Assembly (NCBI GenBank): GCA_021777675.1
Contig: JAJYDG010000001.1
Coordinates: 4,997 to 68,996 of the forward strand
Origin: a bacterium
Lineage (GTDB): Bacteria; Patescibacteriota; Minisyncoccia; Moranbacterales; UBA2206
DNA length: 64,000 bases
Direction: 5' to 3'
In this document: one piece after another, positions 1 through 64,000 of the stretch
How the letters are laid out: every line of letters begins with the position of its first letter
How positions within the stretch are numbered: position 1 is the first letter of the stretch
Translations under genes and position numbers: made by a program
The notes under the pieces: model-generated
The model's input: only the letters and a program-made list of their open reading frames with translations
Told to the model about the DNA's origin: nothing
Databases searched by the model: none

Positions 1-278
1 AAGCTAGGGAAGCATTGGAAATGATTGATGTCGATCAGATTGGATTGGAGCCGGCGGATAAATACATTCTACGCACAATCATCGAGAAGTTTTCCGGTGG
101 TCCGGTTGGCCTTTCCACGATTGCCGCTGCCACGTCGGAAGAAATCAAAACCATTGAAGATGTTTATGAACCATATCTTTTACAAATCGGTTTTTTGGCT
201 CGCACACCAAGAGGAAGAATTGCCACAAAGTCAGCCTATGATCATTTGCGCATTGATTATCCGAACGATGATATTTAA
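1..278 (+). CDS. ruvB: Holliday junction DNA helicase RuvB, C-terminal fragment (5' end outside window)
   Basis: ORF 15-278 translation (…[40 protein letters not shown]…[13 protein letters not shown]…) matches the conserved RuvB C-terminal winged-helix region; reading frame is open from nt 1. Confidence 0.8.
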
Positions 279-308
279 AAACAATTAATTAATTTTTATT
301 TTTTATTT

Positions 309-548
309 ATGCTTCCAATTATTTATGGCGTCTACATTTTCGCGATTTTTATGCTTAGTCTAATTTGTTTTTTCATCATTTATCACTTAATTAAGTATTC
401 TATTAATGCTCGTTTTAGTCGACTGTTTTCTTTGTTTTTTGCGGTTACTTCTTTTATACTGATTGTTTCCAATATTATTTTGTTTTCCGCAATTGATTGG
501 AAAACAATCACATCAAGCGTTGCTTTTAATAATTTTAATTCTTTTTAG
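309..548 (+). CDS. small hydrophobic membrane protein (79 aa), unknown function
   Basis: ORF with 2-3 predicted TM helices immediately upstream of the PH-domain membrane protein; no recognisable motif. Confidence 0.35.
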   Translation: MLPIIYGVYIFAIFMLSLICFFIIYHLIKYSINARFSRLFSLFFAVTSFILIVSNIILFSAIDWKTITSSVAFNNFNSF

Positions 549-549
549 T

Positions 550-1137
550 ATGGAAAATTTCAATCAGTTTCATTTTAAAGGTCAAAAACCCGGTGAAACA
601 ATTTTAATGGTGATTCACCGTCATTGGTTTAATATTTTAAGTAAATTTTTTATATTATTCATCTTGCTGGTACTTTTGTTTTTTAGTTTTTTTTCCAATT
701 TTTTTATTCCAACCGCTCTTCTTAGCGATTCAAGCGCAAATTTGATTTCTTTTTTTCAAAATTCTTTTTTTATTTTTATTTGGCTATTTTTCTTTATTAC
801 TTGGATTGATTATTATTTTGACGTCTGGATTGTTACTAATGAAAGAATTGTTAATATCAACCAAAAAGGACTTTTTTCTCGCGAAGTCAGCGAATTGGAA
901 ATGGAAAAAATTCAGGATATTACCGTTGAAGTGCTTGGCATTATCCCGACTTTCTTCAACTACGGCAATCTCTATATACAAACAGCGGGAGAAACTGAAC
1001 GTTTTATTTTTGCCCGCGTTCCCAATCCATATGCAATAAAAGATCTGATTATGAATCTCCAAAAAGACTATGAAAAAGCGGAAGCGGAAAATCTCGGATC
1101 GGTCATTCGTAAAGAAATTCACGAGGAGTTGCAATAG
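550..1137 (+). CDS. bacterial PH-domain (YdbS/YdbT-like, bPH_2) membrane protein
   Basis: ORF track 463-1137; likely start is the internal ATG at 550 (MENFNQFHFKGQKPGETILMVIHRHWF…, typical bPH_2 N-terminus) followed by 2 TM helices and the conserved …YIQTAGE…F..V.NPY… region. Confidence 0.55.
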   Translation: MENFNQFHFKGQKPGETILMVIHRHWFNILSKFFILFILLVLLFFSFFSNFFIPTALLSDSSANLISFFQNSFFIFIWLFFFITWIDYYFDVWIVTNERIVNINQKGLFSREVSELEMEKIQDITVEVLGIIPTFFNYGNLYIQTAGETERFIFARVPNPYAIKDLIMNLQKDYEKAEAENLGSVIRKEIHEELQ

Positions 1138-1173
1138 TTTTTGGCTGTAAAATAAAAAGTGTAAAATAAAAAA

Positions 1174-3126
1174 ATGAAAACAAAAATAATTTTGCTTTTA
1201 GTTTTTGCTTTGCTTCTATTTGCGTTTTTTTTGAAAGAAAAAGTTTTTGCATCGGCTATTCCCATTATTATCAGTGCAATTCAAACAAGCGGAGACACAA
1301 CTGATGATGATTTTATAGAGCTCTATAATGATTCCTGTGAAGATATTGATTTATCAGGCTGGAAAATATTTAGAAAAACCAAGTCATCTACCAAGCAAAT
1401 ATCAATTGGAACACTAAAAAAAATTATTCCGGCTAAGGGATATTTTCTTTGGAAAAATACAACATCCAATACTAATGGAGGTCCTGATTATGCAACAAAA
1501 ACATATTATTTAGCAGATGATTATAGCATCGCTCTTTTTGACAAAACTGAAAAGCAAATAGATTCTATTACTTGGGGCGCCAACCAAAATCCATTTCCAA
1601 ACACAATTGCATATCCAGATAATTTAGATGATTTTGAAGTGCTAAAAAGAAATACCAGCAACAACTTATCTATTAAAAAAAATTATTCTCCAAAAAATTC
1701 ATCTTTTATTGAAACAACTGAAATTGCTTTGTGCCAAAAAAACGAGCCCCCGCAATTGCCAAAAACATATTCCGACAAAATAATTATTAGCGAACTTTTT
1801 CCTGCGCCGTCAAACAATTCCGGAAAAGAAGAATTCATTGAACTTTACAATCCGGATGAAAAAAACAATGATATTTCCGACTGGATTTTGCGCGACTCAT
1901 CAAAAAATGGAAAATATATTTTTCCCAAAAACACAAACATAAAAGCAAGTAACTTTTTTGTCGTCTATAAAAAAGATTTTAAATTCGCCTTGAATAATTC
2001 CGGCGGAGAAAAAGTTTCCCTCTTTGATCCGACAGAAAAAGAAATTGCGCAAGCCGGCTATTCTTCATCTGCCAAAACAGATTATGCCTATGCTTTTGAC
2101 GGATCCACTTGGCATTGGACGCCATATTACACTCCGGGAGAAGAAAATATTTTTGCGGAAATTATTTCCGGAGAAATCAAAAAAGATAAAAAAATTTACT
2201 CGGGCATATATGCAAATTTCGAAGCTGCCTCAGATAAAAAAGCCGAAAAATTCACTTGGGATTTTGGCGACGGACATAAAAGCTATTCAAGAAAAGCCAA
2301 ACACAAATATGAAAAATCCGGCGAATATAAAGCTAGCCTTAAAATTAGCGGAAACGGTGAAGATAACTTAATTGAATTTCAAGTTAAGGTGGAAAAATTC
2401 GGCAAACCAAAGGTGCGCATCATTTCCCTTTTCGCCAATCCTGCGGGAAAAGACACAAAAAACGAATGGCTGGAATTAATCAATAAAACCAATAAAAAAA
2501 TCAATCTCAAAAATTGGTCAATCGCTTCCGGATGGAAAAAACTCTATAACCATCCCGTTCGTGAAGATTTTATTTTAAAGCCCGGAAAAAGCAAAAAATT
2601 AATGAGTGATATCTGCGCTTTCAGTCTGGGAAATGAAAAATCAAAAATAGAATTGCGCTATCCTGATGGAAAAGTGGCGGACAAAATCAAATATAATCGG
2701 GAAAAAGATCCGATTTTGGAAGATGAACTCTATCAAAAAATTGAAAAATCCGGCTGGAGTTGGCACAAAATACAAACCGCAAAAACAACACCATCCGCGA
2801 CAAAAGATCTGCCCGAAGTTTTAAGCGATTCTGTTTCAACGGAAAATAATCCATCTAATATCGAGTTGCCAATAAATGTCCGTTCAACAAAAAATCCGAT
2901 TTGGGAAATCAAACAAAAGCGACAGATAGTATTGCTTTTTGCCAAAACAAAGATTGATCCGGAAAAATTTCTTGCAAAAAATCCGGGACTACTTTTAAAA
3001 ATCGCCATAACCACCCGCTTTTCAAATATTAGCACAAAAGAAAAAAAGACACCCTTATTTTTCTCGCCTTCTTTTTTTTGGAGAACAATCAATGCCCGAT
3101 TAAATCAACTTATTTTAAAATTTTAA
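1174..3126 (+). CDS. secreted lamin-tail-domain (LTD) repeat protein with a PKD domain
   Basis: N-terminal signal peptide; three LTD-like repeats (…SGWKIFRKTKSS…, …DWILRDSSKNGKYIFP…, …NWSIASGWKKLYNHP…) and a PKD-like segment (FTWDFGDGHKS…YEKSGEYKASLKISGNG). Confidence 0.7.
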   Translation: MKTKIILLLVFALLLFAFFLKEKVFASAIPIIISAIQTSGDTTDDDFIELYNDSCEDIDLSGWKIFRKTKSSTKQISIGTLKKIIPAKGYFLWKNTTSNTNGGPDYATKTYYLADDYSIALFDKTEKQIDSITWGANQNPFPNTIAYPDNLDDFEVLKRNTSNNLSIKKNYSPKNSSFIETTEIALCQKNEPPQLPKTYSDKIIISELFPAPSNNSGKEEFIELYNPDEKNNDISDWILRDSSKNGKYIFPKNTNIKASNFFVVYKKDFKFALNNSGGEKVSLFDPTEKEIAQAGYSSSAKTDYAYAFDGSTWHWTPYYTPGEENIFAEIISGEIKKDKKIYSGIYANFEAASDKKAEKFTWDFGDGHKSYSRKAKHKYEKSGEYKASLKISGNGEDNLIEFQVKVEKFGKPKVRIISLFANPAGKDTKNEWLELINKTNKKINLKNWSIASGWKKLYNHPVREDFILKPGKSKKLMSDICAFSLGNEKSKIELRYPDGKVADKIKYNREKDPILEDELYQKIEKSGWSWHKIQTAKTTPSATKDLPEVLSDSVSTENNPSNIELPINVRSTKNPIWEIKQKRQIVLLFAKTKIDPEKFLAKNPGLLLKIAITTRFSNISTKEKKTPLFFSPSFFWRTINARLNQLILKF

Positions 3127-3235
3127 GTTAGACATTTTGATTCTTTGACTTTTTTGTGCTATTGGCTGTATTATCTTATTAAAGCTGGTCCAGCTTGTCA
3201 TTTTTTTAAAACACTCAAAAAAAGGAGAAAAATTA

Positions 3236-3396
3236 TGACATTGACATTTGAAGAGAAAATCGTTCTTTTATTTTTTATTAACCTGATCACTGTTGTCATT
3301 TCTATTTTTGCCTTAAAAATGACCATTAAAATCTTTTACTCCGAAGAAGATTGCGATAACACTTCTGAATTAGAGTCAAAATCAGAAGGAAATTAA
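3236..3396 (+). CDS. small membrane protein (53 aa), hypothetical
   Basis: ATG at 3236 preceded by AAAAGGAGAAAAATT Shine-Dalgarno; single TM helix; followed by intrinsic terminator. Confidence 0.3.
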
Positions 3397-3423
3397 ATAA
3401 TGAACAACAAACAATTTAAGCTA

Positions 3424-3452
3424 AGCCAGGCATATTGATCCTGGCTTTTTTA
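3424..3452 (+). terminator. rho-independent terminator (AGCCAGG-N9-CCTGGCT + T-run)
   Basis: perfect 7-bp GC-rich stem followed by TTTTTTAT directly seen in sequence. Confidence 0.6.
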
Positions 3453-3534
3453 TTTATATTTTTTCTTGAGTTTCTCTTTTTTAAGTGCTAAACTAGAAAC
3501 AGTTAAGAAATAATTTTAATCCTATTTTAAAACT

Positions 3535-4251
3535 ATGTCCGGACATTCGCATTGGGCGGGAATAAAACAAAGAAAAGGCATAAACGACGCAAAACGCGGA
3601 AAGATTTTCACCAAATTTGGAAAATTGGTTACAATTGCGGCGCGTGATGGCGGAGGAAAAATTGAAACTAATTTTCAACTCAGAATGGCAGTTGATCGCG
3701 CGCGAGAAATGAATATGCCCAAAGAAAACATCGAAAGAGCAATCAAGCGCGGTACGGGAGAAATAAAAGGCGCAATGATTGAGGAAGTTCTCTATGAAGC
3801 AATCGGACCGGGTGAGCTTATGCTTCTTATTTCCTGTACAACCGACAATAAAAATCGAACGGTTTCTGAAATAAAAACGATTCTTACCAAAAATAATTCG
3901 AAATTAGGTGAAAAAGGCTCAGCAATGTGGAATTTCGAACAAGTCGGAAGTATTGGCATTGAAATTAAAGATGGGAATCTTGATGAAACCGAGATGCTCG
4001 CCATTGAACTTGGAGCAAAAGACACCGCATTGGAAGATGATTTATTGAATATCATTACGGAACCAAAAGATTTTGCCGGCATACGCCAAAATATTGAAAA
4101 CTCCGGCCTTAAAATTCTTGATTCCGGACTCATTTATTTACCCAAAACAACCATTACCGTCAATGAAAAAACTCGCTTAAGCATTGAAAATCTCATGGAA
4201 ATTCTTGATGATCACGATGATGTAAATGAAATTTATAATAACTTGGCATAA
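3535..4251 (+). CDS. yebC: YebC/PmpR family probable transcriptional regulator
   Basis: MSGHSHWAGIKQRKG…KRGKIFTKFGKLVTIAARDGGG… is the canonical YebC N-terminus; immediately upstream of ruvC as in many bacteria. Confidence 0.9.
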   Translation: MSGHSHWAGIKQRKGINDAKRGKIFTKFGKLVTIAARDGGGKIETNFQLRMAVDRAREMNMPKENIERAIKRGTGEIKGAMIEEVLYEAIGPGELMLLISCTTDNKNRTVSEIKTILTKNNSKLGEKGSAMWNFEQVGSIGIEIKDGNLDETEMLAIELGAKDTALEDDLLNIITEPKDFAGIRQNIENSGLKILDSGLIYLPKTTITVNEKTRLSIENLMEILDDHDDVNEIYNNLA

Positions 4252-4253
4252 CC

Positions 4254-4748
4254 ATGAAAATCCTCGGCATTGATCCAGGCACGGCCACAACCGGCTGGGC
4301 AATTATTGAAATTAAAGGCGATAAATTTATCCCCCTAGCCTTTGGACACATTAGCACATCAAAAGATAATAATGATGATGAACGCCTTTTAGAAATTTCC
4401 GACGACTTGGTAAAAATAATCCAAAAACATAATCCAGATGAAGCCGCTATTGAAAGTCTTTTCTTTTTCAAAAACCAAAAAACAGTTATCCAAGTCGCTC
4501 AATCCCGCGGAGCAATCCTCTTGACTTTAAGGCAAAATAATGTTAAAGTGTTTAATTACACACCCCTCCAAGTCAAGCAAGCATTAACCGGCTATGGACG
4601 AGCGGAAAAAAAACAAATGCAACTAATGGTAAAAAATATTTTACATTTAAAATCCTTACCCGAGCCTGATGACGTGGCTGATGCGCTAGCAATCGCTGTG
4701 TGCCACGCCAACAGTCGAATTTTAATTAATTTAAAAAATGCGTCATGA
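4254..4748 (+). CDS. ruvC: crossover junction endodeoxyribonuclease RuvC
   Basis: MKILGIDPGTATTGWAIIE… RuvC N-terminal catalytic motif; 164 aa. Confidence 0.9.
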   Translation: MKILGIDPGTATTGWAIIEIKGDKFIPLAFGHISTSKDNNDDERLLEISDDLVKIIQKHNPDEAAIESLFFFKNQKTVIQVAQSRGAILLTLRQNNVKVFNYTPLQVKQALTGYGRAEKKQMQLMVKNILHLKSLPEPDDVADALAIAVCHANSRILINLKNAS

Positions 4749-5410
4749 ATGAAATTAATTTCAATATCAGTCCTCTCTTGACTTTCTTTCTTAATGAGGG
4801 CGTGCCCTTTGAAACAATCAAATTAATTCTAATGCTTCCAATTATTGCAACATTAATCGCCTTCTTACGCCAAGTGGTTGGAATTAAAGCTTTTGGAATT
4901 TACACGCCATTGCTTGTTACTTTTGCTTTTTTAGCTACTAACGGATTGAGGTATGGAATTGCTATTTTCATCACTATCATCTTAATTGGAATGCTTACGA
5001 GAGTCGCACTTAAATCTTTTCGTCTGCTCTACCTCCCTCGCGTCGCTATCATGCTCACAATCGTCGCTCTTTCCATTCTTATAATGTTAGTTATTGGGGG
5101 CAGTCTTAAAAGAACGGGATTAGCTTCTGTTTCAATTTTCCCTATTCTCATTATGATTACATTGGTAGAGAAATTTATTGCCGTGCAAATTGAAAAAGGC
5201 GACCGCGCCGCCATTCTTTTGGCCGCTGAAACACTAATTATTTCCATTTTGGGATTTTATATTGCCAGCTGGGAAACTCTTGTTCATTTTATCGCTTTTT
5301 ATCCATGGATCATTCTTCTCACCATTCCTCTTAATATTATTTTAGGCAAATGGACGGGACTGCGACTTAGTGAATATTTTCGCTTTGGAGAAATAATAAA
5401 AAGAAAATAG
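4745..5410 (+). CDS. 7-transmembrane membrane protein (7TM_transglut-like module without a transglutaminase domain)
   Basis: 221 aa, seven predicted hydrophobic helices; start overlaps ruvC stop (ATGA); directly precedes a RimK-related ATP-grasp gene, the arrangement described for 7TM_transglut / alpha-L-glutamate-ligase-related gene pairs. Confidence 0.55.
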   Translation: MNEINFNISPLLTFFLNEGVPFETIKLILMLPIIATLIAFLRQVVGIKAFGIYTPLLVTFAFLATNGLRYGIAIFITIILIGMLTRVALKSFRLLYLPRVAIMLTIVALSILIMLVIGGSLKRTGLASVSIFPILIMITLVEKFIAVQIEKGDRAAILLAAETLIISILGFYIASWETLVHFIAFYPWIILLTIPLNIILGKWTGLRLSEYFRFGEIIKRK

Positions 5411-5414
5411 TTTT

Positions 5415-6842
5415 ATGTTTGATTTTTTAAAAAAATTTTCTATTTACCTAAATGCCCGCCGCGATATTCTTGGAATGAACGCTAGAAATTTGAAGTATAT
5501 TCGACCATATAATCGCACAAATGCCAAAAGAATTGCCGATGATAAATTACTCAGTAAACGCATCTTGAAAAAAAACGGAATTGCCGTTCCAAAATTAATC
5601 GGGAAAATTATTTCTCAAGAAAATTTGGATAATTTCAATTGGCAAACACTTCCCGATAGCTTCGTGTTAAAACCAAATAAAGGTTTTGGCGGTGAAGGTA
5701 TTATTGTTGTTTATGGTCGCAAAAAAAACAGTATGGACACATGGATTAAGGCTGATGGGTCATTGATTACGATTGAAGATCTAAAAAACCACGCCAGAAA
5801 CATCATTGATGGATCATATTCCCTGTCCGGCGTTCCCGATATTGCTTTTTTTGAAGAGCGTCTAAAACTTTTAAAACTCTTTAAGCCATACGCCTTTAAA
5901 GGCATTCCTGATATTCGCATTATTGTCTTTAATAAAATGCCTGTTATGGCAATGCTCCGCCTTCCCACAAAAGAATCTCATGGCAAAGCAAATCTCACGC
6001 AAGGAGCAATCGGAGTTGGAATTGATCTTGCGTCAGGAATTACCACTACCGCCGTTATGGGAAAACAAAAAATAATCGAGTATTTGCCGGGCACAAAATT
6101 ACTTCTTTCCGGAATTAAAATTCCCTATTGGACAGATATTCTAACCCTTGCTGTTCGTTCGCAAGAAATTTCGGGCTTAGGTTTTTTGGGTGCGGATATT
6201 GCCATCGACAAAGAATTAGGACCGGTTATTTTGGAATTAAACGCACGCCCGGGACTCGCCATTCAAATTGCCAATCTTGACGGGCTAAAGTGGCGACTAA
6301 AAAAAGCGGCCGGTATTAAAATTAAAACAGTCAAAAAAGGCATTCGTGTCGGCATGGATCTTTTTGGCGGTGAAATTGAAGAAGAATTGGAAGAAATTTC
6401 CGGAAAAAAAGTAATTGGAACAGTGGAAAAAGTGAAATTGATCGGAAAAGATGGCAAGGAAATTGAAGTGGAAGCAAAGATTGATACGGGGGCACATTCA
6501 ACTTCGATTGACACAGAAATTGCCAAAGAATTGGGGTTTGCAGGAGTTATAGAATTTTTTAATTCCTTAGAATTGCCAAAAAACTTTAAACGCGAGGATA
6601 TTAAACAAATCGAGGAGCACCTGCGAAAAAAATATATTCATCAGCATCCCGACCTAGCTGATATCTCCGCCATATATTCATCACATGGTGTTTCAATTAG
6701 ACCGAAAATAATACTTAAGTTGATTTTAAATAATATTGAGCTTGTCACGCAGGTAAACGTGACTGAAAGAAAAGAGTTAGCAAAAGAAATCATTGTTGGT
6801 CGAAAAAACTTAAATAAATTCTTAATTGATGTTTCCAAATAA
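5415..6842 (+). CDS. alpha-L-glutamate-ligase-related ATP-grasp protein fused to a C-terminal retropepsin-like (clan AA, DTGA) aspartic protease domain
   Basis: N-terminus MFDFLKKFSIYLNARRDILGMNARNLKYIRPYNRTNAKRIADDKLLSKRIL…GIAVP…FVLKPNKGFGGEGIIVV matches the RimK-related ligase (TIGR02291 / ATPgrasp_ST type) pattern; C-terminal third contains …KIDTGAHSTSIDTEIAKELG…, a clan AA aspartic protease (RimB / PF05618-like) active-site motif. Confidence 0.7.
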   Translation: MFDFLKKFSIYLNARRDILGMNARNLKYIRPYNRTNAKRIADDKLLSKRILKKNGIAVPKLIGKIISQENLDNFNWQTLPDSFVLKPNKGFGGEGIIVVYGRKKNSMDTWIKADGSLITIEDLKNHARNIIDGSYSLSGVPDIAFFEERLKLLKLFKPYAFKGIPDIRIIVFNKMPVMAMLRLPTKESHGKANLTQGAIGVGIDLASGITTTAVMGKQKIIEYLPGTKLLLSGIKIPYWTDILTLAVRSQEISGLGFLGADIAIDKELGPVILELNARPGLAIQIANLDGLKWRLKKAAGIKIKTVKKGIRVGMDLFGGEIEEELEEISGKKVIGTVEKVKLIGKDGKEIEVEAKIDTGAHSTSIDTEIAKELGFAGVIEFFNSLELPKNFKREDIKQIEEHLRKKYIHQHPDLADISAIYSSHGVSIRPKIILKLILNNIELVTQVNVTERKELAKEIIVGRKNLNKFLIDVSK

Positions 6843-7854
6843 GCATATGTTCACAAAATATTTCATAAAATTATCGACTACAAACATAAAAGACTTAAAG
6901 GGTTCTTCTTTTCAAATACTAAAATATGCCCTAAGTAGAGATATTGAAGTATATAGAGTTTTTTCTGACAAAAGAATTCTCGTCCTAAAAAAAGACTCAA
7001 AGCAAGTTTGGATAGACACCTCTCTCACTTCAAAAACAAATCCCGTAGGTATGAGAATAGCAAGAAATAAACATCTCTCAAAGAAATTTTTAAAAAAACT
7101 GGGGTATCCCGTCGCACCAAGCATAAACATGCAAAGTAATGACGACTGCACTCAAATCAGTAATCAAGCAATATCGGAAATAGGCTTTCCATTAGTGGTT
7201 AAGCCGCTAAGAGCTGCTGAGGGAAAGGGCATTACAACTAACATCAATAATAAAGATCTCCTTTTAAATTCGATTCAATCAGCTTTAAAATTTGATAAAA
7301 AAATAATGATCGAAAAACATATTGCCGGTGATTATTACAGAATAACTTATGTGGCAGATGGTGCCTATGCGGTTACAAAAAATCTTCCGGCATATATTAC
7401 TGGAAATAATTCCAACACCATCAGGGAGCTAATTTCAATAGAAAACATTAACAATAAAGAAAGACGCGGAAGGGGAAAATTAAAAAAAATTAAAATTTCA
7501 GAAAAAACTGAAAGATTTTTAGCATCTGCCGGATATACATTTGATTCAATTCTGCCTAAGAATATTAAAATACCTCTTTGCTTCAGCGGATTTGATGGTG
7601 GAGAATATATAAATGTGACAAAAAAAGCTCACCCGTATTTCATAGAAATAAGCAAACAAATATCTGAAAGCCTAGGCTTGCCAATAGTCGGCATTGATAT
7701 TGTCTCACAAGCTATAAATATTCATCCAAAATTAAACAATGGAGTTATAATTGAAATAAATGGCACATACCCAGATATTCTATTTCACAATAAACCAACT
7801 TACGGGGAGGCCACTAGCCTCATCCCTAATCTTATTGATTACTTGTTTTCTTAA
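6829..7854 (+). CDS. ATP-grasp ligase, cyanophycin-synthetase-like ATP-grasp domain (no Mur-ligase domain)
   Basis: …GFPLVVKPLRAAEGKGITTNINNKDLL…EKHIAGDYYRITYVADGAYAVTKNLPAYITGNNSNTIRELISIENINNKERRG…LGLPIVGIDIVSQ… parallels the CphA N-terminal ATP-grasp region; start ambiguous (ATG 6829 or 6847; ORF track used TTG 6826). Confidence 0.65.
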   Translation: MFPNKHMFTKYFIKLSTTNIKDLKGSSFQILKYALSRDIEVYRVFSDKRILVLKKDSKQVWIDTSLTSKTNPVGMRIARNKHLSKKFLKKLGYPVAPSINMQSNDDCTQISNQAISEIGFPLVVKPLRAAEGKGITTNINNKDLLLNSIQSALKFDKKIMIEKHIAGDYYRITYVADGAYAVTKNLPAYITGNNSNTIRELISIENINNKERRGRGKLKKIKISEKTERFLASAGYTFDSILPKNIKIPLCFSGFDGGEYINVTKKAHPYFIEISKQISESLGLPIVGIDIVSQAINIHPKLNNGVIIEINGTYPDILFHNKPTYGEATSLIPNLIDYLFS

Positions 7855-7879
7855 TTTTTTATTTTTAATCACCATTTCT

Positions 7880-8764
7880 ATGAAACTAAAATTTCTAATC
7901 GTTAGTTCGCGAATCAGCCAGCTCTCGCAAGATTTAATTGACGAAATACTAATAAAAGGGCATACTTTTGCATTTTCCACTACGCAAGATTTTATTTTCG
8001 AAATAGAAAATGGTCATTTTAAAGCAAGCACCCCAAATATTCCCAATCTTTTTGATTTTGATATATATATCCTAAGATCATTTTCCAAAAATATGGCCAA
8101 TTCCAAAATATTTACCGAGGAACTTAGATTAAAAAATAAAATAGTAATCGAAGAGTGTATTTCAGATAATTATATCAATAGTAAATTTGCAGAAGGCGTA
8201 CGCCTTACGCGTAGCGGTCTCAACTATCCGATTTCTTATCAAATTCCCAATATAGAAAATATTGAAAAAATTCCTGATAACATTTTTCCAGCAATAGTTA
8301 AACCAACCAATGGTTCCAGGGGTCGCAATATCTCAATAATTGAAAATAAGAAAGACCTTGCTAATTTTATACAAAAAAATCCCGAGGATCTCTTGGTACA
8401 AGAATATTTACCCATTGAATGGGATATTCGAATTTTTGTTGTTGGCAATAAAGTTTTGGGTGGAATAAAAAGATATGTTTTGGAAGGCGATTGTCGTTCC
8501 AACGCATCTTTAGGATCTCAAACTGAGCCTTTCGAAGTTGCGCCAGAAATTGAAGAAATAGCGCTAAAAGCCACAAAAACATTACACTATTCAGTTGCTG
8601 GCGTCGATCTTGCTTGGGCAAAAAATAAGCAAAATTGGTTTGTAATTGAAGTAAACATATCTCCCCAATGGCACGCATTTAAAGCTATAACCAAAATCAA
8701 TCCGGCTATTCATATTATTCAGCACGCGATTGATTTGTATGTCAAGAAAAACGCTCAGAAATAA
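7880..8764 (+). CDS. RimK-family alpha-L-glutamate ligase (ATP-grasp)
   Basis: ORF track 7760-8764; probable start ATG 7880 (MKLKFLIVSS…); …FPAIVKPTNGSRGRNISIIENKKDL…VQEYLPIEWDIRIFVVGNKVLGGIKRYVLEGDCRSNASLGSQTEPFE…AGVDLAW…FVIEVNISPQW typical RimK ATP-grasp core. Confidence 0.7.
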   Translation: MKLKFLIVSSRISQLSQDLIDEILIKGHTFAFSTTQDFIFEIENGHFKASTPNIPNLFDFDIYILRSFSKNMANSKIFTEELRLKNKIVIEECISDNYINSKFAEGVRLTRSGLNYPISYQIPNIENIEKIPDNIFPAIVKPTNGSRGRNISIIENKKDLANFIQKNPEDLLVQEYLPIEWDIRIFVVGNKVLGGIKRYVLEGDCRSNASLGSQTEPFEVAPEIEEIALKATKTLHYSVAGVDLAWAKNKQNWFVIEVNISPQWHAFKAITKINPAIHIIQHAIDLYVKKNAQK

Positions 8765-8898
8765 ATGCAAAAAATTTTCGCCTAAACAACAAAACTGAGA
8801 TTATTTTTTATATATTATATTTTACCCAGATCCCTATTGATTTTTTCCCGAAATTAGACTAAGCTATAGACACTTCAAGAATAGTTTAATTTTATTTT

Positions 8899-11514
8899 AT
8901 GCGCAATCGTTTTTTTTCAAAAATTCACAGCATTTTCACACGAAATAACAATCCCGCTAAAAATACCGCTAATGGCTGGAAAAAAATTTTTAATTGGAAA
9001 TTTCTTCTTAAGTTTTTTGGAATTGGTTTTGGCTTAGTTGTTTTATTTATTGCAGGAGTTTTCGCTTATTTTTACAAAGAACTTCCAAATCCGGACAATA
9101 TCAATATGCGCTTTATCGCCGAATCCACCAAAATTTACGATCGCACCGGAACACATTTGCTCTATGATGTTCATGGAGAAGAAAAACGCACCCAAATTCC
9201 CTACGAACAAATGCCTGATACGCTCAAATACGCAACCATCTCACTGGAAGATCAAAATTTTTATCACCATCCGGGCATAGAATTGTCCGCTGTTGCCAGG
9301 GCGGCAATTGCCGATATTTTACATCGCGGAGCCTCGCAAGGAGCTTCAACAATAACACAGCAACTAATCAAACAATCCGTTCTTACTCCGGAAAAAACCC
9401 TTTCGAGAAAAATTAAAGAAGTAATTCTTTCTCTTGAGCTGGAGAGAAAATTTTCTAAAAATGAAATTTTGGCAATGTATCTCAATCAAATCCCCTACGG
9501 ATCAAATGCTTATGGAGTCGAGGCTGCTGCGCAAACTTTTTTTGGAAAACACGCCAAAGACCTTACTTTAGACGAATCAGCAATGCTAGCTTCATTGCCA
9601 CAGGCACCCTCCTACTATTCTCCCTACGGAAACCACAAGGACGCACTGAAAGGTCGCCAAGAATATGCCCTGAATCAAATGGCTAAACTTGGCTATATTA
9701 CTCAAGATCAAGCTAATCAAGCAAAAAGCGTTGATATTTTCGCCAAAATAAAACAAAGTTCTGAAAATATTTCCGCCCCTCATTTTGTAATGTATGTTAA
9801 AGAATACTTGGAAAAAAAATATGGCACACAAACAGTGGAACAGGGGGGATTAAAAGTTTATACAACACTAGATTGGGATAAGCAACAAATTGCCGAAAAA
9901 GCCGTTGCTGACGGAGCTGACAAAAACTCCAAACTCTATAATTCGGGAAATGCGGCTCTTGTCGCAATGGATCCAAAAACAGGACAGATCTTAGCTATGG
10001 TTGGCAGTAAAAGCTATTTCAAGCCAAGCGAACCCACCGGTTGCACGCCAGGAAAAAATTGCGTTTTTGAACCAAATGTTAATATTGCAACTGCGCTGTT
10101 GCAGCCAGGATCATCCTTTAAGCCCTATGTCTATCTCACTGCTTTTGAAAAAGGTTACACCCCGGAAACAAATATTTGGGATGTTGACACTAATTTCAGC
10201 ACCGACAGCGGAGCCGTCTATGATCCAAAAAATTATGACGGAAAAAATAGTGGCCTTATGCAAATGAAAGACGCGCTTGCCAGATCATTAAATGTTCCAT
10301 CCGTCAAGACGCTTTATCTTGCTGGAGTAAAAGATTCTATTGCTACGGCTCATAAAATGGGCATTACAACCCTTAATCAGCCAGATAGCTATGGACTCTC
10401 TTTGGTGCTTGGCGGAGGAGAGGTAAAATTACTTGATCATGTTAATGCCTTTTCTACATTTGCCACTGATGGTTTTCATCATGACACAACAGCAATTTTA
10501 CGCATTGAAGATAGTAAGGGCAATATTCTGGAAAAATACACTCAAAATGATGGGGAAAAAGTGGTGGATGAAAAATATATCGCAATGATTGATTATATTC
10601 TTTCCACAAACAGCCTTCGAGCGCCTGTTTTTGGAGACAAAAATCCGCTTAGTTTTGATAATCGTCCGGTTGCCGCAAAAACAGGAACCACTAATGATTG
10701 GCGAGATGGTTGGACAATTGGCTATACCCCTTCTATTGCTGTTGGGGTTTGGGCAGGTAATAATGATCACTCCAAAATGAAACCGGGAGCCGATGGAATA
10801 TTTGTTGCCGCACCAATTTGGCGCAGTTTTATGGATCAAGTCTTATCAAACTACGCAGTTGAACAATTTCCCACCTACACACCAGAAACAACAGGAAAGG
10901 ATGTTTTAGACGGAAAACTAGAAATGAAAAAAGAATTAAAGGTTTGCAAAATTCCAGGAACTAAAAATGATTATTGCTTAGCAACTTCCGCTTGTCCTAA
11001 TAGTGAGGTGGAAAAAAAGAAATTTTCCGATGCGCATAGTATTCTTTATTATGTCAACAAAGACGATCCTCGTGGCAATCCACCAAAAGATCCCTCAACC
11101 GACCCACAATTTAATAATTGGGAAACCGGTGTTACTAACTGGCTAAAGGATAATAAATACTCAACCGATCCAATTCCAACTGATGATTGTAAATCAAAAG
11201 ATTTTTCAAAATACAATCTTCAAATAGATTCTATTTCTCCTTCTGATGGGCAAACAGTAACATCATCACCACTCAACATATCCGTTAAAATCAATGCTCC
11301 ATATGGAGTTAAAAATGCCTCAATAAGCGTTGATGGATCAACAATTGCTTCTCAGGGCTCTGATTCTTTTGGTGCATCCTATTCCATTCCGGATAGCAAA
11401 AAAAATTCCAGCATAACTATTAGCGTTAATGCAACAGATAATAATGGAAATTCAGACTCAAAAAGCGTTAAAGTTAATATCAACATTCCGACATCAACAG
11501 TAACTACACCATAG
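8899..11514 (+). CDS. mrcA: class A penicillin-binding protein (PBP1A; transglycosylase + transpeptidase) with C-terminal Ig-like repeats
   Basis: N-terminal TM, GT51 motifs (…ISLEDQNFYHHPGIEL…RGASQGASTITQQL…) and transpeptidase SxxK/KTGT (…AAKTGTTNDWRDGW…); 871 aa. Confidence 0.9.
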   Translation: MRNRFFSKIHSIFTRNNNPAKNTANGWKKIFNWKFLLKFFGIGFGLVVLFIAGVFAYFYKELPNPDNINMRFIAESTKIYDRTGTHLLYDVHGEEKRTQIPYEQMPDTLKYATISLEDQNFYHHPGIELSAVARAAIADILHRGASQGASTITQQLIKQSVLTPEKTLSRKIKEVILSLELERKFSKNEILAMYLNQIPYGSNAYGVEAAAQTFFGKHAKDLTLDESAMLASLPQAPSYYSPYGNHKDALKGRQEYALNQMAKLGYITQDQANQAKSVDIFAKIKQSSENISAPHFVMYVKEYLEKKYGTQTVEQGGLKVYTTLDWDKQQIAEKAVADGADKNSKLYNSGNAALVAMDPKTGQILAMVGSKSYFKPSEPTGCTPGKNCVFEPNVNIATALLQPGSSFKPYVYLTAFEKGYTPETNIWDVDTNFSTDSGAVYDPKNYDGKNSGLMQMKDALARSLNVPSVKTLYLAGVKDSIATAHKMGITTLNQPDSYGLSLVLGGGEVKLLDHVNAFSTFATDGFHHDTTAILRIEDSKGNILEKYTQNDGEKVVDEKYIAMIDYILSTNSLRAPVFGDKNPLSFDNRPVAAKTGTTNDWRDGWTIGYTPSIAVGVWAGNNDHSKMKPGADGIFVAAPIWRSFMDQVLSNYAVEQFPTYTPETTGKDVLDGKLEMKKELKVCKIPGTKNDYCLATSACPNSEVEKKKFSDAHSILYYVNKDDPRGNPPKDPSTDPQFNNWETGVTNWLKDNKYSTDPIPTDDCKSKDFSKYNLQIDSISPSDGQTVTSSPLNISVKINAPYGVKNASISVDGSTIASQGSDSFGASYSIPDSKKNSSITISVNATDNNGNSDSKSVKVNINIPTSTVTTP

Positions 11515-11531
11515 AAATAGATTTTTTTATT

Positions 11532-11813
11532 TTATTTCAACTTAATTTTTTCAACCGTATCATCTCCAATTTCTTTATTGATTAGTTTTATAATCTTTCC
11601 TTGATTGGACCAAAGTTCACTAGCCCAAGTCGCACTTTCTGCTTTAATGAAAAGTGTTTTATTGGCAAAATAATCCGGAATAAATTTTTCCATACCCAAA
11701 TTACCAAATTCAATACGAATTATTTTTTTAAACACAAAAAAGATTGTCTCACTATCAACTACAACTTTCTTTTCAAAGCTTTTTTTATTTAGGATTTCTT
11801 TTAGCGCTCTCAT
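11532..11813 (-). CDS. DUF721 / DciA-like protein downstream of dnaN
   Basis: 93-aa protein immediately 3' of dnaN on the same strand; DUF721 (DciA) proteins characteristically sit in the dnaA-dnaN-recF neighbourhood; sequence MRALKEILNKK…WASELW… fits this small family. Confidence 0.55.
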   Translation of the reverse strand: MRALKEILNKKSFEKKVVVDSETIFFVFKKIIRIEFGNLGMEKFIPDYFANKTLFIKAESATWASELWSNQGKIIKLINKEIGDDTVEKIKLK

Positions 11814-11823
11814 TTCACTAAAT

Positions 11824-12987
11824 TTAGTTTTTTATTGGCATAACTATATAAGTAAAACCATCAACAAAACTTTTTTTATCCGGAAGCACTTCTTTTAGTG
11901 CCACAGGTGAAGAATCGCTATTTGCCAATAAAGCTAAGTTTTCAGTGGCAATTACATTAATTCCATCTAATAAGTATTTTAAATTAAAAACAATATTCTG
12001 AGACTCTCCATGAGCTTCAAATTTAACTTCTGTTGAGTTTTCACCAGTCTCAGCACTAATTGTATCAATAAAAACGGTCATCGCTTGTGTGTCAATTTTC
12101 AACACAACTTCTCGTGATTTTCCATCAGCAAAAACACTCGCCATTTTTAAAGCGTTTTGTAATATTTTTTTTTCTCCAATAATTGTTGTTTTGTATTTTT
12201 CCGGCATAATATGCTTATATTCCGGATATTTTCCATTAATCAGGCGGGAAACAATCTTAATTCCATCCAGTTCAAAAAAAATCTGGCCATCTTCGATAAA
12301 AACATTTACTAAAACATTATTCTCAAATCCATTGGAAATAATTTTATTTAATTCCAATAATGTATTCAATGGGATAATAATATTACTATTTTTAGCAAAA
12401 AAATCAGCATAATAATTGTCATTAATATTAAACTCTTTCAACATTAAAAAACGTTCAGACAAACGAAACCCATCTGTAGCGGCAAAAGCTATTTTATCCG
12501 CAAAAAAAACAACGTTTACACCGGATAATTCTTGTCTTGCGTCATTATGCGCTACAGAAACAATAATTTTATTAAAAATATCTTTTAATTTCAAAACAGA
12601 AATTCCAAAAACAAAATCAGTATTTTTTTGTGGAATTAAAGGAAATTCATCAGAAGAAAATCCTTTAATATTAGCTTTTGTCAAGCCATTTTTAATTTTA
12701 AGATTATATCCATCAACCTCAATATCAATATTCTCTCCTCCAATAAGATTGGTGGAAAAATTACCAAGAAGCTTAGCTGGAATAGCAATACTTCCTTCTT
12801 TCTCAACTTTCGCTCCTATTTTTATTTTTATACCTATTTCCAAATTTGTCGCAATAATATTTAAAAAACCTTTTTCCGCTTCCAATAATATATTATTTAA
12901 AATCGGTAAAGTGTTTTGTTTTGAAACAATATGTTCAGCGTTGTTTATGGCTTTTTTAAAATTTTCTTGGGTACAAGTTAATTTCAT
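11824..12987 (-). CDS. dnaN: DNA polymerase III beta sliding clamp
   Basis: MKLTCTQENFKKAINNAEHIVSKQNTLPILNNILLEAEKGFLNIIATNLE… canonical DnaN N-terminus; 387 aa; downstream of dnaA. Confidence 0.9.
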   Translation of the reverse strand: MKLTCTQENFKKAINNAEHIVSKQNTLPILNNILLEAEKGFLNIIATNLEIGIKIKIGAKVEKEGSIAIPAKLLGNFSTNLIGGENIDIEVDGYNLKIKNGLTKANIKGFSSDEFPLIPQKNTDFVFGISVLKLKDIFNKIIVSVAHNDARQELSGVNVVFFADKIAFAATDGFRLSERFLMLKEFNINDNYYADFFAKNSNIIIPLNTLLELNKIISNGFENNVLVNVFIEDGQIFFELDGIKIVSRLINGKYPEYKHIMPEKYKTTIIGEKKILQNALKMASVFADGKSREVVLKIDTQAMTVFIDTISAETGENSTEVKFEAHGESQNIVFNLKYLLDGINVIATENLALLANSDSSPVALKEVLPDKKSFVDGFTYIVMPIKN

Positions 12988-13262
12988 ATGAGTAGAGTGA
13001 TTAATTAAATTATTTATAAATATATAAAATTGATATTACTATTACTATAAAATAGATAGTTGTGGATAAATAGATATTTTATTTTTAAATGGTTGATTTA
13101 ACTTTTTTTATCTTGTGGATAATTTATGTTTTATTTGAAATTGATGCGTGGATAATTTTATGTGATGAATTTATTTTAATTTATTTTGACAGGGAATTAA
13201 CAGTATATAATATTAATTTTTGATGTTTTTACAGGGTTTTTAAATAGGATATTAACAGGTTA
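12988..13262. other. probable oriC: AT-rich dnaA-dnaN intergenic region with DnaA boxes
   Basis: perfect DnaA boxes TTATCCACA (as TGTGGATAA) at 13061-13069 and 13114-13122, a 8/9 box at 13147-13155 (CGTGGATAA), plus extremely AT-rich stretch 13010-13060 (candidate DUE). Confidence 0.6.
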
Positions 13263-14675
13263 TCAGACTATTTTATATAATTGTTCTTGTATGGTGATTA
13301 TTTCTTTTTGTAATTTCTCATCTGTGAGTAATAATTTGGTTATTTTTTCGTATGCATGAATAGCTGTCGTATGATCTCGCCCACCCATTTTTTCTCCAAT
13401 ACCAGGAAAGGAAAATTCCAATTCGTTGCGCAAAAGATACATAACCACTTGCCTTGGTTTAACAATTTCTTTTTTGCGGTTTTTTGCAATCAAATCATCC
13501 GGATTTATTTCATAAAAAGAAGATACGGTTTTGATTATATGTTTATGTGTGACGCCTTTCTTTTTTCCGCTTGAAATTATTTCTGATAATTGTCCGACGG
13601 CAAAATCTTTGGTTATTTCCGCATTAGTTAGTTGAGACGCAACTATTATGCGATTTAAAGCACCTTCTAGTTCTCGAATATTGTTTTTAATGTTTGTGGC
13701 AATAAAGAGCAGTGTTTCGTCGTTGATTTGAATGTTTTCAGTAAAAGCTTTTTTCTTAAGAATGGCTATTCTTGTTTCCAGGTCAGGATTGGAAACATCA
13801 GCAATCATTCCTCCTTCAAAACGCGATCTTAAGCGTTCCTCCAGAATTTGTATTTCTTTGGGTGGTCGGTCGCTACTTAGAACGATTTGTTTGTTAAGCT
13901 GATAAAGATAATTAAAAATATGAAAAAATTCTTCTTGAGTTTTTTCTTTGCCGGAAATAAATTGAATATCATCAATAATGAGAATGTCTATTTTTTGGTA
14001 ATATTCCTTGAATTCATTAATTTTTTGGTTTTGTAGAGCATCAATCAGTGTTGCGGTAAATCTTTCTGATGTAATATATTTTACGCGAAAGTTGGGATCT
14101 CTTTTTAGAATCTCATTACCAATTGATTGGATAAGGTGAGTTTTCCCCAGACCTACTCCGCCATAAAGAAAAAGAGGGTTGTAAATTTTTCCCAAATTTT
14201 GTGAAACAGCAAAGCAAGCGGCGCGAGCTAATTCATTATTTCCTCCAACGACAAAGTTTTCGAAAGTGTATTTTGGATTAAGGTTATTTTCAATGTTTAT
14301 CTGTTGAATTGGCTGGGTGGAATAAGTGGGATTTATAACAGTAGTCTTTTGGTTTTGTGTGATTTGATGTTGTTTTTGTGGGGCAACAATAGCATCAACC
14401 ATCGCTTCTCTGCGCAAAACAGTGTCTTTTGGTGTTGCGATAACGCAAGAAATTGAGCGAATGTCGTTTTGTAGGTTCTTTAAGGAATGTAAAATGTGGG
14501 AATTAAATTTGTTTTCTAGCCATTCTTTAGCAAAACCGTTGGGAACGCTAATGGTAATGTGTCCATTTATGTTCGATTGTATGGATGTTTGCTTAAACCA
14601 TGTGATAAAATTAGCTCTAGAAATAGAAAGTTCTATTTCTGAAAGGGCAGCTTGCCACAATTCTTCATTAGTCAT
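13263..14675 (-). CDS. dnaA: chromosomal replication initiator DnaA
   Basis: ORF track 13263-14846; likely start ATG at 14675 (MTNEELWQAALSEIELSISRANFITWF…); Walker A GGVGLGKTHL, DnaA signature and C-terminal DNA-binding domain. Confidence 0.9.
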   Translation of the reverse strand: MTNEELWQAALSEIELSISRANFITWFKQTSIQSNINGHITISVPNGFAKEWLENKFNSHILHSLKNLQNDIRSISCVIATPKDTVLRREAMVDAIVAPQKQHQITQNQKTTVINPTYSTQPIQQINIENNLNPKYTFENFVVGGNNELARAACFAVSQNLGKIYNPLFLYGGVGLGKTHLIQSIGNEILKRDPNFRVKYITSERFTATLIDALQNQKINEFKEYYQKIDILIIDDIQFISGKEKTQEEFFHIFNYLYQLNKQIVLSSDRPPKEIQILEERLRSRFEGGMIADVSNPDLETRIAILKKKAFTENIQINDETLLFIATNIKNNIRELEGALNRIIVASQLTNAEITKDFAVGQLSEIISSGKKKGVTHKHIIKTVSSFYEINPDDLIAKNRKKEIVKPRQVVMYLLRNELEFSFPGIGEKMGGRDHTTAIHAYEKITKLLLTDEKLQKEIITIQEQLYKIV

Positions 14676-14894
14676 TTTGTTTAATAAAAGAATTAGCGTT
14701 TTAATTTGTCCCCTTGAGAAAAAGTATAGCATAAGAAAAAAATAAATAATAAGTTGATAGCGGATAATATTGTGTATAAGCTGTGGATTGGTGTGGATAA
14801 TCGTATTTATTCCAAGGTGGCAGGTTTTAATGTTAGTGCTTGACAAAAAAAATGGCTATGCTAGACTTTTCAGTCAATATTAATTATCTAATAA
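14676..14894. promoter_or_regulatory. dnaA upstream region with DnaA box(es) (autoregulation / origin flank)
   Basis: perfect DnaA box TGTGGATAA at 14792-14800 and a degenerate copy (CTGTGGATT) at 14781-14789 upstream of the dnaA start. Confidence 0.45.
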
Positions 14895-14903
14895 GTGATA
14901 AAT

Positions 14904-15857
14904 ATGAAGCCAAATCTAAATGAAATTAATTGGAAAAGAGTGTTTATTGTTTTCGCGCTTTTAGCAATTTCATTGCCTTTTTTCAGCTTTGCCGGACATA
15001 ATAAAAAAATTTATGTTGATTCTAATGCGGGAAGTGAGCAAGATGGTAGCTTGACGCATCCCTATAAAACAATCGGAAAAGCGCTGGAAAAAGCCAAGGA
15101 TAATACGGAAATTCATATAAGCAATGGAACATATAAGGAAAATTTGGAAATCCCGAGCGGAGTCGATATTTATGGTCAAAATAGCGATAAAACAATTATA
15201 AAAGCAAGAAATGGAGGTAAAGCTGTTATTTCGCTTAAGGGAAGCGCCAAATTGGTTGACTTAACAATAAGAGAGGGAAAAAATGGGATTAAAATTGCCA
15301 ACGCCGGACGAGTAAAGATATTCAGTTGTAATATTGAAAAAAATGATGATGATGGAATCTTGATTTATTCCGGATCCAGCAAGCGAAGCATTGAAGATAA
15401 TAATCAAGTAATGCTTAGCCAGGTAAAAATCGATCACAATGGAAAAGCAGGGATATATAGCGAAAAAAGAAGCCTGATTATTTATAAAAGCAATATCTCG
15501 GACAATAAAAGCGACGGAGTTTCTTTTGCTTCCGGCGTAAAGGCGTGGATTGGATCAAGTACTTTTGTATCTAATTCCGGCAGTGGAGTGGCTGTAGTTT
15601 TGGATGGAGCGCAAATTTATACCAAAAACAATGTTTATTCCAACAACAAACGAGAGGGTATTGAAATTGTCGCTTATGGTGCTGGTGGTCGAATTGATAT
15701 TAATAAATCAAAAATAAGAAATAATGGGAATTATGGCATATCTCGTGTGGATAAAAAAGCCGTAAATCAAGGAATATGGGGCGGGCTAACTGTTGAAAAT
15801 ACGACTTATCTTTATACAAACAAGGGGCAACTTTCTCCTATCTTTAGAATTTATTAA
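14904..15857 (+). CDS. secreted right-handed parallel beta-helix repeat protein
   Basis: signal peptide then repeated …NG.Y.E.L.I… / …N.I..N..DGI.I… beta-helix repeat segments (ORF track start 14895 is a GTG; ATG at 14904). Confidence 0.6.
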   Translation: MKPNLNEINWKRVFIVFALLAISLPFFSFAGHNKKIYVDSNAGSEQDGSLTHPYKTIGKALEKAKDNTEIHISNGTYKENLEIPSGVDIYGQNSDKTIIKARNGGKAVISLKGSAKLVDLTIREGKNGIKIANAGRVKIFSCNIEKNDDDGILIYSGSSKRSIEDNNQVMLSQVKIDHNGKAGIYSEKRSLIIYKSNISDNKSDGVSFASGVKAWIGSSTFVSNSGSGVAVVLDGAQIYTKNNVYSNNKREGIEIVAYGAGGRIDINKSKIRNNGNYGISRVDKKAVNQGIWGGLTVENTTYLYTNKGQLSPIFRIY

Positions 15858-15879
15858 AGCGATTTTTTTATAATAAATT

Positions 15880-16794
15880 ATGAGCAACCGACAAATTTGG
15901 GGCAAAAAAATTGGTATTGGAGCAGTTTTGTTTTTTGCGATATTGATTTTCAATATTAACAAAAATAGCGTCTATGAATCAGAAATAAACGTTTTGGTTT
16001 TGCCAAAAAATGAATTGCTTGCAAAAGAAACTGATTTGATTAGGGGAAATTTCAAGCAAATAATGCAATCATTGGCTTTTTGTGATGAAGTGGCGCAACA
16101 AAATGAAAGTCTTTCTGTTATGCAAGATTTATCAAACTATAAAAGAAAAGAATTTTGCAATTCCAAGCTGGAAGTTTCTCTGGTGGAAAAAACCGCAATA
16201 ATTAGCGTGAAAAATTTTGATAAAAATAGCACTTTAGCGCGAGAACTGAATTCTGATACGGTAGAAAAGCTTATTGCATCTGCAGGAAAATATTACAATA
16301 TAAATACTGATATGGAATTGCGAATCATAGACGGACCGATTATTAAGTTGGATAGTTTTCGAAATAGTCTTTGGATTTTTGAGGAAAGTCTTTTTTTGAC
16401 GTTGGTTGTTTGCGTAGGATTATTTTTTTTAGTCCCCTTTATTTTTATCAAAAAGAAAAAAACAAACTTGCCGATTTTGAAAAATAAGTTTTCTTCAAAA
16501 ACGCCACTTGAAAAAATGGTAGCCATTTTTCCCGAAACAGAAAATTATTTTTCCGATAAAAAATTTTTTCCAACAAAAAAAGTCGAGCCATCTGTCGGAA
16601 AAAAAGCCCCAATACCGGTTAATTTGCCTGTAAATGAAGAAACTGTTCCGGATATTTTTCTCGATAAAAAAGCTTTTGTTAAAAATGATATGTTGGAAAA
16701 AAAAGAAAATGAAAGCGAGGATTATATTTCTCGTGAGGCTACTTCCGATGAAGTTAAGGAAAGATTGAATAAACTACTTCGTGGCGGAAAATAA
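15880..16794 (+). CDS. membrane protein, two-TM Wzz-like topology, hypothetical
   Basis: N-terminal TM (…GAVLFFAILIFNI…), ~150 aa hydrophilic domain, second TM (…LTLVVCVGLFFLVPFIFI…), charged C-terminal tail; no clear motif. Confidence 0.5.
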   Translation: MSNRQIWGKKIGIGAVLFFAILIFNINKNSVYESEINVLVLPKNELLAKETDLIRGNFKQIMQSLAFCDEVAQQNESLSVMQDLSNYKRKEFCNSKLEVSLVEKTAIISVKNFDKNSTLARELNSDTVEKLIASAGKYYNINTDMELRIIDGPIIKLDSFRNSLWIFEESLFLTLVVCVGLFFLVPFIFIKKKKTNLPILKNKFSSKTPLEKMVAIFPETENYFSDKKFFPTKKVEPSVGKKAPIPVNLPVNEETVPDIFLDKKAFVKNDMLEKKENESEDYISREATSDEVKERLNKLLRGGK

Positions 16795-16837
16795 AAAATC
16801 AGAAATATTTTTAATAAGAATCATATTTTTATGCTTT

Positions 16838-17035
16838 CTAGATTCCGTATGCCGAAGTTAGAGTTTTGAGAAAAAATGGAATAGCAAAAGCAAGTCCGAG
16901 TAATGGAAGAACAATAGTGCCGATGGTAATTATCATTGTCCAGAAAAAATATTTGCGCATTTTTTCAATTGAGATGTAGATTTGATCAAGTTTTTTATCT
17001 TGTTCGGCTAGTTTTTGAGCGATTTCTTGGTCCAT
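16838..17035 (-). CDS. small membrane protein (65 aa), hypothetical
   Basis: charged N-terminus followed by a single long hydrophobic helix; sits between two real genes. Confidence 0.35.
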   Translation of the reverse strand: MDQEIAQKLAEQDKKLDQIYISIEKMRKYFFWTMIITIGTIVLPLLGLAFAIPFFLKTLTSAYGI

Positions 17036-17073
17036 AAATTTTTTTTAAATTAAAATTAAGCAGAGTGTTTTTT

Positions 17074-18363
17074 TTATTCTATCCCCAGAGGCAAATCTTT
17101 AATAATTTCCGGCGCGGGCAATTCTTGGACTTTATTTAATTTTTTTTCAATTGTGCGGCTTTTTTTTGTTGCCAAATCAATGTTGTCGCTAGCCTCCCTT
17201 AATTTTTTATTGGTTTTCTCCAGGATATCGCCAAAAGTGGTGAATTCCTTTTTAATTGAGCCTAAGAGCGTCCAGACTTCACCGGATCTTTTTTCAATAG
17301 CAAGCGTGCGAAATCCCATTTGCAAACTATTAAGAATAGCGGCGATGGTAGTTGGTCCTGTTATGATTACTTTATAATCTCTTTGCAATGTATCAGCTAA
17401 TCCCGGTCTGCGTAGCACTTCTGCATAAAGGCTTTCAATCGGTAGAAATAAAATGCCAAAATCAGTGGTATAGGGCGGATCAAGATATTTTTCGCGAATA
17501 TCTTTCGCTTCTGATTTAATTCTGTTTTCCAGGGCCTTTCCTAGCGCTAAAATGGAAATCGTGTCATTTTTTTCTTCGGCATCAATTAGGTTTTGAAAAT
17601 CTTCCAAAGGAAATTTGGCGTCAATCGGTAGCCAAAGATTCTTAACCTTATCATCTTTGGCGGGAATTTTAATGGCAAACTCTACGCGATCATTGGAGCC
17701 CTTTTTTGTGGCAACATTTTTTTCGTATTGTTCAATGGACATAATTTGATCAAGCAAGGTGCTTAACTGAACCTCTCCCCATGTTCCGCGAGTTTTAACG
17801 TTTTGCAAAACTTTTTTCAAATCTCCAACTCCGGTTGCAAGCGTTTGCATTTCCCCCAAGCCTTTATGCACTTGTTCCAGTCGATCACTTACAAGTTTAA
17901 ATGATTCGCTTAGGCGTTTTTCCAGGGTGGCATGCAATTTTTCATCCACTGTTTCGCGCATTTTTTCTAATTTTTCACCATTATCGCGCTGAATATTTTC
18001 CAATCTTTTTTCGATTGTTGTGCGCATGTATTCTATTTTTTTGTCATTTCTGTCGATAACCTCACTTAATTTATCGGAAAATAAAGAGAAATTTTTATTT
18101 TGCCCTTCTGTTAATGTAAAAATACGCTTATCAATTGAGTCGCCAAAATTTTTAATTGTTTTGGCGAGTTCTTCGCGTGTTTCTTTGGCGGAAAGAGAGT
18201 TGTCATTGCGATTAATTGACATTTCTTCACGCAATACCCTAGTTATTTTTTCATTTGATTCGCCAATTAAATTTGAATCAATCCCGCTTTTTCTAGAGAG
18301 CAAAATAAACAAAACAATAAGATTAATAACAAGAAAAGCAAATAAGACAATAGAAATGGTCAT
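17074..18363 (-). CDS. rmuC: DNA recombination protein RmuC
   Basis: N-terminal TM, long coiled-coil region and C-terminal …ITGPTTIAAILNSLQMGFRTLAIEKRSGEVW… RmuC domain. Confidence 0.8.
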   Translation of the reverse strand: MTISIVLFAFLVINLIVLFILLSRKSGIDSNLIGESNEKITRVLREEMSINRNDNSLSAKETREELAKTIKNFGDSIDKRIFTLTEGQNKNFSLFSDKLSEVIDRNDKKIEYMRTTIEKRLENIQRDNGEKLEKMRETVDEKLHATLEKRLSESFKLVSDRLEQVHKGLGEMQTLATGVGDLKKVLQNVKTRGTWGEVQLSTLLDQIMSIEQYEKNVATKKGSNDRVEFAIKIPAKDDKVKNLWLPIDAKFPLEDFQNLIDAEEKNDTISILALGKALENRIKSEAKDIREKYLDPPYTTDFGILFLPIESLYAEVLRRPGLADTLQRDYKVIITGPTTIAAILNSLQMGFRTLAIEKRSGEVWTLLGSIKKEFTTFGDILEKTNKKLREASDNIDLATKKSRTIEKKLNKVQELPAPEIIKDLPLGIE

Positions 18364-18383
18364 AGTTTCAAAAATTAAATTTA

Positions 18384-19436
18384 TTATAATTTTTCAATTT
18401 CTTCTAGGAGAGCGTTGAGAATATCTTTTTCCTGAACAGATTTAATTACTTTGCCTTTTCGAAAAATTGCGCCCATGCCTTTTCCGCCAGCTACTCCGAT
18501 ATCCGCTTCTCGCGCTTCGCCAGGTCCATTAACAACACAGCCCATAACAGCAATATGCAAATCTTTATCAATATTTTTTACTACATCTTCAACCTGATTA
18601 GCTAATTTAATGAGATCAATTTGGGTTCTGCCACAAGTGGGACAACTGGTTACGGTTATGCCTTTTTTACGCAGTTTTAGCGATTTTAGAATTTCCCAAG
18701 CCACTTTCATTTCTTCAACCGGATCAGCAGTAAGGGAAACGCGCAGTGTTGCTCCAAGTCCTTCATAAAGCAAAATACCTAATCCAATGGAAGACATAAC
18801 TGTTCCGCGAAAAATTGTGCCTGCTTCCGTTATGCCAATATGCAAAGGATAGTCAACTTTTTTTGCCAAAAGACGATAAGCCTCAACCGTTCTTTCAATA
18901 TCGGAAGCCTTAAGAGAAATTAAAATATCCTTAAAATTATGTTTTTCTAGAATGCGAATATGCCGCATCGCCGATTCAACCATTCCTTGTGCCGTAACCT
19001 TGTTTTTGTATTTTTTTAAAATTTCTTTTTCCAGGGATCCGCCATTAATTCCAATACGAATTGGCACTTTATTTTTTTTGCATGCCAAGACAACCGCTTT
19101 GACTTTTTCTTCCGATCCGATATTGCCCGGATTGATTCGAACTTTATCGATACCTTGTTCGATTGTTTCCAGTGCCAGCTTATAATCAAAATGAATATCA
19201 GCCACCAAAGGAATGTGAATTTGTCTCTTAATCGTTCCAATGGCTTTGGCGGCAATCATATCAGGAACGGCAACCCGCACAATTTCACAACCGGCTTTTT
19301 CCAATGCCAATATTTGCATGACAGTCGCTTTGGTGTCGCGCGTATCGGTATTGCACATTGACTGGACGCGCACCGGATTTTTTCCGCCTAATTTATATTG
19401 ACCAACTTTAACTGTGCGAGATTGATATTTTTTCAT
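18384..19436 (-). CDS. ispG: 4-hydroxy-3-methylbut-2-en-1-yl diphosphate synthase IspG (GcpE)
   Basis: ORF track 18384-19520; likely start 19436 (MKKYQSRTVKVGQYKLGGKNPVRVQSMCNTDTRD…); C-terminal CPxCGR Fe-S motif (VTSCPTCGRTQ). Confidence 0.9.
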   Translation of the reverse strand: MKKYQSRTVKVGQYKLGGKNPVRVQSMCNTDTRDTKATVMQILALEKAGCEIVRVAVPDMIAAKAIGTIKRQIHIPLVADIHFDYKLALETIEQGIDKVRINPGNIGSEEKVKAVVLACKKNKVPIRIGINGGSLEKEILKKYKNKVTAQGMVESAMRHIRILEKHNFKDILISLKASDIERTVEAYRLLAKKVDYPLHIGITEAGTIFRGTVMSSIGLGILLYEGLGATLRVSLTADPVEEMKVAWEILKSLKLRKKGITVTSCPTCGRTQIDLIKLANQVEDVVKNIDKDLHIAVMGCVVNGPGEAREADIGVAGGKGMGAIFRKGKVIKSVQEKDILNALLEEIEKL

Positions 19437-19599
19437 AAAATAAAAAATAGAAATATTATTTTTAGTAACTCTACCCGAATTGTAGCGAAATTTGACATTG
19501 AAAGCAAACGCTATTGACAAATTTTAAAATAAGCCTACAGTAAATAGTTAGATTTAATTTTGAATCTAATTTTCTTTAACAATCAAAGGAGGTTTGATA

Positions 19600-20801
19600 T
19601 GCTAAATTTTATTCTGTTTCCTTTTTTTTGGTTGGGGGCAAGACTGATTAGATTCGGTCTGTGTATGTTTGGTTTTAAAAAAGTAGTTGCGGTGCAAATA
19701 TCCAATTACCGTGACGAAGCCGATGTCCGGCTGTTTGGTTTTTGGAATATCGAAAAAGCTCCGCGTGTTCTTTCATGGACTCAGTATGCATGGGAAGGAA
19801 TACGTGGAAAACTTTTTATGATCCGCGTTACGACGGATCAGATAAAGAAAGCCTTGGAGAATGCAGCGTCATCGCCAAGAGAGTTATTGCGCATCCGTGA
19901 ATTATTTATGGAAGCGGTTGATGAAGCGATCAAGTTGGGTGTCAAAAACGTTCTATTGGCTGCCGCAACAAAGAGGCTTTTCAAGAAAGGAGAACTTGAA
20001 TTATTGTTTCCCGGAGTGATTTTTACTCTTGGGGATAATTTTACAGGCCTATTACTTGCTAGACGCATAAAGGATAATTTTCGGATATATGGATTGAATC
20101 CGAAAACATCCAGAGTGCTTGTGATAGCACCATATGGATTTTTAGGTAAGGTGGCGCTATGCACAGTTTGCGAACTTGGTTGCCAGGTTGTCGGTTTTGG
20201 AAACTCAAAAAGACCGGAACTGACAAATGGTTTGGCAAAAAAATTTGGCTTTTTTCCGGTATTTGATTTTTCGGATGTTGGAAAAGTTGATATGGTCATT
20301 GCTTGCAGCGAGGCAAGACCGGTTCAGTTAACTCCGGAAAGAGTAAAGATGATTCGCAAGGCGGGAAAAAAATTGATTGTTATTGATCCTTGCGAACCGG
20401 CAAATATGACGCCGGAAATGGTGAAAAAATGTCTCGGCGCAGTAACGCGTTTCGACGCCGGAAATGGATATAGCTCGAGATTGAAATATGTTCTCGGTTA
20501 TGTTTCATACCGGGTTTTGAGACTCACGAAAGGAGAAACGTGGGGCTGTTTTTGCGAAAATTTTTTAATCGCAAAACATGAAAATCTCCAACAAGAGGAG
20601 GATTGGTTTTCCGTGACGCCGGAGCGCATTGAGCGTCTAAAAAAATACTATGGCAATGGAATGGGGCAGTTTTGTTTGCCACCGGCAAGTTGTCATGGAA
20701 AAAGCATAACAACATTTCCCCTTTATTTTTCAGAGGGAAAAATAAAAAATAAAGGGGCTTTTAATCTCGTTTGGGATGGGATTAAAAGTATTTTTTTGTA
20801 A
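19600..20801 (+). CDS. hypothetical protein, possible Rossmann-fold (shikimate/amino-acid dehydrogenase-like) domain; locally GC-enriched
   Basis: ATG at 19600 preceded by AAAGGAGG SD; …VLVIAPYGFLGKVALCTVCELGCQVVGFGNS… resembles an NAD(P)-binding segment; GC visibly higher than flanks. Confidence 0.4.
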
Positions 20802-20811
20802 ACCGTTTATA

Positions 20812-20850
20812 GGGCTAAGTGAGAAAAATTTCTCACTTAGCCCGTTTTTA
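20812..20850 (+). terminator. rho-independent terminator (13-bp perfect stem GGGCTAAGTGAGA / TCTCACTTAGCCC + T-run)
   Basis: directly seen 11 nt after the stop of the 19600-20801 gene. Confidence 0.75.
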
Positions 20851-20866
20851 ATTATAAAATAAAAAA

Positions 20867-23191
20867 TTGATTTTGAAATTTAATAAAAAAATGCTAGAAT
20901 TAAAAAATAAAAATAGCTTAATTGCTTTTATGCACAACCTAAGTCTTTTGCAGGTTTATCCATTGATTAGTTTGATTTTTATATTAACTCTTGGATTGAT
21001 TGTGTTGAAAAAAAATAGGAAATCCAAAGTGGGGACATTATTTTTTTCGATTACTTGCCTTTTTTCAATTTGGCTATTTGGAACATTTAAAATGCTTACC
21101 TGCACAAGCGATAAAGATATTGTTTTTTGGGACAGATTTATTTATCTGGGAGTTGTTTTTATGCCGGCAATTCAATATCACTTTAGTTTAATTTTCACAA
21201 AAACAAATAAAATCAGGAAGGCATTGCTTATTGTTGCGTATGTTTTTTCGATAACCTTTTTATTTTTAAGTCGAACTGATTATTTTGTATCAGGTGTTTT
21301 TAGATATGCATGGGGTGTTCATACGCTAGCTCACATGGGACACGATTTTTTTATGGTTTTTTTCTTTTTTTATATTTTTGCTTTATTGTATAATTTTATT
21401 ATTCAATATGTAAATACTGGCATAAGAATTGAAAAGCGCAAGATAGTATTTTTAATTGCCAGTTTTTCCGTTTTAAATTTAATTGGAGGAATTGGGTATT
21501 TACCGGCGTATAAAATTTCTATCTATTCGCCAATTTCATTACTTGCCCCATTGGCTTTTTCTATAATGATGACTTATGCCATAATCGTGCATCGTTTAAT
21601 GGACATTAAATTGGTGATGCGCAGATATTCCGTTCGCCTGGTTTCCATAATTATAATTTTATCGGTAGCATTAGAAATGCGCAGTCTTGCCGGATTACAT
21701 TTTTCTACCTATGCGAATCTGGTTGATTTTTTGATTTTAATTTTTGCAGTCTTGACTTATGCGCCAATTAGGTCTGGTTGTTATCGTGTTGCCAATAAAT
21801 ATTTCTTTTCTTCGTTATATGATAGTCGTTATGTGATTGCCAAAATAAGCGATAAACTTAGATCAACATTGGAAATAAATAAAATCAGCGAAAGTATTTA
21901 TGACATGCTAAACAAAGCTTTTCATATGAAATCTTTTGCGGTTTTAACTTTTAATCAAAAAGAAAAATGCTACTATGTTCAATATAATAATGGATTTAAT
22001 CTTGGCACGAAAAAAAAGTTTTCCAGTGACAAATATTTATACGATAGATTCATTGCCGGAAATGAAATAATTCTTTTTGAGGAAATTAAAAATAAAGTTT
22101 ATGATGAGAACACAAAAAAACAAATCGACATACTCACGGCGTTGGATGTGGATGTTATTGCACCTCTAAATGTTAAAAATAAAACGATTGGATTGTTGGT
22201 TTTTGGCGCAAAAGAATCTGGCGATATATATAACGAAGAGGATTTGGAAGTTTTGGAAACCGTTGATGCTCAAGTGGCAATTGCAATTGAAAATGCCGCT
22301 CTCTATGAAGAAACAAAAAATTTCAATCTTAAGTTAAAAAAAGAAGTTGAAATGGCGACAAAGGAATTGCGATCAGCCAATGAGGAATTGAAAAAGCTCG
22401 ATCAAGCAAAAACAGATTTTCTCAACATTGCTTCGCATCAGCTCAGAACGCCAATATCGGTAATTAAAGGTGTGGCATCAATGTTTGCCGAAGGAGATAT
22501 GGACAATCTTCCGCCAGAAAAAAAACAAGATTTTTATCAAGCAATTATTGTTAAAAGCGAAAAATTGGAAATGATTGTGCATGATATTATGAATGCCACT
22601 TCACTTACCGCTAAAAAATATAGCGTAATGGACAAAGAAGCGGAAACAATTGATCTAAGAGAATTAATAGAAAATATTTTAAATGATTTCAATCTGGAAA
22701 TAGAAAAACGACAATTGATTGTTAAATTATTATCGGCGGAAGAAGCCACGCCTAAAATTAGAGGACAAAAAGAATACCTCAGAGAAGCATTTATAAATTT
22801 ATTGAGTAATGCCATAAAATATACTCCGTCTACCGGAATGACAAGCGATATCAGGAGTAAGCGAGACGAAAGAGGCGTGATTAAGATTAGTCTTGGAAGG
22901 GATCCAAAAAATGAAAATAATGTTTTAGTTAAAATAAAAGACAACGGAATTGGTATTCCCGCAGATGACTTGCCTAGATTGTTTAAGAAATTTTCTCGAG
23001 CAGAGAATGCTAAGAATATGTATACTGATGGGACAGGAATCGGCTTATTTGTTGTTAAGGAAGTAGTTGATGGTCACAATGGAAAAGTCTGGGTGGAAAG
23101 TGAACTGGGAAAAGGGTCGACATTTTTTGTCAGCTTGCCGATTTATTCCAAGGAAAAAGTAGATGTTAAAAAATATATTTTGACTAATTAG
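20867..23191 (+). CDS. sensor histidine kinase: multi-TM N-terminal domain, GAF domain, HisKA, HATPase_c
   Basis: ~8 hydrophobic helices in first 300 aa; H-box FLNIASHQLRTPISVIKG; N/G boxes …LLSNAIKYT… DNGIGIPADDLPRLFKKF… GTGIGLFVVK…. Confidence 0.85.
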   Translation: MILKFNKKMLELKNKNSLIAFMHNLSLLQVYPLISLIFILTLGLIVLKKNRKSKVGTLFFSITCLFSIWLFGTFKMLTCTSDKDIVFWDRFIYLGVVFMPAIQYHFSLIFTKTNKIRKALLIVAYVFSITFLFLSRTDYFVSGVFRYAWGVHTLAHMGHDFFMVFFFFYIFALLYNFIIQYVNTGIRIEKRKIVFLIASFSVLNLIGGIGYLPAYKISIYSPISLLAPLAFSIMMTYAIIVHRLMDIKLVMRRYSVRLVSIIIILSVALEMRSLAGLHFSTYANLVDFLILIFAVLTYAPIRSGCYRVANKYFFSSLYDSRYVIAKISDKLRSTLEINKISESIYDMLNKAFHMKSFAVLTFNQKEKCYYVQYNNGFNLGTKKKFSSDKYLYDRFIAGNEIILFEEIKNKVYDENTKKQIDILTALDVDVIAPLNVKNKTIGLLVFGAKESGDIYNEEDLEVLETVDAQVAIAIENAALYEETKNFNLKLKKEVEMATKELRSANEELKKLDQAKTDFLNIASHQLRTPISVIKGVASMFAEGDMDNLPPEKKQDFYQAIIVKSEKLEMIVHDIMNATSLTAKKYSVMDKEAETIDLRELIENILNDFNLEIEKRQLIVKLLSAEEATPKIRGQKEYLREAFINLLSNAIKYTPSTGMTSDIRSKRDERGVIKISLGRDPKNENNVLVKIKDNGIGIPADDLPRLFKKFSRAENAKNMYTDGTGIGLFVVKEVVDGHNGKVWVESELGKGSTFFVSLPIYSKEKVDVKKYILTN

Positions 23192-23208
23192 AATAAGCGT
23201 AAAAACAT

Positions 23209-23613
23209 ATGACAAGAGTATTGTTTGTTGAAGACGATCCTGATCAAATTATGATTTATGAAGTTAAATTTAGGCTGGAAGGTATCGATTTGACTGTTGC
23301 AACAGAAGAAAAAGAGGTGTTTGATGCTCTCGCAAAAGAAAAGATCGATTTGATTTTGTTGGATATTTTAATAAAAGAGCAAAACGGGCTTGATATTTTG
23401 GAGAAAATTAGAAAGGAAGCTGATTTCAAAAAACTTCCGGTAATTGTTTTTACAAATTTTGACAAAAAAGAAACGAGAGATAGGGCGGAAAGTCTTGGAG
23501 CGATTGATTATATTATTAAAGCACAAACATATCCTCGAGAGATGACGGAAAAAATAAAAGCTTTTGCAAAAACAGGGATTTATACTAAAGGAGTCAGCAA
23601 TAAAAGCGTTTAA
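23209..23613 (+). CDS. stand-alone response regulator receiver (REC) domain protein
   Basis: MTRVLFVEDDPDQ…LILLDILIKEQNGLDILEKIR…LPVIVFTNF… CheY-like fold with phospho-acceptor Asp; no output domain (134 aa). Confidence 0.85.
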   Translation: MTRVLFVEDDPDQIMIYEVKFRLEGIDLTVATEEKEVFDALAKEKIDLILLDILIKEQNGLDILEKIRKEADFKKLPVIVFTNFDKKETRDRAESLGAIDYIIKAQTYPREMTEKIKAFAKTGIYTKGVSNKSV

Positions 23614-23768
23614 TTTTTTGTTTTTCGTGTCATTCTCGCGAAGGCGGGAATCCATGTTTTATTAGTTTTAAATTAACGAGAAGCGAACCGTACACATACT
23701 AATCTGACTGTTTTTTTTGGAAACTGCTCTTTTAATTTCAGCTATATAAAATTACACCTCACACTCTG

Positions 23769-24464
23769 TCATTTCCTCACCAACTCCACCCGAATCCTTT
23801 TCGCCATAATTTTCCCATCATCGTCCCGATAATCTCCTTCTTCGGCCACTTTTTCAAAGCCCAGAAGTTTAACAATTTTATGCGACGGACCATTTTCCGG
23901 TACGTGCGCAATTAGTTTTTTTGCACCGCTAGAAAATTCTTTTTCCACAATTTCACGCAAAAAGTTTTCTCCGAAATAGAATTTTTGCAGAATCGGATCG
24001 ATATTCATCGCGCCCAAATAACGCTCGCCTTCCGGCAATGTTTCAATTTGCCCGTCGGATTTTACGAGGCAATTTGATGAACGCATAAAACCAACCATGT
24101 TTTCCAAAGACTTTTTTGGCTTGTCATTATTGTCTTTATCAAAATAGATCAAATAAAATTTGGGATTGTGCTTCTTGTGCGTTTCAAAATCAGTTAATAA
24201 CCGTGCCTGGTCTTCTTTGGATTTATGCTCAATGCTCGCGCGATACATCTCGGTGAGTTTTTCCACCAGTGCCGGATTTTTCACAAACCCCTCTTCACTG
24301 ACAGTTTCCATTTCCACCCCGCGAATATCTTCCAATTTTTGCCCCTCACCAGCTTTTTTGGTTGCAATCAAAAGCGCCGCCATAATCTCAATGTCGATCC
24401 GGCTTTTTTCCAAATCCATCAAAAGTTTTTGGATTTTTTCCTCGCTCGCCTTTCCGTTTTTCAA
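23769..24464 (-). CDS. hypothetical protein with possible C-terminal GNAT-like acetyltransferase fold
   Basis: 231 aa; C-terminal …QKFYFGENFLREIVEKEFSSGAKKLIAHVPENGPSHKIVKLLGFEKV… resembles GNAT motifs A/B; N-terminal half uncharacterised. Confidence 0.4.
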   Translation of the reverse strand: MKNGKASEEKIQKLLMDLEKSRIDIEIMAALLIATKKAGEGQKLEDIRGVEMETVSEEGFVKNPALVEKLTEMYRASIEHKSKEDQARLLTDFETHKKHNPKFYLIYFDKDNNDKPKKSLENMVGFMRSSNCLVKSDGQIETLPEGERYLGAMNIDPILQKFYFGENFLREIVEKEFSSGAKKLIAHVPENGPSHKIVKLLGFEKVAEEGDYRDDDGKIMAKRIRVELVRK

Positions 24465-24536
24465 TTCATTCGCAAATTGTAGGATTATACCATGAGCTTT
24501 TCTGAGTAGCTCCGTCCAAATATCCGCCGGAATTTT

Positions 24537-26114
24537 TTATTCTTTGTTCTTGAAAATAATTCCGGCCAGACTTTCGCTTTTTTGTTGAGCCAAGTCAACA
24601 ATACCGGATACTTTTTGAAAAATTTTCATCGCGTCCACTGAATCAATCTTTTCTCCTATCTTCAATATATTTTTCCCATTTTCAATATCAAATTCGCAAG
24701 TCAGGAATGTTTTTAAGCCGGAAAGCCCATATTTTTTAGTAAAATCTAACAATTGTTCTTTTTGTCCTTGCGTACTCAACTCAAAAGCGGCAGCGGCCAA
24801 CCACTGTTGTTCCTTCCAACTAAGATTATGAATTCCAATGCCACTTTTTTGGGAAAATTCATCACTTATTTTTTGAAGATAATTATAATCACCCAATAAA
24901 CTTACCCGTTCGGCATATTGCTCCGGCGATTCTTCTCTTTTTTTCTGGCTTTCCTTTGTTCGCAACCACGGACGAATCCTCTCGTTCATTTCTCTCTTAT
25001 TCAAAAATGTTCTGGCGGAAAGTTCACTACTCGAACTGTTGGGAAATTTTTCTTGCACTTCCGCTTTTTTTTCTTCTTTTTCTTTTTCGCTCAGTAATGG
25101 AAAGATATATTTTATTTCCTCTTTACCATCAGTTCGCACTACTACTCCCACCGTTTCTCGATCAAGCAGAACGGTTTTGATGTTTTCTGTCGGATATTTT
25201 TTGCCTTCAAAGATAAAGCCCTCTCTGCCCAGATAATATTTAACCCCGCCATGGGAGAAAAAATTAGCTTCTCCTTTTTTCATTTCCTTTTTTTCTCGCA
25301 ACAATTCTCCGCTCGACCCGGTTGCTATCACCCCAAAATCATCCATACGCAACATTCCATTAGCCAAAAGATGCGGGCATTCTTTCCGTAAAAATCGATG
25401 GATGGAAGATTTCATTTCCGTGAAAGAAAAATTGCCCATATTCTCCTCCAGCCAATCGATACTTAACGGACGATAAGCCTCTCTTTTTTTATCAAATACC
25501 AATAATTTTCCGTCCTTATTCCGCTTCGCGCCATATTCCCGATAAAGCTTGGTAGTTAAAGCAAATTCTTTCGGATTTATTTCCTCTCCATTTTTTGCTT
25601 GAAATTTAAAATTATTCCAAGATGTTTTCTTACTGATATCCCAAAAATTCAAATGATATTTTTTGGCCTTTAGCTTTTCTTCATTAAAAGATTCTTCTAT
25701 GCTATCCGGAACATTGAAAAGTGGCGTGGCGACAATATCTTTTCCCCCCTCACTTTTTTGCTGATACTCCTGCGGAGTTACGACATACAAATCACGCAAA
25801 GCATCAAATAATTCTTGCTTGCTTGATCGTAAAGTAAGCCTAGCGATTTCACTTGCATCCGCTTTTTTTGTCTTTTTTTCATCTTTCAAGGAAATTTCTA
25901 CCAAAAAACGTTCCACATCAAAAACAGCTAATTCATTTTCAAATTTCAAAATTCCGTCTTTTTCCAAAGCGGAAAAAACTTTTTCCCTCAAAGAATTGTT
26001 TTCTTTGTTTTCTAATCTATTTCCTGACACATTGAAATCAACTTTTTCATCCGCCTTTTTCTTGCTACCCACTGGCGTTTTGAAATAACCCTCTCCTTCT
26101 TCATATTTTCGCAT
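24537..26114 (-). CDS. large hypothetical protein (525 aa), no recognisable domain
   Basis: long uninterrupted ORF with balanced, Lys/Glu-rich composition typical of this genome; co-oriented with and 72 nt upstream of the GNAT-like gene. Confidence 0.6.
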   Translation of the reverse strand: MRKYEEGEGYFKTPVGSKKKADEKVDFNVSGNRLENKENNSLREKVFSALEKDGILKFENELAVFDVERFLVEISLKDEKKTKKADASEIARLTLRSSKQELFDALRDLYVVTPQEYQQKSEGGKDIVATPLFNVPDSIEESFNEEKLKAKKYHLNFWDISKKTSWNNFKFQAKNGEEINPKEFALTTKLYREYGAKRNKDGKLLVFDKKREAYRPLSIDWLEENMGNFSFTEMKSSIHRFLRKECPHLLANGMLRMDDFGVIATGSSGELLREKKEMKKGEANFFSHGGVKYYLGREGFIFEGKKYPTENIKTVLLDRETVGVVVRTDGKEEIKYIFPLLSEKEKEEKKAEVQEKFPNSSSSELSARTFLNKREMNERIRPWLRTKESQKKREESPEQYAERVSLLGDYNYLQKISDEFSQKSGIGIHNLSWKEQQWLAAAAFELSTQGQKEQLLDFTKKYGLSGLKTFLTCEFDIENGKNILKIGEKIDSVDAMKIFQKVSGIVDLAQQKSESLAGIIFKNKE

Positions 26115-26168
26115 AGTTCTAATCTTAATCTACTTATAGCCAATACTCATATTTTATACTATTTTAGG

Positions 26169-26210
26169 AAAAATAAAAAAGCCGTACATTGGGTGGTGAC
26201 CAAATGACGG
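26169..26210 (-). terminator. intrinsic terminator-like hairpin for a minus-strand transcript (GCCGTCAT…ATGTACGGC then U-run on minus strand)
   Basis: imperfect 8-9 bp stem 26181-26210 followed on the minus strand by TTTTTTATTTTT (A-run 26169-26180 on plus). Confidence 0.45.
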
Positions 26211-26653
26211 CTTTACGTTCGTGGTTGCGAACTGATTTTGCCCATCCTATTGCCGGGACCAGCTAGCAGGGATTCACGCGTTTACCGACTGCTTTGCGAC
26301 CGTTTGAGACTAGCAAAAAAACTAGTGAGTCTAGGATTTTAGACCCCAACCGGGTCAAACTTGACTGGTTGCCATCGGCAAGGGCAACCTTCTGGCCCCG
26401 AGAGGGGACCAGAAGGATGATCCTGCATCGTATGTTCTACGATGCAGGACACTTCCTTTCACAAATGTGAAAGAAAATGCCCTTCTTACTACATACTCAT
26501 GCTGGGGATCCTCCCAGCGAAGGCACAGACATTCGCCTGTACCTTCAATGACACCACTCCTAAAAAGGAATGGCATCAAAAAATTTAATTCTTCGGAGAT
26601 CCACATTGATCCTCCCCTGCCCGACTTACGCTTCGGGTCCGAGCGTTTTTTTT
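26181..26653. ncRNA. candidate large structured RNA (unidentified): GC-rich (~50%) run of near-perfect hairpins bounded by outward-facing hairpin+U-run structures
   Basis: hairpins seen directly: CCTTCTGGCCCC-GAGA-GGGGaCCAGAAGG (26396-26424), TCCTGCATCGTA-TGTTC-TACGATGCAGGA (26430-26458), TTTCAC-AAAT-GTGAAA, GCTGGG-GATCCT-CCCAGC, GAAGG…CCTTC; right end hairpin + TTTTTTTT at 26622-26653 (plus strand); strand undetermined. Confidence 0.35.
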
Positions 26654-26895
26654 GATTGTTTTTTCCGATCGCCATTTCAATTTTTGATTTTTTCAAAAAC
26701 TCAAACGGCAACCGGAAATGTAAACAACCTTTTTTAAACAACTTTCTTTCTCAAATCACAAACTATTTTATGATCTGGGATAAAAGCAGGAGAAAGCGCT
26801 TGGTGGCGTGGTGCGCCGTCGGCGTTGCGTGCGCTCTCTCCTCTATTTTGTGGTTGGCCGGTTTTTGTCAAAGACTGGAGCCGGCTTTCTCCGTT

Positions 26896-27330
26896 TTATC
26901 TGATTCCGAGAAAAATCTTCTCGAAATCAGCACAGAAAGGCCTCGGGACATAGTCCCAAGCCTTCCATTGTGCTTCCCAATTACTGGTGCTATTGCACCA
27001 GTAATAAAACTTGGAAAGCGCTTCTTTTTTTGCCACTAGTTCCTCGACCGAGGAACCCATGGCGTCGAGGACTATTTGCATAGCCCTCCCTATATCCGCC
27101 CCGTACGCGTGCGCATACGAGTAGAGAACACTCGAATCATTCCGGATGTTCTCTTCTGGTCTGATCCATATGTGGCCGTTGGCCACAAAATAGATCAATT
27201 TTTCTTCAAATTTTTTTTTGCTCTCACAGAAATCCGTGAGAGCATTTCCATTCCAACCTTCCACTGGATCGCTCCAGTTTCCGGCTGACGCCCTTCCGAG
27301 AAACTCGAAAGGGTTTAATTTTATTTCCAT
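26896..27330 (-). CDS. orphan GC-rich hypothetical protein (145-174 aa) inside the GC-rich block
   Basis: ORF track 26896-27420; internal ATG at 27330 (MEIKLNPFEFLGRASAGNWSDPVEGWNGNALTDF…); non-repetitive, Trp/Tyr-rich protein-like composition unlike the rest of the window; could also be a chance ORF in GC-rich structured DNA. Confidence 0.35.
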   Translation of the reverse strand: MEIKLNPFEFLGRASAGNWSDPVEGWNGNALTDFCESKKKFEEKLIYFVANGHIWIRPEENIRNDSSVLYSYAHAYGADIGRAMQIVLDAMGSSVEELVAKKEALSKFYYWCNSTSNWEAQWKAWDYVPRPFCADFEKIFLGIR

Positions 27331-27378
27331 TTCAACTCCCGTCCCATTTCTACCCCGCCAGACGTAGCGGCTAAAACA

Positions 27379-27550
27379 TTTACCACTAATAAAACTTAGT
27401 GGTATCCGGTTATTGACCATCGGAACCGGAAATTCCTATCCCCATTTTAGCTGGGGAATACTGGGTCAGTTCGCATCATTGCTCGTAATGAGTGGCGAAC
27501 CGAAAACTTATTCCCGGGGGACGAAGCGCTGATCCCCGGGTGTTTTTTTT
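27379..27550 (+). ncRNA. candidate small structured RNA or leader: five consecutive hairpins ending in a strong intrinsic terminator
   Basis: ACCACTAA-N6-TTAGTGGT, TCCGGTT…AACCGGA, CCCCA…TGGGG, GTTCGC[ATCATT…AATGA]…GCGAAC, then CCCGGGGG-N13-CCCCGGG + TTTTTTTT (27513-27550); no downstream plus-strand gene for ~800 nt. Confidence 0.3.
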
Positions 27551-28187
27551 GACTTTTCCCCAGAAAATTCCAGATTAAATGAATCCTAGATATTCGATGT
27601 CCATTATGGACATTAAATGTCTTTGTGCCCGGAATCTTTTGGGAAAAAGCCAAAGTATTTATTTTTTAACGAACTCTACGAACTAGCTCTTCTTTTCTAA
27701 TTCACAAAAATGCCAGTGATAATTTACATTTAATTTTCGAAGAAGAGAGATTTTGACGAAAAATCAAATTATATTCTCATCACTAGCATTTTTCTAAAGA
27801 TGATTCATAATCATCTCTAGCTCTCTTCTTTTTATTCGTAATCAAATGCACTTCTAGACTCTCTTCTATTGGAAAGCCTGCTTCCGATTTCAAAAATAAA
27901 TTGAAACCGGAGACCACTTTCCATCTCGCGATGGCTCGCGAAATGTGAAACGAATTTGTTTGCCTTGTCCTAGCCAACCAATCCATAACCCTACAAAAAA
28001 TTAATGGATTGCCTATCTCTCTCTACTAAGACTTTGGTATGCCTTTTCGTTTCTTGTGCCATTCAATGATCCTTTTCGTCTTGAACATCTTTTTTTCTTT
28101 CGAAAATTAGAAAATTTCAGGACAATCGTGATACATTATTTGATTGAAAGAACTTTGTTTTGTTAAGTGAAGATTCTCTCTTCTTCG

Positions 28188-28208
28188 ATTGCCAATCTCT
28201 CTGGCAAT
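28188..28208. promoter_or_regulatory. palindromic candidate operator ATTGCCA-N7-TGGCAAT upstream of the TrmB-like regulator gene
   Basis: 7-bp perfect inverted repeat with 7-nt spacer, ~80 nt upstream of the -35 element. Confidence 0.3.
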
Positions 28209-28290
28209 TCATCTTAACAAGCAAGTATAGCATCTTTTAAGCTAACTGTCAATTATACTCGACTTATTTTGCTTATTTTTATTTTATAAA

Positions 28291-28319
28291 TCCTAAATTG
28301 TTGACAATTTAAGCCATAT
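28291..28319 (+). promoter_or_regulatory. sigma70-type promoter: TTGACA - 17 nt - TATACT
   Basis: consensus -35, 17-nt spacer, near-consensus -10; ~60 nt upstream of the 28379 start codon. Confidence 0.6.
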
Positions 28320-28378
28320 TTGCTATACTTAACTTGTCGTCGCTTTTATTCGACATCTAGGCTTTTTTAGTCAATATC

Positions 28379-29131
28379 ATGAACCTATCTGACCAACTAA
28401 TCCAATTCGGGCTCAACAGAAACCAAGCAGAGACTTATCTGGCACTTTTGGAATTGGGACAATCCGGCGTTATTCCGCTTGCCAAAAAGACCGGCATCAA
28501 GCGGACGACACTCTATGACATCTTGGTGGAACTCGAGAAAAAACAACTGGTAGCGCAGACAAAAAAGGCCACAAGAAGGCTTTTTATTGCGCTTGAGCCA
28601 TCGAATCTGGAGAAGGTTTTAGAAGAAAAACGCGAAAGACTAGAAAGTTTGATGCCGGCACTAAAAGCCCTGGTCAACACGACCGGAACCAAACCCGTAA
28701 TCCGCTACTATGAAGGCTTGGAAGGCATCAAGGAAGTCTATCGTGACACCTTGAGTTATAGCGGAGAACTTTTGGCCTTTGTGGCGGAAAACATCTTTGA
28801 CAAGCTAGGCAAGGAGTTTGCTGATGAGTATAAAACCAAGCGCAAAAAGGCTCAGATTGGCGTGCGCATTTTGGTGCCGGAAACACCGGAACTCAAAAAA
28901 GAGCTGGTTACGGTCAAGGAAGACTTGCGCATCTATCGCTTTGTCCCGAAAGAAAAATATCCCTTCACAATGGAAATGAATCTTTATGGCAACAAAATGG
29001 CGCTAATGTCCTTTCAAGAAGAATTGGGCGTGATCATTGAAAGCAATGAAATCAGCCAAAACCTGCGCTATCTTTTTGAGCTAGCATGGACTGGTGCTAA
29101 ACCAAAAGGGGAAGAGGAAAATTATTGGTAA
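28379..29131 (+). CDS. TrmB-family (sugar-responsive) transcriptional regulator
   Basis: N-terminal winged HTH …LNRNQAETYLALLELGQSGVIPLAKKTGIKRTTLYDILVELEKKQLV… typical of HTH_TrmB, with a C-terminal TrmB-like effector domain; GC higher than genome background. Confidence 0.7.
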   Translation: MNLSDQLIQFGLNRNQAETYLALLELGQSGVIPLAKKTGIKRTTLYDILVELEKKQLVAQTKKATRRLFIALEPSNLEKVLEEKRERLESLMPALKALVNTTGTKPVIRYYEGLEGIKEVYRDTLSYSGELLAFVAENIFDKLGKEFADEYKTKRKKAQIGVRILVPETPELKKELVTVKEDLRIYRFVPKEKYPFTMEMNLYGNKMALMSFQEELGVIIESNEISQNLRYLFELAWTGAKPKGEEENYW

Positions 29132-29168
29132 TTTATGCTATAATTCATTAAATCTTTAGCTTAATCAT

Positions 29169-31904
29169 ATGTCTGACAATAAACCCAAAAAACTCGTTCT
29201 TATCGACGGCAATGCTATCATTCATCGGTCATACCACGCTCTTCCGCCGTTCACCACTAAAAATGGCGAATTAGTGAATGCAGTCTATGGCTTTGCTTCG
29301 ACTTTGCTTTCCATCATTTCAAAATTCGAACCGAAATATATCATCGCCACATTTGATTTGGCCGGTCCGACTTTTCGCCATATTGAATATGCAGATTATA
29401 AGGCTACTCGCGTGAAAGCCGATGATGCGCTCTATGCTCAAATTCCTCGTGTTAAAGAAGTAACTGAAGCGTTTGGCATTCCAATCTATGCTGTTAGCGG
29501 TTTTGAAGCGGATGATGTAATTGGAACATTGGCAAAACAAGCGAAAGAAAATCATGCTGAGCTAGAAATCATTATTATTACAGGCGATATGGACACATTG
29601 CAACTCGTTGATGATGCGACTTTGGTCTACACAATGCGCCGAGGATTGACTGACGCCGTGCTCTATGGCAAAGCAGAAATTTTTGAACGCTATTCCTTGT
29701 TGCCAGAACAATTAACTGATTATAAGGGTCTTCGTGGTGATCCATCTGATAATATTCCCGGAGTGAAAGGGATCGGCGAGAAAACAGCTATCGAGCTTTT
29801 GAAAACTTATGGCACATTGGAAAATGTCTATGCCCATTTGAATGATATTAAAAAACCAGTGCGGGAAAAATTGGAAAAAGACAAAATAATTGCTATTCAG
29901 AGCAAAAAGCTTGCCACAATTTCTCGCGAAGTACCAGTCATGCTCGATTTGGAAAAAGCATTGACGAAAGATTTTAATAAAGAAAAACTGATTGCGCTTT
30001 TCACCCAGCTGAATTTTCATAGTCTCAAAAAGCGCTTGCTTGGAAACATTGGAGTGGCTAAATTAAATAAAGCCGGCGCTAAAAATATTTCTCCAAAACA
30101 GTCTGACGAAATCAAGGATTTTAAATTTGAAATAGCTGATAGTAAAAATTATCAAGCATTATTAGAAAATCTTGAAAGTCAAAAAGAGCTTTCCATAAAG
30201 CTAAAAACCAATGGTACGGCTGTGCACGCCAGTATGCTTTCCGGCATTGCTATTGGCTATAAAACGGGGCGCGCAGTCTATTTTGATTTGGAAAATAAAA
30301 CAATATTTTTGCAAATAAAAACACTCCTGGAAAATTCGGAAACGGAAAAAATTTGCTTTGATCTCAAAAGCGATTTAGAAATTTTGCAAAATGCCGGTAT
30401 TAATTTGGCTGGAAATTATTTTGATATCTTGCTTAGTAGTTATGTTTTGAGTCCGGGAAGAAAAATAACCCTGTCTGATTTGGTGGCGGAATTTTTACAA
30501 GAAGATTTGATTGAAGATTCCAAAAAAGGACAGCTAGGTCTCGAGATTGAAAGCGTTGAAGATTTGGCTAGGAAAAATTGCGCTGTAGCGGACTATATTT
30601 TTAAACTCAAAAATATTCACAAAGAAGAACTGGAAAAAATCAGCGCTCAACAAATTGAAAACAATAATTCACCAAAACATACCCTGAATAAGGTTTTTAG
30701 TGAAGTGGAAATTCCGCTTGCCAAGGTTTTAGCTCAAATGGAAATGCGCGGCATTAAATTAAACACCCTAATTTTCGCTGGCATTTCTGAAACGATAACC
30801 AAACGCATTGCCAAGCTTGAAGAAAACATCTATGCATTGTCCGGCACAACTTTTAATATTGCCTCTCCCAAACAACTCTCGGAAGTTTTGTTTGAAAAAA
30901 TGCAATTGCCGATTGGAAATATCAAAAAAGGCAAATCCGGGGTTATTTCCACTGCTTCCGCGGAACTTGACAAATTGCGAGGTGAACACAAAATTATTGA
31001 AAAAATTGAAGAATACCGAGAAATTGCCAAACTCAAAAACACCTATCTTGATACGCTTCCCCAAATGGTCGATAAAAATTCACGTCTTCATTCCACTTTC
31101 AATCAAGCTATTACGGCAACCGGTCGACTCTCATCATCCGATCCGAATTTGCAAAATATTCCCGCACGTACTGATCTCGGACAGCTTTTACGCACCGCCT
31201 TTGTGGCAAAAGATGGTTATAAGCTGATTAGCGCCGATTATTCCCAGATTGATTTGCGTGTCGTGGCGCATGTGAGCGAAGATAAAAAAATGATCGAACT
31301 TTTTTTGAAAGGCGAAGATATTCATCGCGCCACGGCGGCTGAAATCAATAATCTTTCTCTTTCCCAGGTGACAGATAAAATTCGTCGTACTGCCAAGGAG
31401 TTAAATTTTGGCATCATTTATGGTATGGGTTCATTTGGCTTTTCTATGCGTGCCGGAATTTCGCGCGATGACGCTAAGAAATTTATTAATGCTTATTTTG
31501 AAAAATTTCAAGGTGTGGCAAAGTATATGCGTGAGATTCGTGAGTTTGCCAAAAAAAATGGCTATGTTGAAACAGAGATTGGCCGTCGTCGTTATATTCC
31601 GGAGATTAATTCTTCCAATTTTCAGTTGCAAAGTGCGGCTGAACGCATGGCAATTAATATGCCCATTCAAGGCTTAGCATCGGATATTATGAAAATTGCA
31701 ATGCTTAATGTCGCTAAAGAATTTGAAAATAATGCCTCTGTTGCAATGCTTTTGCAAGTACATGATGAAATCATTTTGGAAGTGCGCGAGGACTTGGCAG
31801 AAGAAGCGGCGCAAAAAATCAAAAATATTCTTGAAAATGCCTACAAACTCAAGGTTCCTCTTGTGGCTAATATTTCGATCGGTGATAATTGGGGGGAATT
31901 GTAA
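29169..31904 (+). CDS. polA: DNA polymerase I
   Basis: 5'-3' exonuclease N-terminus (…LVLIDGNAIIHRSYHAL…), degenerate 3'-5' exo region and polymerase motifs (…DYSQIDLRVVAH…, …QVHDEIILE…); 911 aa. Confidence 0.9.
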   Translation: MSDNKPKKLVLIDGNAIIHRSYHALPPFTTKNGELVNAVYGFASTLLSIISKFEPKYIIATFDLAGPTFRHIEYADYKATRVKADDALYAQIPRVKEVTEAFGIPIYAVSGFEADDVIGTLAKQAKENHAELEIIIITGDMDTLQLVDDATLVYTMRRGLTDAVLYGKAEIFERYSLLPEQLTDYKGLRGDPSDNIPGVKGIGEKTAIELLKTYGTLENVYAHLNDIKKPVREKLEKDKIIAIQSKKLATISREVPVMLDLEKALTKDFNKEKLIALFTQLNFHSLKKRLLGNIGVAKLNKAGAKNISPKQSDEIKDFKFEIADSKNYQALLENLESQKELSIKLKTNGTAVHASMLSGIAIGYKTGRAVYFDLENKTIFLQIKTLLENSETEKICFDLKSDLEILQNAGINLAGNYFDILLSSYVLSPGRKITLSDLVAEFLQEDLIEDSKKGQLGLEIESVEDLARKNCAVADYIFKLKNIHKEELEKISAQQIENNNSPKHTLNKVFSEVEIPLAKVLAQMEMRGIKLNTLIFAGISETITKRIAKLEENIYALSGTTFNIASPKQLSEVLFEKMQLPIGNIKKGKSGVISTASAELDKLRGEHKIIEKIEEYREIAKLKNTYLDTLPQMVDKNSRLHSTFNQAITATGRLSSSDPNLQNIPARTDLGQLLRTAFVAKDGYKLISADYSQIDLRVVAHVSEDKKMIELFLKGEDIHRATAAEINNLSLSQVTDKIRRTAKELNFGIIYGMGSFGFSMRAGISRDDAKKFINAYFEKFQGVAKYMREIREFAKKNGYVETEIGRRRYIPEINSSNFQLQSAAERMAINMPIQGLASDIMKIAMLNVAKEFENNASVAMLLQVHDEIILEVREDLAEEAAQKIKNILENAYKLKVPLVANISIGDNWGEL

Positions 31905-31937
31905 TTTTCTTGCTTATTTTTTTTAAAATTCAAATTT

Positions 31938-32798
31938 ATGCCCGAACTTCCTGAAGTTGAAACAATCGTAAATGATCTAAATCAAAAAATTAAAGGTTTG
32001 ATTATTTTGAAATTTTGGTCGGATTTTCCATCTGCCGTGAAAGGCGCAACGTTCAAAAAATTTCAAGCGGAAATGAAAAACAAAAAAATTCTCTGTGCTG
32101 AACGAGTGGGGAAAAATATTTTTTTGCGTCTTTCCGGTGGAAAATCGTTGCATATTCATTTGCGAATGACCGGACATCTTTTAGTAAAAAATCAAAATGC
32201 AAAATTCAAAAATCAAAATTATTTTGATGATAAAGTCAATCAATATATTCATCACATTTGGTATTTGAATAAAAATAAAACTCTGGAATTTTCCGATTTA
32301 CGCAAATTTGCCACAATTCGCTCAATAGACACTAAAAATATGGAAAAATATCTGACAGAAAAAAAGATCGGGATTGATGCAATGAATGATAAATTTACAA
32401 TAAAAAAATTCAATGAATTGCTTGATAAAAAACCAAAAATGCTAATCGGAATTTTTCTGCTTGATCAAGGCATAATCTCGGGTATTGGCAATATTTATCG
32501 CAGTGAAATTTTGTTTTCCGCCGGCGTTTTGCCGGAACGCGAAAATGAAACGCTCACTAAAGACGAGCGCAAAAAAATATTTTTAGCAATTAAAAAAATT
32601 CTAAAACTTGCCATTAAAATGCGTGGCACATCGGATAGCGATTATCGCGACTCGGATGGTGCGCCGGGACATTTTCAAGAGATGCTTAAAGTTTATCGTC
32701 GAGATAAGTTGCTTTGTCTCAAAAAATGCGGTGGAAAAATCTTGCGTAAAAAAATGGCGCAAAGAAGTGTTTTTTATTGTGAAAGATGCCAGAGATAA
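31938..32798 (+). CDS. mutM: formamidopyrimidine-DNA glycosylase (Fpg/MutM)
   Basis: MPELPEVETI… catalytic N-terminus and C-terminal zinc finger C..C…C..C. Confidence 0.9.
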   Translation: MPELPEVETIVNDLNQKIKGLIILKFWSDFPSAVKGATFKKFQAEMKNKKILCAERVGKNIFLRLSGGKSLHIHLRMTGHLLVKNQNAKFKNQNYFDDKVNQYIHHIWYLNKNKTLEFSDLRKFATIRSIDTKNMEKYLTEKKIGIDAMNDKFTIKKFNELLDKKPKMLIGIFLLDQGIISGIGNIYRSEILFSAGVLPERENETLTKDERKKIFLAIKKILKLAIKMRGTSDSDYRDSDGAPGHFQEMLKVYRRDKLLCLKKCGGKILRKKMAQRSVFYCERCQR

Positions 32799-32799
32799 A

Positions 32800-33093
32800 T
32801 CAAGCTAAGAGTGTCTTTAGACGACGAACTTCTTCTTTTAGTGCTCCATCATTTCCATATTCTCCATGATGTCTCGTATTGTCGCCATAGGTTTCTTTTT
32901 TTGCATCCAAATGAATATTTATCAGCATATCTGTCCCGTTCATTTTTACATACATATGAAATCTTGGATAACCGGCTGAGGCGAGTGGACGCACAAAACT
33001 CATCTCATTGCCTTCATATCTTTGAAATGAATAGCCAAGTCGGCGTAAATTATTTATAGGATTACCCATTATGTTTTTTACTTCTAATTGCAT
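32800..33093 (-). CDS. small hypothetical protein (97 aa)
   Basis: ORF between mutM and folD with balanced composition (…YPRFHMYVKMNGTDMLINIHLDAKKETYGDNTRHHGEYGNDG…); no motif recognised. Confidence 0.35.
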   Translation of the reverse strand: MQLEVKNIMGNPINNLRRLGYSFQRYEGNEMSFVRPLASAGYPRFHMYVKMNGTDMLINIHLDAKKETYGDNTRHHGEYGNDGALKEEVRRLKTLLA

Positions 33094-33108
33094 ATGATTT
33101 TTAAAAAT

Positions 33109-33954
33109 TTAAATTTGATTTTCTGTTGCTAAAATTACATTTTTCATTAACATTGCAATGGTCATTGGGCCAACTCCACCAGGAACGGGCGTGATATGGC
33201 TTGCTTTATTGTAAACATTAGCATAATCAACATCTCCCACTAGATCTCCTTTTGCGTTGCGACTAACTCCAATATCAACTATGACAGCATTTTGCTTTAT
33301 CATATCAGCACAAATTAGCTTGGCATGTCCTGTGGCAGAAATTAAAATATCCGCTTGAGATGAAAATTTTTGCAAATTTTTTGTCTTGGAATTGCAAATC
33401 GTCACCGTTGCTCCGAGATTAATAAGCATTATTGCAAGTGGTTTTCCGACAATATTACTTCTTCCAATAATTACAATATGCTTTCCTTCAATTGAAATAT
33501 CGCTTTTTTTTAGTAGCTCAATAACTCCTATTGGTGTGCAAGGCGAAAAACGTGTATCATTAACCATCATCCGTCCTATATTTTCCGGATTAAAACAATC
33601 CACATCTTTTTTTGAATCGATTAAATTAAAGATTTTCTTTGTATCAATTTGTTTTGGTAGAGGCAATTGGACTAAAATTCCATGGATTTTTTTATCTGCA
33701 TTATATTGAAAAATCAATTTTTCCAATTTTTTTTGTGAAGTTTCCGACGGCATTTTTATAATTTGCGAATTTATTCCCAGCTCTTTTGCCACCCGTTCTT
33801 TGTTTTTAACATATATCTGCGAAGCATTATCATTTCCAATTAAAATCACAGCCAGCCCTGGTTTAATACCTTTTTTTGCCAAAGCTAAAACCCTGCTTTT
33901 CAGTTTTTTCTTAATTTCTTCTGAAATTTTTTTTCCGTCAATTATTTTTTCCAT
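33109..33954 (-). CDS. folD: bifunctional methylenetetrahydrofolate dehydrogenase/cyclohydrolase FolD
   Basis: MEKIIDGKKISEEIKKKLKSRV…GLAVILIGNDNASQIYVKNKERVAKELGI… and C-terminal …PVPGGVGPMTIAML…. Confidence 0.9.
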   Translation of the reverse strand: MEKIIDGKKISEEIKKKLKSRVLALAKKGIKPGLAVILIGNDNASQIYVKNKERVAKELGINSQIIKMPSETSQKKLEKLIFQYNADKKIHGILVQLPLPKQIDTKKIFNLIDSKKDVDCFNPENIGRMMVNDTRFSPCTPIGVIELLKKSDISIEGKHIVIIGRSNIVGKPLAIMLINLGATVTICNSKTKNLQKFSSQADILISATGHAKLICADMIKQNAVIVDIGVSRNAKGDLVGDVDYANVYNKASHITPVPGGVGPMTIAMLMKNVILATENQI

Positions 33955-34052
33955 ATATCTGATTATAGCATACCTAAAAAAAATTCTCGATTGTCAAGCT
34001 TGACAGCCAAGTGATATACTGGTTTATAGAATTAATTGCTCAGACAAATATT

Positions 34053-35231
34053 ATGCCAACTCCCCTTTCTGATTTTATTCGCCCGACAACACTTGCTGAT
34101 TTTTTTGGTCAGAAAAAGCTTGTTGAAAAAAACTCTTATCTTTTTCGTGCGATTGAAAGTGATAATATTCCGTCAATGATTCTTTGGGGTCCGCCCGGAT
34201 CGGGAAAAACCACCCTTGCCCATATTATCGCCACTGTTACAAAATCAGAATTTCTCAAAATTAGCGCCGTTTCATCGGGTAAAAAAATACTTTTGGAAAT
34301 CATTGCCAAAGCCAACGAGAACAATTTTCAAAATAAAAAAACAATTCTTTTTATCGATGAAATCCATCGCTGGAGCAAAGCTCAGCAAGATGTCCTTTTG
34401 CCATATGTCGAAAATGGCACAATTATTCTTATTGGCGCAACTACTGAAAATCCCAGCTTCGAGGTCAATTCAGCTTTAATTTCTCGCATGCGTGTTTTTG
34501 TCTTGGAAAAACTTAAACCAGATGATTTAGAAAAAATTATAAAGCGTGCTTTGGAAAAAATCAAATCTAAGAAAAAAATTAAAATAGCTTCTGACACGAT
34601 AAAACTCCTTGCTAATCTTTCCAGCGGTGATGCTCGTATGGCGCTTAATACGCTAGAAGCTTGCGTCAATCAAGCAGTAAATATTACATCGGAACTTGTT
34701 CATGAAGTTTTGCAAAAATCGCATTTGTTTTATGATAAATCCGGTGAAGAGCATTATAATATTATTTCCGCTCTTCACAAATCAATGCGCGGTGGCGATC
34801 CGAATGCCTCAGTTTATTGGCTTGCTCGGATGATCGAAGGTGGTGAAGATCCGCTTTACATTGCTCGTCGCCTCATACGTTTCGCTAGTGAAGATATCGG
34901 TCTTGCCAATAACACAGCCATTGTTCTTGCCAATGCCACTTTCGATGCCTGCCATAAGCTAGGGCTCCCGGAGTGCAATGTTCATCTTACGCAATGCGTG
35001 ATTTATATGGCAAAATCCAAAAAAGATATAACTGCCTATGGCGCTTATAGTAAAGCCAAAAAAGATGTGGAAAAATTTGGTAATCTCCCTGTTCCGCTTC
35101 ACCTTAGAAATGCATCAACAAAATTGATGAAGGAGTTAGATTATGGCAGAAACTATAAATATACCCCGCTTGAGGATAGTGCCGAACAAAATTATTTTCC
35201 GGATGAATTGAAAGATTCTAATTATTTATAA
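34053..35231 (+). CDS. rarA: replication-associated recombination protein A (RarA/MgsA AAA+ ATPase)
   Basis: ORF track 34011-35231; likely start 34053 ([20 protein letters not shown]…); Walker [18 protein letters not shown]; C-terminal MgsA-specific domain. Confidence 0.85.
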
Positions 35232-35248
35232 AAGATTTTTTGTTTTTA

Positions 35249-35914
35249 TTATCTGATAATTTTATTTTTAACATCCGATAGGGTTCTTTCCACCGTTTTA
35301 TTTTTTTTTAATTCTAAAATTTTTACCATTATTTCGTTAACATCAGGCGCTAATTTAGGAGATTTGCTTAAAAAAATACGTATTGTTTTTATGTTTACTT
35401 TTTTTTCGATATATTTTGCCAAAATTGCGTACCACAAAACAAATGTTTTTCTGTCGACTAGATTATTTAATTCAACAAATGGTGGATTGCGAAAATAACC
35501 AGATAATTTCTCCCAATTATCATATTCATCATATAAAAGTTCATCTTCCAATAATTTCGCCGGACGACCGTCTAACTCGGTTGTTTTTTGCAGTTTATAA
35601 AAACCATACTCATTAAGAATTTCTTCGCGTCGCATATCGCAGTAAAGATGAAACTTCCAGCCAGCTTCAAAAGAAGTTAATCCGGAAAAATTCAAATCGA
35701 TGCAGTTAAATTTGAGATGCGTATCTTTTCTTTTAATCTTTGAGTCAATAACGCGAATATCCGGAAAAACCACACCTAAAATAAATTCATCCCTATTTAT
35801 TTTATGGTTGCCTTCTATTTTTTTCTCATCAAGAAAATCATCGATAATCTTTCCATTTTCAATTGAATCAAAATATTTTTTTGCATAAACAATATGCGCT
35901 ATCTGTGAAGCCAT
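35249..35914 (-). CDS. hypothetical protein (221 aa)
   Basis: long ORF co-oriented with the CCA-adding enzyme gene, no recognisable motif. Confidence 0.5.
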   Translation of the reverse strand: MASQIAHIVYAKKYFDSIENGKIIDDFLDEKKIEGNHKINRDEFILGVVFPDIRVIDSKIKRKDTHLKFNCIDLNFSGLTSFEAGWKFHLYCDMRREEILNEYGFYKLQKTTELDGRPAKLLEDELLYDEYDNWEKLSGYFRNPPFVELNNLVDRKTFVLWYAILAKYIEKKVNIKTIRIFLSKSPKLAPDVNEIMVKILELKKNKTVERTLSDVKNKIIR

Positions 35915-35946
35915 TTGTTTTAATTTTATTTTTTTTCAAAACCTTA

Positions 35947-37437
35947 TTAAACTTTGTGTTTTTTCTTAATTAAGCCCTCTTCTTTTTTTTGTTCTGCTTT
36001 AATTTTCTCCTCCGCCATCTTGCGCAAATCTTCCACTTTGCTTTTCGTTAACTCTTTTGCCAACTCGATCAGCTTCTCTTTTATATTTTGTGTTGGGTCA
36101 TCAATTACCTGTGAAAGTAATACAGCTAAAATTGCCCCAATTTTTGGCCCCGGTTCCACGCCCAGTTCGGACATCAGATCATTGCCATTCAATTTTAGTT
36201 GTTTCACTGAAATTGGATCATGCGAAACTTTTTCTACCATAAATTGAAAATGACGCAACTTATAGGGCACTGCTTTTGGCACACCGCTTCCCAGTCGATC
36301 GGCAATGCGCACATCAATGAGGTCGCTAATATTTTCCAAACCGATTTTTTGTACCACACGGCGTACGCCTGATTCGCCAACCTCATCGACATTGTAATAA
36401 AACATGTGGTTGCGCACAAGAAGGGTTGTTTTATTGGTTATTTCTCTTGAAAACTTCAAGCGCTCCAAAATATTTTTTGCTATTCGTTCCCCAATATATT
36501 CATGATTATAAAATGTTGCATTTTCCCCTTCCCCTCTTTTTGCTTGTGGTTTTCCTATGTCATGAAGAAACGCCGCCAAACGTACCTCTAATTTTTTTGA
36601 TGGACATTTTTCCAAAGATGCCACAAGATGCTTATAAACCGTATTATACGGACCATGATAATGGTGATGGCTTTGCATCACATTAATTCCATTTTCGATT
36701 TCCGGCAAAATAATTTTCAAAATTCCCGCTTCTTGCAAAAGTTCAATGCCTTTAGCTGGAGCAGGCGATAAAATAATTTTCACGAATTCATCTCGAATAC
36801 GTTCTGGCGAAATGTGTTTTAAATTTTCGGCGTTCTTTCTAATTGCGGATAAGGTTTTTTCTTCAATCGCAAAACCAAACACAACCGAAAAACGGATTGC
36901 TCGCATAATTCTAAGCGCATCCTCACCAAACCTTTCATTAGCATCGCCTACTGCCCGGATTAATTTATTTTTTAAATCTTTTTGTCCGCTATATAAATCA
37001 ACGATTTCAACTTCCTTATTTTTTACCACCTTTAAAGCAATGGCGTTAATCGTAAAATCACGTCTAGATAAATCCTCCCTCAAAGTTTTGGCAAATTTCA
37101 CCTCATCCGGGTGTCTTTTGTCAGAATATTTTGATTCGATGCGATAAGTTGTAATTTCAACAATAGTTGTTATTTTATTGTTATCCACAGCTTCTCCCCT
37201 GATTTTAACACCAACTGTTCCAAATTTATTTTCATAGACTGAATCAGGAAAAAGATGCCGGATATTTTTAGGCTGTGCGTTTGTGGCAATATCCCAATCT
37301 TTTGGTGTCAATCCTAGTAATAAATCACGCACGCATCCGCCAACAAGATAAGCTTCAAAAGATGATTTTTCCAGCTCCTTCATCACCAAAAGGATATGCA
37401 TGGGAATGTTAAAATTTAAATCTTTTTCTTTTTGCAT
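35947..37437 (-). CDS. cca: CCA-adding tRNA nucleotidyltransferase with C-terminal HD domain
   Basis: …YLVGGCVRDLLLGLTPKDWDIATNAQPKNI… polyA-polymerase head domain; HD motif …AAFLHDIGKP…. Confidence 0.85.
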   Translation of the reverse strand: MQKEKDLNFNIPMHILLVMKELEKSSFEAYLVGGCVRDLLLGLTPKDWDIATNAQPKNIRHLFPDSVYENKFGTVGVKIRGEAVDNNKITTIVEITTYRIESKYSDKRHPDEVKFAKTLREDLSRRDFTINAIALKVVKNKEVEIVDLYSGQKDLKNKLIRAVGDANERFGEDALRIMRAIRFSVVFGFAIEEKTLSAIRKNAENLKHISPERIRDEFVKIILSPAPAKGIELLQEAGILKIILPEIENGINVMQSHHHYHGPYNTVYKHLVASLEKCPSKKLEVRLAAFLHDIGKPQAKRGEGENATFYNHEYIGERIAKNILERLKFSREITNKTTLLVRNHMFYYNVDEVGESGVRRVVQKIGLENISDLIDVRIADRLGSGVPKAVPYKLRHFQFMVEKVSHDPISVKQLKLNGNDLMSELGVEPGPKIGAILAVLLSQVIDDPTQNIKEKLIELAKELTKSKVEDLRKMAEEKIKAEQKKEEGLIKKKHKV

Positions 37438-37592
37438 ACTGATATTCTAACAAAAAAAATCTGAAATAGCGAATTTATTTTTCTCGACAGCTTATTTTTA
37501 TCGTGCTAATATATCTATGCAAACTGGACATGGTCTAGATTTTGTGTGTTTTTATGTAAAATATTTGCTAATTTCTATTCAAAAATAAACCT

Positions 37593-38252
37593 ATGAATAT
37601 ACAATATTATGGTCATTCTTGCTTTAAAATAACCATTAAACCGGCAGGCAGAGGACAAGAAGAAGTAAGTTTATTTATTGATCCGTTTGATAAAGCTGTT
37701 GGTCTTCGTCCTCCACAGGGACAAGCTGATATTGCTCTAATTTCTCACCATCATCATGATCACGATAATGTGGAAGCACTCAAGGGTGACCCGCGAATTA
37801 TTGATTTGCCGGGAGAATATTCCATTAAGGGCGTGAATATTATAGGTATTCAAGCATATCATGATTCTGTTTTAGGTAAAGAAAGAGGTGCAAATACTAT
37901 CTATGTGATTGATAGCGAGGATATAAGAGTTTGCCACTTAGGAGACTTGGGACACGATCTTAATGAAAAACAATTGGAAAAAATTGGCAGTGTTAATGTG
38001 TTAATGGTTCCAATTGGAGGAAGATATACGCTTGATCATAAAAAAGCGATTGAAAATATTAAAAAAATTGAACCGAACATTATTATCCCAATGCATTTCA
38101 GGCTGAAAAATTCTACTGCTGATATTGACGATGAAAAAGATTTCTGCTTAGAAATAGGAAATTGTTTAGCGGAAAGACCGTCCAAATTAAATTTAAAAAG
38201 TAAAGATTTTGAAAATAAAAGTATGCAAGCGATCGTAATGAATATTGAGTGA
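37593..38252 (+). CDS. MBL-fold metal-dependent hydrolase (UPF0173-like)
   Basis: …ADIALISHHHHDHDN… metallo-beta-lactamase HxHxDH motif; 219 aa. Confidence 0.8.
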   Translation: MNIQYYGHSCFKITIKPAGRGQEEVSLFIDPFDKAVGLRPPQGQADIALISHHHHDHDNVEALKGDPRIIDLPGEYSIKGVNIIGIQAYHDSVLGKERGANTIYVIDSEDIRVCHLGDLGHDLNEKQLEKIGSVNVLMVPIGGRYTLDHKKAIENIKKIEPNIIIPMHFRLKNSTADIDDEKDFCLEIGNCLAERPSKLNLKSKDFENKSMQAIVMNIE

Positions 38253-38288
38253 TTTGTTTAAATAGGACAAAAATAAGAAAATTTTGAA

Positions 38289-38606
38289 ATGAATTGTTTA
38301 TTTAAAATTGAGCGAAAAATTGAAGAAATAAGAGAAAAGCCGGAGCATATTCGAGTGCGTTATATCTATGGAATAATAGTTGTTTTTATGGTTTTTGTTG
38401 TTGTTTTGTGGTTTTTTTCATTTTTTACGAATACAAGACAAAATGATGCAGTTAGTAAATTAAATGCCCAAAAAATTATAAATGATTTTCAGGTGCAAAA
38501 AAAATCATTGCAAGATATTGAAAATGCTGCCAAAAATTCAATAAACAGCTTAAATAATGTTTCTCCGCAAGCAAGCACTAACACAGCTCCGACACCAACA
38601 AATTAG
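38289..38606 (+). CDS. small membrane protein (105 aa), hypothetical
   Basis: single TM (…IIVVFMVFVVVLWFFSFF…) then a hydrophilic tail. Confidence 0.4.
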   Translation: MNCLFKIERKIEEIREKPEHIRVRYIYGIIVVFMVFVVVLWFFSFFTNTRQNDAVSKLNAQKIINDFQVQKKSLQDIENAAKNSINSLNNVSPQASTNTAPTPTN

Positions 38607-38657
38607 GAATTAGGCCTTTTGTTGGTTTTTTAATTCTTAAACTAGAATCATATCAAA

Positions 38658-41105
38658 ATGGAAATGAAGATTGAACTGGAAAATATCCAGTCGCAAGAAA
38701 TAACAAAAGAAATCCAACAATCATATTTGGATTATGCGATGAGCGTAATTGTTGCACGTGCGCTTCCCGATGTACGCGATGGAATGAAGCCGGTGCATAG
38801 AAGAATTCTTTATTCTATGTGGAATACTGGTCTTCGCGCTAATGCAAAGTTTCGAAAATCAGCAACGGTGGTTGGAGAGGTTTTGGGAAAATACCATCCA
38901 CATGGTGATGCGGCTGTTTATGAATCAATGGTGCGCATGGCGCAAGATTTTTCTTTACGCTACCCCCTGGTTAAAGGGCAAGGAAACTTTGGCTCGATGG
39001 ATGGAGATGGTGCGGCAGCTTATCGTTACACGGAAGCCAAATTATCTGCGATTGCTGAAGAAATGCTTATTGATATTGAAAAAAATACCGTGGATTTTGT
39101 TCCTAATTTTGACGGACAACACAAAGAACCGACCGTTTTACCATCCAATCTCCCGCAATTACTCCTCAATGGATCAATGGGTATTGCTGTTGGCATGGCT
39201 ACTAATATTCCGCCACATAATCTCGGTGAATTGGTTGATGGTATTAATCATCTAATTGATAATCCCGATGCAACAATCGAAGATTTGTGTGAATTTGTAA
39301 AAGGTCCTGATTTTCCAACCGGTGGAATTATTTACAATAAAAAAGATATCATTGAAGCCTATAAAACCGGTCGCGGAAAGATTTTAACTCGTGCTAAAGC
39401 TGATATTCATGAAACTAAGGCTGGCGCTTTTCAGATTATTATCACTGAAATGACTTACGCTACAAACAAATCAACCATGATTGAAAGAATGGCGGATCTT
39501 GTTAAGGAAGGGAAAATTGTGGGTATCCGTGATATTCGTGATGAGTCAGATAAGGATGGTGTTCGTCTTGTAATTGAGCTGAAAAAAGATGCCTATCCGC
39601 AAAAAGTGCTTAATAAATTATTTGAATTAACGGATCTTCAAAAAAATTTCGGAGTCAATATGTTGGCTTTGGTTGATGGAATCGAGCCAACTGTTTTGAA
39701 TATAAAATCCATTTTTGAGTACTACATAAAACATCGCAAAGAAGTTATTACTCGTCGTACCAAATTTGATTTGGAAAAAGCCAAAGATCGTGCGCATATT
39801 TTGGAAGGTCTAAAAAAAGCGTTGGATTTTATTGATGCTGTTATTGATACGATCAGAAAATCAAAAACAAAAGAAGAAGCGCATATAAATCTAATAAAAA
39901 GATTTGAATTTTCCGAAAAACAAGCAACAGCCATATTGGAAATGCGCTTGCAAACATTGGCGGGACTTGAAAGAAAGAAAATCGAAGATGAATTAGCTGA
40001 AAAATTAAAACTAATCGCCCAATTAGAAGCAATTCTTAAAAGTGAAAAAAAGATTTTTTCTATAATCAAGGATGAACTTACGCGAATCAAAGAAAAGTTT
40101 GGAGATGAAAGACGTACGAGAATAATAAAATCGGGACTAACCGAGTTTCGTCAAGAAGATTTAATACCAAACGAAGAGGCAATCATAACAATTTCAAAGG
40201 AAGGCTATATTAAACGAATGAATCCGACCGTCTATAAAGTTCAAAAACGTGGAGGAAAGGGCGTGATTGGTGCTTCAATTAAAGAAGGAGATGAAGTAGA
40301 AAAATTGCTTGGTGTGATGACGCATGATAATCTTTTGTTTTTTACTAATAATGGAAAAGTATTTCAAACAAAATCTTATGAAATACCGGAATCATCTCGC
40401 ACATCCAAGGGCCAATCAATTGTAAATTTTTTGCAACTTTCTCAAGAAGAAAAAGTAACCGCCATTATTGCATTCAATAAGGATGATAGCTATAAGTATC
40501 TCTTTATGGCGACCGAAATGGGTACAGTTAAAAAAACCACACTTGAAGAATTTGAAAATGTTCGTCGCTCTGGTCTTATTGCCATTAAGCTTGACAAGGG
40601 AGATGCTTTACGCTGGGTTTGTGCAACAACAGGAACGGATGAGGTGCTCATTTCCAGTGCGCTTGGACAAGCAATTCATTTCAAAGAAAGTGATGTGAGA
40701 TCGATGGGTCGTTCAGCAACGGGTGTGCGTGGAATCAAATTGAAAAAAGCAGATGCAGTTATTGGAATGGATATTTTGCCTAAAGGACAAAAAGGAAATC
40801 AGTTGCTTGTTATTACTGAAAATGGTTATGGAAAAAGATCAGAAATTAAATATTATAAAATTCAAAAGCGTGGCGGATCCGGAATAAAAACCGCTTCAAT
40901 TACTTCGAAAACCGGAAAATTAGTTGGAGCTAATATTGTTAATTCTGAAAATGATCTTGAAGATGATTTAATTCTAACTTCAGAAAAAGGTCAAATTATT
41001 CGCATTCCGCTGAAAAGCATTTCTTTGCTTGGTCGCGCAACGCAAGGAGTGAGAGTGATGCGACCACAAACAGGAGGTAGGGTTTCTGCCACCACTAAGC
41101 TATAA
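38658..41105 (+). CDS. gyrA: DNA gyrase subunit A
   Basis: …[31 protein letters not shown]… active-site region and C-terminal beta-pinwheel repeats; 815 aa. Confidence 0.95.
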
Positions 41106-41129
41106 AAGTTTAATAATTTCTTATATTAA

Positions 41130-41161
41130 AAAAAGAGCGGGTCACAAACTCGTTCTTTTTT
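41130..41161 (+). terminator. possible intrinsic terminator after gyrA (AAAGAGCG…CGTTCTTT + T-run)
   Basis: imperfect AT-rich stem followed by TTTTTT. Confidence 0.35.
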
Positions 41162-41241
41162 AATGATTAATTGTGAGTGATTAATAACGATAAAAATATT
41201 ATAAAATAAAAATGATAATTAGTCAAGTAGTTTTTATGTTT

Positions 41242-42897
41242 TTATTTTATGTTTTTAGAATTTTTTATTTTATTCATCGGCTCAATATGAAATAATTTCC
41301 ATAAAAACAAAATAAACAAAACCAATCCAATGATTCCCCATTCCGACCAAATCAAGAGAAAGATGTTATGTACCGGTTGATATTGCCAAGTCTCTAAATT
41401 GGGAAATGTTTTTGTGGCGTTTGTAATAAATTGTCCCTCACCTATCCCAATAAGAGGGCTATTTAAAATGGTTTGCTTTGAAATAAAAAAATAGAGGTAT
41501 CTTTCATTGAGTGATTTGATGAATAGTGTGTAAAAGTCCACTTTAAGAAAGTGTAAGATGAAAAAGGCCGTTCCAAGTAATGTTATTAGTAATAATGTGA
41601 GTTTAAAAGGCTTTATTTTTGCCATGATAACACTTTTATATTTAGCGGACAGTGTTTCACGTGAAACATTTACATATAAAATGGCTAACAATAAAGCTAG
41701 TATTGCTGATTTTGAAAAACTTAATATAAGTGCAAATATTTCTATTACTAAGATGATGTAAATAAAAAAAGATGTTTTTCTTTGTTTCACGTGAAACAAA
41801 TTTCTATACAGGATTGTTAGCATAATTAAGAAAAATAAAAAACCTGCAAAAATATTTGGATGAGGAAATAAACCATATGCACGAATTAAGGGATGCTGAT
41901 TAACGATTATTTTGGCCACGCCGGCAATTTTTTCACTGATTAAGCTTTCTTTTAGCCAAAATAATCCCAAAGAACTTTGTCTGAAAAATTGAATTATTCC
42001 AATAATTGCTTGCGATGTTCCCATAAAGATAAATAAATTTATAAAAGCGAAAAATGGAATAGTATTGTATTTAGTTATTCTATTGCTATTTAACAATTGA
42101 TTATTTGAATCTTTAGTGGGTATTTTTAGGTAGGAACCATTGGCGTTTTTGTTTTTAGCATATAAAAAATTGCCAAAAAGAACACCCATTGTCATCCAAA
42201 ACAGAATCTGACCTTGCCAAATGTCCCATAAATAATGGTCAAATAGGCCAATAAATAAAAGCCCAAATAAGATTGCGCGAAAAAACAAATGTATTTTTGA
42301 GATAATTAATTTTTCTTGCTCGAAATTTTCTAAACTTGTTTCACGTGAAACAAGTTGGTTTTTATGCTCATTTAGATTGATTGGAAACTCTTGTTTATTC
42401 GTGAGGATGGATTTTTTCTTGATAGACATCCAGCAATAAGGAAAAAATCTTAGTGTTACATAAAGAAAAAGAAGATATAATTCAAAGAATTTACCTGATC
42501 TGTAGAGACTGATTATTTTGTTTTCAGACCAAAAAGCAGAAAATAGTGACCAGAAAAACAAAACTAATGGAATAAAAAAAATGTTTAAATTAAGAGCGTT
42601 ATTTCTTTTTTTCCAATAAGTAAAAAAAGACGATGCTTTTATTGACAAATATGACTTTTCATTGTTTAATATTAAAACGATCCATGGTAATATTGTGAAA
42701 AATAAAAACAAATCAGAAAGGTAGATGTATGTCCCATTATATTCATTGAAAGTGTTTTTTATGGGAAGAAACCAAACAACCTTTCGTATTTCGAGAGAAA
42801 ATGTTAATAAAAAAAGATAAAAAAAACATAAATCAATTGGACAATTCCATTTTGTCCTTTTTTGTTTTTTTTGAGTAAAAGAAAAATTGAAAAGCAT
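41242..42897 (-). CDS. O-antigen ligase-like (Wzy_C family) polytopic membrane protein carrying three in-frame palindromic insertions
   Basis: ~12 predicted TM helices, large loop typical of O-antigen polymerase/ligase family; 551 aa. Confidence 0.65.
   Translation of the reverse strand: MLFNFSFTQKKQKRTKWNCPIDLCFFYLFLLTFSLEIRKVVWFLPIKNTFNEYNGTYIYLSDLFLFFTILPWIVLILNNEKSYLSIKASSFFTYWKKRNNALNLNIFFIPLVLFFWSLFSAFWSENKIISLYRSGKFFELYLLFLYVTLRFFPYCWMSIKKKSILTNKQEFPINLNEHKNQLVSRETSLENFEQEKLIISKIHLFFRAILFGLLFIGLFDHYLWDIWQGQILFWMTMGVLFGNFLYAKNKNANGSYLKIPTKDSNNQLLNSNRITKYNTIPFFAFINLFIFMGTSQAIIGIIQFFRQSSLGLFWLKESLISEKIAGVAKIIVNQHPLIRAYGLFPHPNIFAGFLFFLIMLTILYRNLFHVKQRKTSFFIYIILVIEIFALILSFSKSAILALLLAILYVNVSRETLSAKYKSVIMAKIKPFKLTLLLITLLGTAFFILHFLKVDFYTLFIKSLNERYLYFFISKQTILNSPLIGIGEGQFITNATKTFPNLETWQYQPVHNIFLLIWSEWGIIGLVLFILFLWKLFHIEPMNKIKNSKNIK
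41653..41668. repeat. palindromic element copy 1 (TGTTTCACGTGAAACA)
   Basis: perfect 16-bp palindrome inside the 41242-42897 gene. Confidence 0.8.
41781..41800. repeat. palindromic element copy 2 (TTTGTTTCACGTGAAACAAA)
   Basis: perfect 20-bp palindrome inside the same gene. Confidence 0.8.
42333..42356. repeat. palindromic element copy 3 (AACTTGTTTCACGTGAAACAAGTT)
   Basis: perfect 24-bp palindrome inside the same gene, in a different reading frame from copies 1 and 2. Confidence 0.8.
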
Positions 42898-43030
42898 ATG
42901 TTTTTTAAATAGAAGCTTCTTATAGTGTAATGTTTTTTATTTTTGCTCGCAAATGTATGGAAAAAATTGACCGAAGATTTGCTAACTGATATTATTGATT
43001 CGGAGTTTGAGAATTTTTTTGCAAAACAAT

Positions 43031-43103
43031 GGGCCCGTAGCTTAGTTGGTAGAGCGCTTCCATGGCATGGAAGAGGTCAGGAGTCCGAGTCTCCTCGGGT
43101 CCA
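43031..43103 (+). tRNA. tRNA-Ala (GGC)
   Basis: cloverleaf folded by hand: acceptor GGGCCCG/CGGGTCC with G3:U70 Ala identity pair, D-arm GCTTAGTTGGTAGAGC, anticodon loop AT-GGC-AT, T-arm GGTCAGGAGTCCGAGTCTCC…; CCA not encoded. Confidence 0.8.
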
Positions 43104-43142
43104 CCTTAAAATTAAAAAATAAACCGCAAAAAGATCATTTTC

Positions 43143-43213
43143 TCTCCATAGCTCAATGGATAGAGCAAATCCGTCCTAAGGATGAGATGTAGGTTCGATT
43201 CCTACTGGGGAGA
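43143..43213 (+). tRNA. tRNA-Arg (CCU)
   Basis: acceptor CTCTCCA/TGGGGAG (one G-U), D-arm GCTCAATGGATAGAGC, anticodon loop GT-CCT-AA, T-arm GTAGGTTCGATTCCTAC. Confidence 0.75.
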
Positions 43214-43443
43214 CGAAAAAAAATATGTTTGTATGAACTTGCCAAAATAAAGAATATCTGCTAATCTGCAAAAGTAGTGAATGGGCGAAGAATAACTATT
43301 AAGAAAATAGAATAGGAAAATGCTTTAATTTTCTTCTTTGAAACTTCTTGATAATTTTTTTCGAGAATTTTTTTGTTTGTAGAGCGCATTAATTATTAAA
43401 GATAAAACGGTTTTGCGCGAACCGAGAAATAATTTTAAGTAAT

Positions 43444-44787
43444 ATGAGTGATATTTTAACGAAATTGGCAAGCGAAGTTGATAAATTGTCAGAGAGAAAA
43501 GTAAAAAGCGGAAGTGTTAAAAATAAAAAAGTTTTGAATGTAGTAAGCAAAATAGCTGACAAGCAGTCAATCATGGATAAGCTGTTATCGGAAAATGTGG
43601 TTGAATTTCCTTCTGTAGGGGAAACTCTAATTGGAAAAGTTATTGATGTGTCATCAAGTGAAATGTATTTAGATCTTGGTCCTTTTGGGACAGGGTTGGT
43701 TATGGGAAAGGAAATTAAGGATGGGATGGGGACGCAAAAAATAAAAATCGGGGATATCGTGTCGGCAACCATAACAGATATGGAAAATGAAGAAGGATAT
43801 ATAGAGTTGTCTATTCGTGAAGCGTCTTATGAAAAAGCGTGGGATGATATTGAAAGAAAAAAAGAAATTCAAGAGAAGATTAAAACTAAAGTTATTAATG
43901 CAAATAAAGGCGGTTTGCTAATTGAAATCAATGGAATAGCAGGTTTTTTACCAGTTTCTCAGCTTTCCAGTCAAAATTATCCTCGCGTGGAAGATGGTGA
44001 TAAAAATAAAATTCTTAATTTGCTTAAAAAATTAGTTGGTAAAGAATTGGAAGTCTGTATTTTGGATATTGATCGAGAAGCGGAAAAATTAATTGCCAGC
44101 GAAAAAATAGCTCAAAGCGAAAAAGATAAAGAGGTTATTTCTAGTTTTAAAGTTGGGGATGTTGTTTCCGGAGAGGTTAGCGGAGTGGTTGATTTTGGGG
44201 CTTTTGTGAAATTTCCGCAGAAATCGCAAAATAATAGCGAGGAGAAGAAGATAGAGGGGTTGGTGCATATTTCTGAATTAGCCTGGCAATTAATTGAAAA
44301 TCCACGTGTGATTGTCAAGGTCGGCGATAAAGTTGATGCAAAAATTATCGGTATTGATAATGACAAAATTTCATTATCAATACGTGCGTTACAAACGGAT
44401 CCATGGGGTGATGTTGCAAAAAAATATAATATTGGAGATGTTGTCAAAGGGAAGGTGCATAAAATAAATCATTTTGGTGCGTTTGTTTATCTCGATCAAG
44501 ATATTCATGGATTAGCACATATTAGCGAAATGCTGGAAACTTATTCAGGAAAAAATATCAACGAGCTTATTAAGGTCGGAGAAGAATATAGCTGGAAAAT
44601 TCTTTCAATAGAAGCGAGAGATCATCGTATGGGCTTGGTTTTGGTTAATGAAAAAGATAATTCTTCCAAAATTAATGATCAGTCAAAAGTTAAAAAAGAA
44701 AAAAAGGAAAAAATAAGTGAAAAGAAGGTTGTTAAAAAAGAAGAAAAGCAGAAAAAAGCAGAAAAAAAATCGGTTGATAAAGAATAA
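43444..44787 (+). CDS. rpsA: 30S ribosomal protein S1 (four S1 domains, Lys-rich C-terminal tail)
   Basis: repeated S1 OB-fold segments (…GKVIDVSSSEMYLDLG…, …GEVSGVVDFGAFVKF…, …GKVHKINHFGAFVYLD…). Confidence 0.8.
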   Translation: MSDILTKLASEVDKLSERKVKSGSVKNKKVLNVVSKIADKQSIMDKLLSENVVEFPSVGETLIGKVIDVSSSEMYLDLGPFGTGLVMGKEIKDGMGTQKIKIGDIVSATITDMENEEGYIELSIREASYEKAWDDIERKKEIQEKIKTKVINANKGGLLIEINGIAGFLPVSQLSSQNYPRVEDGDKNKILNLLKKLVGKELEVCILDIDREAEKLIASEKIAQSEKDKEVISSFKVGDVVSGEVSGVVDFGAFVKFPQKSQNNSEEKKIEGLVHISELAWQLIENPRVIVKVGDKVDAKIIGIDNDKISLSIRALQTDPWGDVAKKYNIGDVVKGKVHKINHFGAFVYLDQDIHGLAHISEMLETYSGKNINELIKVGEEYSWKILSIEARDHRMGLVLVNEKDNSSKINDQSKVKKEKKEKISEKKVVKKEEKQKKAEKKSVDKE

Positions 44788-44804
44788 CCTATTTTTTTAA
44801 AAAT

Positions 44805-45365
44805 ATGTCAAAAATATTTATTATTTCCGGACCATCCGGTGCGGGAGAGGATAGTATTATTTCTGGTTTGCGCAATAAGTTTTCTATTGAAAGAATAATT
44901 ACTACCACTACGCGAAAAATGCGCGAAGGAGAATCTCAGGGAGAGCCATATTATTTTGTTACAAAAGAAGATTTTGAAAGAAAAATAGAACAAGATGAAT
45001 TGGCGGAATGGGCGCAAGAATACAATGCTAATTTTTATGGCGTTACTAAGAAAGAGTTGAAAAGAGTTATGGATTGTCCAAGAATCGGTCTTTGGAAGAT
45101 AGAATACAAAGGCGTGATGACAGCCAAAAAACAATTTCCAGAAATTAAATCTATTTATATCGCGCCGCCATCTTTAGAGATTTTGAGAAAAAGAATTAAA
45201 CAACGCGATCCGTTTATTACGGAAGAATATTTAAATGCTCGAATGGAATATACTCGCGAATGGATAAAGTATGAATATATTTATGATTACAAGGTCATAA
45301 ACGAAGAAGGTAAATTAAATGAGGCAATTGAAAAAGTTGCAAATATTATAGAAAAAAATCTTTAA
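44805..45365 (+). CDS. gmk: guanylate kinase
   Basis: MSKIFIISGPSGAGE…TTTTRKMREGESQGEPYYFV… P-loop and GMP-binding motifs. Confidence 0.8.
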   Translation: MSKIFIISGPSGAGEDSIISGLRNKFSIERIITTTTRKMREGESQGEPYYFVTKEDFERKIEQDELAEWAQEYNANFYGVTKKELKRVMDCPRIGLWKIEYKGVMTAKKQFPEIKSIYIAPPSLEILRKRIKQRDPFITEEYLNARMEYTREWIKYEYIYDYKVINEEGKLNEAIEKVANIIEKNL

Positions 45366-45372
45366 CTAAAAC

Positions 45373-46329
45373 ATGGTTGCGTTTGTTAAAAAGGTTCAAA
45401 ACGATATCTCGGAATATGCTTTTTTAAAAAAGGATCGCAAGTTTGTTTTGGGGGTTTCCGGTGGTCCGGATAGTTCGGTTATGCTGGATGTTTTTTTAAA
45501 GTTAAAGCAAAAATATTCCCTAGAGTTGATTATTGCGCATGTAAATTACAATCTTCGTGGTGACGATAGTGAAAAAGATGAAGAATTTGTTAGAAAACTT
45601 GCCCGAAAAAATGGATTGCCAATAGCCGTATTAAAGCTTAAAAAAAATCAAAAAAAAGCCATTTCAGAAGAGAAATTACGAAATATTCGCTATACTTTTT
45701 TTGAAGAAGTTCGCATGAAGCATGGTTTTGATTTTATTTCTGTTGGGCATACGCTTGATGATCAAGCGGAAACTGTTTTGATGCGATTGATTCGAGGATC
45801 GGGATTGAAGGGGTTGCGGGCAATGCAAATTAAAAATGGAAAAATTATTCGCCCAATGCTTAATATTAGTCGGAAAGAAATTTTAGAATATATTAAAGAA
45901 AATAAATTAAAATACAGAATTGATAAGAGCAATAATGAAACAGTTTTTTTTAGAAATAAAATCAGAAATGATTTAATTCCTCAAATTGAAAAAAAATACA
46001 ACCCTAAAATTAAAGGAAATCTTGCTAACATGGCGAAATTTTTTTCGGAAGACTTTGCGGCAATTGAATATTTTGTTGATGATTTGTGGAAAAAAGAAGC
46101 GGTTTGGGGGGTGGAAAAAATTTTAAAATTGCCTCTGGCAATGCAAAAAAGAATTTTGGAAAAAATTTTATTAAAAAAAAATCCCAAATTGCAACTTGCT
46201 GATTTTTCCCAAATAGATAGTTTTATTAGGGCTTTGCATAGTGTTAAGGGAAAAAATCAAAGCGTGATTTGTGCAAATTTGAAAATGATACGCAAAGGTG
46301 ATAAGATTGATGTGCGTTTTGTGAATTAA
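45373..46329 (+). CDS. tilS: tRNA(Ile)-lysidine synthetase TilS
   Basis: PP-loop LGVSGGPDSSVML; tilS-ftsH synteny conserved. Confidence 0.85.
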   Translation: MVAFVKKVQNDISEYAFLKKDRKFVLGVSGGPDSSVMLDVFLKLKQKYSLELIIAHVNYNLRGDDSEKDEEFVRKLARKNGLPIAVLKLKKNQKKAISEEKLRNIRYTFFEEVRMKHGFDFISVGHTLDDQAETVLMRLIRGSGLKGLRAMQIKNGKIIRPMLNISRKEILEYIKENKLKYRIDKSNNETVFFRNKIRNDLIPQIEKKYNPKIKGNLANMAKFFSEDFAAIEYFVDDLWKKEAVWGVEKILKLPLAMQKRILEKILLKKNPKLQLADFSQIDSFIRALHSVKGKNQSVICANLKMIRKGDKIDVRFVN

Positions 46330-46374
46330 CTCGAATTTTGTTTTTTTGTCATAATTATTTAAAAGTGTTTTATT

Positions 46375-48222
46375 ATGAAAAATTTATTGAAAAATATTAG
46401 CATCGTTCTTCTTGTTTTCCTTTTTATAGCGGGAATTGCGACGCTTCTTGGATCTCCGGAGAAAAAACCGGAAGATGTTTCTCTTTCTGCATTGGTTTCG
46501 CAGATAAATAATCAACAAATAAAAGAAATCTCAGTAAGCAGTGATGATTTGGCAATAACAACCCAAGATGGAAAAACAGAGAAGGCAATTAAGGAGAAAG
46601 AATCGGGCATAATTGAAACATTAAAAAATTATGGTGTTGATCAGGAAAAACTTAAAAATGTCAATATAATCGTTAAAGGAGATTCGGCTTCCAACGTTTG
46701 GATTGGAACAATATTGCCTTTTCTTTTGCCTTTTCTCTTGATTGCCGGATTTATTTGGTTTATGCTTCGTCAAGCTCAAAGAGGCAATAATCAAGCACTT
46801 TCCTTTGGTATGTCCAAAGCGCGCGTGCTTGATCCAAAAGATAAAAAAAATCGCATTGTTTTTGCTAATGTTGCCGGAGCAAAAGAAGCCAAAGAAGAAT
46901 TATATGAGATAGTGGAGTTTTTAAAGAATCCTAAGAAATTTTTAAGCTTGGGAGCTAAAATTCCCAAAGGCGTTTTGCTTTTAGGTTCTCCCGGGACTGG
47001 CAAGACTTTGATTGCCAAGGCTGTGGCAGGAGAAGCGAATGTGCCATTTTTTAATATTTCCGGTTCGGAATTTGTGGAAATGTTTGTTGGAGTTGGAGCG
47101 AGTCGGGTAAGAGATCTTTTTAAGCAAGCTAAAAAAAATTCTCCAGCAATTGTTTTTATTGATGAGATTGATGCTGTCGGTCGTCATCGTGGCGCAGGGC
47201 TTGGCGGAGGGCATGATGAAAGAGAACAGACACTTAATCAAATTTTGGTTGAAATGGATGGTTTTGATACTAATGTTAATGTGATTGTTATTGCGGCGAC
47301 AAATCGTCCAGATGTTCTTGATCCGGCCCTGCTTCGTCCTGGTCGTTTTGACCGGCGTGTTGTTATGGACTTGCCCGACATTGAGGAAAGAAAGGCTATT
47401 TTGGAAATTCATGCCAAAAATAAACCACTTGCCAAAGGAATAAATTTGCGTGTAATAGCGCAAAGAACGCCAGGATTTTCCGGTGCTGACCTTTCTAACT
47501 TGTTAAATGAAGCAGCTATTCTTTCTGCTAGAAGAGGAAAAAAAATTATTGAAATGCCTGAATTAACAGATTCAATTGAGAAGGTGATTCTTGGACCGGA
47601 AAGAAAAAGCCGACGAATAGATGAGGATGAGAAGAAAATTATCGCTTATCATGAAGCAGGTCATGCGCTTATCGCCTCTAACTTAAAACATGCCGATCCA
47701 GTTCAAAAGGTTTCTATTATTTCACGAGGAAATGCTGGTGGATATACGCTAAATGCCCCAACAAAAGATAAAAGTTTGCATTCGCGCAACTATTTTATCG
47801 ATGAATTATCAGTATTTTTAGGAGGGTATATTAGTGAAAAAATTACTTTTAACGATGTTACTACTGGCGCTTCTAATGATTTGGAGCGGGCAACAGCAAT
47901 TGCTAGAAATCTAGTTACGCGTTATGGAATGAGTGATCTTGGACCAAGAACATTCGGACATAAGGAAGAGCTGGTTTTCCTAGGAAAAGAAATGCACGAA
48001 GAGAAGAATTATTCAGAAGAAACATCACGAGAAATTGATCGACAGGTAACGAAATTTATTAATAATGCTTATTCTGTTGCGGAAAAGATTATATTGGAAA
48101 AAAGGGAATTGCTTGACATTATTTCAAATACGCTCTTGGAAAAAGAAACCATTGAACAGGCCGAATTTAATAAAATAGTTGGAATTGCAGAAGAGGAAGC
48201 GGAAATGAAAGCTAAAGAATAG
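46375..48222 (+). CDS. ftsH: ATP-dependent zinc metalloprotease FtsH
   Basis: two N-terminal TMs, AAA Walker [22 protein letters not shown], zinc motif HEAGHAL. Confidence 0.95.
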
Positions 48223-48256
48223 AAAGAAATTGGCATAAAATGATAAATAAAAAACA

Positions 48257-49270
48257 ATGAGTGATAAAAAAATAGTGTCAAAAATAGATTATTTGGAGAT
48301 ATTTTCCGATGCTTTTAGAATTGTTCTGAAAAACCGTTTTTTATGGTGGTTTGGTTTTTTTCTAGTCATAAATGTTGTTTTTGATCCTAATTATATCCAA
48401 AATGAAAATATTAAAAGAATTTTTTTAGGTGCATTTCTCTCGAAAAAAATAGCATTAACATCTGTTGCTGCAATGATATCTTCAATTATTTTTTTTATAT
48501 CATTAATTCTATTGCTTATTGCTAAAGGAGCATTAATGAAGACTACTCAACATATACTTGAAAAAAAAGCGACTTCCTTTGTTCATAGTTGGAAAGAAGG
48601 AAAAAAATATTTTTGGATTAATTTCAAGATTAGTTTTTTTTCTTCGGTGGTTTTCTTTTTTTGCATTTTTATTCTATGGATTCCTGTTTTAACAGCTTTT
48701 TATCCGGGAACACATTTTATTGCTATTGCTTTAGCGATTTTGGCAATTTTGATCAGTATCCCATTACTTGTTTTATATAAATTTATTCAAACCTATGCTT
48801 GTTTTTATGCAACACTGGCAAATTTAAATATCTGGTTGGCGTTAGAAAATGCTTATGCGTTGTTTAAAAAAAATATTTTTAATAGTCTTATTATGCTTTT
48901 GTCGATTATTATACTAGAATTTTTTTCCTTTTTAGCTGTTATTATTGTTTCAATACCGTTTATTTTCGTTTTTCGCTTAATGGAGATTATTTTTTATTCC
49001 GCTATGTATAAAAATAGCACGTCGATTGTTTATTCTGTTGCAATAATCTTGTTTGCTTTAAGTATTTTTGTGTTTTATTCTATATTTAGTGCTGTTTTGC
49101 AGGTTGCTTGGACTTTGTTTTTTTATGAAATTGCTGCACAAAAAAAAGAAAAGAAAATAGAAGAGTCCATCTTGGAGTCGGAAGGTCAACTTAATGAACC
49201 GATAGTGGTCAATTCTGTGAAAACTATTAAGACGACGGATAACGATTTTGACGAGAACAATAAATGTTAG
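48257..49270 (+). CDS. polytopic membrane protein, hypothetical
   Basis: 337 aa, 6-7 hydrophobic helices, acidic C-terminal tail. Confidence 0.5.
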   Translation: MSDKKIVSKIDYLEIFSDAFRIVLKNRFLWWFGFFLVINVVFDPNYIQNENIKRIFLGAFLSKKIALTSVAAMISSIIFFISLILLLIAKGALMKTTQHILEKKATSFVHSWKEGKKYFWINFKISFFSSVVFFFCIFILWIPVLTAFYPGTHFIAIALAILAILISIPLLVLYKFIQTYACFYATLANLNIWLALENAYALFKKNIFNSLIMLLSIIILEFFSFLAVIIVSIPFIFVFRLMEIIFYSAMYKNSTSIVYSVAIILFALSIFVFYSIFSAVLQVAWTLFFYEIAAQKKEKKIEESILESEGQLNEPIVVNSVKTIKTTDNDFDENNKC

Positions 49271-49303
49271 TAAACTTATTTTATAAATGCTTTTTTAAAA
49301 CTT

Positions 49304-49379
49304 GGTTGCTTAGCTCAGTTGGTTAGAGCGTCACATTGACATTGTGAAGGTCAGTGGTTCGAGTCCACTAGCGACCACA
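49304..49379 (+). tRNA. tRNA-Val (GAC)
   Basis: acceptor GGTTGCT/AGCGACC, D-arm GCTCAGTTGGTTAGAGC, anticodon stem TCACA/TGTGA loop TT-GAC-AT, T-arm AGTGGTTCGAGTCCACT. Confidence 0.8.
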
Positions 49380-49385
49380 AAAAAC

Positions 49386-49460
49386 GGGACCATAGCTCAG
49401 CGGTAGAGCAGGGGACTCATAATCTCTTGGTCGCTGGTTCGAATCCAGCTGGTCCCACCA
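49386..49460 (+). tRNA. tRNA-Met/Ile2 (CAU anticodon), CCA encoded
   Basis: acceptor GGGACCA/TGGTCCC, D-arm GCTCAGCGGTAGAGC, anticodon loop CT-CAT-AA, T-arm GCTGGTTCGAATCCAGC, terminal ACCA. Confidence 0.8.
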
Positions 49461-49465
49461 AAATA

Positions 49466-50401
49466 CTATTTTTTTCTTTTTGAATGAAATGTTTGGTGTA
49501 TTTCTTTTAATCGCTTGTTGGTAACGTGTGTATAAACTTGCGTCGTTGTAATAGATGAATGTCCAAGCATTGCTTGCACACTACGGATATCCGCTCCATT
49601 GGCAAGCAAATCTGTGGCAAAAGAATGCCTTAGTGTGTGAGGATGAACGTCTTTTATTATCCCTGCTTTTTTGGCATATTTTTTTACTATTCTTTGAATT
49701 GATCTTGAGGTTAATCTTAAGTTATCCACAGTTTTTTCACCAGCTTTTTTCTTAAGTTGAGACAATCCAGTATAATCTCTTATGAAAAGCGCTTGATCAA
49801 AATCAGTTCTTTTTTCTAAGTAATTTTTAATAGCAACGGCTGCATCATCGGAGATGAAAACCACGCGCAATTTATCTCCTTTTCCGCGTACACTTAATTC
49901 GCGTGATTTTAAATCTATTTTTTCTTTGTTGATATTTACCAATTCGGAAACACGGAGACCGGCGGAAAACAGTAGTTCTAATATTGCTAAATCGCGCAAT
50001 GATTTGATATCCTTTCCATTTGCTTCAGCCAAAATTCGTTCAACTTCTTCAATTGTCAAAAATTCTACTTCTCGTGATTCGTTTTTGCTGATTTCAATTT
50101 TTTCCGCTTGTAATGACGATATGTCTTTCTTGGCTAAAAATTTCAAAAAACTGCGTATGGCGATAATATAAAAACCTTGGGTAACTCTTTTCAGTTTTTT
50201 TTTATCTTTAGCTTCATATCGATTAAGATAAATTCTAAAATTTCCGATAAGCTCGGCTGTTATTTGTTCAGGAGCGTCTATTTTTGCCCAATCCAAAAAT
50301 CGATCGAGATAGTGATCGTAATTTTCAATGGTTTTTTGAGAGCGACCTCGTTCAATTTCCATATATTCTAAAAAACGGGTCTTTAATTTTCTGATTTGCA
50401 T
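49466..50401 (-). CDS. xerC: tyrosine site-specific recombinase XerC/XerD family
   Basis: N-terminal SAM-like domain (…FLEYMEIERGRSQKTIENYDHYLDRFLDW…) and catalytic R…HxxR…Y (…HPHTLRHSFATDLLANGADIRSVQAMLGHSSITTTQVYTHV…). Confidence 0.85.
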   Translation of the reverse strand: MQIRKLKTRFLEYMEIERGRSQKTIENYDHYLDRFLDWAKIDAPEQITAELIGNFRIYLNRYEAKDKKKLKRVTQGFYIIAIRSFLKFLAKKDISSLQAEKIEISKNESREVEFLTIEEVERILAEANGKDIKSLRDLAILELLFSAGLRVSELVNINKEKIDLKSRELSVRGKGDKLRVVFISDDAAVAIKNYLEKRTDFDQALFIRDYTGLSQLKKKAGEKTVDNLRLTSRSIQRIVKKYAKKAGIIKDVHPHTLRHSFATDLLANGADIRSVQAMLGHSSITTTQVYTHVTNKRLKEIHQTFHSKRKK

Positions 50402-50427
50402 AGTTTTATTCTATACCAAAAACGCAA

Positions 50428-50456
50428 TTGACAAAAATACTGAAATAGCCTATACT
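50428..50456 (+). promoter_or_regulatory. sigma70-type promoter TTGACA - 17 nt - TATACT
   Basis: consensus -35, 17-nt spacer and near-consensus -10, ~190 nt upstream of the LysM/CHAP ORF. Confidence 0.55.
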
Positions 50457-50644
50457 ATCTTCCAGATAAAAATTAAGGTTTTAGTTTTGAGATTTGATCG
50501 ATTTAGCGATTAAGAAAGGGTTAAATTCTCACTGAAACCACCTGAAAGGTTAATTGTATTAGTAATCTAATTCAAAAAACACAGAACACTTTTTTTTGTC
50601 GGAAAAATCTAAAGAATATAATTACCACGACTCATCGAGCGCAA

Positions 50645-51754
50645 ATGAGAGTGGTTTTTTTTATAAAAAAACATCGCACAATAAAAATTTTGCATATTTT
50701 TAGAAATTATGCTTCTTTTATTGTTGTCATTTCCTGTTCCGTGCTTGTTTCAGCTACAAATCTTTCCGCCGGACGCGGATCAAGCGGTTTTTTATTTGGC
50801 TATTTCGAAAATAATGATGACTATTCTAATCCATTGAAAAATAAAATATTTTTAAATTCAAACAAGAGGACTTCTTTGGCGCTAGCGCCTTTAGCTGAGG
50901 CCAAGACTGTTCCTGATCCATCGCTTATGAACAGTAATAAAGATTCTTCGGATCCGTTGCCTATGGATGGAAAAGCATTGGCATCAGTAAATAGTCCCGT
51001 ATTGAAAGATCCGGAAGTTGATGGGGGTGTGGCTATCTATGAAGTAAAACAAGGTGATACTGTAAGCTCAATAGCCGCAACGAATCATATTAGTGTGAAT
51101 ACAATTCTTTGGGCTAATGCATTGGATAATGTCGATTCAATTATGCCGGGAGATAAATTATTTATCCTACCTCTTTCCGGACTTTCCTATACTGTAAAGA
51201 AAGGAGATAATATTGATAGTGTCGCCAAACAATTTAAAGCGGATAAAGATAAGATAATTGCCTTTAATTCGCTTCACGCCGATGGGAAATTAAAAGAAGG
51301 TCAAGAAATTATCATTCCTGACGGGCAAAAAGATATGCCGGCGCCAGCGCCAAAACCAATAAGTAATAGCGGATTAAATATTGCTACTCGTCCATATGAA
51401 GCATTTGAATCCACCGGAAAGATGCTTAATGGAAATGGAGGAGACAGTCATCGTTTTCCTTATGGTTATTGCACTTGGTACGTTGCTCAAAAAGTAAACG
51501 TTCCATGGTCTGGCAATGCCGGAACTTGGCTTTATCATGCTAAAGCGGCGGGATATGCGACAGGAAGAACGCCAAGAGTTGGCTCTATTATGGTTACCTC
51601 AGAATCTTGGTGGGGCCATGTTGCTTATGTGGAAAGCGTAAGAGGAGGGGAATTTACAGTTTCCGAAATGAATTATAAAGCTTGGGGCAAGAAAGATTTA
51701 AGAACTGTTGATGCAGGCAGTCGTGTAATCAAAGGTTTTATCTATTCAAAATAA
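50645..51754 (+). CDS. secreted peptidoglycan hydrolase: two LysM domains + C-terminal CHAP amidase/peptidase domain
   Basis: LysM repeats (YEVKQGDTVSSIAATNHISVNTILWAN; YTVKKGDNIDSVAKQFKADKDKIIAFN) and CHAP region (…YGYCTWYVAQK…GSIMVTSESWWGHVAYVESV…). Confidence 0.8.
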   Translation: MRVVFFIKKHRTIKILHIFRNYASFIVVISCSVLVSATNLSAGRGSSGFLFGYFENNDDYSNPLKNKIFLNSNKRTSLALAPLAEAKTVPDPSLMNSNKDSSDPLPMDGKALASVNSPVLKDPEVDGGVAIYEVKQGDTVSSIAATNHISVNTILWANALDNVDSIMPGDKLFILPLSGLSYTVKKGDNIDSVAKQFKADKDKIIAFNSLHADGKLKEGQEIIIPDGQKDMPAPAPKPISNSGLNIATRPYEAFESTGKMLNGNGGDSHRFPYGYCTWYVAQKVNVPWSGNAGTWLYHAKAAGYATGRTPRVGSIMVTSESWWGHVAYVESVRGGEFTVSEMNYKAWGKKDLRTVDAGSRVIKGFIYSK

Positions 51755-51778
51755 AAAAACTATTTTTTAATAAGTTTT

Positions 51779-53956
51779 CTATTTTAATATTTTTATTGGA
51801 GCAAGCGAGGCCGAAAGTTTTTTTAGTCCAAAAGTTTTGAAAGCTACCGTAATCGTATCTCCGCTGGAGGCAATGATTAGACCTTCTCCAAATTCCGAAT
51901 GTTGAATGCGAGCACCATCTTTGTAGGTGCTTTTCTGATATTTTGATTGATTGGCTGGCTGAGGATTGGTTCTTGTTTTTTTTAGCAAAGTGTTTGATAG
52001 TGAAATATCAAGATATTCAAGTAATTTATCGGGAATATCATTAAGAAATCGCGATGGAGGATTGGCTTGACTTGAGCCAAAAATAGTTCTGGTTCTTGCA
52101 AATAGCAAGTAAACTCCTTGTTTTGCGCGAGTAATTCCCACATACATCAATCGTCTTTCTTCTTCCATTTCTGATTCAGAAAGCATACTACGAGAATGAG
52201 GCAAAATTCCTTCTTCAAGCCCGACAATAAAAACATATTTGAATTCCAGTCCCTTAGCACTGTGTAGAGTCATTAAATGCACAGCTTTTTTTGACTGATC
52301 AATGTCGTCCGTATCGGAAATAAGCGCTATCTCTTCAAGAAATGAAATTAATCCCGCGCCATTTTCAAGTTCATTATATTTTTTTGCCACTGTAAGCAGT
52401 TCTTTTATATTTTCAAAGCGCATATATCCATCTTCTGTTCCGTCCAGTATGTATGTTTTGTAGCCACTTTTTTCAAATATTTTTTGAATAAGTTCAGTCA
52501 GATTCAGCTCACTTTTTAGTTGATTCATTTCCTCAATAAATTTACAAAAAGCAAAAATAGCTTCCATTTTGCCTTCTTTTAGCGTGGAGGGCGTTTGTTG
52601 ATTATTTTTTTTATCAAAAAAAATTTTTCCAAAATCAAGCGGATTCATATTTTTTTCTTTGGATAATATGAGCCATTTTTCAAAAGTTTTTTCTCCGATT
52701 CCGCGTTTTGGTTCGTTGATTATTCTTTCCAGCGAAATTTCATCCGCATAATTCTCTATTAAACGCAAATAAGCAATTAAATCCTTAATTTCTTTTCGTT
52801 GATAAAATTTCAGACCGCCGATAATGCGATAAGGCAAGGAATTTGAAATTAAAACCTCTTCGATTATGCGTGATTGAGCATTAGTTCGATATAAAACAAC
52901 TATTTCGTTCAAATCTATTCTTTTATCAAACAGTTTTTTTATTTCATTGGCAACAAATTGCGCTTCGTTTTTTTCATCTTCTGCTTCAAAAGCCAAAAGA
53001 AGTTCGCCTTTTTTATTTTCCGTCCAAATCTTTTTGTCTTTTCGCTTAATATTTTTTGAAATTACTCCGTAAGCAGCATCCAGTATTTGTTGGGTTGAAC
53101 GATAATTTTGTTCCAATTTTATTACTTTTGTTTCCGGGTAATCTTTTTCAAAGTCCAAAATATTTTGAATATTTGCTCCGCGCCAAGAATAAATCCCTTG
53201 CCAATCATCTCCCACGACGCAAATATTTTTGTGCTTATTTGCCAACATTTTGATTAAGGTGTATTGTGCATGATTGGTATCTTGATATTCATCCACCATA
53301 ATATAGCGAAATTTTTTTTGGTATTTTTCCAATGTTTCAGGAAAATCTTGAAATATTTTAATTAAAAGCATTAAGATATCATCAAAATCCAGTGCGTTAT
53401 TGGTTTTTAATTTTTGTTCATAATTTGTGTATATCTTTGAAATAATTTCCTCCCAATAGCCGTGAGTATTTTTTTTGAACATCTCGGCACTAATTAATTC
53501 ATTTTTTGCTTTGGATATTGTCCCTAAAACAGCTTGCGGACGGAACTGTGCAACATCAATGCCGAGCTCTTTCAAGATTTTTTTTATCAAAGATTGTTGA
53601 TCTTGAGTATCGAAAATGTTGAAATTGTTTTTATATCCGATTTTTTCAATTTCAGAGCGTAAGATTTTGGCGCAAATGGAATGAAAAGTGCCAACTAGCG
53701 GAATATCGCCACGAAAATTATTTTCCAAAAGTAACTGAGAAATGCGATTCCTCATTTCCTTGGCGGCTTTATTTGTAAAAGTAACTGCCAGAATTTGCCA
53801 TGAGGGAATGCTTTTTTCGCAAATTAAATAGGCGGTGCGAAAAGTCAGTACTCGTGTTTTTCCTGAACCGGCACCGGCGATTACAAGTACCGGACCATTG
53901 ATCGTTTCCACCGCTTCTCTTTGAGATGAATTTAAATTTTTTAATAAAGTTGCCAT
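51779..53956 (-). CDS. pcrA: ATP-dependent DNA helicase PcrA/UvrD
   Basis: ORF track 51779-54076; likely start 53956 (MATLLKNLNSSQREAVE…VIAGAGSGKTRVL…); UvrD helicase motifs throughout. Confidence 0.9.
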   Translation of the reverse strand: MATLLKNLNSSQREAVETINGPVLVIAGAGSGKTRVLTFRTAYLICEKSIPSWQILAVTFTNKAAKEMRNRISQLLLENNFRGDIPLVGTFHSICAKILRSEIEKIGYKNNFNIFDTQDQQSLIKKILKELGIDVAQFRPQAVLGTISKAKNELISAEMFKKNTHGYWEEIISKIYTNYEQKLKTNNALDFDDILMLLIKIFQDFPETLEKYQKKFRYIMVDEYQDTNHAQYTLIKMLANKHKNICVVGDDWQGIYSWRGANIQNILDFEKDYPETKVIKLEQNYRSTQQILDAAYGVISKNIKRKDKKIWTENKKGELLLAFEAEDEKNEAQFVANEIKKLFDKRIDLNEIVVLYRTNAQSRIIEEVLISNSLPYRIIGGLKFYQRKEIKDLIAYLRLIENYADEISLERIINEPKRGIGEKTFEKWLILSKEKNMNPLDFGKIFFDKKNNQQTPSTLKEGKMEAIFAFCKFIEEMNQLKSELNLTELIQKIFEKSGYKTYILDGTEDGYMRFENIKELLTVAKKYNELENGAGLISFLEEIALISDTDDIDQSKKAVHLMTLHSAKGLEFKYVFIVGLEEGILPHSRSMLSESEMEEERRLMYVGITRAKQGVYLLFARTRTIFGSSQANPPSRFLNDIPDKLLEYLDISLSNTLLKKTRTNPQPANQSKYQKSTYKDGARIQHSEFGEGLIIASSGDTITVAFKTFGLKKLSASLAPIKILK

Positions 53957-54166
53957 AAAAGTATTGTAGCATAATTGCGTTAGAGACGCGTACTTGTTTG
54001 GCAGGCAGAGATTGTGATAAATTTCCATAAATAATATTTCAGCCAAAAATAACCTAAAAACTTGCCAAAACTTCAATTTTGGTATACATTTTATTTATAA
54101 TCATTTAGTATTAGCAAACAGCAGTTGACGTGATAATACGCAACCTCTGTTTTGCCTCAAAATTTT

Positions 54167-54436
54167 ATGGCGCTTACGGGAAAGCAAAAAGAAAAAGTTA
54201 CGAAAGAAGTTAAAAGGCATGATAAAGATACCGGTTCTCCGGAATATCAAATCGCTCTTTTTACAGAACAAATCAAGAAATTAACCAGTCATCTTAAAAA
54301 AAATCCAAAAGATTTTCATTCTCGTCGCGGTTTGCTTAAAATGGTTTCAAAAAGAAGAAGATTGTTGGATTATTTTAAGAAAACCAATGAAAAAGAGTAT
54401 AAAGCTTTAATAAAAAAATTAGGTCTTAAAAACTAG
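54167..54436 (+). CDS. rpsO: 30S ribosomal protein S15
   Basis: ORF track 54152-54436; MALTGKQKEKV…GSPEYQIALFTEQIKKLTSHLKKNPKDFHSRRGLLKMVSKRRRLLDY… canonical S15. Confidence 0.85.
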   Translation: MALTGKQKEKVTKEVKRHDKDTGSPEYQIALFTEQIKKLTSHLKKNPKDFHSRRGLLKMVSKRRRLLDYFKKTNEKEYKALIKKLGLKN

Positions 54437-54442
54437 TTGTTA

Positions 54443-54471
54443 AAAACAAGATCAAGATGGTCTTGTTTTTA
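54443..54471 (+). terminator. rpsO intrinsic terminator (AAAACAAGA-N9-TCTTGTTTT + T)
   Basis: 9-bp stem directly after the rpsO stop; classic rpsO-pnp arrangement. Confidence 0.55.
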
Positions 54472-54488
54472 CTTTAATAAATCAAAAT

Positions 54489-54986
54489 ATGAGCATCTAT
54501 AAAGAACAACGCATTGGTGTCTTAGTAGACATTCAAAATCTTTATTATTCGGCAAAAGTATTGCATCAAAAAAAAGTTAATTTTGATCAAATATTGAAAT
54601 CGGCAGTCGGGGATAGAAAATTAATTCGTGCTATTGCATATGGCATTAAAACGTCTGAAGGACAAGAAGAGAAATTTTTTGAGGCATTAGAAAAGGTTGG
54701 ATATGAAGTTAAAACTAAAGATTTGCAAATTTTTCCCGGTGGAGCAAAAAAAGGTGATTGGGATGTGGGAATCGCAGTTGATGCAATCAAGATGTCAAAA
54801 AGTCTTGATGCGATTGTGTTAGTTTCCGGCGATGGAGATTATATTCCGCTTGTTAAATATATCCAAAGTACAACTGGTTGTCGTGTTGAAGGTGTGGCTT
54901 TTATGGAATCAACCAGCAACAAATTAGTTGAGGAGCTGGATAATTTTATTAATTTAAGTGAGAATAAGAAAAAATATTTGATTTAA
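54489..54986 (+). CDS. NYN-domain (LabA/DUF88-like, PIN-fold) predicted RNase
   Basis: MSIYKEQRIGVLVDIQNLYYSAK…IRAIAYG…VKTKDLQ…KKGDWDVGIAVDAI…DAIVLVSGDGDYIPLV… with the conserved acidic residues of NYN/LabA domains. Confidence 0.75.
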   Translation: MSIYKEQRIGVLVDIQNLYYSAKVLHQKKVNFDQILKSAVGDRKLIRAIAYGIKTSEGQEEKFFEALEKVGYEVKTKDLQIFPGGAKKGDWDVGIAVDAIKMSKSLDAIVLVSGDGDYIPLVKYIQSTTGCRVEGVAFMESTSNKLVEELDNFINLSENKKKYLI

Positions 54987-55239
54987 AAAAAATAAAAACG
55001 AAGCAATTAAGTATTTTAAGGGAGCGGGTGATTGATATTTTTCTTGCAAAAAAGATAAAAGTAAGGTAAGCTTGAGTTATTAAACAATAATAAGAAGTTT
55101 TATTTTGAGGTGTAAAAATGCCAAGCTATGAAGATTTATGAATTAGGGTTTGCAAATAATTGCCGGTCTTAATTCGTAAATCATCGTCATATTCTTTTTA
55201 TGATTTTTCGCTCCAAATAGGGCTTCATAATAAAATCAG

Positions 55240-57348
55240 ATGGATCAAAAAAAATGGTCGCTCCAAATTGGAGGACGAATTTTGGAAATTGAAACCGGAT
55301 TGCTTGCCGGACAAGCTAACGGCGCTGTTACCGTGCGTTATGGTGATACTGTTGTGCTTGCGACAGCAGTTATGAGTAAAAACGCCTCGCGCGTTAGTGG
55401 ATATTTTCCTCTTATGGTAGATTTCGAAGAGCGTTATTATGCAGCTGGAAAAATTAAAGGTTCGCGCTTTATTAAACGTGAAGGTCGTCCATCGGATGAT
55501 GCTATTCTTTCCGGTCGAGCAGTTGATCGCACAATACGACCGCTTTTCAATCATAGAATGCGTAATGACGTCCAGGTAATTATAACCGTACTCTCTTATG
55601 ATGGAGAAAATGATCCGGATGTGGTGGCCATCATTGCCGCTTCAACAGCATTAACTATCTCCAATATCCCTTGGAGCGGTCCTGTTGCCGCTGTGCGAGT
55701 GGGAAAAGTGGGAGAAGAATTCGTGCTCAATCCGGTTTTAAATGGAGAATTGTCCGATGGTGAACTTGATTTGCTTATTTCCGGAAGCGTAGACAAAATC
55801 AACATGATTGAAAGTGGCGCAATGGAGATTTCTGAAGAAGAAATGATTAAAGCTTTTGTTTTTGGTCAAGAAGCCATTAAAAAAATCGCAAATTTTATTT
55901 TAGAAATCCAAAAAGAAGTTGGCAAAGAAAAAAGTGCACCAGCTCTTGTTGTCGGGACAGCTGAATTTGAGGCAAAAATAAAAGAAATTTTATTAGCTGA
56001 AAATTTAGCTGAAGCACTTTATAATAAGGATAAAAAGGTGATTGAAGAAAAGATTGGCGCTATTCAAAATAAAGTTAAAGAATATATCAAAAACACTTTC
56101 CCTGAAGATGTAGAAAAATTGAAGGAAGTGGCAGAAATTGTGTTTGAAGAAGTGTCTGATGAAATTGTTCATCAGAATATTCTAGAGAAAGAGTTGCGTC
56201 CGGATGGTCGAAAATTGGATGAAATTCGCTACATTGAATGTCGCACGGGAATCTTGCCAAGAACACACGGAACCGGACTTTTCACTCGCGGTGAAACTCA
56301 GGCGCTTACAGTTACCACGCTTGGTTCGCCTGGAGATCAGCAAATTATTGATACTATGGAAGTGGATATGAAAAAGCGCTATATCCACCACTATAATTTT
56401 CCTCCATATTCAGTTGGAGAGGTTCGTCCGATGAGGGGTCCGGGAAGGCGTGAAGTGGGGCATGGCGCTTTGGCTGAAAAAGCGCTTGTACCGGTTTTGC
56501 CATCTAGAGAAACTTTTCCCTATACAATTCTTTTAGTTTCCGAGATTCTTTCGTCAAATGGTTCTTCTTCAATGGCGGCAACATGCGGATCGACACTTTC
56601 TCTTATGGATGCCGGTGTACCGATTAAGCGTCCTGTTTCCGGAATTGCGATGGGAATTATTGTTGGAGAAAACGATAAATTTAAAATTCTTACAGATATT
56701 CAAGGATTGGAAGATCATTATGGCGATATGGATTTTAAAGTTGCGGGAACAGAAAAGGGGATCACCGCTATGCAAATGGATGTAAAAGTAGCCGGAGTTA
56801 CATTGGAAATGCTTTCAGCCGTTCTTGCTCAATCGCATCAAAATCGTTTGGAGATTTTGAAAAAAATTACGGATACGATTTTCGAGCCTCGAGCTGAAAT
56901 GTCTCAATATGCGCCAAGAATTATTACAATGCAAATCAATCCGGAAAAAATTAGAAATGTTATTGGCACAGGCGGGAAAATCATTAATGAAATTATTGAT
57001 GAAACAGGAGTGCAAATTGATATTGAAGATAGTGGTATAATTTTTATCACTTCTCCGGATGGATCTTCCGCTCAAAAAGCCAAGCAATGGATCGATAATC
57101 TTACCCATGAAGTCAGAGCGGGAGAATTGTTTAGTGCTAAAATTACGCGTATTATGACTTTTGGAGCTTTTGCTGAAATTCTTCCCGGTCAGGAGGGGCT
57201 TATTCATATTTCCGAGATAGCCGATCGTCGAATTGAAAAAGTTGAAGATGTTCTGAAAATCGGGGATATTGTTCCGGTTAAGGTAAAAGAAATTGATTCA
57301 CAAGGAAGAATTAATCTTTCAATGAAAGCGGCTAGAAAAATTGAATAA
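55240..57348 (+). CDS. pnp: polynucleotide phosphorylase
   Basis: two RNase PH domains, KH and S1 domains; 702 aa. Confidence 0.95.
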   Translation: MDQKKWSLQIGGRILEIETGLLAGQANGAVTVRYGDTVVLATAVMSKNASRVSGYFPLMVDFEERYYAAGKIKGSRFIKREGRPSDDAILSGRAVDRTIRPLFNHRMRNDVQVIITVLSYDGENDPDVVAIIAASTALTISNIPWSGPVAAVRVGKVGEEFVLNPVLNGELSDGELDLLISGSVDKINMIESGAMEISEEEMIKAFVFGQEAIKKIANFILEIQKEVGKEKSAPALVVGTAEFEAKIKEILLAENLAEALYNKDKKVIEEKIGAIQNKVKEYIKNTFPEDVEKLKEVAEIVFEEVSDEIVHQNILEKELRPDGRKLDEIRYIECRTGILPRTHGTGLFTRGETQALTVTTLGSPGDQQIIDTMEVDMKKRYIHHYNFPPYSVGEVRPMRGPGRREVGHGALAEKALVPVLPSRETFPYTILLVSEILSSNGSSSMAATCGSTLSLMDAGVPIKRPVSGIAMGIIVGENDKFKILTDIQGLEDHYGDMDFKVAGTEKGITAMQMDVKVAGVTLEMLSAVLAQSHQNRLEILKKITDTIFEPRAEMSQYAPRIITMQINPEKIRNVIGTGGKIINEIIDETGVQIDIEDSGIIFITSPDGSSAQKAKQWIDNLTHEVRAGELFSAKITRIMTFGAFAEILPGQEGLIHISEIADRRIEKVEDVLKIGDIVPVKVKEIDSQGRINLSMKAARKIE

Positions 57349-57382
57349 AAAATTAGTCAAAAATAAAAATATGTTGTATAAT

Positions 57383-57415
57383 AGAAGCGGATAGTTTATT
57401 CGCTTCTATTTTGTT
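57383..57415 (+). terminator. pnp intrinsic terminator (AGAAGCG-N10-CGCTTCT + T-rich)
   Basis: perfect 7-bp stem 35 nt after the pnp stop followed by ATTTTGTTT. Confidence 0.6.
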
Positions 57416-57442
57416 TATTTAATTAAAATTAAAAATAAAAAA

Positions 57443-58831
57443 ATGTTTGGCATTAAGACTGATTTTTTATCACCAAAAACAAAAGTTGCAACTGTTCCGG
57501 TAAATTTAAATCAAAAAAATAATTTAAGTGTTGATGACTTGCCTGTGCATACTATGGCCGAGGATATTGCTCGAGTAAAAAATCCTGATGCATTCAAGGC
57601 TCCTATTGTCGAAACGAAAACAGTTGCGCCGGAAACATTAACGCCCAAACAAAAAACCAGTCCATTTTTGGGATTTGATGATGATTACTCCAATCAAGAA
57701 TCTTTGAAAAAAATAGAAAATAATCCGGTTGCTCCCCAGCCTTCGCAACAAAAAAACAGTTCTTCGGAGAGTGTTGATATCGCTGGTGCAATAGCGAGTT
57801 TTGCTCCAAAGCCAATCCAAAATGTCGGACAGGTTCCCGCACTGCCAAAGAAAAATTCCCCAGTTAAATTTAATTGGAAAATCGTTTCTTTGTCAGTTTT
57901 GTCGTTTATTTTATTGGTTGGATTGGTTTTTTCCGGTTTTATTTTGTTAAAGAGAAAAAATATTCAACCGACAAAAACAACTTCTGAGGTGAAAACAACG
58001 CCTAATTCAGAAAGCAATAATAATACGCAAACCGTTCCGGAAACAACGCCGGTTGCGACGCAGACATTTTCTTATTCACAAGATAGTCCCAATTATCTCT
58101 TTATTGACGCAAGTTATGACAGTGTAGATAAGATTAGAAGTTTAATGCAACAGTATATTCAAAAAGTTGCTCAAGAAGGCTATGTAAAACCCGTAGAGTT
58201 TATTATTACTGACGAAACTAACGCCCCAATGTCTTTTGGCATATTTTCCGGTAAGCTTGGTTTGAATATTTCACAAAGTGTTTTGCTTAATTTAAACAAT
58301 AACTTTCGACTTTTTATTTATAATGATGGCGCAGTAACAAAAGTTGGGTTAACAATAGATTCTAAAAATGATACTGCTCTCACAAAGGCATTATTGGGAG
58401 AAGAAAAAAATTTAGCGGATGAATTAAGCCCAATTTTCTTTACAAACGATTACAAAAAAGATAAACTTTTTGGCGACAGTGCGTATGGAGGGGCAAAAAT
58501 TCGTTATCAAAATATCATTTCTCCGGAAAATCTTTCTGTCGATTATACAGTCTATAAAAATAAATTAATTATCGGTACGACGAAATTAACTTTACGCGCT
58601 ATTATCGATAAAATAAATGCCATTGCCATATCGTCTGTGCCAAGTACATCCATAAATACAAACATTTCAATTACCGCGCCAAGCGTTCCTGCTACCGCTA
58701 ACTTACCCAACATAACAAATCCGCCAATAGTTCAACAATCAACAAATAATGTTCCGACTACCCCGATTCCCACGACTACGCAAAAAACAGCGGTGCCATT
58801 GCCACCCATAGTAAATACTCCAATAAAATAG
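57443..58831 (+). CDS. hypothetical membrane-anchored protein with Pro/Thr/Gln-rich low-complexity ends
   Basis: 462 aa; central TM (…IVSLSVLSFILLVGLVFSGFILL…), low-complexity N- and C-terminal regions. Confidence 0.5.
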   Translation: MFGIKTDFLSPKTKVATVPVNLNQKNNLSVDDLPVHTMAEDIARVKNPDAFKAPIVETKTVAPETLTPKQKTSPFLGFDDDYSNQESLKKIENNPVAPQPSQQKNSSSESVDIAGAIASFAPKPIQNVGQVPALPKKNSPVKFNWKIVSLSVLSFILLVGLVFSGFILLKRKNIQPTKTTSEVKTTPNSESNNNTQTVPETTPVATQTFSYSQDSPNYLFIDASYDSVDKIRSLMQQYIQKVAQEGYVKPVEFIITDETNAPMSFGIFSGKLGLNISQSVLLNLNNNFRLFIYNDGAVTKVGLTIDSKNDTALTKALLGEEKNLADELSPIFFTNDYKKDKLFGDSAYGGAKIRYQNIISPENLSVDYTVYKNKLIIGTTKLTLRAIIDKINAIAISSVPSTSINTNISITAPSVPATANLPNITNPPIVQQSTNNVPTTPIPTTTQKTAVPLPPIVNTPIK

Positions 58832-58978
58832 TTTTTTGTTTTTTTGGTATGAAAAATAAATGTTTATTTGAGCCATTAAAAAGTAAATTACTTTTTAATT
58901 GATAAAAATAAAGACAAAAATTTTCTTAAAAAAATAAAAAATAAAATCGCTGTTATACGGGCAAAATTGATTTAGCGT

Positions 58979-59007
58979 TGACTCAACTTGAAATTCTTGC
59001 TATAATA
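58979..59007 (+). promoter_or_regulatory. sigma70-type promoter TTGACT - 17 nt - TATAAT
   Basis: near-consensus -35 and consensus -10 in a 670-bp ORF-free spacer; ~35 nt upstream of the 22-bp inverted repeat. Confidence 0.5.
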
Positions 59008-59044
59008 AATACATTAGAACATTAAAAAAATAAAAATAAAAACG

Positions 59045-59099
59045 GTAAAACAATTTTCAATCACAATTTCCCCCTATTTGTGATTGAAAATTGTTTTAC
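59045..59099. repeat. 22-bp perfect inverted repeat (GTAAAACAATTTTCAATCACAA / TTGTGATTGAAAATTGTTTTAC) with 11-nt loop
   Basis: directly seen; would form a very stable hairpin at the 5' end of any transcript from the upstream promoter. Confidence 0.75.
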
Positions 59100-59386
59100 T
59101 GTTCAAGTGTTTTGGCCAACGTGTCAAAGCCGCTTCGATTTCTGACATCGGAGACCCAAAATAAAAACAAAAATTATTTATACAAAATAAAAAAATAAAT
59201 AATAAAAAAATAGTTCTTTCAAATTCAAAGGTGAAAAATCACCAGAGAATGGTAAAACAAAATTTCTAGAGTCAGAATGGAAATAAACAAAAGTTATGTA
59301 TATAAAATACATGTTTGTTATAACATTGATGCCACTCACCCGGCTAAAATGTTTCCGCATAGCATGTTAATACATGACAAACACTG

Positions 59387-59475
59387 GGGCGTTCCAGCCA
59401 AATTTTTTATTTATTGGGCGTTGAACGCCCTGGTTTCCAAACCGTTTGTTTTTTAGGAAAACCAGAGGCACCAAA
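59387..59475 (+). promoter_or_regulatory. hairpin cluster upstream of yraN resembling a terminator/antiterminator (attenuator-like) arrangement
   Basis: GGGCGTTC…GAACGCCC (59387-59430), TGGTTTCC-AAACC + TTTGTTTTTT, and overlapping alternative pairing TGGTTTCC…GGAAAACCA; followed by a T-run at 59477-59488. Confidence 0.3.
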
Positions 59476-59521
59476 GAAAGGGTGTTTTTTTGTTTTTCTA
59501 AAAATTTGTTATACTAAGATT

Positions 59522-59914
59522 ATGGCACCTAAACTTACACCAAAAAAACAAATGGGAAATTTGGGAGAACGTATTGCTATGAATTATTTAAAAAAGAAAG
59601 GTTATCAAATAATTGAAAGGAATTATGTTAATACCAGAGGAGTAAAATTGGGAGAAATTGATATTATTGCCAATGATAATAAAAAAAATGAATTAATTTT
59701 TGTCGAAGTAAAGACGCGGGAATTTAAAAAATACGGAAATACTTTACCAGAAGAAAATGTTAACTATCAAAAAATGCGTAAATTGGAACGAATTGCCTGT
59801 TTTTATTTACAGCAAAAGAAACTATTGAATCAAAATTATCGCTTTGATGTAGTTGCTATTTGGGTTAATTGGCAGACAAGGACTGCCAAAGTGAAGCATA
59901 TCAAGTCTATCTAG
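59522..59914 (+). CDS. yraN: YraN family (UPF0102) predicted endonuclease
   Basis: ORF track 59414-59914; likely start 59522 (MAPKLTPKKQMGNLGERIAMNYLKKKGYQIIERNY…GEIDIIA…LIFVEVKTR…). Confidence 0.75.
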   Translation: MAPKLTPKKQMGNLGERIAMNYLKKKGYQIIERNYVNTRGVKLGEIDIIANDNKKNELIFVEVKTREFKKYGNTLPEENVNYQKMRKLERIACFYLQQKKLLNQNYRFDVVAIWVNWQTRTAKVKHIKSI

Positions 59915-60015
59915 TTAGTATTGAAAAAAGATAGAATTAAAATAAGAAGCAGATGGACAGGAAGAGGCTTATTTGTTATACTGAAATAGTCAATATAATC
60001 TTTAAAATAATGCAT

Positions 60016-60363
60016 ATGGACAAAAAATTTTTAATTGAATTCAAATCGCTTTTATTAAATGAAAAGGCAGAGTTGGAAAAAAGTTTAGAACGGATTGCTA
60101 AGCCAATCAATAAAGAAAGGGGCGATTATGAAACTACTTTTGAAGAAATCGGTACGGATAGAGAGGATAATACAACAGAGGTTGAAGAGTATGCGGAAAA
60201 TCTTCCGGTAGAAATGGCATTGGAAAAAAAATTGCAAGATGTTATTTTAGCCCTGGATCGTGTAGAAAGTGGAACTTATGGATTTTGCGAAAATTGCCAA
60301 AAAGAAATTGAAATTGATCGCTTAAGAGCTAATCCTAGCGCTAAAACTTGTATTAAATGTTAG
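60016..60363 (+). CDS. DksA/TraR-family C4 zinc-finger protein
   Basis: coiled-coil N-terminus and C-terminal C..C-x17-C..C (…GFCENCQKEIEIDRLRANPSAKTCIKC); upstream of lspA as in several Gram-positive lineages. Confidence 0.65.
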   Translation: MDKKFLIEFKSLLLNEKAELEKSLERIAKPINKERGDYETTFEEIGTDREDNTTEVEEYAENLPVEMALEKKLQDVILALDRVESGTYGFCENCQKEIEIDRLRANPSAKTCIKC

Positions 60364-60773
60364 TTTTTTCGCAAGTAAAAAAATATAATCTTATCTTATG
60401 TTATTGTATTTTTTTGTTTAGTTTGATTTTTATTGATCAACTCAGCAAATACATTATTCGTTCACGAGAATTATTTTTTATTTGTAATTTTGGAATTTCT
60501 TTTGGCATTAAAGTTTCATTGGTTGTTTTTTATTTTTGTTGGTTTTTTGTTGTAAGCGGATTGATTTATTTGTTATTTAAGAAACGACAAATATATACAT
60601 ATGCCGTATTGTTAATATTAGCCGGAGCATTTTCTAATTTAATTGATCGATTTTATTTTGGTTGTGTGGTTGATTTTATTGATTTTAAATTTTGGCCAGT
60701 GTTTAATTTGGCCGACAGCTTCATTTTTTTAGGGGCGCTGATTTTGGCTGTCCAAATCAATCTTAAAAAATAA
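60357..60773 (+). CDS. lspA: lipoprotein signal peptidase (signal peptidase II)
   Basis: 4 TMs and conserved …NLIDRF…VVDFIDF…FNLADSFI… LspA motifs; start overlaps preceding stop. Confidence 0.75.
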   Translation: MLVFSQVKKYNLILCYCIFLFSLIFIDQLSKYIIRSRELFFICNFGISFGIKVSLVVFYFCWFFVVSGLIYLLFKKRQIYTYAVLLILAGAFSNLIDRFYFGCVVDFIDFKFWPVFNLADSFIFLGALILAVQINLKK

Positions 60774-60778
60774 AAAAT

Positions 60779-62305
60779 ATGTCATCAAAAGTTGTTTCTG
60801 CTGCCGTTATTGGATTAAAAAGCGAGCTGGTTGAAGTGGAGGTGGATACGATTTCTGCCGGAATGCATCATTTTACTATTGTTGGACTGCCAGATACTGC
60901 CATAAAAGAAGCTCAAGACAGGGTCGGATCGGCAGTAAAAAATAGTGGATACACTCCTCCGCATCGTTCCGGTCGCATTACGGTTAATTTGGCCCCAGCT
61001 GATTTACCAAAAGTCGGACCGCTTTATGATCTGCCTATTGCGCTTGGATTCCTTTTGGCAACCAATCAATTAAAATTTGATTATGCGAATAAATTATTTT
61101 TAGGCGAGCTTTCGCTGGATGGAAGAATTCGTCCAATCAAAGGGGTTTTGCCGATTGCTCTTTTAGCAAGAGAAAAAAATATCGATACGCTTTTCGTTCC
61201 AAAAGAAAACGCTTTGGAGGCTTCTGTTATTTCGGGGATAAAAATTATTGCCGTTTCCACGCTAAAAGAATTGGTTGATTATTTGGAAAATAGAATTGAG
61301 CTTGATTATGTTTTGCCGATTGATTTGAAAAAAATTTTTGAAAAAGAAAATAGTCCATTTGATATGAAATTTATAAAAGGTCAGGAGCACGCCAAACGAG
61401 CAATGGAGATTGCCGCTGCCGGTGGACATAATATTTTGCTCAGCGGACCTCCCGGATCGGGAAAAACATTATTGGCCAAAGCAATGCCATCGATATTGCC
61501 TCGTCTAAGCATAGAGGAGGCATTGGAAGTTACGAAAATATTTTCTGTTGCCGGTTATCTCACAAAGGATGCTGGAATTATTACTAAAAGACCGTTTCGC
61601 GCTCCGCATCATAGTGCCAGTGCGGCATCTCTAGTTGGTGGAGGCACAATCCCAAAGCCGGGAGAGATAAGCTTGGCGCATCGAGGAATTCTTTTTTTGG
61701 ATGAATTTTCTGAATTTTCTCGTGCAGTGCTTGAAAATTTAAGGCAACCATTGGAAAATGGACAAATTACTATTTCTCGAGCACGTGGAACATTAGAATT
61801 TCCGGCGAGATTTACACTCGTTGCCGCCATGAATCCCTGCCCATGTGGGAATGCAACTGATCCGGAAAAGGTTTGTTCTTGCAGCCCGGCTAGTATTATT
61901 CGATATCAGGCTAAAATTTCCGGACCAATTCTTGATCGCATAGATTTACATATTGAAGTTCCACGCTTAAAATTTGAAAAACTTTCAGAAGATGTTCAAC
62001 CGGAAGATTCTGAAATCATCAGGAATCGCGTAGAAAAAGCACGTCAAATTCAAGCAGAACGCTTTTTAAATCTGAATATTATTACTAATAGCGAGATGGA
62101 AAATGAACAAATAAAAGAACATTGTCAACTTGATGATGCCGGTTTAGATCTTATGAAAAGCGCTCTTTCCAAGTTTTATCTTAGTGCCCGTTCTTATTTT
62201 AGAATAATTAAGGTTGCCAGAACAATTGCTGATTTGGAACAATCTTCGCAGATTAAGTCCGCACATATCGCAGAAGCTATCCAATATCGCTTTAAAACAG
62301 AGTAA
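60779..62305 (+). CDS. comM: YifB/ComM family Mg-chelatase-like AAA+ ATPase
   Basis: N-terminal Lon-protease-like domain, Walker [17 protein letters not shown]-terminal ChlI-type domain. Confidence 0.85.
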   Translation: MSSKVVSAAVIGLKSELVEVEVDTISAGMHHFTIVGLPDTAIKEAQDRVGSAVKNSGYTPPHRSGRITVNLAPADLPKVGPLYDLPIALGFLLATNQLKFDYANKLFLGELSLDGRIRPIKGVLPIALLAREKNIDTLFVPKENALEASVISGIKIIAVSTLKELVDYLENRIELDYVLPIDLKKIFEKENSPFDMKFIKGQEHAKRAMEIAAAGGHNILLSGPPGSGKTLLAKAMPSILPRLSIEEALEVTKIFSVAGYLTKDAGIITKRPFRAPHHSASAASLVGGGTIPKPGEISLAHRGILFLDEFSEFSRAVLENLRQPLENGQITISRARGTLEFPARFTLVAAMNPCPCGNATDPEKVCSCSPASIIRYQAKISGPILDRIDLHIEVPRLKFEKLSEDVQPEDSEIIRNRVEKARQIQAERFLNLNIITNSEMENEQIKEHCQLDDAGLDLMKSALSKFYLSARSYFRIIKVARTIADLEQSSQIKSAHIAEAIQYRFKTE

Positions 62306-62321
62306 TTGCACTATTTCTGTT

Positions 62322-63293
62322 ATGCAAAAAAAAGGTTTTAAATTATTTTTGAGGTTTATTTTTTTTACATCTTTTTTGTTGTTGATCATTTTTTTAATCA
62401 AATCGAGATTGTATTTTTTATTTCCGTCGCGTGAACTTAATTTTGAAAATTCTTCCAATAAAATAATCACTCTTTCTGATAATGGACTGGAGTTTAGTTT
62501 AAGTACTGATGCAAAAACTGTGGATAACTTGTTGACGGAGCAAAAAATTAATCTTTCCGAACATGATATAGTTTTTCCCGAAAAAGAAAGTCCGCTTTTA
62601 TCGGGAAGTTTTGTTGAAATACGGCGTGCGGAAAAAATTACCATTTTTGTTGATGGAAAAAAAATTGAAAACTATACATTAGCGCATGACATTACTAATG
62701 TGCTTTCTGAAAATAATATTTTTCTTAATCCTTTAGATAAGGTTGATCCGGATAAGAATAGTTTGATTGAAAATAATTTAGAAATTAAAATTACTCGTAT
62801 TAATGTTGAAGAAAAAGTGGTTTCTGAAGATATTCCTTTTAAAACAACGGTTAAAATGGATGATGCGCTTGGTTGGCGCGAAAAAAAGGTTCAGCAAGCA
62901 GGAGTTAATGGAACTGTAAATGTAACATATAAAATAACTTATAAAAATGGGAAAGAAATTTCACGTGTTCCTGAAAAAAAAGAGATTGTTGAAAGTCCCG
63001 TAACAGAAATAGATGTTCAAGGAACATTTATTAAAACTGGCAAAGCCACTTCCGGTCAAGGTTCTTGGTATGCTTTTCAGGGCGGATTATTTGCTGCTAG
63101 CAGAGTTATTCCAAGGGGTAGCTATGCCCGCGTAACGAATACTGCCAATGGAAAATCAATTGTGGTTCAAATAAATGATTATGGTCCGCAAGGCAAAGGT
63201 CGCATTATTGATTTGGACAAGGTAGCTTTTCAAAAAATCGCATCGCTTGGCGATGGACTGATTGGCGTTAAAGTGGAAGAAGTGTTAAATTGA
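62322..63293 (+). CDS. cell-wall-associated protein with G5 domain and C-terminal RlpA-like double-psi beta-barrel (3D) domain
   Basis: ORF track 62214-63293; likely start 62322 (MQKKGFKLFLRFIFFTSFLLLIIFLI… signal/anchor); G5-like …VNVTYKITYKNGKEISRVPEKKEIVESPVTEIDVQGT…; C-terminal …GQGSWYAFQGGLFAASRVIPRGSYARVTNTANGKSIVVQINDYGPQGKGRIIDL…. Confidence 0.6.
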   Translation: MQKKGFKLFLRFIFFTSFLLLIIFLIKSRLYFLFPSRELNFENSSNKIITLSDNGLEFSLSTDAKTVDNLLTEQKINLSEHDIVFPEKESPLLSGSFVEIRRAEKITIFVDGKKIENYTLAHDITNVLSENNIFLNPLDKVDPDKNSLIENNLEIKITRINVEEKVVSEDIPFKTTVKMDDALGWREKKVQQAGVNGTVNVTYKITYKNGKEISRVPEKKEIVESPVTEIDVQGTFIKTGKATSGQGSWYAFQGGLFAASRVIPRGSYARVTNTANGKSIVVQINDYGPQGKGRIIDLDKVAFQKIASLGDGLIGVKVEEVLN

Positions 63294-63296
63294 TTT

Positions 63297-64000
63297 TATG
63301 CCAACAAAATTTGGTCAAAATTTTCTTAGAGATAAAACGGTTTTGGATAACATTGTCAAAGCCGCTAATTTAGGCGCGGACGATTTCATATTGGAAATTG
63401 GACCGGGCGAGGGAGTTTTAACAGAAAGATTAATAAAGCAGGCGAGAAAAGTGGTTGCTGTTGAGATTGATAGGGATTTGGCGGAAAAGTTACAAAAAAA
63501 ATTTAAAAATATTAAAAATAAAAACATTATAAATGCGGATATTTTGAAAATTAATTTGCCGGAAGTGTTGGTGCAAAATAATTTTCCAAATTCGGATTAT
63601 AAGATTGTCGCCAACATTCCTTACTATATCACTTCGCCGATTATCAGATTATTTCTGGAAACAGTTTATCCACCAAAGGAAATGCTTCTTATGGTGCAAA
63701 AAGAGGTGGCTGAGCGAATTTGCGCGAAAGCCGGAAATCTGAGTATTCTTGCTTTGTCGGTGCAATACTATGCCAATGCGGAGTTGCTTTTTTTAGTACC
63801 GAAAAAAGCTTTTTTTCCTGTTCCGGAAGTGGATAGCGCAGTGATTAGAATAACTTTAAAAACAAAACATGGAGAAAGAGAGTTTGTTAGAAAGTTTTTT
63901 AGAGTTGTCAAGGCCGGATTTTCAGCTAAAAGAAAAACGCTTGTAAACAATCTTTCAAGCAGTCTGCAATTGGAAAAAACTTTTGTGAAAGAAATTCTAA
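63297..64000 (+). CDS. rsmA: 16S rRNA (adenine1518-N6/adenine1519-N6)-dimethyltransferase RsmA/KsgA, 3' end beyond window
   Basis: MPTKFGQNFLRDKTVLDNIVKAANLGADDFILEIGPGEGVLTERL… SAM-binding motif; frame open to the window end. Confidence 0.85.

What the first reader, a model, noticed from the sequence alone, without database searches (positions are those of the whole stretch)
4745..8764. Four-gene 7TM + triple ATP-grasp + fused retropepsin-like protease cluster, a putative peptide/protein amino-acid-tagging system
Directly downstream of ruvC, and apparently co-transcribed with overlapping or abutting ORFs, sit four genes. The first is a 7-helix membrane protein. The second is an alpha-L-glutamate-ligase-related ATP-grasp whose C-terminal third carries a clan AA (DTGA: …KIDTGAHSTSID…) aspartic protease domain. 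The third is a cyanophycin-synthetase-like ATP-grasp, and the fourth a canonical RimK-type glutamate ligase. Established knowledge: RimK-type enzymes add amino-acid tails to protein C-termini (S6 poly-Glu), and CphA-type enzymes polymerise amino acids without a ribosome. RimK-related ligases are known to co-occur with 7TM(-transglutaminase) membrane proteins and RimB-like retropepsin proteases, but as separate genes. Here three different amidoligases are stacked with the membrane module, and the protease is fused to a ligase. I am not aware of this being described, least of all in a reduced CPR-like genome. No obvious small precursor-peptide gene is adjacent, so the substrate (a ribosomal protein, a membrane or cell-surface target, or a free polymer) is open.
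Basis: partly seen in the sequence, partly recalled or inferred. Interest (0 to 1): 0.85.

Follow-up and report, generated by a model that had tools for sequence, protein, structure and literature searches.

The report
Fused peptide ligase–protease membrane system
This is a variant, found here only in tiny CPR (Patescibacteria) bacteria, of the recently described Rlo/Rim systems that build and trim glutamate-rich peptide tails; here the builder and the trimmer are one protein, paired with a membrane protein and followed by a set of extra ligase genes that differs between genomes.

Summary
The four genes are real and abutting: a 7TM protein (PF14402), a 475-aa fusion of an RloC-type ATP-grasp and a retropepsin, a stand-alone homologue of the cyanophycin-synthetase G domain, and a RimK-family ligase.

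The cluster is not a chance juxtaposition. In 71 CPR genomes the 7TM gene sits directly upstream of the fusion in all 69 evaluable loci, mostly as yebC–ruvC–7TM–fusion.

The genes between the fusion and pbp1a form a variable cassette, with 34 architectures in 53 loci. It holds ATP-grasps, Mur-ligase-like, GNAT, MATCAP, YdjC and glycosyltransferase genes.

The protease domain folds like RloA (9g58). It keeps DTGA and the Lys/Arg/Arg residues shown to bind polyglutamate in RloA.

The best-conserved segment of the fusion is a predicted-disordered Glu-rich linker, FGGEIEEELEEI. It is absent from stand-alone relatives.

Best reading: a cytoplasmic, membrane-coupled build-and-trim machine for an acidic α-peptide, with accessory ligases that diversify the product. 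The substrate is unknown.

The components are known: the RloABC operon (2025) and the RimBK protease–ligase hybrid (2025).

Four features appear undescribed: the reversed RloC–RloA fusion, the 7TM partner lacking a transglutaminase domain, the invariant linker, and the variable cassette. Verdict: new variant of a known kind.

The parts
4745..5410 (+). G1: 221-aa 7TM membrane protein. It corresponds to the C-terminal 7TM module of RloB and has no transglutaminase domain. Predicted topology is N-out/C-in, with a conserved cytoplasmic tail KWxGLRxxEYxRF.
   Evidence: PF14402 at 2.1e-33. It matches NF052267 RloB only at model positions 312-507 of 508. About 7 hydrophobic segments. Conserved residues were taken from 69 homologues. 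It lies directly upstream of the fusion in 69/69 evaluable loci.
5415..6842 (+). G2: 475-aa fusion protein made of an RloC-type ATP-grasp ligase, an acidic linker and a retropepsin-like protease. It has no TM segment, so it is predicted to be cytoplasmic.
   Evidence: More than 120 full-length homologues at 66-95% identity. 71 genomic loci, all CPR.
5415..6359 (+). G2 ATP-grasp domain (aa 1-315), of the alpha-L-glutamate-ligase-like (TIGR02291 / PF14397) type.
   Evidence: PF14397 at 1.9e-68 and TIGR02291 at 2.3e-89 (299.5 bits against a cut-off of 314.2). The AF2 model is confident over this domain, and its best Foldseek hits are ArgX/LysX/RimK/Ddl. K86, D261, E274 and N276 are invariant.
6360..6407 (+). 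G2 linker (aa 316-331), LFGGEIEEELEEISGK. It is Glu-rich, predicted to be disordered, and the most conserved stretch of the protein.
   Evidence: Virtually invariant in 72 sequences down to 43% identity. Over a 12-residue window, conservation is 0.975, against 0.93 for the ExN catalytic motif. pLDDT is about 30. The motif is absent from stand-alone relatives. The segment is more acidic when DTG is intact.
6408..6839 (+). G2 retropepsin-like (RloA/RimB-type, PF05618) protease domain (aa 332-475).
   Evidence: A profile of this domain hits PDB entries 9g58 (RloA, 6.9e-10), 9g59 (RloA2, 8e-9), 2pma and Ddi1. Scanned alone it scores 31.5 bits for PF05618, above the cut-off of 27, and 23/25 homologues match. 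The domain model has pLDDT 91.8. Its top Foldseek hits are RloA, Lpg0085 and RloA2, followed by HIV-1 protease.
6483..6494 (+). Catalytic DTGA motif (D357-A360), preceded by K355.
   Evidence: D357/T358/G359/A360 are invariant in 46 homologues. K355, R429 and R452 align with RloA K46, R114 and R137, the residues that coordinate polyglutamate (alignment; PMC12239564 section 8).
6829..7854 (+). G3: 341-aa stand-alone ATP-grasp homologous to the G domain of cyanophycin synthetase. It belongs to cassette family c2.
   Evidence: TIGR02068 at 1.5e-61, but only over model positions 156-471 of 862 (208 bits against a cut-off of 850). Matches PDB CphA1 7lgn residues 147-463 at 3e-33. Family c2 is present in 18 of 53 loci, at only 20-31% identity to G3.
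7880..8764 (+). G4: 294-aa RimK-family ATP-grasp ligase. It belongs to cassette family c1.
   Evidence: PF08443 at 1.1e-32 and TIGR00768 at 1.8e-39 (135.8 against 143.4). PRK10446 scores 66 against 331. Matches PDB RimK 5zct at 1.6e-16. Family c1 has 25 members including G4. Identity to G4 is 24-42%, except 65% in L019.

Best explanation
This is a CPR/Patescibacteria variant of the Rlo (RloABC) type of amidoligase-peptidase system, reduced to its cytoplasmic and membrane parts.

Steps marked (shown) rest on tool results here. Steps marked (inferred) do not.

1. (Shown by homology; chemistry inferred.) The N-terminal ATP-grasp of G2 is an RloC/RimK-like alpha-L-amino-acid ligase. It adds acidic residues, most likely L-Glu, to the C-terminal carboxylate of an acceptor, making an oligo- or poly-alpha-glutamate-rich chain.

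2. (Fold, catalytic motif and substrate-binding residues shown; activity inferred.) The fused C-terminal retropepsin is brought into its obligate dimer by oligomerisation of the ligase. It cuts Glu-rich chains, as RloA and RimB do. This limits chain length, releases product or recycles the acceptor. G2 would therefore be a writer and an eraser in one polypeptide, like RimK+RimB.

3. (Conservation shown; role inferred.) The invariant Glu-rich linker directly N-terminal to the protease interacts with the positively charged substrate channel. It acts either as a tethered pseudo-substrate that gates the protease or as a slow self-processing site.

4. (Linkage shown; role inferred.) The 7TM protein G1 holds the enzyme at the membrane through its conserved cytoplasmic tail. 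It either carries or translocates the product, or couples activity to the state of the envelope.

5. (Variability shown; role inferred.) G3 (CphA G-domain type) and G4 (RimK type) extend or cap the same chain with other residues. They belong to a cassette that is exchanged between genomes, so the product differs between lineages. The product probably ends up associated with the envelope.
For: Domain identities.

Linkage:
- yebC-ruvC-7TM-fusion synteny holds across 71 CPR loci.
- A 7TM+ATP-grasp single-chain protein exists (P0249).

Protease specificity:
- K355, D357, R429 and R452 match RloA K46, D48, R114 and R137.
- In RloA, mutating these residues abolishes polyE cleavage and complementation (PMC12239564).
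- 27 of 36 representatives with intact DTG keep the K/R/R set.

Precedents:
- RimB trims RimK-made polyE and stimulates RimK. A RimBK hybrid is active as a protease (PMC11957791).
- In Pseudomonas, deleting rloB or rloC suppresses the triple rloA-protease mutant (rloA, rloA2, rloA3). This places ligase, membrane protein and protease in one pathway.

Related fusions: the same ligase is joined to other peptide- or sugar-modifying erasers, namely MATCAP carboxypeptidase, YdjC or a second ATP-grasp.

Linker:
- It is the most conserved 12-mer of the protein.
- It occurs only in fusions.
- It is more acidic when DTG is intact (mean 3.4 against 1.7 acidic residues, p = 8e-6, not corrected for phylogeny).

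Cassette:
- 34 architectures in 53 loci.
- 49 of 53 loci carry at least one further ATP-grasp.
- Relatives with 71-79% identical G2 and identical flanks carry different cassettes.
Against: - No acceptor or product was identified. The 64-kb window contains no rpsF, no polyE tract and no ORF with an acidic C-terminal tail.
- The amino-acid specificity of all three ligases rests on family membership alone. TIGR02291 and TIGR00768 both score just under their curated cut-offs.
- The linker's longest Glu run is three residues. RimB needs 5-6 contiguous Glu and RloA needs 8, so self-cleavage is not expected from known specificity.
- In Pseudomonas the protease and the RloB transglutaminase-like domain act outside the cytoplasm. 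Both extracytoplasmic parts are missing here, so the pathway logic may differ.
- The cassette also carries glycosyltransferases and YdjC, and the Pfam family is named 'sugar-transfer associated'. These point to a glycoconjugate acceptor rather than a peptide.
- The function of RloABC is itself unknown.
Confidence: 0.5

Rival explanations
1. Envelope glycopolymer or peptidoglycan decoration. The ATP-grasps, with Mur-ligase-like partners in other genomes, attach amino acids to a sugar-linked or lipid-linked cell-wall precursor (teichuronopeptide-like, or stem-peptide or cross-bridge modification). The 7TM protein handles the lipid-linked intermediate. The protease has a regulatory or editing role.
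For: - The cassette in relatives holds GT2/GT4/GT8 glycosyltransferases, a YdjC deacetylase and Mur_ligase_M proteins.
- PF14397 is named 'sugar-transfer associated', and G2 has a weak TupA-like hit.
- The locus always lies beside the class A PBP gene.
- Variation between genomes resembles that of surface-polysaccharide loci.
- rlo mutants in Pseudomonas have cell-shape, beta-lactam and hypo-osmotic phenotypes.
Against: - The window's own cassette has only two ATP-grasps and no glycosyltransferase.
- The nearest structural relatives of the ligases are enzymes that extend peptide C-termini (RimK, LysX/ArgX, the CphA G domain), not sugar-acid ligases.
- The conserved polyE-binding residues of the protease imply a peptide chain of several acidic residues.
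- Adjacency to pbp1a persists even where tyrS intervenes, so it may simply be ancestral gene order.
Confidence: 0.25
2. Ribosomal protein S6 (RpsF) polyglutamylation rheostat, as in RimK/RimB. G4 and/or G2 add Glu to the C-terminus of S6, and the fused protease trims it to tune translation.
For: - G4 is RimK-family, and its best solved homologue is E. coli RimK.
- The protease is cytoplasmic like RimB, and RimBK fusions exist.
- The polyE-binding residues are conserved.
Against: - The universally conserved partner is a 7TM membrane protein, which the Rim system lacks.
- G4-type genes are present in only 22 of 53 loci and are highly divergent.
- G4 scores 66 against 331 on the S6-ligase equivalog.
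- The fused ligase is of the RloC type, not the RimK type.
- rloA and rimB do not interact genetically in Pseudomonas.
Confidence: 0.1
3. Synthesis of a cyanophycin-like or other free storage or osmoprotective poly-amino-acid, with G3 as the polymerase.
For: - G3 is homologous to the CphA G domain.
- Some relatives pair this gene with a Mur-ligase-like gene, together resembling a split CphA.
- Glutamate and polyE have been discussed as osmolytes in the Rlo paper.
Against: - G3 lacks the N and M domains.
- The G3 family is present in only 18 of 53 loci, and a Mur-ligase-like partner in only 6.
- No cyanophycinase gene is present.
- The conserved core is the 7TM protein plus the fusion, not G3.
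Confidence: 0.05
4. Graspetide/RiPP maturation cluster, or an anti-phage defence island.
For: - CPR genomes do encode graspetide ATP-grasps (PMC8939145).
- The cassette is variable.
Against: - No precursor ORF fits the intergenic gaps.
- The graspetide maturase model scores 24.6 against 350.
- None of the four proteins has a PADLOC hit.
Confidence: 0.03

Closest known systems
RloABC operon of Pseudomonas aeruginosa/fluorescens (Lormand et al., mBio 2025, PMC12239564): retropepsin RloA, 7TM inactive-transglutaminase protein RloB and ATP-grasp RloC.
   Same: - The same three protein families are genetically linked: PF05618 retropepsin, PF14402 7TM and PF14397/TIGR02291 ATP-grasp.
- The catalytic DTGA motif and the K/R/R polyglutamate-binding residues are conserved.
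- The best structural match of the protease domain is RloA itself (9g58).
   Different: - The protease is fused to the C-terminus of the ligase and has no signal peptide, so it is cytoplasmic rather than periplasmic.
- The 7TM protein lacks the whole N-terminal transglutaminase-like domain.
- An invariant Glu-rich linker is present.
- One to three further ATP-grasp genes follow in a variable cassette.
- The host is CPR (monoderm, reduced genome), whereas 96% of RloB hits are proteobacterial.
RimK/RimB and the RimBK hybrid (Desulfotalea psychrophila DP2392; J Biol Chem 2025, PMC11957791).
   Same: - A cytoplasmic retropepsin-like polyE endopeptidase works with, or is fused to, an alpha-L-glutamate ligase, giving write-and-erase logic.
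- The protease-ligase fusion as a principle is already documented and is biochemically active.
   Different: - Domain order is reversed: RimBK has the protease at the N-terminus, whereas here the ligase is N-terminal.
- The ligase belongs to the RloC/ATPgrasp_ST family, not RimK proper.
- A 7TM partner is obligatory here.
- RimBK is found in Flavobacteriales and Rhodobacterales, not CPR.
- The known target, RpsF, is not implicated here.
Cyanophycin synthetase CphA1 (G domain).
   Same: G3 aligns with the ATP-grasp G domain, which extends a peptide C-terminus (7lgn residues 147-463).
   Different: G3 has no N domain and no Mur-ligase-like M domain. It scores 208 bits against the 850-bit equivalog cut-off.
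Eukaryotic tubulin tail code (TTL/TTLL ATP-grasp ligases against MATCAP/CCP peptidases).
   Same: - ATP-grasp ligases write acidic or aromatic C-terminal tails and dedicated peptidases erase them.
- CPR relatives of G2 carry a MATCAP-family carboxypeptidase fused to the same ligase.
   Different: This is an analogy only. The window's own protein has no MATCAP domain, and no tubulin-like substrate is known.

Membership tests
Rlo system (RloABC) | ATP-grasp of the RloC / alpha-L-glutamate-ligase-like type (TIGR02291, PF14397) | tested here: met
   PF14397 scores 231 bits against a cut-off of 31.4. TIGR02291 scores 299.5 bits, just under its 314.2 cut-off. G2 is 39-45% identical to stand-alone 'alpha-L-glutamate ligase-like' proteins. 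That RloC itself belongs to TIGR02291 rests on my own knowledge and was not verified here.
Rlo system (RloABC) | Adjacent 7TM module of the PF14402 family (RloB) | tested here: met
   PF14402 at 2.1e-33. Matches NF052267 RloB positions 312-507. Adjacent in 69/69 evaluable loci.
Rlo system (RloABC) | Inactive transglutaminase domain on the membrane protein, facing outside | tested here: not met
   G1 is only 221 aa and covers only the last ~196 positions of the 508-position RloB model. All aligned homologues have about the same length.
Rlo system (RloABC) | Secreted, separately encoded retropepsin with a signal peptide | tested here: not met
   The protease is residues 332-475 of the ligase polypeptide. 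G2 has no hydrophobic segment.
Rlo system (RloABC) | Retropepsin with DTG and a polyE-binding Lys/Arg channel | tested here: met
   K355-x-D357-T-G-A, R429 and R452 align with RloA K46/D48/R114/R137 (paper). The fold matches 9g58/9g59. Cleavage activity itself was not tested.
Rlo system (RloABC) | Role in osmotic, envelope and antibiotic tolerance | not testable with these tools
   This feature is a phenotype only.
RimK/RimB, RimBK hybrid | Ligase is the S6-L-glutamate ligase RimK | tested here: not met
   On PRK10446, G4 scores 66.4 against 331 and G2 scores 14 against 331. On the RimK subfamily TIGR00768, G4 scores 135.8 against 143.4.
RimK/RimB, RimBK hybrid | RimB domain N-terminal to RimK in one chain | tested here: not met
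   The order here is ligase (N-terminal) then protease (C-terminal). RimBK is described in PMC11957791.
RimK/RimB, RimBK hybrid | RpsF with a C-terminal Glu acceptor as substrate | not testable with these tools
   No rpsF is present in the window or in the fetched loci.
Clan AA retropepsin-like peptidases (PF05618, RimB-like) | DTG(A) active-site motif in a retropepsin half-barrel fold that dimerises | tested here: met
   The motif is invariant. The domain alone passes the Pfam cut-off. It hits RloA, Lpg0085, Ddi1 and HIV protease by profile and by Foldseek. Dimerisation was not tested.
Cyanophycin synthetase CphA1 | N + G (ATP-grasp) + M (Mur-ligase-like) domains in one enzyme | tested here: not met
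   G3 covers only model positions 156-471 of 862, scoring 208 against 850 bits.
D-Ala-D-Ala ligase | Full-length match above the family cut-off | tested here: not met
   The best Ddl model scores 47.5 against 243 bits and matches only ~100 residues.
Graspetide (RiPP) cluster | Adjacent precursor peptide gene and a graspetide-type maturase | tested here: not met
   No ORF fits the gaps. TIGR04187 scores 24.6 against 350.

The most novel reading that the evidence does not exclude
The invariant Glu-rich linker is a built-in substrate mimic or self-processing site. The fusion would then be a self-regulating or self-priming peptide-tail machine. Cleavage in the linker would free the retropepsin, as in retroviral polyproteins, and leave the ligase with a Glu-rich C-terminus that it could itself elongate at the membrane.

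Together with the hypervariable ligase, peptidase and glycosyltransferase cassette, this would be a CPR-wide, lineage-specific 'write/erase' code of non-ribosomal peptide tails or surface polymers. It would be a prokaryotic counterpart of the tubulin tail code.
Probability: 0.12. Interest if true: 0.85.

Novelty: new variant of a known kind. Interest (0 to 1): 0.6.

Why it matters
The biochemical function of the Rlo system is still unknown, although it affects antibiotic tolerance, biofilm formation and cell shape in Pseudomonas.

The CPR version is a natural minimal form. It has no periplasmic protease and no transglutaminase domain, and the ligase and protease are covalently coupled. It shows which parts are essential (the 7TM module, the RloC-type ligase and the polyE-type protease). 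It also argues that the ligase and protease act on the same molecule.

It offers a compact target of one or two proteins for identifying the product in vitro.

The invariant acidic linker and the interchangeable ligase cassette give testable hypotheses about regulation and product diversity.

The system is conserved next to the replication origin in a large group of reduced-genome episymbionts. It is therefore probably important for their envelope or their interaction with hosts.

Tried and rejected
1. **Chance juxtaposition.** Rejected by synteny in 71 loci and by a 7TM-ligase single-chain protein.

2. **G3 as housekeeping CphA or Ddl.** Rejected because the matches are partial and far below the cut-offs.

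3. **Defence island.** No PADLOC hits.

4. **Graspetide cluster.** No precursor gene and no maturase match.

5. **Horizontal-transfer signature.** G3 and G4 have GC of 0.33-0.34, inside the window's gene range of 0.354 ± 0.038, so composition says nothing.

6. **Encoded substrate.** A search of the window found no rpsF, no E4+ or [DE]6+ run and no acidic C-terminal tail.

7. **Promoter and terminator scan.** Promoter-like sites occur at the chance rate. There is no internal + strand terminator, which is only weakly informative.

8. **Iyer et al. 2009 (PMC3268129).** This paper predicted these amidoligase systems, but it is not held in the library. Whether it already mentions this fusion could not be checked.

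9. **Full-text searches.** Searches for the Pfam accessions, for RimK with CPR, for ATP-grasp with Patescibacteria and aspartic protease, and for MATCAP with ATP-grasp found no description of this architecture.

10. **Taxon names for stand-alone and triple-fusion relatives.** Mostly unavailable. The few names found were Peregrinibacteria, Patescibacteria and 'uncultured bacterium'.

11. **Whole-protein Foldseek.** It returned only ATP-grasp hits. The protease domain therefore had to be modelled separately.

Full report
**Observation.** The four + strand ORFs are present as described.
- The ruvC stop overlaps the G1 start as ATGA (4745-4748).
- G1 (4745-5410) and G2 (5415-6842) are 4 nt apart.
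- G3 most plausibly starts at the ATG at 6829, overlapping G2 by 14 nt.
- G4's real start is the ATG at 7880, because homologues align from residue 2-3 of that start. That start lies 25 nt after G3.
- No terminator-like site lies on the + strand between yebC and the end of G4.
- The gene after a 134-nt gap is a class A PBP.

**Domain content.**
- G1 matches PF14402 7TM_transglut (2e-33). It aligns only with the last ~196 positions of the 508-position RloB model, so the transglutaminase-like domain is absent. It has about seven hydrophobic helices and a basic, conserved C-terminal tail, which suggests N-out/C-in topology.
- G2 residues 24-297 match PF14397 (2e-68) and TIGR02291, the alpha-L-glutamate-ligase-like family (2e-89, 299.5 bits against a cut-off of 314.2).
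- G2's C-terminal third matches PF05618 and the RloA1-3 models.
- G3 matches only the G-domain part of cyanophycin synthetase (model positions 156-471 of 862; PDB 7lgn residues 147-463). It is well below every Ddl cut-off.
- G4 is RimK-family. Its best solved homologue is E. coli RimK (1.6e-16), but it is far below the S6-ligase equivalog (66 against 331 bits).
- None of G2-G4 has a hydrophobic segment.

**The protease domain is real.**
- A profile of 25 C-terminal domains hits the crystal structures of RloA (9g58, 6.9e-10), RloA2 (9g59, 8e-9) and Lpg0085 (2pma), and then Ddi1.
- The isolated domain passes the Pfam cut-off, and 23 of 25 homologues match PF05618.
- An AlphaFold model of residues 330-475 (pLDDT 91.8) finds RloA, Lpg0085 and RloA2 as its best Foldseek matches, followed by HIV-1 protease.
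- D357-T-G-A is invariant in 46 homologues.
- In the profile alignment, K355, R429 and R452 coincide with RloA K46, R114 and R137. Those residues line the positively charged channel, and mutating them abolishes polyglutamate cleavage and complementation (PMC12239564).
- The full-length model (pLDDT 80.8) has an ATP-grasp domain most similar to ArgX/LysX/RimK/Ddl, a disordered segment at 320-334, and then the protease.

**Conservation and context.**
- The fusion has more than 120 full-length homologues at 66-95% identity, annotated as Moranbacteria or Parcubacteria.
- A scan of one genome per GTDB species returned 71 loci, all CPR/Patescibacteria.
- The 7TM gene directly precedes the fusion in all 69 loci that can be evaluated. 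ruvC and yebC precede the pair in most loci.
- The two genes after the fusion are not conserved in the same way. Between the fusion and pbp1a lie 1-6 co-directional genes drawn from many families:
  - three to four ATP-grasp families (c0 ATPgrasp_ST/YheCD-like, c1 RimK-like = G4, c2 CphA-G-like = G3, c3 biotin-carboxylase-like);
  - Mur_ligase_M, GNAT, MATCAP/DUF1704 peptidase, YdjC and RimK+DUF3541 proteins;
  - GT2/GT4/GT8 glycosyltransferases.
- There are 34 architectures in 53 loci, and 49 of 53 loci have at least one further ATP-grasp. The window's order (c2 then c1) occurs in 7 loci.
- G3 is only 20-31% identical to its counterparts and G4 mostly 24-42%, while G1 and G2 are 60-90% identical in the same genomes.
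- Two close relatives (G2 79% and 71% identical) have identical flanks but different cassettes.
- Composition does not mark the cassette as foreign.

**Wider family.** A full HMMER search of 1.8 billion cluster representatives found 431 relatives at E ≤ 1e-30. Besides G2-like fusions of 430-500 aa, it found:
- a large class of proteins of about 770-817 aa joining ATPgrasp_ST, a retropepsin and a MATCAP carboxypeptidase;
- an ATPgrasp_ST-retropepsin-YdjC protein;
- an ATPgrasp_ST-retropepsin protein with a second ATP-grasp;
- a 7TM_transglut-ATPgrasp_ST single chain.

The few named members are Peregrinibacteria, Patescibacteria or 'uncultured bacterium'. In 59 of 95 representatives of at least 400 aa the DTG motif is degenerate, mostly in the MATCAP fusions. 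Of the 36 with intact DTG, 27 keep the K/R/R set.

**An unexpected feature.**
- The segment FGGEIEEELEEI (aa 317-328) lies between the ligase and the protease and is predicted to be disordered. It is nevertheless the most conserved 12-residue window of the protein across 72 sequences (0.975, against 0.93 for the ExN catalytic motif and 0.50 for the protease domain as a whole).
- It is absent from stand-alone relatives.
- In the wider family the equivalent segment is more acidic when DTG is intact (mean 3.4 against 1.7 acidic residues, p = 8e-6, not corrected for phylogeny).
- RimB needs 5-6 contiguous Glu and RloA needs 8, and the longest run here is EEE. I therefore favour a tethered pseudo-substrate or docking element over an efficient self-cleavage site. 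Neither has been tested.

**What is known.**
- RloABC was described in 2025. RloA is a secreted retropepsin that cleaves polyE. [quoted passage not shown] RloC is a cytoplasmic ATP-grasp. Deleting rloB or rloC suppresses the triple rloA-protease mutant. The substrate is unknown (PMC12239564).
- RimB trims RimK-made polyE tails on S6 and stimulates RimK. A RimBK hybrid with the protease at the N-terminus has been purified and is active (PMC11957791).
- The components, their linkage and the idea of a protease-ligase fusion are therefore not new.
- Full-text searches found no description of the following:
  - the reversed RloC-RloA fusion;
  - the 7TM partner without a transglutaminase domain;
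  - the acidic linker;
  - the variable ligase cassette;
  - the MATCAP triple fusions;
  - the CPR distribution.
- The 2009 paper that first predicted such systems could not be read.

**Mechanism.** I commit to a membrane-coupled build-and-trim system.
- The G2 ligase domain extends an acceptor carboxylate with acidic residues.
- The fused retropepsin, dimerised through ligase oligomers, cuts the Glu-rich chain.
- The linker gates the protease.
- G1 anchors the enzyme and carries or translocates the product.
- G3 and G4 add other residues, giving lineage-specific products that are probably associated with the envelope.

Shown: the domain identities, the fold, the conserved catalytic and substrate-binding residues, the gene linkage and the cassette variability. 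Inferred: the chemistry, the substrate, the role of the linker, the role of G1 and the destination of the product.

The main rival is decoration of a glycopolymer or peptidoglycan precursor. It is supported by the glycosyltransferases, YdjC and Mur-ligase-like genes in relatives and by the neighbouring PBP gene. S6 glutamylation, cyanophycin-like storage, graspetide synthesis and phage defence are less likely.

**Verdict.** This is a new variant of a known kind and is of moderate to high interest. It is a minimal, widely conserved CPR form of a system whose biochemistry is still unsolved, and it carries an unexplained invariant acidic linker.

Noticed in passing
window 11824-14846 (- strand) and about 13000: dnaN (11824-12987) and dnaA (13263-14846) lie on the minus strand. 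The cumulative GC skew reaches its minimum near 13 kb. The replication origin is therefore probably about 5 kb from the cluster.
   Followed up: partly
window 463-3126: A bacterial PH-domain protein (463-1137) and a 650-aa protein with three lamin-tail domains plus a PKD domain (1174-3126) lie upstream of yebC. Both are conserved in the same position in the close relatives L072 and L073.
   Followed up: partly
L046:9336-10838, L003:13132-14592 and 10 more loci: A family of about 500 aa (c3) follows the fusion in a sister clade. It has no Pfam hit, but its profile matches biotin-carboxylase-type ATP-grasp structures (1e-7). It is probably yet another unclassified amidoligase.
   Followed up: partly
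L003:12336-13124, L018, L032, L070, L072:10068-10874: A family of about 262 aa (c7) has no Pfam match. It recurs next to GT2/GT4 glycosyltransferases inside the variable cassette.
   Followed up: no
P0129, P0139, P0142, P0151 and about 40 more representatives: Proteins of about 770-817 aa join ATPgrasp_ST, a retropepsin-like domain and a MATCAP (tubulin-detyrosinase family) carboxypeptidase. In most of them the DTG motif is degenerate, as if the metallopeptidase had taken over the eraser role.
   Followed up: partly
P0249 (576 aa): A single polypeptide joins a 7TM_transglut module to an ATPgrasp_ST ligase. This is a Rosetta-stone fusion that supports a physical G1-G2 partnership.
   Followed up: partly
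L064, L065, L067, L068: In this subgroup the protease motif is DTG[N/K/T/S] and both channel arginines are lost. These loci also have no accessory ligase gene. In L064, L065 and L068, tyrS follows the fusion directly on the opposite strand; L067 is a 2.7-kb contig that ends just after the fusion.
   Followed up: no
L004, L011, L020, L046-L049 and others (record titles): Many 'binchicken' MAGs labelled uncultured Bdellovibrionales or Saccharibacteria carry the same Moranbacteria-type synteny. The labels look unreliable.
   Followed up: no
window 15880-16794 and 19560-20801: Two long ORFs (304 and 413 aa) have no Pfam match at E ≤ 1e-5.
   Followed up: no
L072, L073 (precomputed Pfam names): The newer Pfam release used for the precomputed hits already names PF05618 'RimB-like' rather than 'putative ATP-dependent zinc protease'. 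Database naming has caught up with the 2025 papers.
   Followed up: no

What the first reader, a model, noticed from the sequence alone, without database searches (positions are those of the whole stretch)
5415..6842. Gene fusion of a RimK-related ATP-grasp ligase with a retropepsin-like aspartic protease domain
The single 475-aa ORF contains the N-terminal signature of alpha-L-glutamate-ligase-related proteins and an ATP-grasp core. After residue ~330 comes a separate domain with the D-T/S-G-A aspartic protease motif plus flanking hydrophobic and glycine pattern (…IEVEAKIDTGAHSTSIDTEIAKELGFAGV…). In characterised rimABK-like operons the protease (RimB-type) is a separate polypeptide. A covalent ligase-protease fusion implies coupled add-and-trim or autoprocessing chemistry.
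Basis: partly seen in the sequence, partly recalled or inferred. Interest (0 to 1): 0.7.

Follow-up and report, generated by a model that had tools for sequence, protein, structure and literature searches.

The report
Ligase fused to retropepsin-like protease
A real gene in an uncultured Moranbacteria-type (candidate phyla radiation) genome joins an amino-acid ligase to a retrovirus-style protease next to a seven-helix membrane protein; it is a compact, all-cytoplasmic version of the recently described rloABC system, conserved in more than 80 related species but never studied experimentally.

Summary

It is not a frameshift artefact. Full-length fusions occur in at least 80 species-level genomes, mostly Moraniibacteriota, in fixed synteny: YebC-RuvC-7TM-fusion-[variable ATP-grasp genes]-PBP1a.

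The interpretation needs three corrections:
- The ligase is RloC-like, not RimK.
- The partner is an RloB-like 7TM protein that lacks the periplasmic transglutaminase-like domain.
- A protease-ligase hybrid (RimBK, opposite domain order) was published in 2025, so the fusion idea is not new.

This architecture is uncharacterised. The protease has no signal peptide or cysteines, so it sits in the cytoplasm, unlike secreted RloA. The acidic linker (LFGGEIEEELEEISG) is the best-conserved block of the protein, yet the structure model has no confidence there (pLDDT 28), consistent with disorder.

The most likely function is coupled addition and trimming of an acidic (poly-Glu-like) chain at the membrane protein. 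This is inferred, not shown. Verdict: new variant of a known kind, moderate interest.

The parts
4745..5410 (+). RloB-like 7TM membrane protein (221 aa). It has only the membrane half and lacks the extracytoplasmic inactive-transglutaminase domain.
   Evidence: PF14402 7TM_transglut E 2.1e-33, profile positions 55-246/248. NF052267 RloB E 3.3e-25, but only profile positions 312-507/508. About 7 hydrophobic segments; the N-terminus is acidic and the C-tail carries 5 K/R, which suggests N-out/C-in. The gene lies directly upstream of the fusion in every locus with upstream sequence. The stop is 4 nt before the fusion ATG.
5415..6842 (+). The fusion gene: 475-aa RloC-type ATP-grasp ligase plus retropepsin-like protease.
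5457..6311 (+). ATP-grasp ligase domain (residues 15-299).
   Evidence: TIGR02291 E 2.3e-89; PF14397 E 1.9e-68. The AlphaFold model matches ArgX/LysX/RimK by Foldseek at E about 1e-8. K86, D261, E274 and N276 are among the invariant columns; reading these as the ATP-grasp ATP/Mg-binding residues is my own assignment.
6360..6416 (+). Conserved acidic linker L316-F-G-G-E-I-E-E-E-L-E-E-I-S-G-K-K-V-I334.
   Evidence: It is among the two best-conserved 15-residue blocks of the protein (0.89 mean column identity in 81 sequences, equal to the 166-180 and 271-285 blocks of the ligase core). AlphaFold gives pLDDT 28 for residues 320-334. A stand-alone RloC-like protein (P0193) ends about a dozen residues after the 'LF' motif, with no 'GG' linker or protease domain. 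The linker contains an A7 run at about 6403-6409.
6417..6839 (+). Retropepsin-like (RimB/RloA, PF05618) protease domain (residues 335-475), with a helical insert of about 45 residues (376-420).
   Evidence: It has no cysteine and no signal peptide.
6483..6494 (+). Catalytic motif D357-T-G-A360.
   Evidence: Invariant in 33 and in 81 sequences. It aligns with the DTG of RloA 9g58. K355, R429 and R452 align with the poly-Glu-binding K46, R114 and R137 of RloA.
6826..7854 (+). Second ATP-grasp ligase, related to the ATP-grasp region of cyanophycin synthetase and GshAB. The likely start is the ATG at 6829 or 6847.
   Evidence: TIGR02068 E 1.5e-61, profile positions 156-471/862; for the start codons. 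It belongs to a family found in 25 ORFs of the variable island.
7760..8764 (+). Third ATP-grasp ligase, RimK/MptN/LysX family.
   Evidence: TIGR00768 E 1.8e-39, 135.8 bits against a cut-off of 143.4. PF08443 E 1.1e-32. It belongs to a family found in 40 ORFs of the variable island.

Best explanation
This is a genuine, vertically conserved gene of a Moranbacteria-type (Patescibacteria/CPR) genome. It encodes a bifunctional cytoplasmic enzyme: an RloC-type ATP-grasp amino-acid ligase covalently joined, through a short invariant acidic linker, to a RimB/RloA-type retropepsin-like aspartic endopeptidase. Together with the RloB-like 7TM protein encoded 4 nt upstream, it forms a minimal two-gene version of the three-gene rloABC cassette.

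Proposed mechanism (inferred):
- The ligase docks at the cytoplasmic C-terminal face of the 7TM protein.
- It builds an acidic alpha-linked (poly-Glu-like) chain on a still unknown acceptor, using ATP.
- Two fusion protomers pair their protease domains to form the Asp-Asp active site.
- That protease trims or releases the chain, so that writing and erasing are stoichiometrically and spatially coupled.

Fusing the protease to the ligase suits a monoderm cell, which has no periplasm to retain a secreted RloA. It also guarantees that the ligase is never made without its counteracting protease. This is relevant because in P. aeruginosa the loss of the RloA proteases is harmful only when RloB and RloC are present.

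The downstream ATP-grasp ligases, variable in number and type, probably extend or diversify the same product.

The confidence of 0.6 is a blend: the architecture, family assignment and reality of the fusion are near certain (about 0.95), whereas the poly-Glu add-and-trim mechanism at the 7TM protein is about even odds.
For: Shown here:
- Domain architecture and fold.
- Invariant DTGA, and conserved K355/R429/R452, which align with the RloA residues K46/R114/R137 whose mutation impairs poly-Glu cleavage.
- K86, D261, E274 and N276 are invariant in the ligase domain; their role in ATP/Mg binding is my assignment.
- More than 100 full-length homologue clusters and 80 species genomes carry the fusion.
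- The 7TM gene is always adjacent.
- There is no signal peptide, TM segment or Cys in the fusion. Periplasmic RloA proteins have a signal peptide and a conserved disulfide.
- Rosetta-stone fusions among relatives: 7TM+ATPgrasp_ST (P0249), ATPgrasp_ST+RimB-like+MATCAP carboxypeptidase (P0139, P0129, P0123), and versions with YdjC or a second ATP-grasp added.

From the literature:
- RimK makes poly-alpha-Glu. RimB cleaves runs of at least 6 Glu, binds RimK and stimulates it. The RimBK hybrid is proteolytically active (PMC11957791).
- RloA cleaves runs of at least 8 Glu. Deleting rloB or rloC suppresses the defects of the rloA1-3 deletion (PMC11957051).
Against: - No enzymatic activity of any RloC-type ligase has been shown, so the product (Glu or something else) is inferred.
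- PF14397 is named 'sugar-transfer associated'. Some related loci carry glycosyltransferases, YdjC and GNAT genes, so the acceptor could be a glycan or envelope precursor.
- Both family models score just under their curated cut-offs for this sequence.
- In Pseudomonas the protease acts in the periplasm. A cytoplasmic protease here therefore implies that the site of action, or the logic of the system, differs.
- No gene in the 64-kb window encodes a run of at least 4 Glu or an acidic C-terminal tail, so no candidate substrate was found.
- Dimerisation of the protease domain within the fusion could not be modelled.
Confidence: 0.6

Rival explanations
1. Polyprotein-like autoprocessing. The invariant acidic linker is a cleavage site for the protein's own protease domain, as retroviral proteases excise themselves. 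Mature ligase and protease are released as separate proteins, possibly leaving a Glu-rich C-terminus on the ligase.
For: The linker is among the two best-conserved blocks yet is modelled with very low confidence, consistent with an exposed segment. It is Glu-rich, and the family cleaves Glu-rich sequences internally as well as at C-termini. A stand-alone RloC-like protein (P0193) ends about a dozen residues after the point where the linker begins.
Against: The longest Glu run in the linker is 3 (EIEEELEE), whereas RimB needs at least 6 (5 in one context) and RloA at least 8 contiguous Glu, and interruptions strongly reduce cleavage. In the triple-fusion relatives the linker is basic or mixed (GGRFKKREEDISRK, P0139), yet the fusion persists. 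No split genes at this point were seen among close relatives.
Confidence: 0.15
2. The acidic linker is a non-cleaved pseudo-substrate or tether that occupies the basic substrate groove of the protease (or the acceptor site of the ligase). It would gate activity until the real substrate or the 7TM partner displaces it. The protease domain would also serve as an allosteric activator and dimerisation module for the ligase, as RimB does for RimK.
For: Linker conservation exceeds that of the protease domain (0.86 against 0.59). The basic groove residues are conserved. The Glu pattern is too interrupted for efficient cleavage. RimB stimulates RimK independently of its trimming of RpsF.
Against: This is purely inferential: the monomer model gives no confident position for the linker. 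The acidic linker is specific to this clade and is not a general feature of ligase-protease fusions.
Confidence: 0.2
3. The ligase does not make poly-Glu. It instead aminoacylates a sugar or cell-envelope precursor (a 'sugar-transfer associated' ATP-grasp). The cassette would belong to a variable envelope-polymer island next to PBP1a, and the protease would process a different, protein substrate.
For: The PF14397 family name. Glycosyltransferase (GT1, GT2), YdjC and GNAT genes occur in the variable island of some relatives. Adjacency to PBP1a is conserved. The Pseudomonas rlo phenotypes concern cell shape, osmotic tolerance and antibiotic sensitivity.
Against: The closest curated family is 'alpha-L-glutamate ligase-like'. 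The groove residues of the protease match those that bind poly-Glu. Recurrent fusion or linkage with peptidases, including MATCAP-type carboxypeptidases, points to a peptide product. PBP1a adjacency may be simple synteny within one lineage.
Confidence: 0.2
4. Sequencing or assembly artefact: a frameshift (for example in the A7 run of the linker) has joined two separate genes.
For: An A7 homopolymer lies in the junction.
Against: The same continuous architecture, with a nearly invariant junction peptide, is seen in more than 100 protein clusters from many assemblies and in 80 species-representative genomes.
Confidence: 0.01

Closest known systems
rloABC operon of Pseudomonas aeruginosa/fluorescens (Lormand et al. 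2025, PMC11957051; structures 9g58, 9g59)
   Same: It has the same three modules: an RloC-type ATP-grasp (TIGR02291/PF14397), an RloB-type 7TM membrane domain (PF14402, NF052267) and an RloA-type retropepsin-like protease (PF05618). The protease keeps the DTG motif and the basic residues that bind poly-Glu. The genes are adjacent and co-oriented.
   Different: Here the protease is fused to the C-terminus of the ligase. It has no signal peptide and no disulfide cysteines, so it must be cytoplasmic, whereas RloA is secreted. The 7TM protein lacks the roughly 310-residue periplasmic inactive-transglutaminase part. The protease carries a helical insert of about 45 residues. Extra ATP-grasp ligases follow. 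The host is a monoderm CPR bacterium rather than a gammaproteobacterium.
RimBK hybrid and the RimB/RimK pair (Little et al. 2025, PMC11957791)
   Same: A covalent or physical union of a retropepsin-like poly-Glu endopeptidase with an ATP-grasp alpha-L-glutamate-ligase-type enzyme, both in the cytoplasm. This is the add-and-trim logic.
   Different: The domain order is opposite (RimB is N-terminal in RimBK). The ligase family is different (RimK, TIGR00768, against RloC-type here), so this is probably an independent fusion event. RimBK has no 7TM partner. The RimK target is ribosomal protein S6; no target is known here.
Lpg0085/DUF785 (PDB 2pma) and retroviral, Ddi1 and ApRick retropepsins
   Different: Those are stand-alone proteins or parts of other polyproteins. 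Sequence identity is only 16-30%, and they lack the helical insert.
ATPgrasp_ST + RimB-like + MATCAP triple fusions in other CPR genomes
   Same: The same ligase-protease core, the same YebC-RuvC-7TM upstream synteny, and further ATP-grasp genes downstream.
   Different: They carry an additional C-terminal MATCAP/DUF1704-type metallocarboxypeptidase domain. Their linker is not acidic. The 7TM partner has an N-terminal PKD domain.

Membership tests
RloC / TIGR02291 alpha-L-glutamate ligase-like ATP-grasp (PF14397) | Score at or above the curated family cut-offs | tested here: inconclusive
   PF14397 scores 231.1 bits against a cut-off of 31.4, which is met. TIGR02291 scores 299.5 bits against a cut-off of 314.2, a near miss; the match covers profile positions 9-290 of 317 because the C-terminal tail is replaced by the linker and protease.
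RloC / TIGR02291 alpha-L-glutamate ligase-like ATP-grasp (PF14397) | ATP-grasp fold with conserved ATP/Mg-binding residues | tested here: met
   The AlphaFold model matches ArgX/LysX/RimK. K86, D261, E274 and N276 are invariant in 33 sequences; their assignment as ATP/Mg ligands is mine.
RloC / TIGR02291 alpha-L-glutamate ligase-like ATP-grasp (PF14397) | Alpha-L-glutamate ligase activity | not testable with these tools
   No biochemical data exist, even for Pseudomonas RloC (PMC11957051).
RimB/RloA retropepsin-like peptidase (PF05618) | Pfam gathering score | tested here: inconclusive
   26.4 bits against a cut-off of 27 for this sequence. Most homologues carry a precomputed PF05618 hit. The C-domain profile matches RloA 9g58 at E 3.1e-8.
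RimB/RloA retropepsin-like peptidase (PF05618) | Catalytic D-T/S-G motif on a retropepsin fold | tested here: met
RimB/RloA retropepsin-like peptidase (PF05618) | Basic groove residues that bind poly-Glu (RloA K46, R114, R137) | tested here: met
   K355 (90%), R429 and R452 (invariant) align with them. The numbering offset to RloA of P. aeruginosa is inferred from the 9g58 chain.
RimB/RloA retropepsin-like peptidase (PF05618) | Homodimer forming the Asp dyad | not testable with these tools
   Only monomer prediction was available.
RloA (secreted subgroup) | N-terminal signal peptide and conserved disulfide | tested here: not met
   The domain is internal to a cytoplasmic protein. There is no hydrophobic leader and no Cys in residues 335-475 (feature described). 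NCBIfam RloA1-3 models score 18-23 bits against cut-offs of 210-280.
rloABC operon | [quoted passage not shown] | tested here: not met
   Only the 7TM half is present. NF052267 scores 88.8 bits against a cut-off of 900, covering profile positions 312-507/508. There is no PF14400-type hit even at E<=10.
RimBK hybrid | N-terminal RimB domain followed by a RimK-family ligase | tested here: not met
   The order is reversed. TIGR00768 scores 51.9 bits against a cut-off of 143.4. RimBK is described.

The most novel reading that the evidence does not exclude
The cassette could be a membrane-tethered, cytoplasmic writer/eraser machine for non-ribosomal peptide tails, specific to CPR bacteria. The parts would be a 7TM protein, a ligase-protease fusion, a variable array of ATP-grasp ligases, and in sister lineages a MATCAP-type carboxypeptidase fused in. 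This would be a prokaryotic counterpart of the tubulin TTL/TTLL-MATCAP code. The invariant acidic linker would be a built-in pseudo-substrate or self-cleavage switch that gates the protease. The rapidly swapping C-terminal half of the protease domain would tune specificity to the ligase set.
Probability: 0.15. Interest if true: 0.7.

Novelty: new variant of a known kind. Interest (0 to 1): 0.45.

Why it matters
The biochemical product and substrate of the rloABC system are unknown, although the system affects osmotic tolerance, antibiotic susceptibility, biofilm formation and cell shape in P. aeruginosa.

The natural fusions documented here are Rosetta-stone evidence that the three Rlo modules act together, physically, on one peptide-like product:
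- ligase plus protease
- 7TM plus ligase
- ligase plus protease plus carboxypeptidase

They also show that the protease can work on the cytoplasmic side. This constrains models of where the chain is made and trimmed.

The CPR fusion is a single soluble polypeptide. Ligation, trimming and a possible linker-based regulation could therefore be tested together in vitro.

The cassette is also a conserved, unexplained locus in the reduced genomes of Moranbacteria, sitting next to the cell-wall synthase PBP1a.

Tried and rejected
- **Frameshift or assembly artefact.** Rejected on conservation of the continuous ORF and junction peptide.
Not found at E<=1. Only TIGR03698 clan AA appeared, weakly.
- **RimK membership of the N-domain.** Rejected.
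- **Genome-encoded poly-Glu or acidic-tail substrates in the window.** None found.
- **Co-variation of the protease C-end with downstream ligases.** I tested whether the variable C-terminal part of the protease domain co-varies with the type of the first downstream ATP-grasp gene. There was no clear association in 81 sequences.
- **Single-sequence search of the C-domain against PDB.** Only marginal (E 0.013), so I replaced it with a profile search.
- **Foldseek of the full-length model.** It returned only ATP-grasp hits, so the C-domain was modelled separately.
- **The afdb50 fold library.** Unavailable.
- **Iyer et al. 2009.** From memory, this paper first predicted the ATP-grasp/7TM/protease cassette. 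It is not held in the library, so it is not used as evidence.
- **Literature searches.** Searches for Pfam accessions, 'Patescibacteria + RimK' and MATCAP/ATP-grasp/DUF1704 found no description of this fusion.
- **Rfam scan of the window.** Only four tRNAs.

Full report
**1. The observation**

The ORF 5415..6842 on the + strand (ATG start, 475 aa) is present and translates without stops.

Pfam places PF14397 ATPgrasp_ST on residues 24-297 (E 1.9e-68) and PF05618 (the RimB/RloA family, still labelled 'Zn_protease') on residues 333-473. The PF05618 match has E 7.1e-6 and 26.4 bits against a gathering score of 27. NCBIfam gives TIGR02291 'alpha-L-glutamate ligase-like protein' on residues 15-299 (E 2.3e-89, 299.5 bits against a cut-off of 314.2). 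It also gives weak RloA3/RloA1/RloA2 hits on 329-474.

Because the single-sequence protease match is marginal, I tested it in three further ways:
- An AlphaFold model of the domain alone (pLDDT 85) finds 2pma, HIV-1 protease, RloA and Ddi1 by Foldseek.

D357-T-G-A360 is invariant. The full-length model (pLDDT 79) shows two confidently modelled domains. They are separated by a segment with no confidence, residues 320-334 at pLDDT 28. The N-domain matches ArgX/LysX/RimK.

**2. Not an artefact**

The protein search returned 120 listed clusters at 66-95% identity. All are 450-520 aa and cover 96-100% of the query, and they come from ENA, JGI, NCBI and Logan assemblies.

A scan of species-representative genomes found 430 relatives. 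The best 80 all encode the full-length fusion and are mostly labelled Candidatus Moraniibacteriota. The junction peptide is almost identical in all of them.

The junction DNA contains an A7 run. The frame is open, and the downstream domain is in the same frame as in every homologue. Read-level support could not be examined.

**3. What surrounds it**

Immediately upstream, with a 4-nt gap, lies a 221-aa protein at 4745-5410. It matches PF14402 '7TM_transglut' (E 2.1e-33). It also matches the C-terminal 312-507 of the 508-position RloB model. No transglutaminase-like N-domain is detectable. It has about seven hydrophobic segments, an acidic N-terminus and a basic C-tail, which suggests an N-out/C-in topology.

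Downstream lie two more ATP-grasp ligases:
- 6826/6847-7854 resembles the ATP-grasp region of cyanophycin synthetase and GshAB (E 1.5e-61).
- 7760-8764 belongs to the RimK/MptN/LysX family (135.8 bits against a cut-off of 143.4).

PBP1a follows.

Across the 80 loci the order is YebC-RuvC-7TM-fusion-[0-5 variable genes]-PBP1a, with DnaN on the opposite strand beyond PBP1a. The variable genes are three families of ATP-grasp ligases (46, 40 and 25 ORFs), a MATCAP/DUF1704-type metallopeptidase (10), GT1 and GT2 glycosyltransferases, YdjC and GNAT.

**4. Related architectures**

A search of all cluster representatives (1805 hits at E<=1e-3) shows several forms besides the fusions of about 470 aa:
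- proteins of about 790 aa with ATPgrasp_ST + RimB-like + MATCAP
- forms with an added YdjC or a second ATP-grasp
- a 7TM_transglut + ATPgrasp_ST fusion
- stand-alone ligases of about 315 aa

One triple fusion (EKD49309.1) sits in the same YebC-RuvC context. It lies behind a PKD+7TM protein and ahead of three ATP-grasp genes and a further MATCAP gene. A stand-alone ligase sits next to a MATCAP gene. The 7TM+ligase fusion lies on a contig that looks archaeal, followed by a Transglut_core gene.

These fusions indicate that the 7TM protein, the ligase and the peptidases act together. They also indicate that the ligase sits at the cytoplasmic C-terminus of the 7TM protein.

**5. What is known**

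Lormand et al. 2025 (PMC11957051) defined rloABC in Pseudomonas:
- RloA is a secreted, disulfide-stabilised retropepsin-like homodimer that cleaves runs of at least 8 Glu.
- RloC is a cytoplasmic ATP-grasp protein.
- Loss of all three RloA paralogues causes osmotic, antibiotic, biofilm and shape defects. Deleting rloB or rloC suppresses them.
- The substrate is unknown.

Little et al. [quoted passage not shown] - RimB binds RimK and stimulates it.
- A natural RimB-RimK hybrid (RimBK, protease N-terminal) exists in 12% of rim-bearing genomes and is proteolytically active.

A ligase-protease fusion is therefore not a new idea. This one has the opposite domain order, an RloC-type ligase and a 7TM partner, and I found it described in no paper.

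**6. Features that bear on mechanism**

- The RloA residues that contact poly-Glu and are needed for activity (K46, R114, R137) align with K355, R429 and R452. These are 90-100% conserved.
- The fusion has no signal peptide or TM segment, and the protease domain has no cysteine. Protease and ligase therefore share the cytoplasm, as RimB and RimK do and unlike RloA.
- The linker L316-FGGEIEEELEEISGKKVI-334 is among the two best-conserved 15-residue blocks of the protein. Its mean column identity is 0.89, equal to two blocks of the ligase core. Over residues 316-334 the value is 0.86, against 0.80 for the ligase domain and 0.59 for the protease domain. AlphaFold nevertheless gives it no confident structure.
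- The longest Glu run in the linker is three, below the published cleavage thresholds.
- In the triple-fusion lineage the linker is not acidic. A stand-alone relative (P0193) ends about a dozen residues after the 'LF' motif that precedes the linker.
- No ORF in the window encodes a run of at least 4 Glu or an acidic tail.

**7. Best explanation and rivals**

The gene encodes a bifunctional cytoplasmic enzyme of a minimal rlo-like cassette. I infer the following:
- The ligase builds an acidic, poly-Glu-like chain at the cytoplasmic face of the 7TM protein.
- The protease domains of two protomers dimerise and trim or release that chain.

The fusion secures 1:1 expression and proximity. It suits a monoderm cell with no periplasm to hold a secreted RloA. 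It also ensures that the ligase is never present without its antagonist, in line with the Pseudomonas suppressor genetics.

Rivals:
- self-cleavage at the linker (about 0.15)
- the linker as an uncleaved pseudo-substrate or gate, with the protease domain acting as an activating dimerisation module (about 0.2; compatible with the main model)
- a glycan or envelope acceptor rather than a poly-Glu product (about 0.2)
- artefact (about 0.01)

**8. Verdict**

The locus is a new, uncharacterised variant of a recently described kind of system. It is widespread in CPR bacteria and already present in databases under generic names.

Interest is moderate. Its value lies in the constraints that the natural fusions place on the unsolved RloABC mechanism, and in the unexplained invariant acidic linker.

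Noticed in passing
window 6843-8898, and the equivalent stretch of L001-L080: Between the fusion gene and PBP1a lies a variable island of 0-5 co-oriented genes. It holds three different ATP-grasp ligase families (46, 40 and 25 ORFs), a MATCAP/DUF1704-type metallopeptidase (10), GT1, GT2, YdjC and GNAT. The window carries one cyanophycin-synthetase-like and one RimK-family ligase.
   Followed up: partly
P0139/L081:3474-5876; P0129; P0123: Relatives of about 790-916 aa combine ATPgrasp_ST, a RimB-like protease and a MATCAP carboxypeptidase in one polypeptide. In L081 the upstream 7TM protein carries PKD domains, and three ATP-grasp genes and a further MATCAP gene follow. No paper linking MATCAP/DUF1704 with ATP-grasp was found.
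   Followed up: partly
P0249 / L083:6001-7731: A 7TM_transglut + ATPgrasp_ST fusion (576 aa) lies on a contig with archaeal-type genes (PTH2, TruD, intein-containing DUF87). It is followed by a separate Transglut_core gene.
   Followed up: no
window 6540-6839 (residues 376-475 of the fusion): Evolution within the gene is mosaic. The closest N-domain relatives (for example P0005, 95% identical over residues 20-315) have a very different protease insert and C-end (27% and 44%). More distant ones (P0008, 77%) have the most similar (84% and 71%). Pairwise distances of the two parts correlate only weakly (Spearman 0.17). This suggests recombination or fast divergence inside the protease domain.
   Followed up: partly
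window 6402-6410: An A7 homopolymer (gga aaa aaa gta) lies in the linker, encoding the conserved K/R-K/R pair. It is a plausible slippage-prone site, but the frame is intact here.
   Followed up: no
window 1174-3126: A 650-aa ORF has three lamin-tail domains and a PKD domain. It is probably a surface protein and is unrelated to the finding.
   Followed up: no
L003, L007, L009, L015, L044 and other loci: Many genome records with the same Moranbacteria-type synteny and 60-70% identical fusion genes are titled 'uncultured Bdellovibrionales', 'Bathyarchaeia archaeon', 'Fimivivens sp.' or 'Micavibrio'. These are probably taxonomic mislabels in the public MAG records.
   Followed up: no
P0003, P0054, P0031, P0101 (alignment A1, columns 112-158): Some homologues carry a low-complexity insertion of 15-47 residues in the ATP-grasp domain, right after the conserved 'YG+KK' motif. 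The window protein has none.
   Followed up: no
window 7760-7854: As listed, the third ATP-grasp ORF overlaps the second by 95 nt. The RimK-family match starts only at residue 45, so the true start is probably further downstream.
   Followed up: no

Follow-up and report, generated by a model that had tools for sequence, protein, structure and literature searches.

A two-module GNAT-family gene, in all likelihood cut by a nonsense codon at its inter-domain linker, in a Patescibacteria genome

The window, as we call the whole stretch of 64,000 nucleotides that was analysed, carries on its minus strand two ORFs of 525 and 231 amino acids separated by 72 nt, where they had first been placed. They converge with genes for a sensor kinase and a stand-alone receiver, an arrangement borne out by the Pfam domains of the identical genes in locus L001. 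The features of the region are the following.

20867..23191, plus strand: histidine kinase (Pfam HisKA_7TM/GAF/HisKA/HATPase_c recorded for the identical gene in L001)
23209..23613, plus strand: stand-alone response regulator (Pfam Response_reg recorded for the identical gene in L001)
23769..24464, minus strand: ORF of 231 aa with a TTG start, 72 nt from the 525-aa ORF, coordinates confirmed; it encodes the second hairpin helix and the GNAT domain and ends at the true stop of the gene
23772..24323, minus strand: GNAT-fold acyltransferase domain, about residues 598-781 of the read-through product
24465..24536, minus strand: the 72-nt "spacer", 24 in-frame codons (KIPADIWTELLRKAHGIILQFANE L) according to the alignment with relatives
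24484..24492, minus strand: TGGTATAAT, a perfect match to the extended -10 consensus, candidate internal promoter
24537..24539, minus strand: in-frame TAA nonsense codon, CAA (Gln526) in the intact orthologue
24537..26114, minus strand: ORF of 525 aa, coordinates confirmed
24540..26114, minus strand: N-terminal module, codons 1-525, the part before the TAA
about 26151-26158, minus strand: AT-rich leader with a TATAAAAT box, 37 nt before the ATG
about 26169-26214, minus strand: terminator-like hairpin AAAGCCGT...ACGGCTTT and a T-run, read from the sequence
28379..29131, plus strand: gene of a TrmB-family HTH regulator (Pfam TrmB, E 1.1e-11)

The preliminary description took the two ORFs for a two-gene operon with a 72-nt spacer. 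Translation of 23769-26114 (minus strand) in a single frame gives instead 525 codons, one TAA and 255 open codons; the gap is a multiple of three and both ORFs share the same frame. Gene callers choose for the downstream ORF the ATG at 24419, yielding a product of 216 aa. The "spacer" codes for most of the first helix of a hairpin that precedes the GNAT domain. Its translation, KIPADIWTELLRKAHGIILQFANEL, matches residue for residue the uninterrupted orthologue P0002 (...FKNKEQKISADIWTELLRKAH...), and distant members too. It is aligned and conserved in the related loci L003, L005, L006 and L004, with a dN/dS (NG86) of 0.17 across the 24 codons between the window and L003. The homologue search finds that all relatives of the 525-aa protein are longer (644-889 aa), some with GNAT domains. 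The closest, P0002, has 87% identity and 776 aa, a length near 525 + 24 + 231, while the downstream ORF is 76% identical to its carboxyl-terminal part. A single uninterrupted ORF is present in all 11 distant genomic loci examined, and the two-ORF arrangement is found in no relative outside the narrow sub-clade of the window. The operon is thus not sustained. Conserved pairing of the two parts does exist, as a fusion in most family members and not as separate genes.

The two ORFs are set apart by a single C->T change that turns CAA (Gln526) into TAA. The junction reads GAA-TAA-AAA in the window, L001 and L002 versus GAG-CAA-AAA in L003, and the relatives have at this position CAA or other sense codons, a stop in none. 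In the structural model of P0002 the site falls in a linker (residues 523-528, pLDDT <50) between helices 492-520 and 527-553, which is the natural module junction of the family. We conclude with high confidence that this was a single ancestral gene and that a genuine nonsense codon now cuts it in the linker between the domains.

Thirteen contigs from at least two assemblies encode exactly this 525-aa product, two ENA assemblies and an NCBI genome being among the sources. One of these samples also contains the intact allele, on another contig with the same downstream response regulator and kinase genes. An assembly error was rejected because the identical allele recurs on 13 contigs of at least two assemblies. 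The common frame of both parts and the conserved coding sequence after the stop would also suit read-through or recoding of the TAA, with a full-length protein of ~781 aa still being made. Of the 33 long ORFs in the window, however, 24 end in TAA, and 14 of the 33 in TAA-A, which is the junction context and the commonest genuine terminator. The stop is conserved in no relative and the four tRNAs of the window are all ordinary, with no suppressor among them. To our knowledge TAA is not used for selenocysteine or pyrrolysine. Programmed recoding or read-through was rejected on the grounds that the stop is not conserved and lies in an ordinary terminator context; together with assembly error, we regard this explanation as highly improbable.

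The protein before the stop had been described as lacking any recognisable motif, and Pfam, NCBIfam, PADLOC and PHROGs, applied to the two products and their relatives, indeed matched only GNATs and gave nothing for the N-terminal module. Neither a homologue of known function nor a structural match could be detected for this module. A PDB sequence search with the family profile returns only GNATs, and the CoA-ligase and ATP-grasp domains of Pfam do not match the module. No housekeeping homology was found for the 525-aa protein, and conserved pairing, in the form of the fusion, is not lacking either. The model of the 525-aa product (mean pLDDT 78.8) agrees with the AF2 model of P0002 (76.5). 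In both, residues 1-37 form a disordered head; small alpha/beta units come next, then a beta-rich part at ~275-339 and a helical domain at 343-522, in which sits the most conserved motif of the family, GIGIHNLSW(K/R)EQQWLAAA. In the P0002 model these are followed by the low-confidence linker, a two-helix hairpin (527-587) and the GNAT domain (598-776).

The likeness of the carboxyl terminus of the 231-aa protein to GNAT enzymes, noticed early on, is supported by structure: the predicted fold has a mixed beta-sheet with the characteristic beta4-alpha3 / beta5 splay, and by this modelled fold the C-terminal module is a member of the GNAT superfamily. Its own sequence stays under the Pfam cut-off (best score FR47, 15.5 bits versus 22.1), while at the level of the family six of 17 members match PF00583, the best at 1.4e-7, and the family profile matches PDB GNATs at 1.4e-7. 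The domain of the window belongs to a divergent sub-type, in which extra residues are inserted after beta-2/3. Its motif A reads Q-K-F-Y-F-G versus the canonical Q/R-x-x-G-x-G/A, keeping the first Gln and the last Gly (G715, conserved in at least 80% of the family) and having Tyr for the middle Gly; elsewhere in the family the motif is RGLGVG, QGLSVG and similar. Since motif A is atypical, the catalytic competence of this domain is a prediction.

Inside the narrow sub-clade of the window the two modules are separated in four different ways. The gene is intact in L003. L005 has an in-frame stop in the N-terminal part and a frameshift in an A-rich run just before the C-terminal module. The N-terminal module is missing from the locus in L004 and L006, where homology starts at P0002 residues 524 and 495, respectively; the truncated copy is preceded in L004 by genes of the nucleotidyltransferase type (PF01909/PF18765) and ORF6N, and in L006 by an unrelated ORF. 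AbiE (AbiEii) or MNT/HEPN-type toxin-antitoxin genes adjoin the truncated copies of L004 and L005. The C-terminal module of the sub-clade is of a distinct type: its copies in the window, L003, L004, L005, L006 and the full-length protein P0030 share 57-76% identity, and other family members reach 30% at the most. All five lineages keep it open for ~242 codons in spite of saturated synonymous divergence (pS 0.6-0.77, pN 0.12-0.25). The stand-alone copies of L004 and L006 are open and constrained ORFs with 58-68% identity, indicating that selection can act on this module alone.

Compared with L003, the window has a dN/dS of 0.20 in the N-terminal part and 0.085 in the C-terminal part; these low values may largely predate the stop, so that either half could already be a young pseudogene. 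All 26 positions that are at least 80% conserved across 139 diverse members are kept in the window, 20 before and six after the stop. Nucleotide identity between the two loci drops from ~91% to 62-80% only in the segment coding for the GNAT domain, the flanking genes having 89%, and pS in the C-terminal module rises from 0.27 to 0.65. Decay after the mutation was rejected as the cause of this jump, the excess being mostly synonymous and dN/dS still 0.085. The ratios of N- to C-terminal identity are discordant between lineages. The jump and the discordance speak against decay and for modules whose histories are in part separate, probably through recombination where they join.

One alternative is a plain young pseudogene, in which the 525-aa product is a non-functional fragment and the downstream ORF is untranslated and too recent to have decayed. 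It would fit a premature stop in a gene that is otherwise always fused, the decay or loss seen in close relatives (stop and frameshift in L005, truncation in L004 and L006), which makes the locus evidently dispensable in part, and a C-terminal ORF preceded by no Shine-Dalgarno motif or conserved start signal. The usual marks of a decayed pseudogene, namely multiple lesions, relaxed constraint and lost conserved residues, are not what is seen: there is one lesion only in 2343 nt, placed exactly at the inter-domain linker and not at a random position, no conserved residue has been lost, the allele is the same on all 13 contigs, and stand-alone C-terminal modules persist under constraint in relatives. 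We consider this explanation unlikely, though deserving serious attention.

A functional fission into a two-subunit enzyme has a smaller chance of being correct. Both halves would be expressed and re-associate non-covalently, and the "operon" would be a newly born gene pair. The split at the linker, the intactness and constraint of both halves, and the separability of the N-terminal module, joined to other C-terminal domains in 10 of 161 proteins, are in its favour. However, the sub-clade loses (L004, L006) or damages (L005) the N-terminal module and keeps the C-terminal one, which therefore appears to be independent of its former partner. In addition, the likely product of the downstream ORF, started at the TTG or the ATG, is devoid of most or all of the first hairpin helix, a part that would have been the natural interface.

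How the downstream ORF might be expressed was approached through the promoter-like box TGGTATAAT, located 33 nt past the TAA and 19 nt upstream of the TTG at 24464. Its equivalent is TGCTATAAT in the disrupted locus L005 and TAATATAAT, devoid of TG, in the intact L003; the stand-alone copies of L004 and L006 have ATTAT at the site, with new DNA upstream. A role as internal promoter for separate expression of the C-terminal module is suggestive only, and a tentative assignment since the box is present in two disrupted copies and absent from the stand-alone ones. The box is a consensus match within an AT-rich genome, and a consensus scan finds promoter-like sites in the region to be no more numerous than in shuffled sequence. 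Shine-Dalgarno motifs are found before none of 33 genes and a -10-like box lies 7-20 nt before the start codon of many, suggesting short-leader or leaderless mRNAs. Upstream of the 525-aa ORF, the terminator said to precede the promoter is recognizable as a hairpin with a T-run, then an AT-rich leader with a TATAAAAT box, but the assignment of 26151..26214 is a doubtful one because the consensus scan missed it, the loop being over the limit of the tool and the -35 having no match.

We privilege the hypothesis, which we hold to be somewhat better than an even bet, of one interrupted gene whose GNAT module is still functional alone and whose N-terminal module is dispensable and being shed in the sub-clade. 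The ancestral gene of ~781 codons would have encoded an N-terminal module of orphan fold (~590 residues), a helical hairpin and a GNAT acyl-CoA-dependent N-acyltransferase. The C->T change would have placed the TAA right in the flexible linker between modules. The main product should now be the 525-aa N-terminal module alone, because ribosomes meet the normal stop signal of the genome. Re-initiation, or transcription from the extended -10 box past the TAA, may yield the GNAT module as a product of its own (231 aa with the TTG at 24464 as start, 216 aa with the ATG at 24419), and this product may still work as an acyltransferase. By analogy only, with large GNAT fusions such as the Pat-type enzymes, the N-terminal part is most likely a substrate-targeting or regulatory scaffold, and the intact protein would most likely acetylate a macromolecular target (a protein) recruited by it.

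The family is large. An exhaustive HMM search of 1.84 billion cluster representatives retrieves 945 representatives at E<=1e-30, which amounts to ~945 clusters counted at 50% identity; it overturned the tiny family of about 17 clusters given by a word-index homologue search. Genome records place its members in Moranbacteria/Moraniibacteriota, Komeilibacteria and unclassified Patescibacteria. Among 161 proteins classified against the family profile, 109 are full fusions of the N-terminal module and GNAT, 10 have the N-terminal module and a different C-terminal region with no Pfam match, the switch being always at profile positions ~535-580, and seven end early, including the protein of the window; fragments and divergent forms make up the other 35. 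A literature search brought up nothing specific on such a GNAT fusion in Patescibacteria. With its orphan-fold N-terminal module, the family is a variant of multi-domain GNAT enzymes for which no description came up.

The conserved neighbour of the family is a TrmB-family regulator rather than a free-standing GNAT gene. The flanks retrieved include a TrmB homologue in 10 of 15 distinct loci, even at 30-40% identity of the family protein, and several of the loci devoid of it end too early to tell. The TrmB gene is upstream and divergent in the window; most distant lineages have it directly downstream, in convergent orientation (L008/9/14, L010/11/21, L016, L017, L019, L020, L022); it is also upstream in L004 and L015. 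The polA gene often adjoins the family gene. PADLOC revealed nothing significant and no defence-family match, PHROGs gave only generic acetyltransferase matches, and those only for the relative P0005, and tblastn against 50,697 phage records found no homologue. Since TrmB/polA synteny extends across distant lineages and these phage and defence comparisons are negative, the locus looks chromosomal and stable, not a mobile island. A theme of peptide or aminoacyl modification or of defence had been put forward; with no match of the N-terminal module in PADLOC or PHROGs, no phage homologue and no antitoxin-like partner, it finds no support. The association with the neighbouring structured block of 2.2 kb holds within the close sub-clade and not beyond it. 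In Rfam this block has no match that reaches the gathering threshold and only noise up to E<=1, and its conserved hairpin has no compensatory changes.

These observations allow a bolder and tentative proposal, to which we give about the same limited credence as to the young pseudogene. The N-terminal module (~525-590 residues) would be a new Patescibacteria-specific fold of about a thousand clusters, serving as a targeting or sensing platform for exchangeable C-terminal effectors, mostly GNAT, and functionally tied to TrmB. The window would then present a fission in progress, with the GNAT half made autonomous by an internal promoter.

For annotation, the hypothetical proteins of 525 and 216 aa should be joined into a single gene marked as interrupted, and the pair is not one to pursue in mining for defence or modification systems. 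What emerges is a large uncharacterised Patescibacteria family with an orphan-fold module, GNAT and a linkage to TrmB. Its protein of ~800 aa is likely to matter, as it is conserved in bacteria whose genomes are very small. The most interesting aspects that remain are the conserved link of the orphan module to TrmB and the natural fission series, which runs inside one narrow clade from an intact gene to a gene split at the linker, to a damaged and finally a lost N-terminal module. This series indicates which module is under stronger selection and provides ready-made truncation constructs for testing both.

The closest known systems differ from the gene of the window in instructive ways. The GNAT superfamily (Pfam clan Acetyltrans; PF00583, PF13508, PF13673) accommodates its C-terminal module, of a sub-type below every Pfam cut-off that carries an insertion and the Q-K-F-Y-F-G form of motif A, and the ancestral fusion to a module of ~590 residues is found in no characterised GNAT. 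The lysine acetyltransferases Pat/YfiQ/PatZ have an N-terminal NDP-forming acyl-CoA-synthetase-like domain and a C-terminal GNAT domain. The family resembles them in its layout, a big non-catalytic or regulatory N-terminal module followed by a C-terminal GNAT in a cytoplasmic protein of 750-900 aa, but its N-terminal module is unrelated, with no CoA-ligase/ATP-grasp match, and the resemblance is an analogy, not membership. Type II GNAT toxins such as TacT/AtaT/ItaT pair with DUF1778/RHH antitoxins of ~90 aa. The small GNAT ORF after another ORF of the same strand recalls them, whereas the upstream ORF of the window is the N-terminal part of the same protein and not a ~90-aa antitoxin. A toxin-antitoxin pair of the TacT/AtaT type was rejected, there being no DUF1778/RHH match in Pfam and no PADLOC match at a locus that is syntenic across distant lineages. 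There is also a likeness to genes split by a nonsense mutation in a linker, known from gene fission and from early pseudogenisation in reduced genomes, where one point mutation generates two adjacent ORFs of the same frame and relatives show intact and further-decayed states; what distinguishes the present case is that, in one narrow clade, four different mechanisms have repeatedly broken the gene between the same two modules, and that the downstream module is demonstrably maintained.

Within the neighbouring block, which the preliminary description had named the structured GC-rich block, a 174-aa ORF lies upstream of the interrupted gene and on the same strand. Its product shares 71% amino acid sequence identity with that of the close relative L003, and the mismatches fall at codon positions 1, 2 and 3 in the numbers 14, 15 and 35. 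This interval is a genuine protein-coding gene and no structured RNA. It has no match in Pfam or NCBIfam. The features discussed here are the following.

Features around the interrupted gene and in loci of relatives
Window 19560-20801, plus strand: 413-aa ORF upstream of the kinase gene
Window 26896-27420, minus strand: 174-aa ORF within the GC-rich block
Window ~27656-27830, minus-strand orientation: conserved non-coding element (L003 1-331, L004 4811-5009, L005 19-116)
Window 28176-28229, plus strand: motif CTCTCTTCTTCGA and a 27-nt stretch, ~150-200 nt 5' of the TrmB gene start
L004 4067-5701 and 6751-8152, L005 3776-4817: toxin-antitoxin-type gene regions flanking the family gene
L010 6001-9609: P0017, N-module with a C-terminal region other than GNAT

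The non-coding element is conserved 5' of the family gene in all members of the close sub-clade and contains a perfect 20-bp hairpin, TCTTTAGAAAAATGCTAGTGAT...ATCACTGGCATTTTTGTGAA, flanking TTGATTTTTCGTCAAAATCTCTCTTCTTCGAAAATCAAAT. It has no match in Rfam, and the close sub-clade copies display zero compensatory changes in the hairpin because the compared sequences are too similar.

The truncated or damaged family genes of the relatives L004 and L005 are flanked by mobile toxin-antitoxin-type genes, whose insertion may have caused the truncations. In L004, ORF6N and a nucleotidyltransferase gene (PF01909/PF18765) lie upstream, with a 206-aa gene and AbiEii downstream. Downstream in L005 are a 206-aa gene of equal size and one further ORF, with no Pfam on record. 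The 413-aa ORF has no significant Pfam match; its L003 counterpart, 379 aa long, is assigned to PF12076 (CER1-like_C) in precomputed annotation.

None of the 33 window ORFs of at least 250 aa is preceded by a Shine-Dalgarno-like motif. Many of them have a TATAAT-like box 7-20 nt 5' of the start codon, suggesting that leaderless or short-leader translation is widespread in this organism. Their stop codons are TAA (24), TAG (7) and TGA (2).

Family proteins P0017, P0021, P0037, P0041 and P0082 have, in place of the GNAT domain, a C-terminal region of ~600 residues with no Pfam match, while the N-module is retained, as is the TrmB gene as a convergent neighbour. Upstream of the window's TrmB gene, motif CTCTCTTCTTCGA, found again within the GC-rich block, is followed by the 27-nt stretch (28203-28229). 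This stretch is 96% identical to positions 9554-9580 of the distant family locus L008, located at the same distance upstream of the TrmB gene there, and may serve as an operator or promoter element of TrmB.
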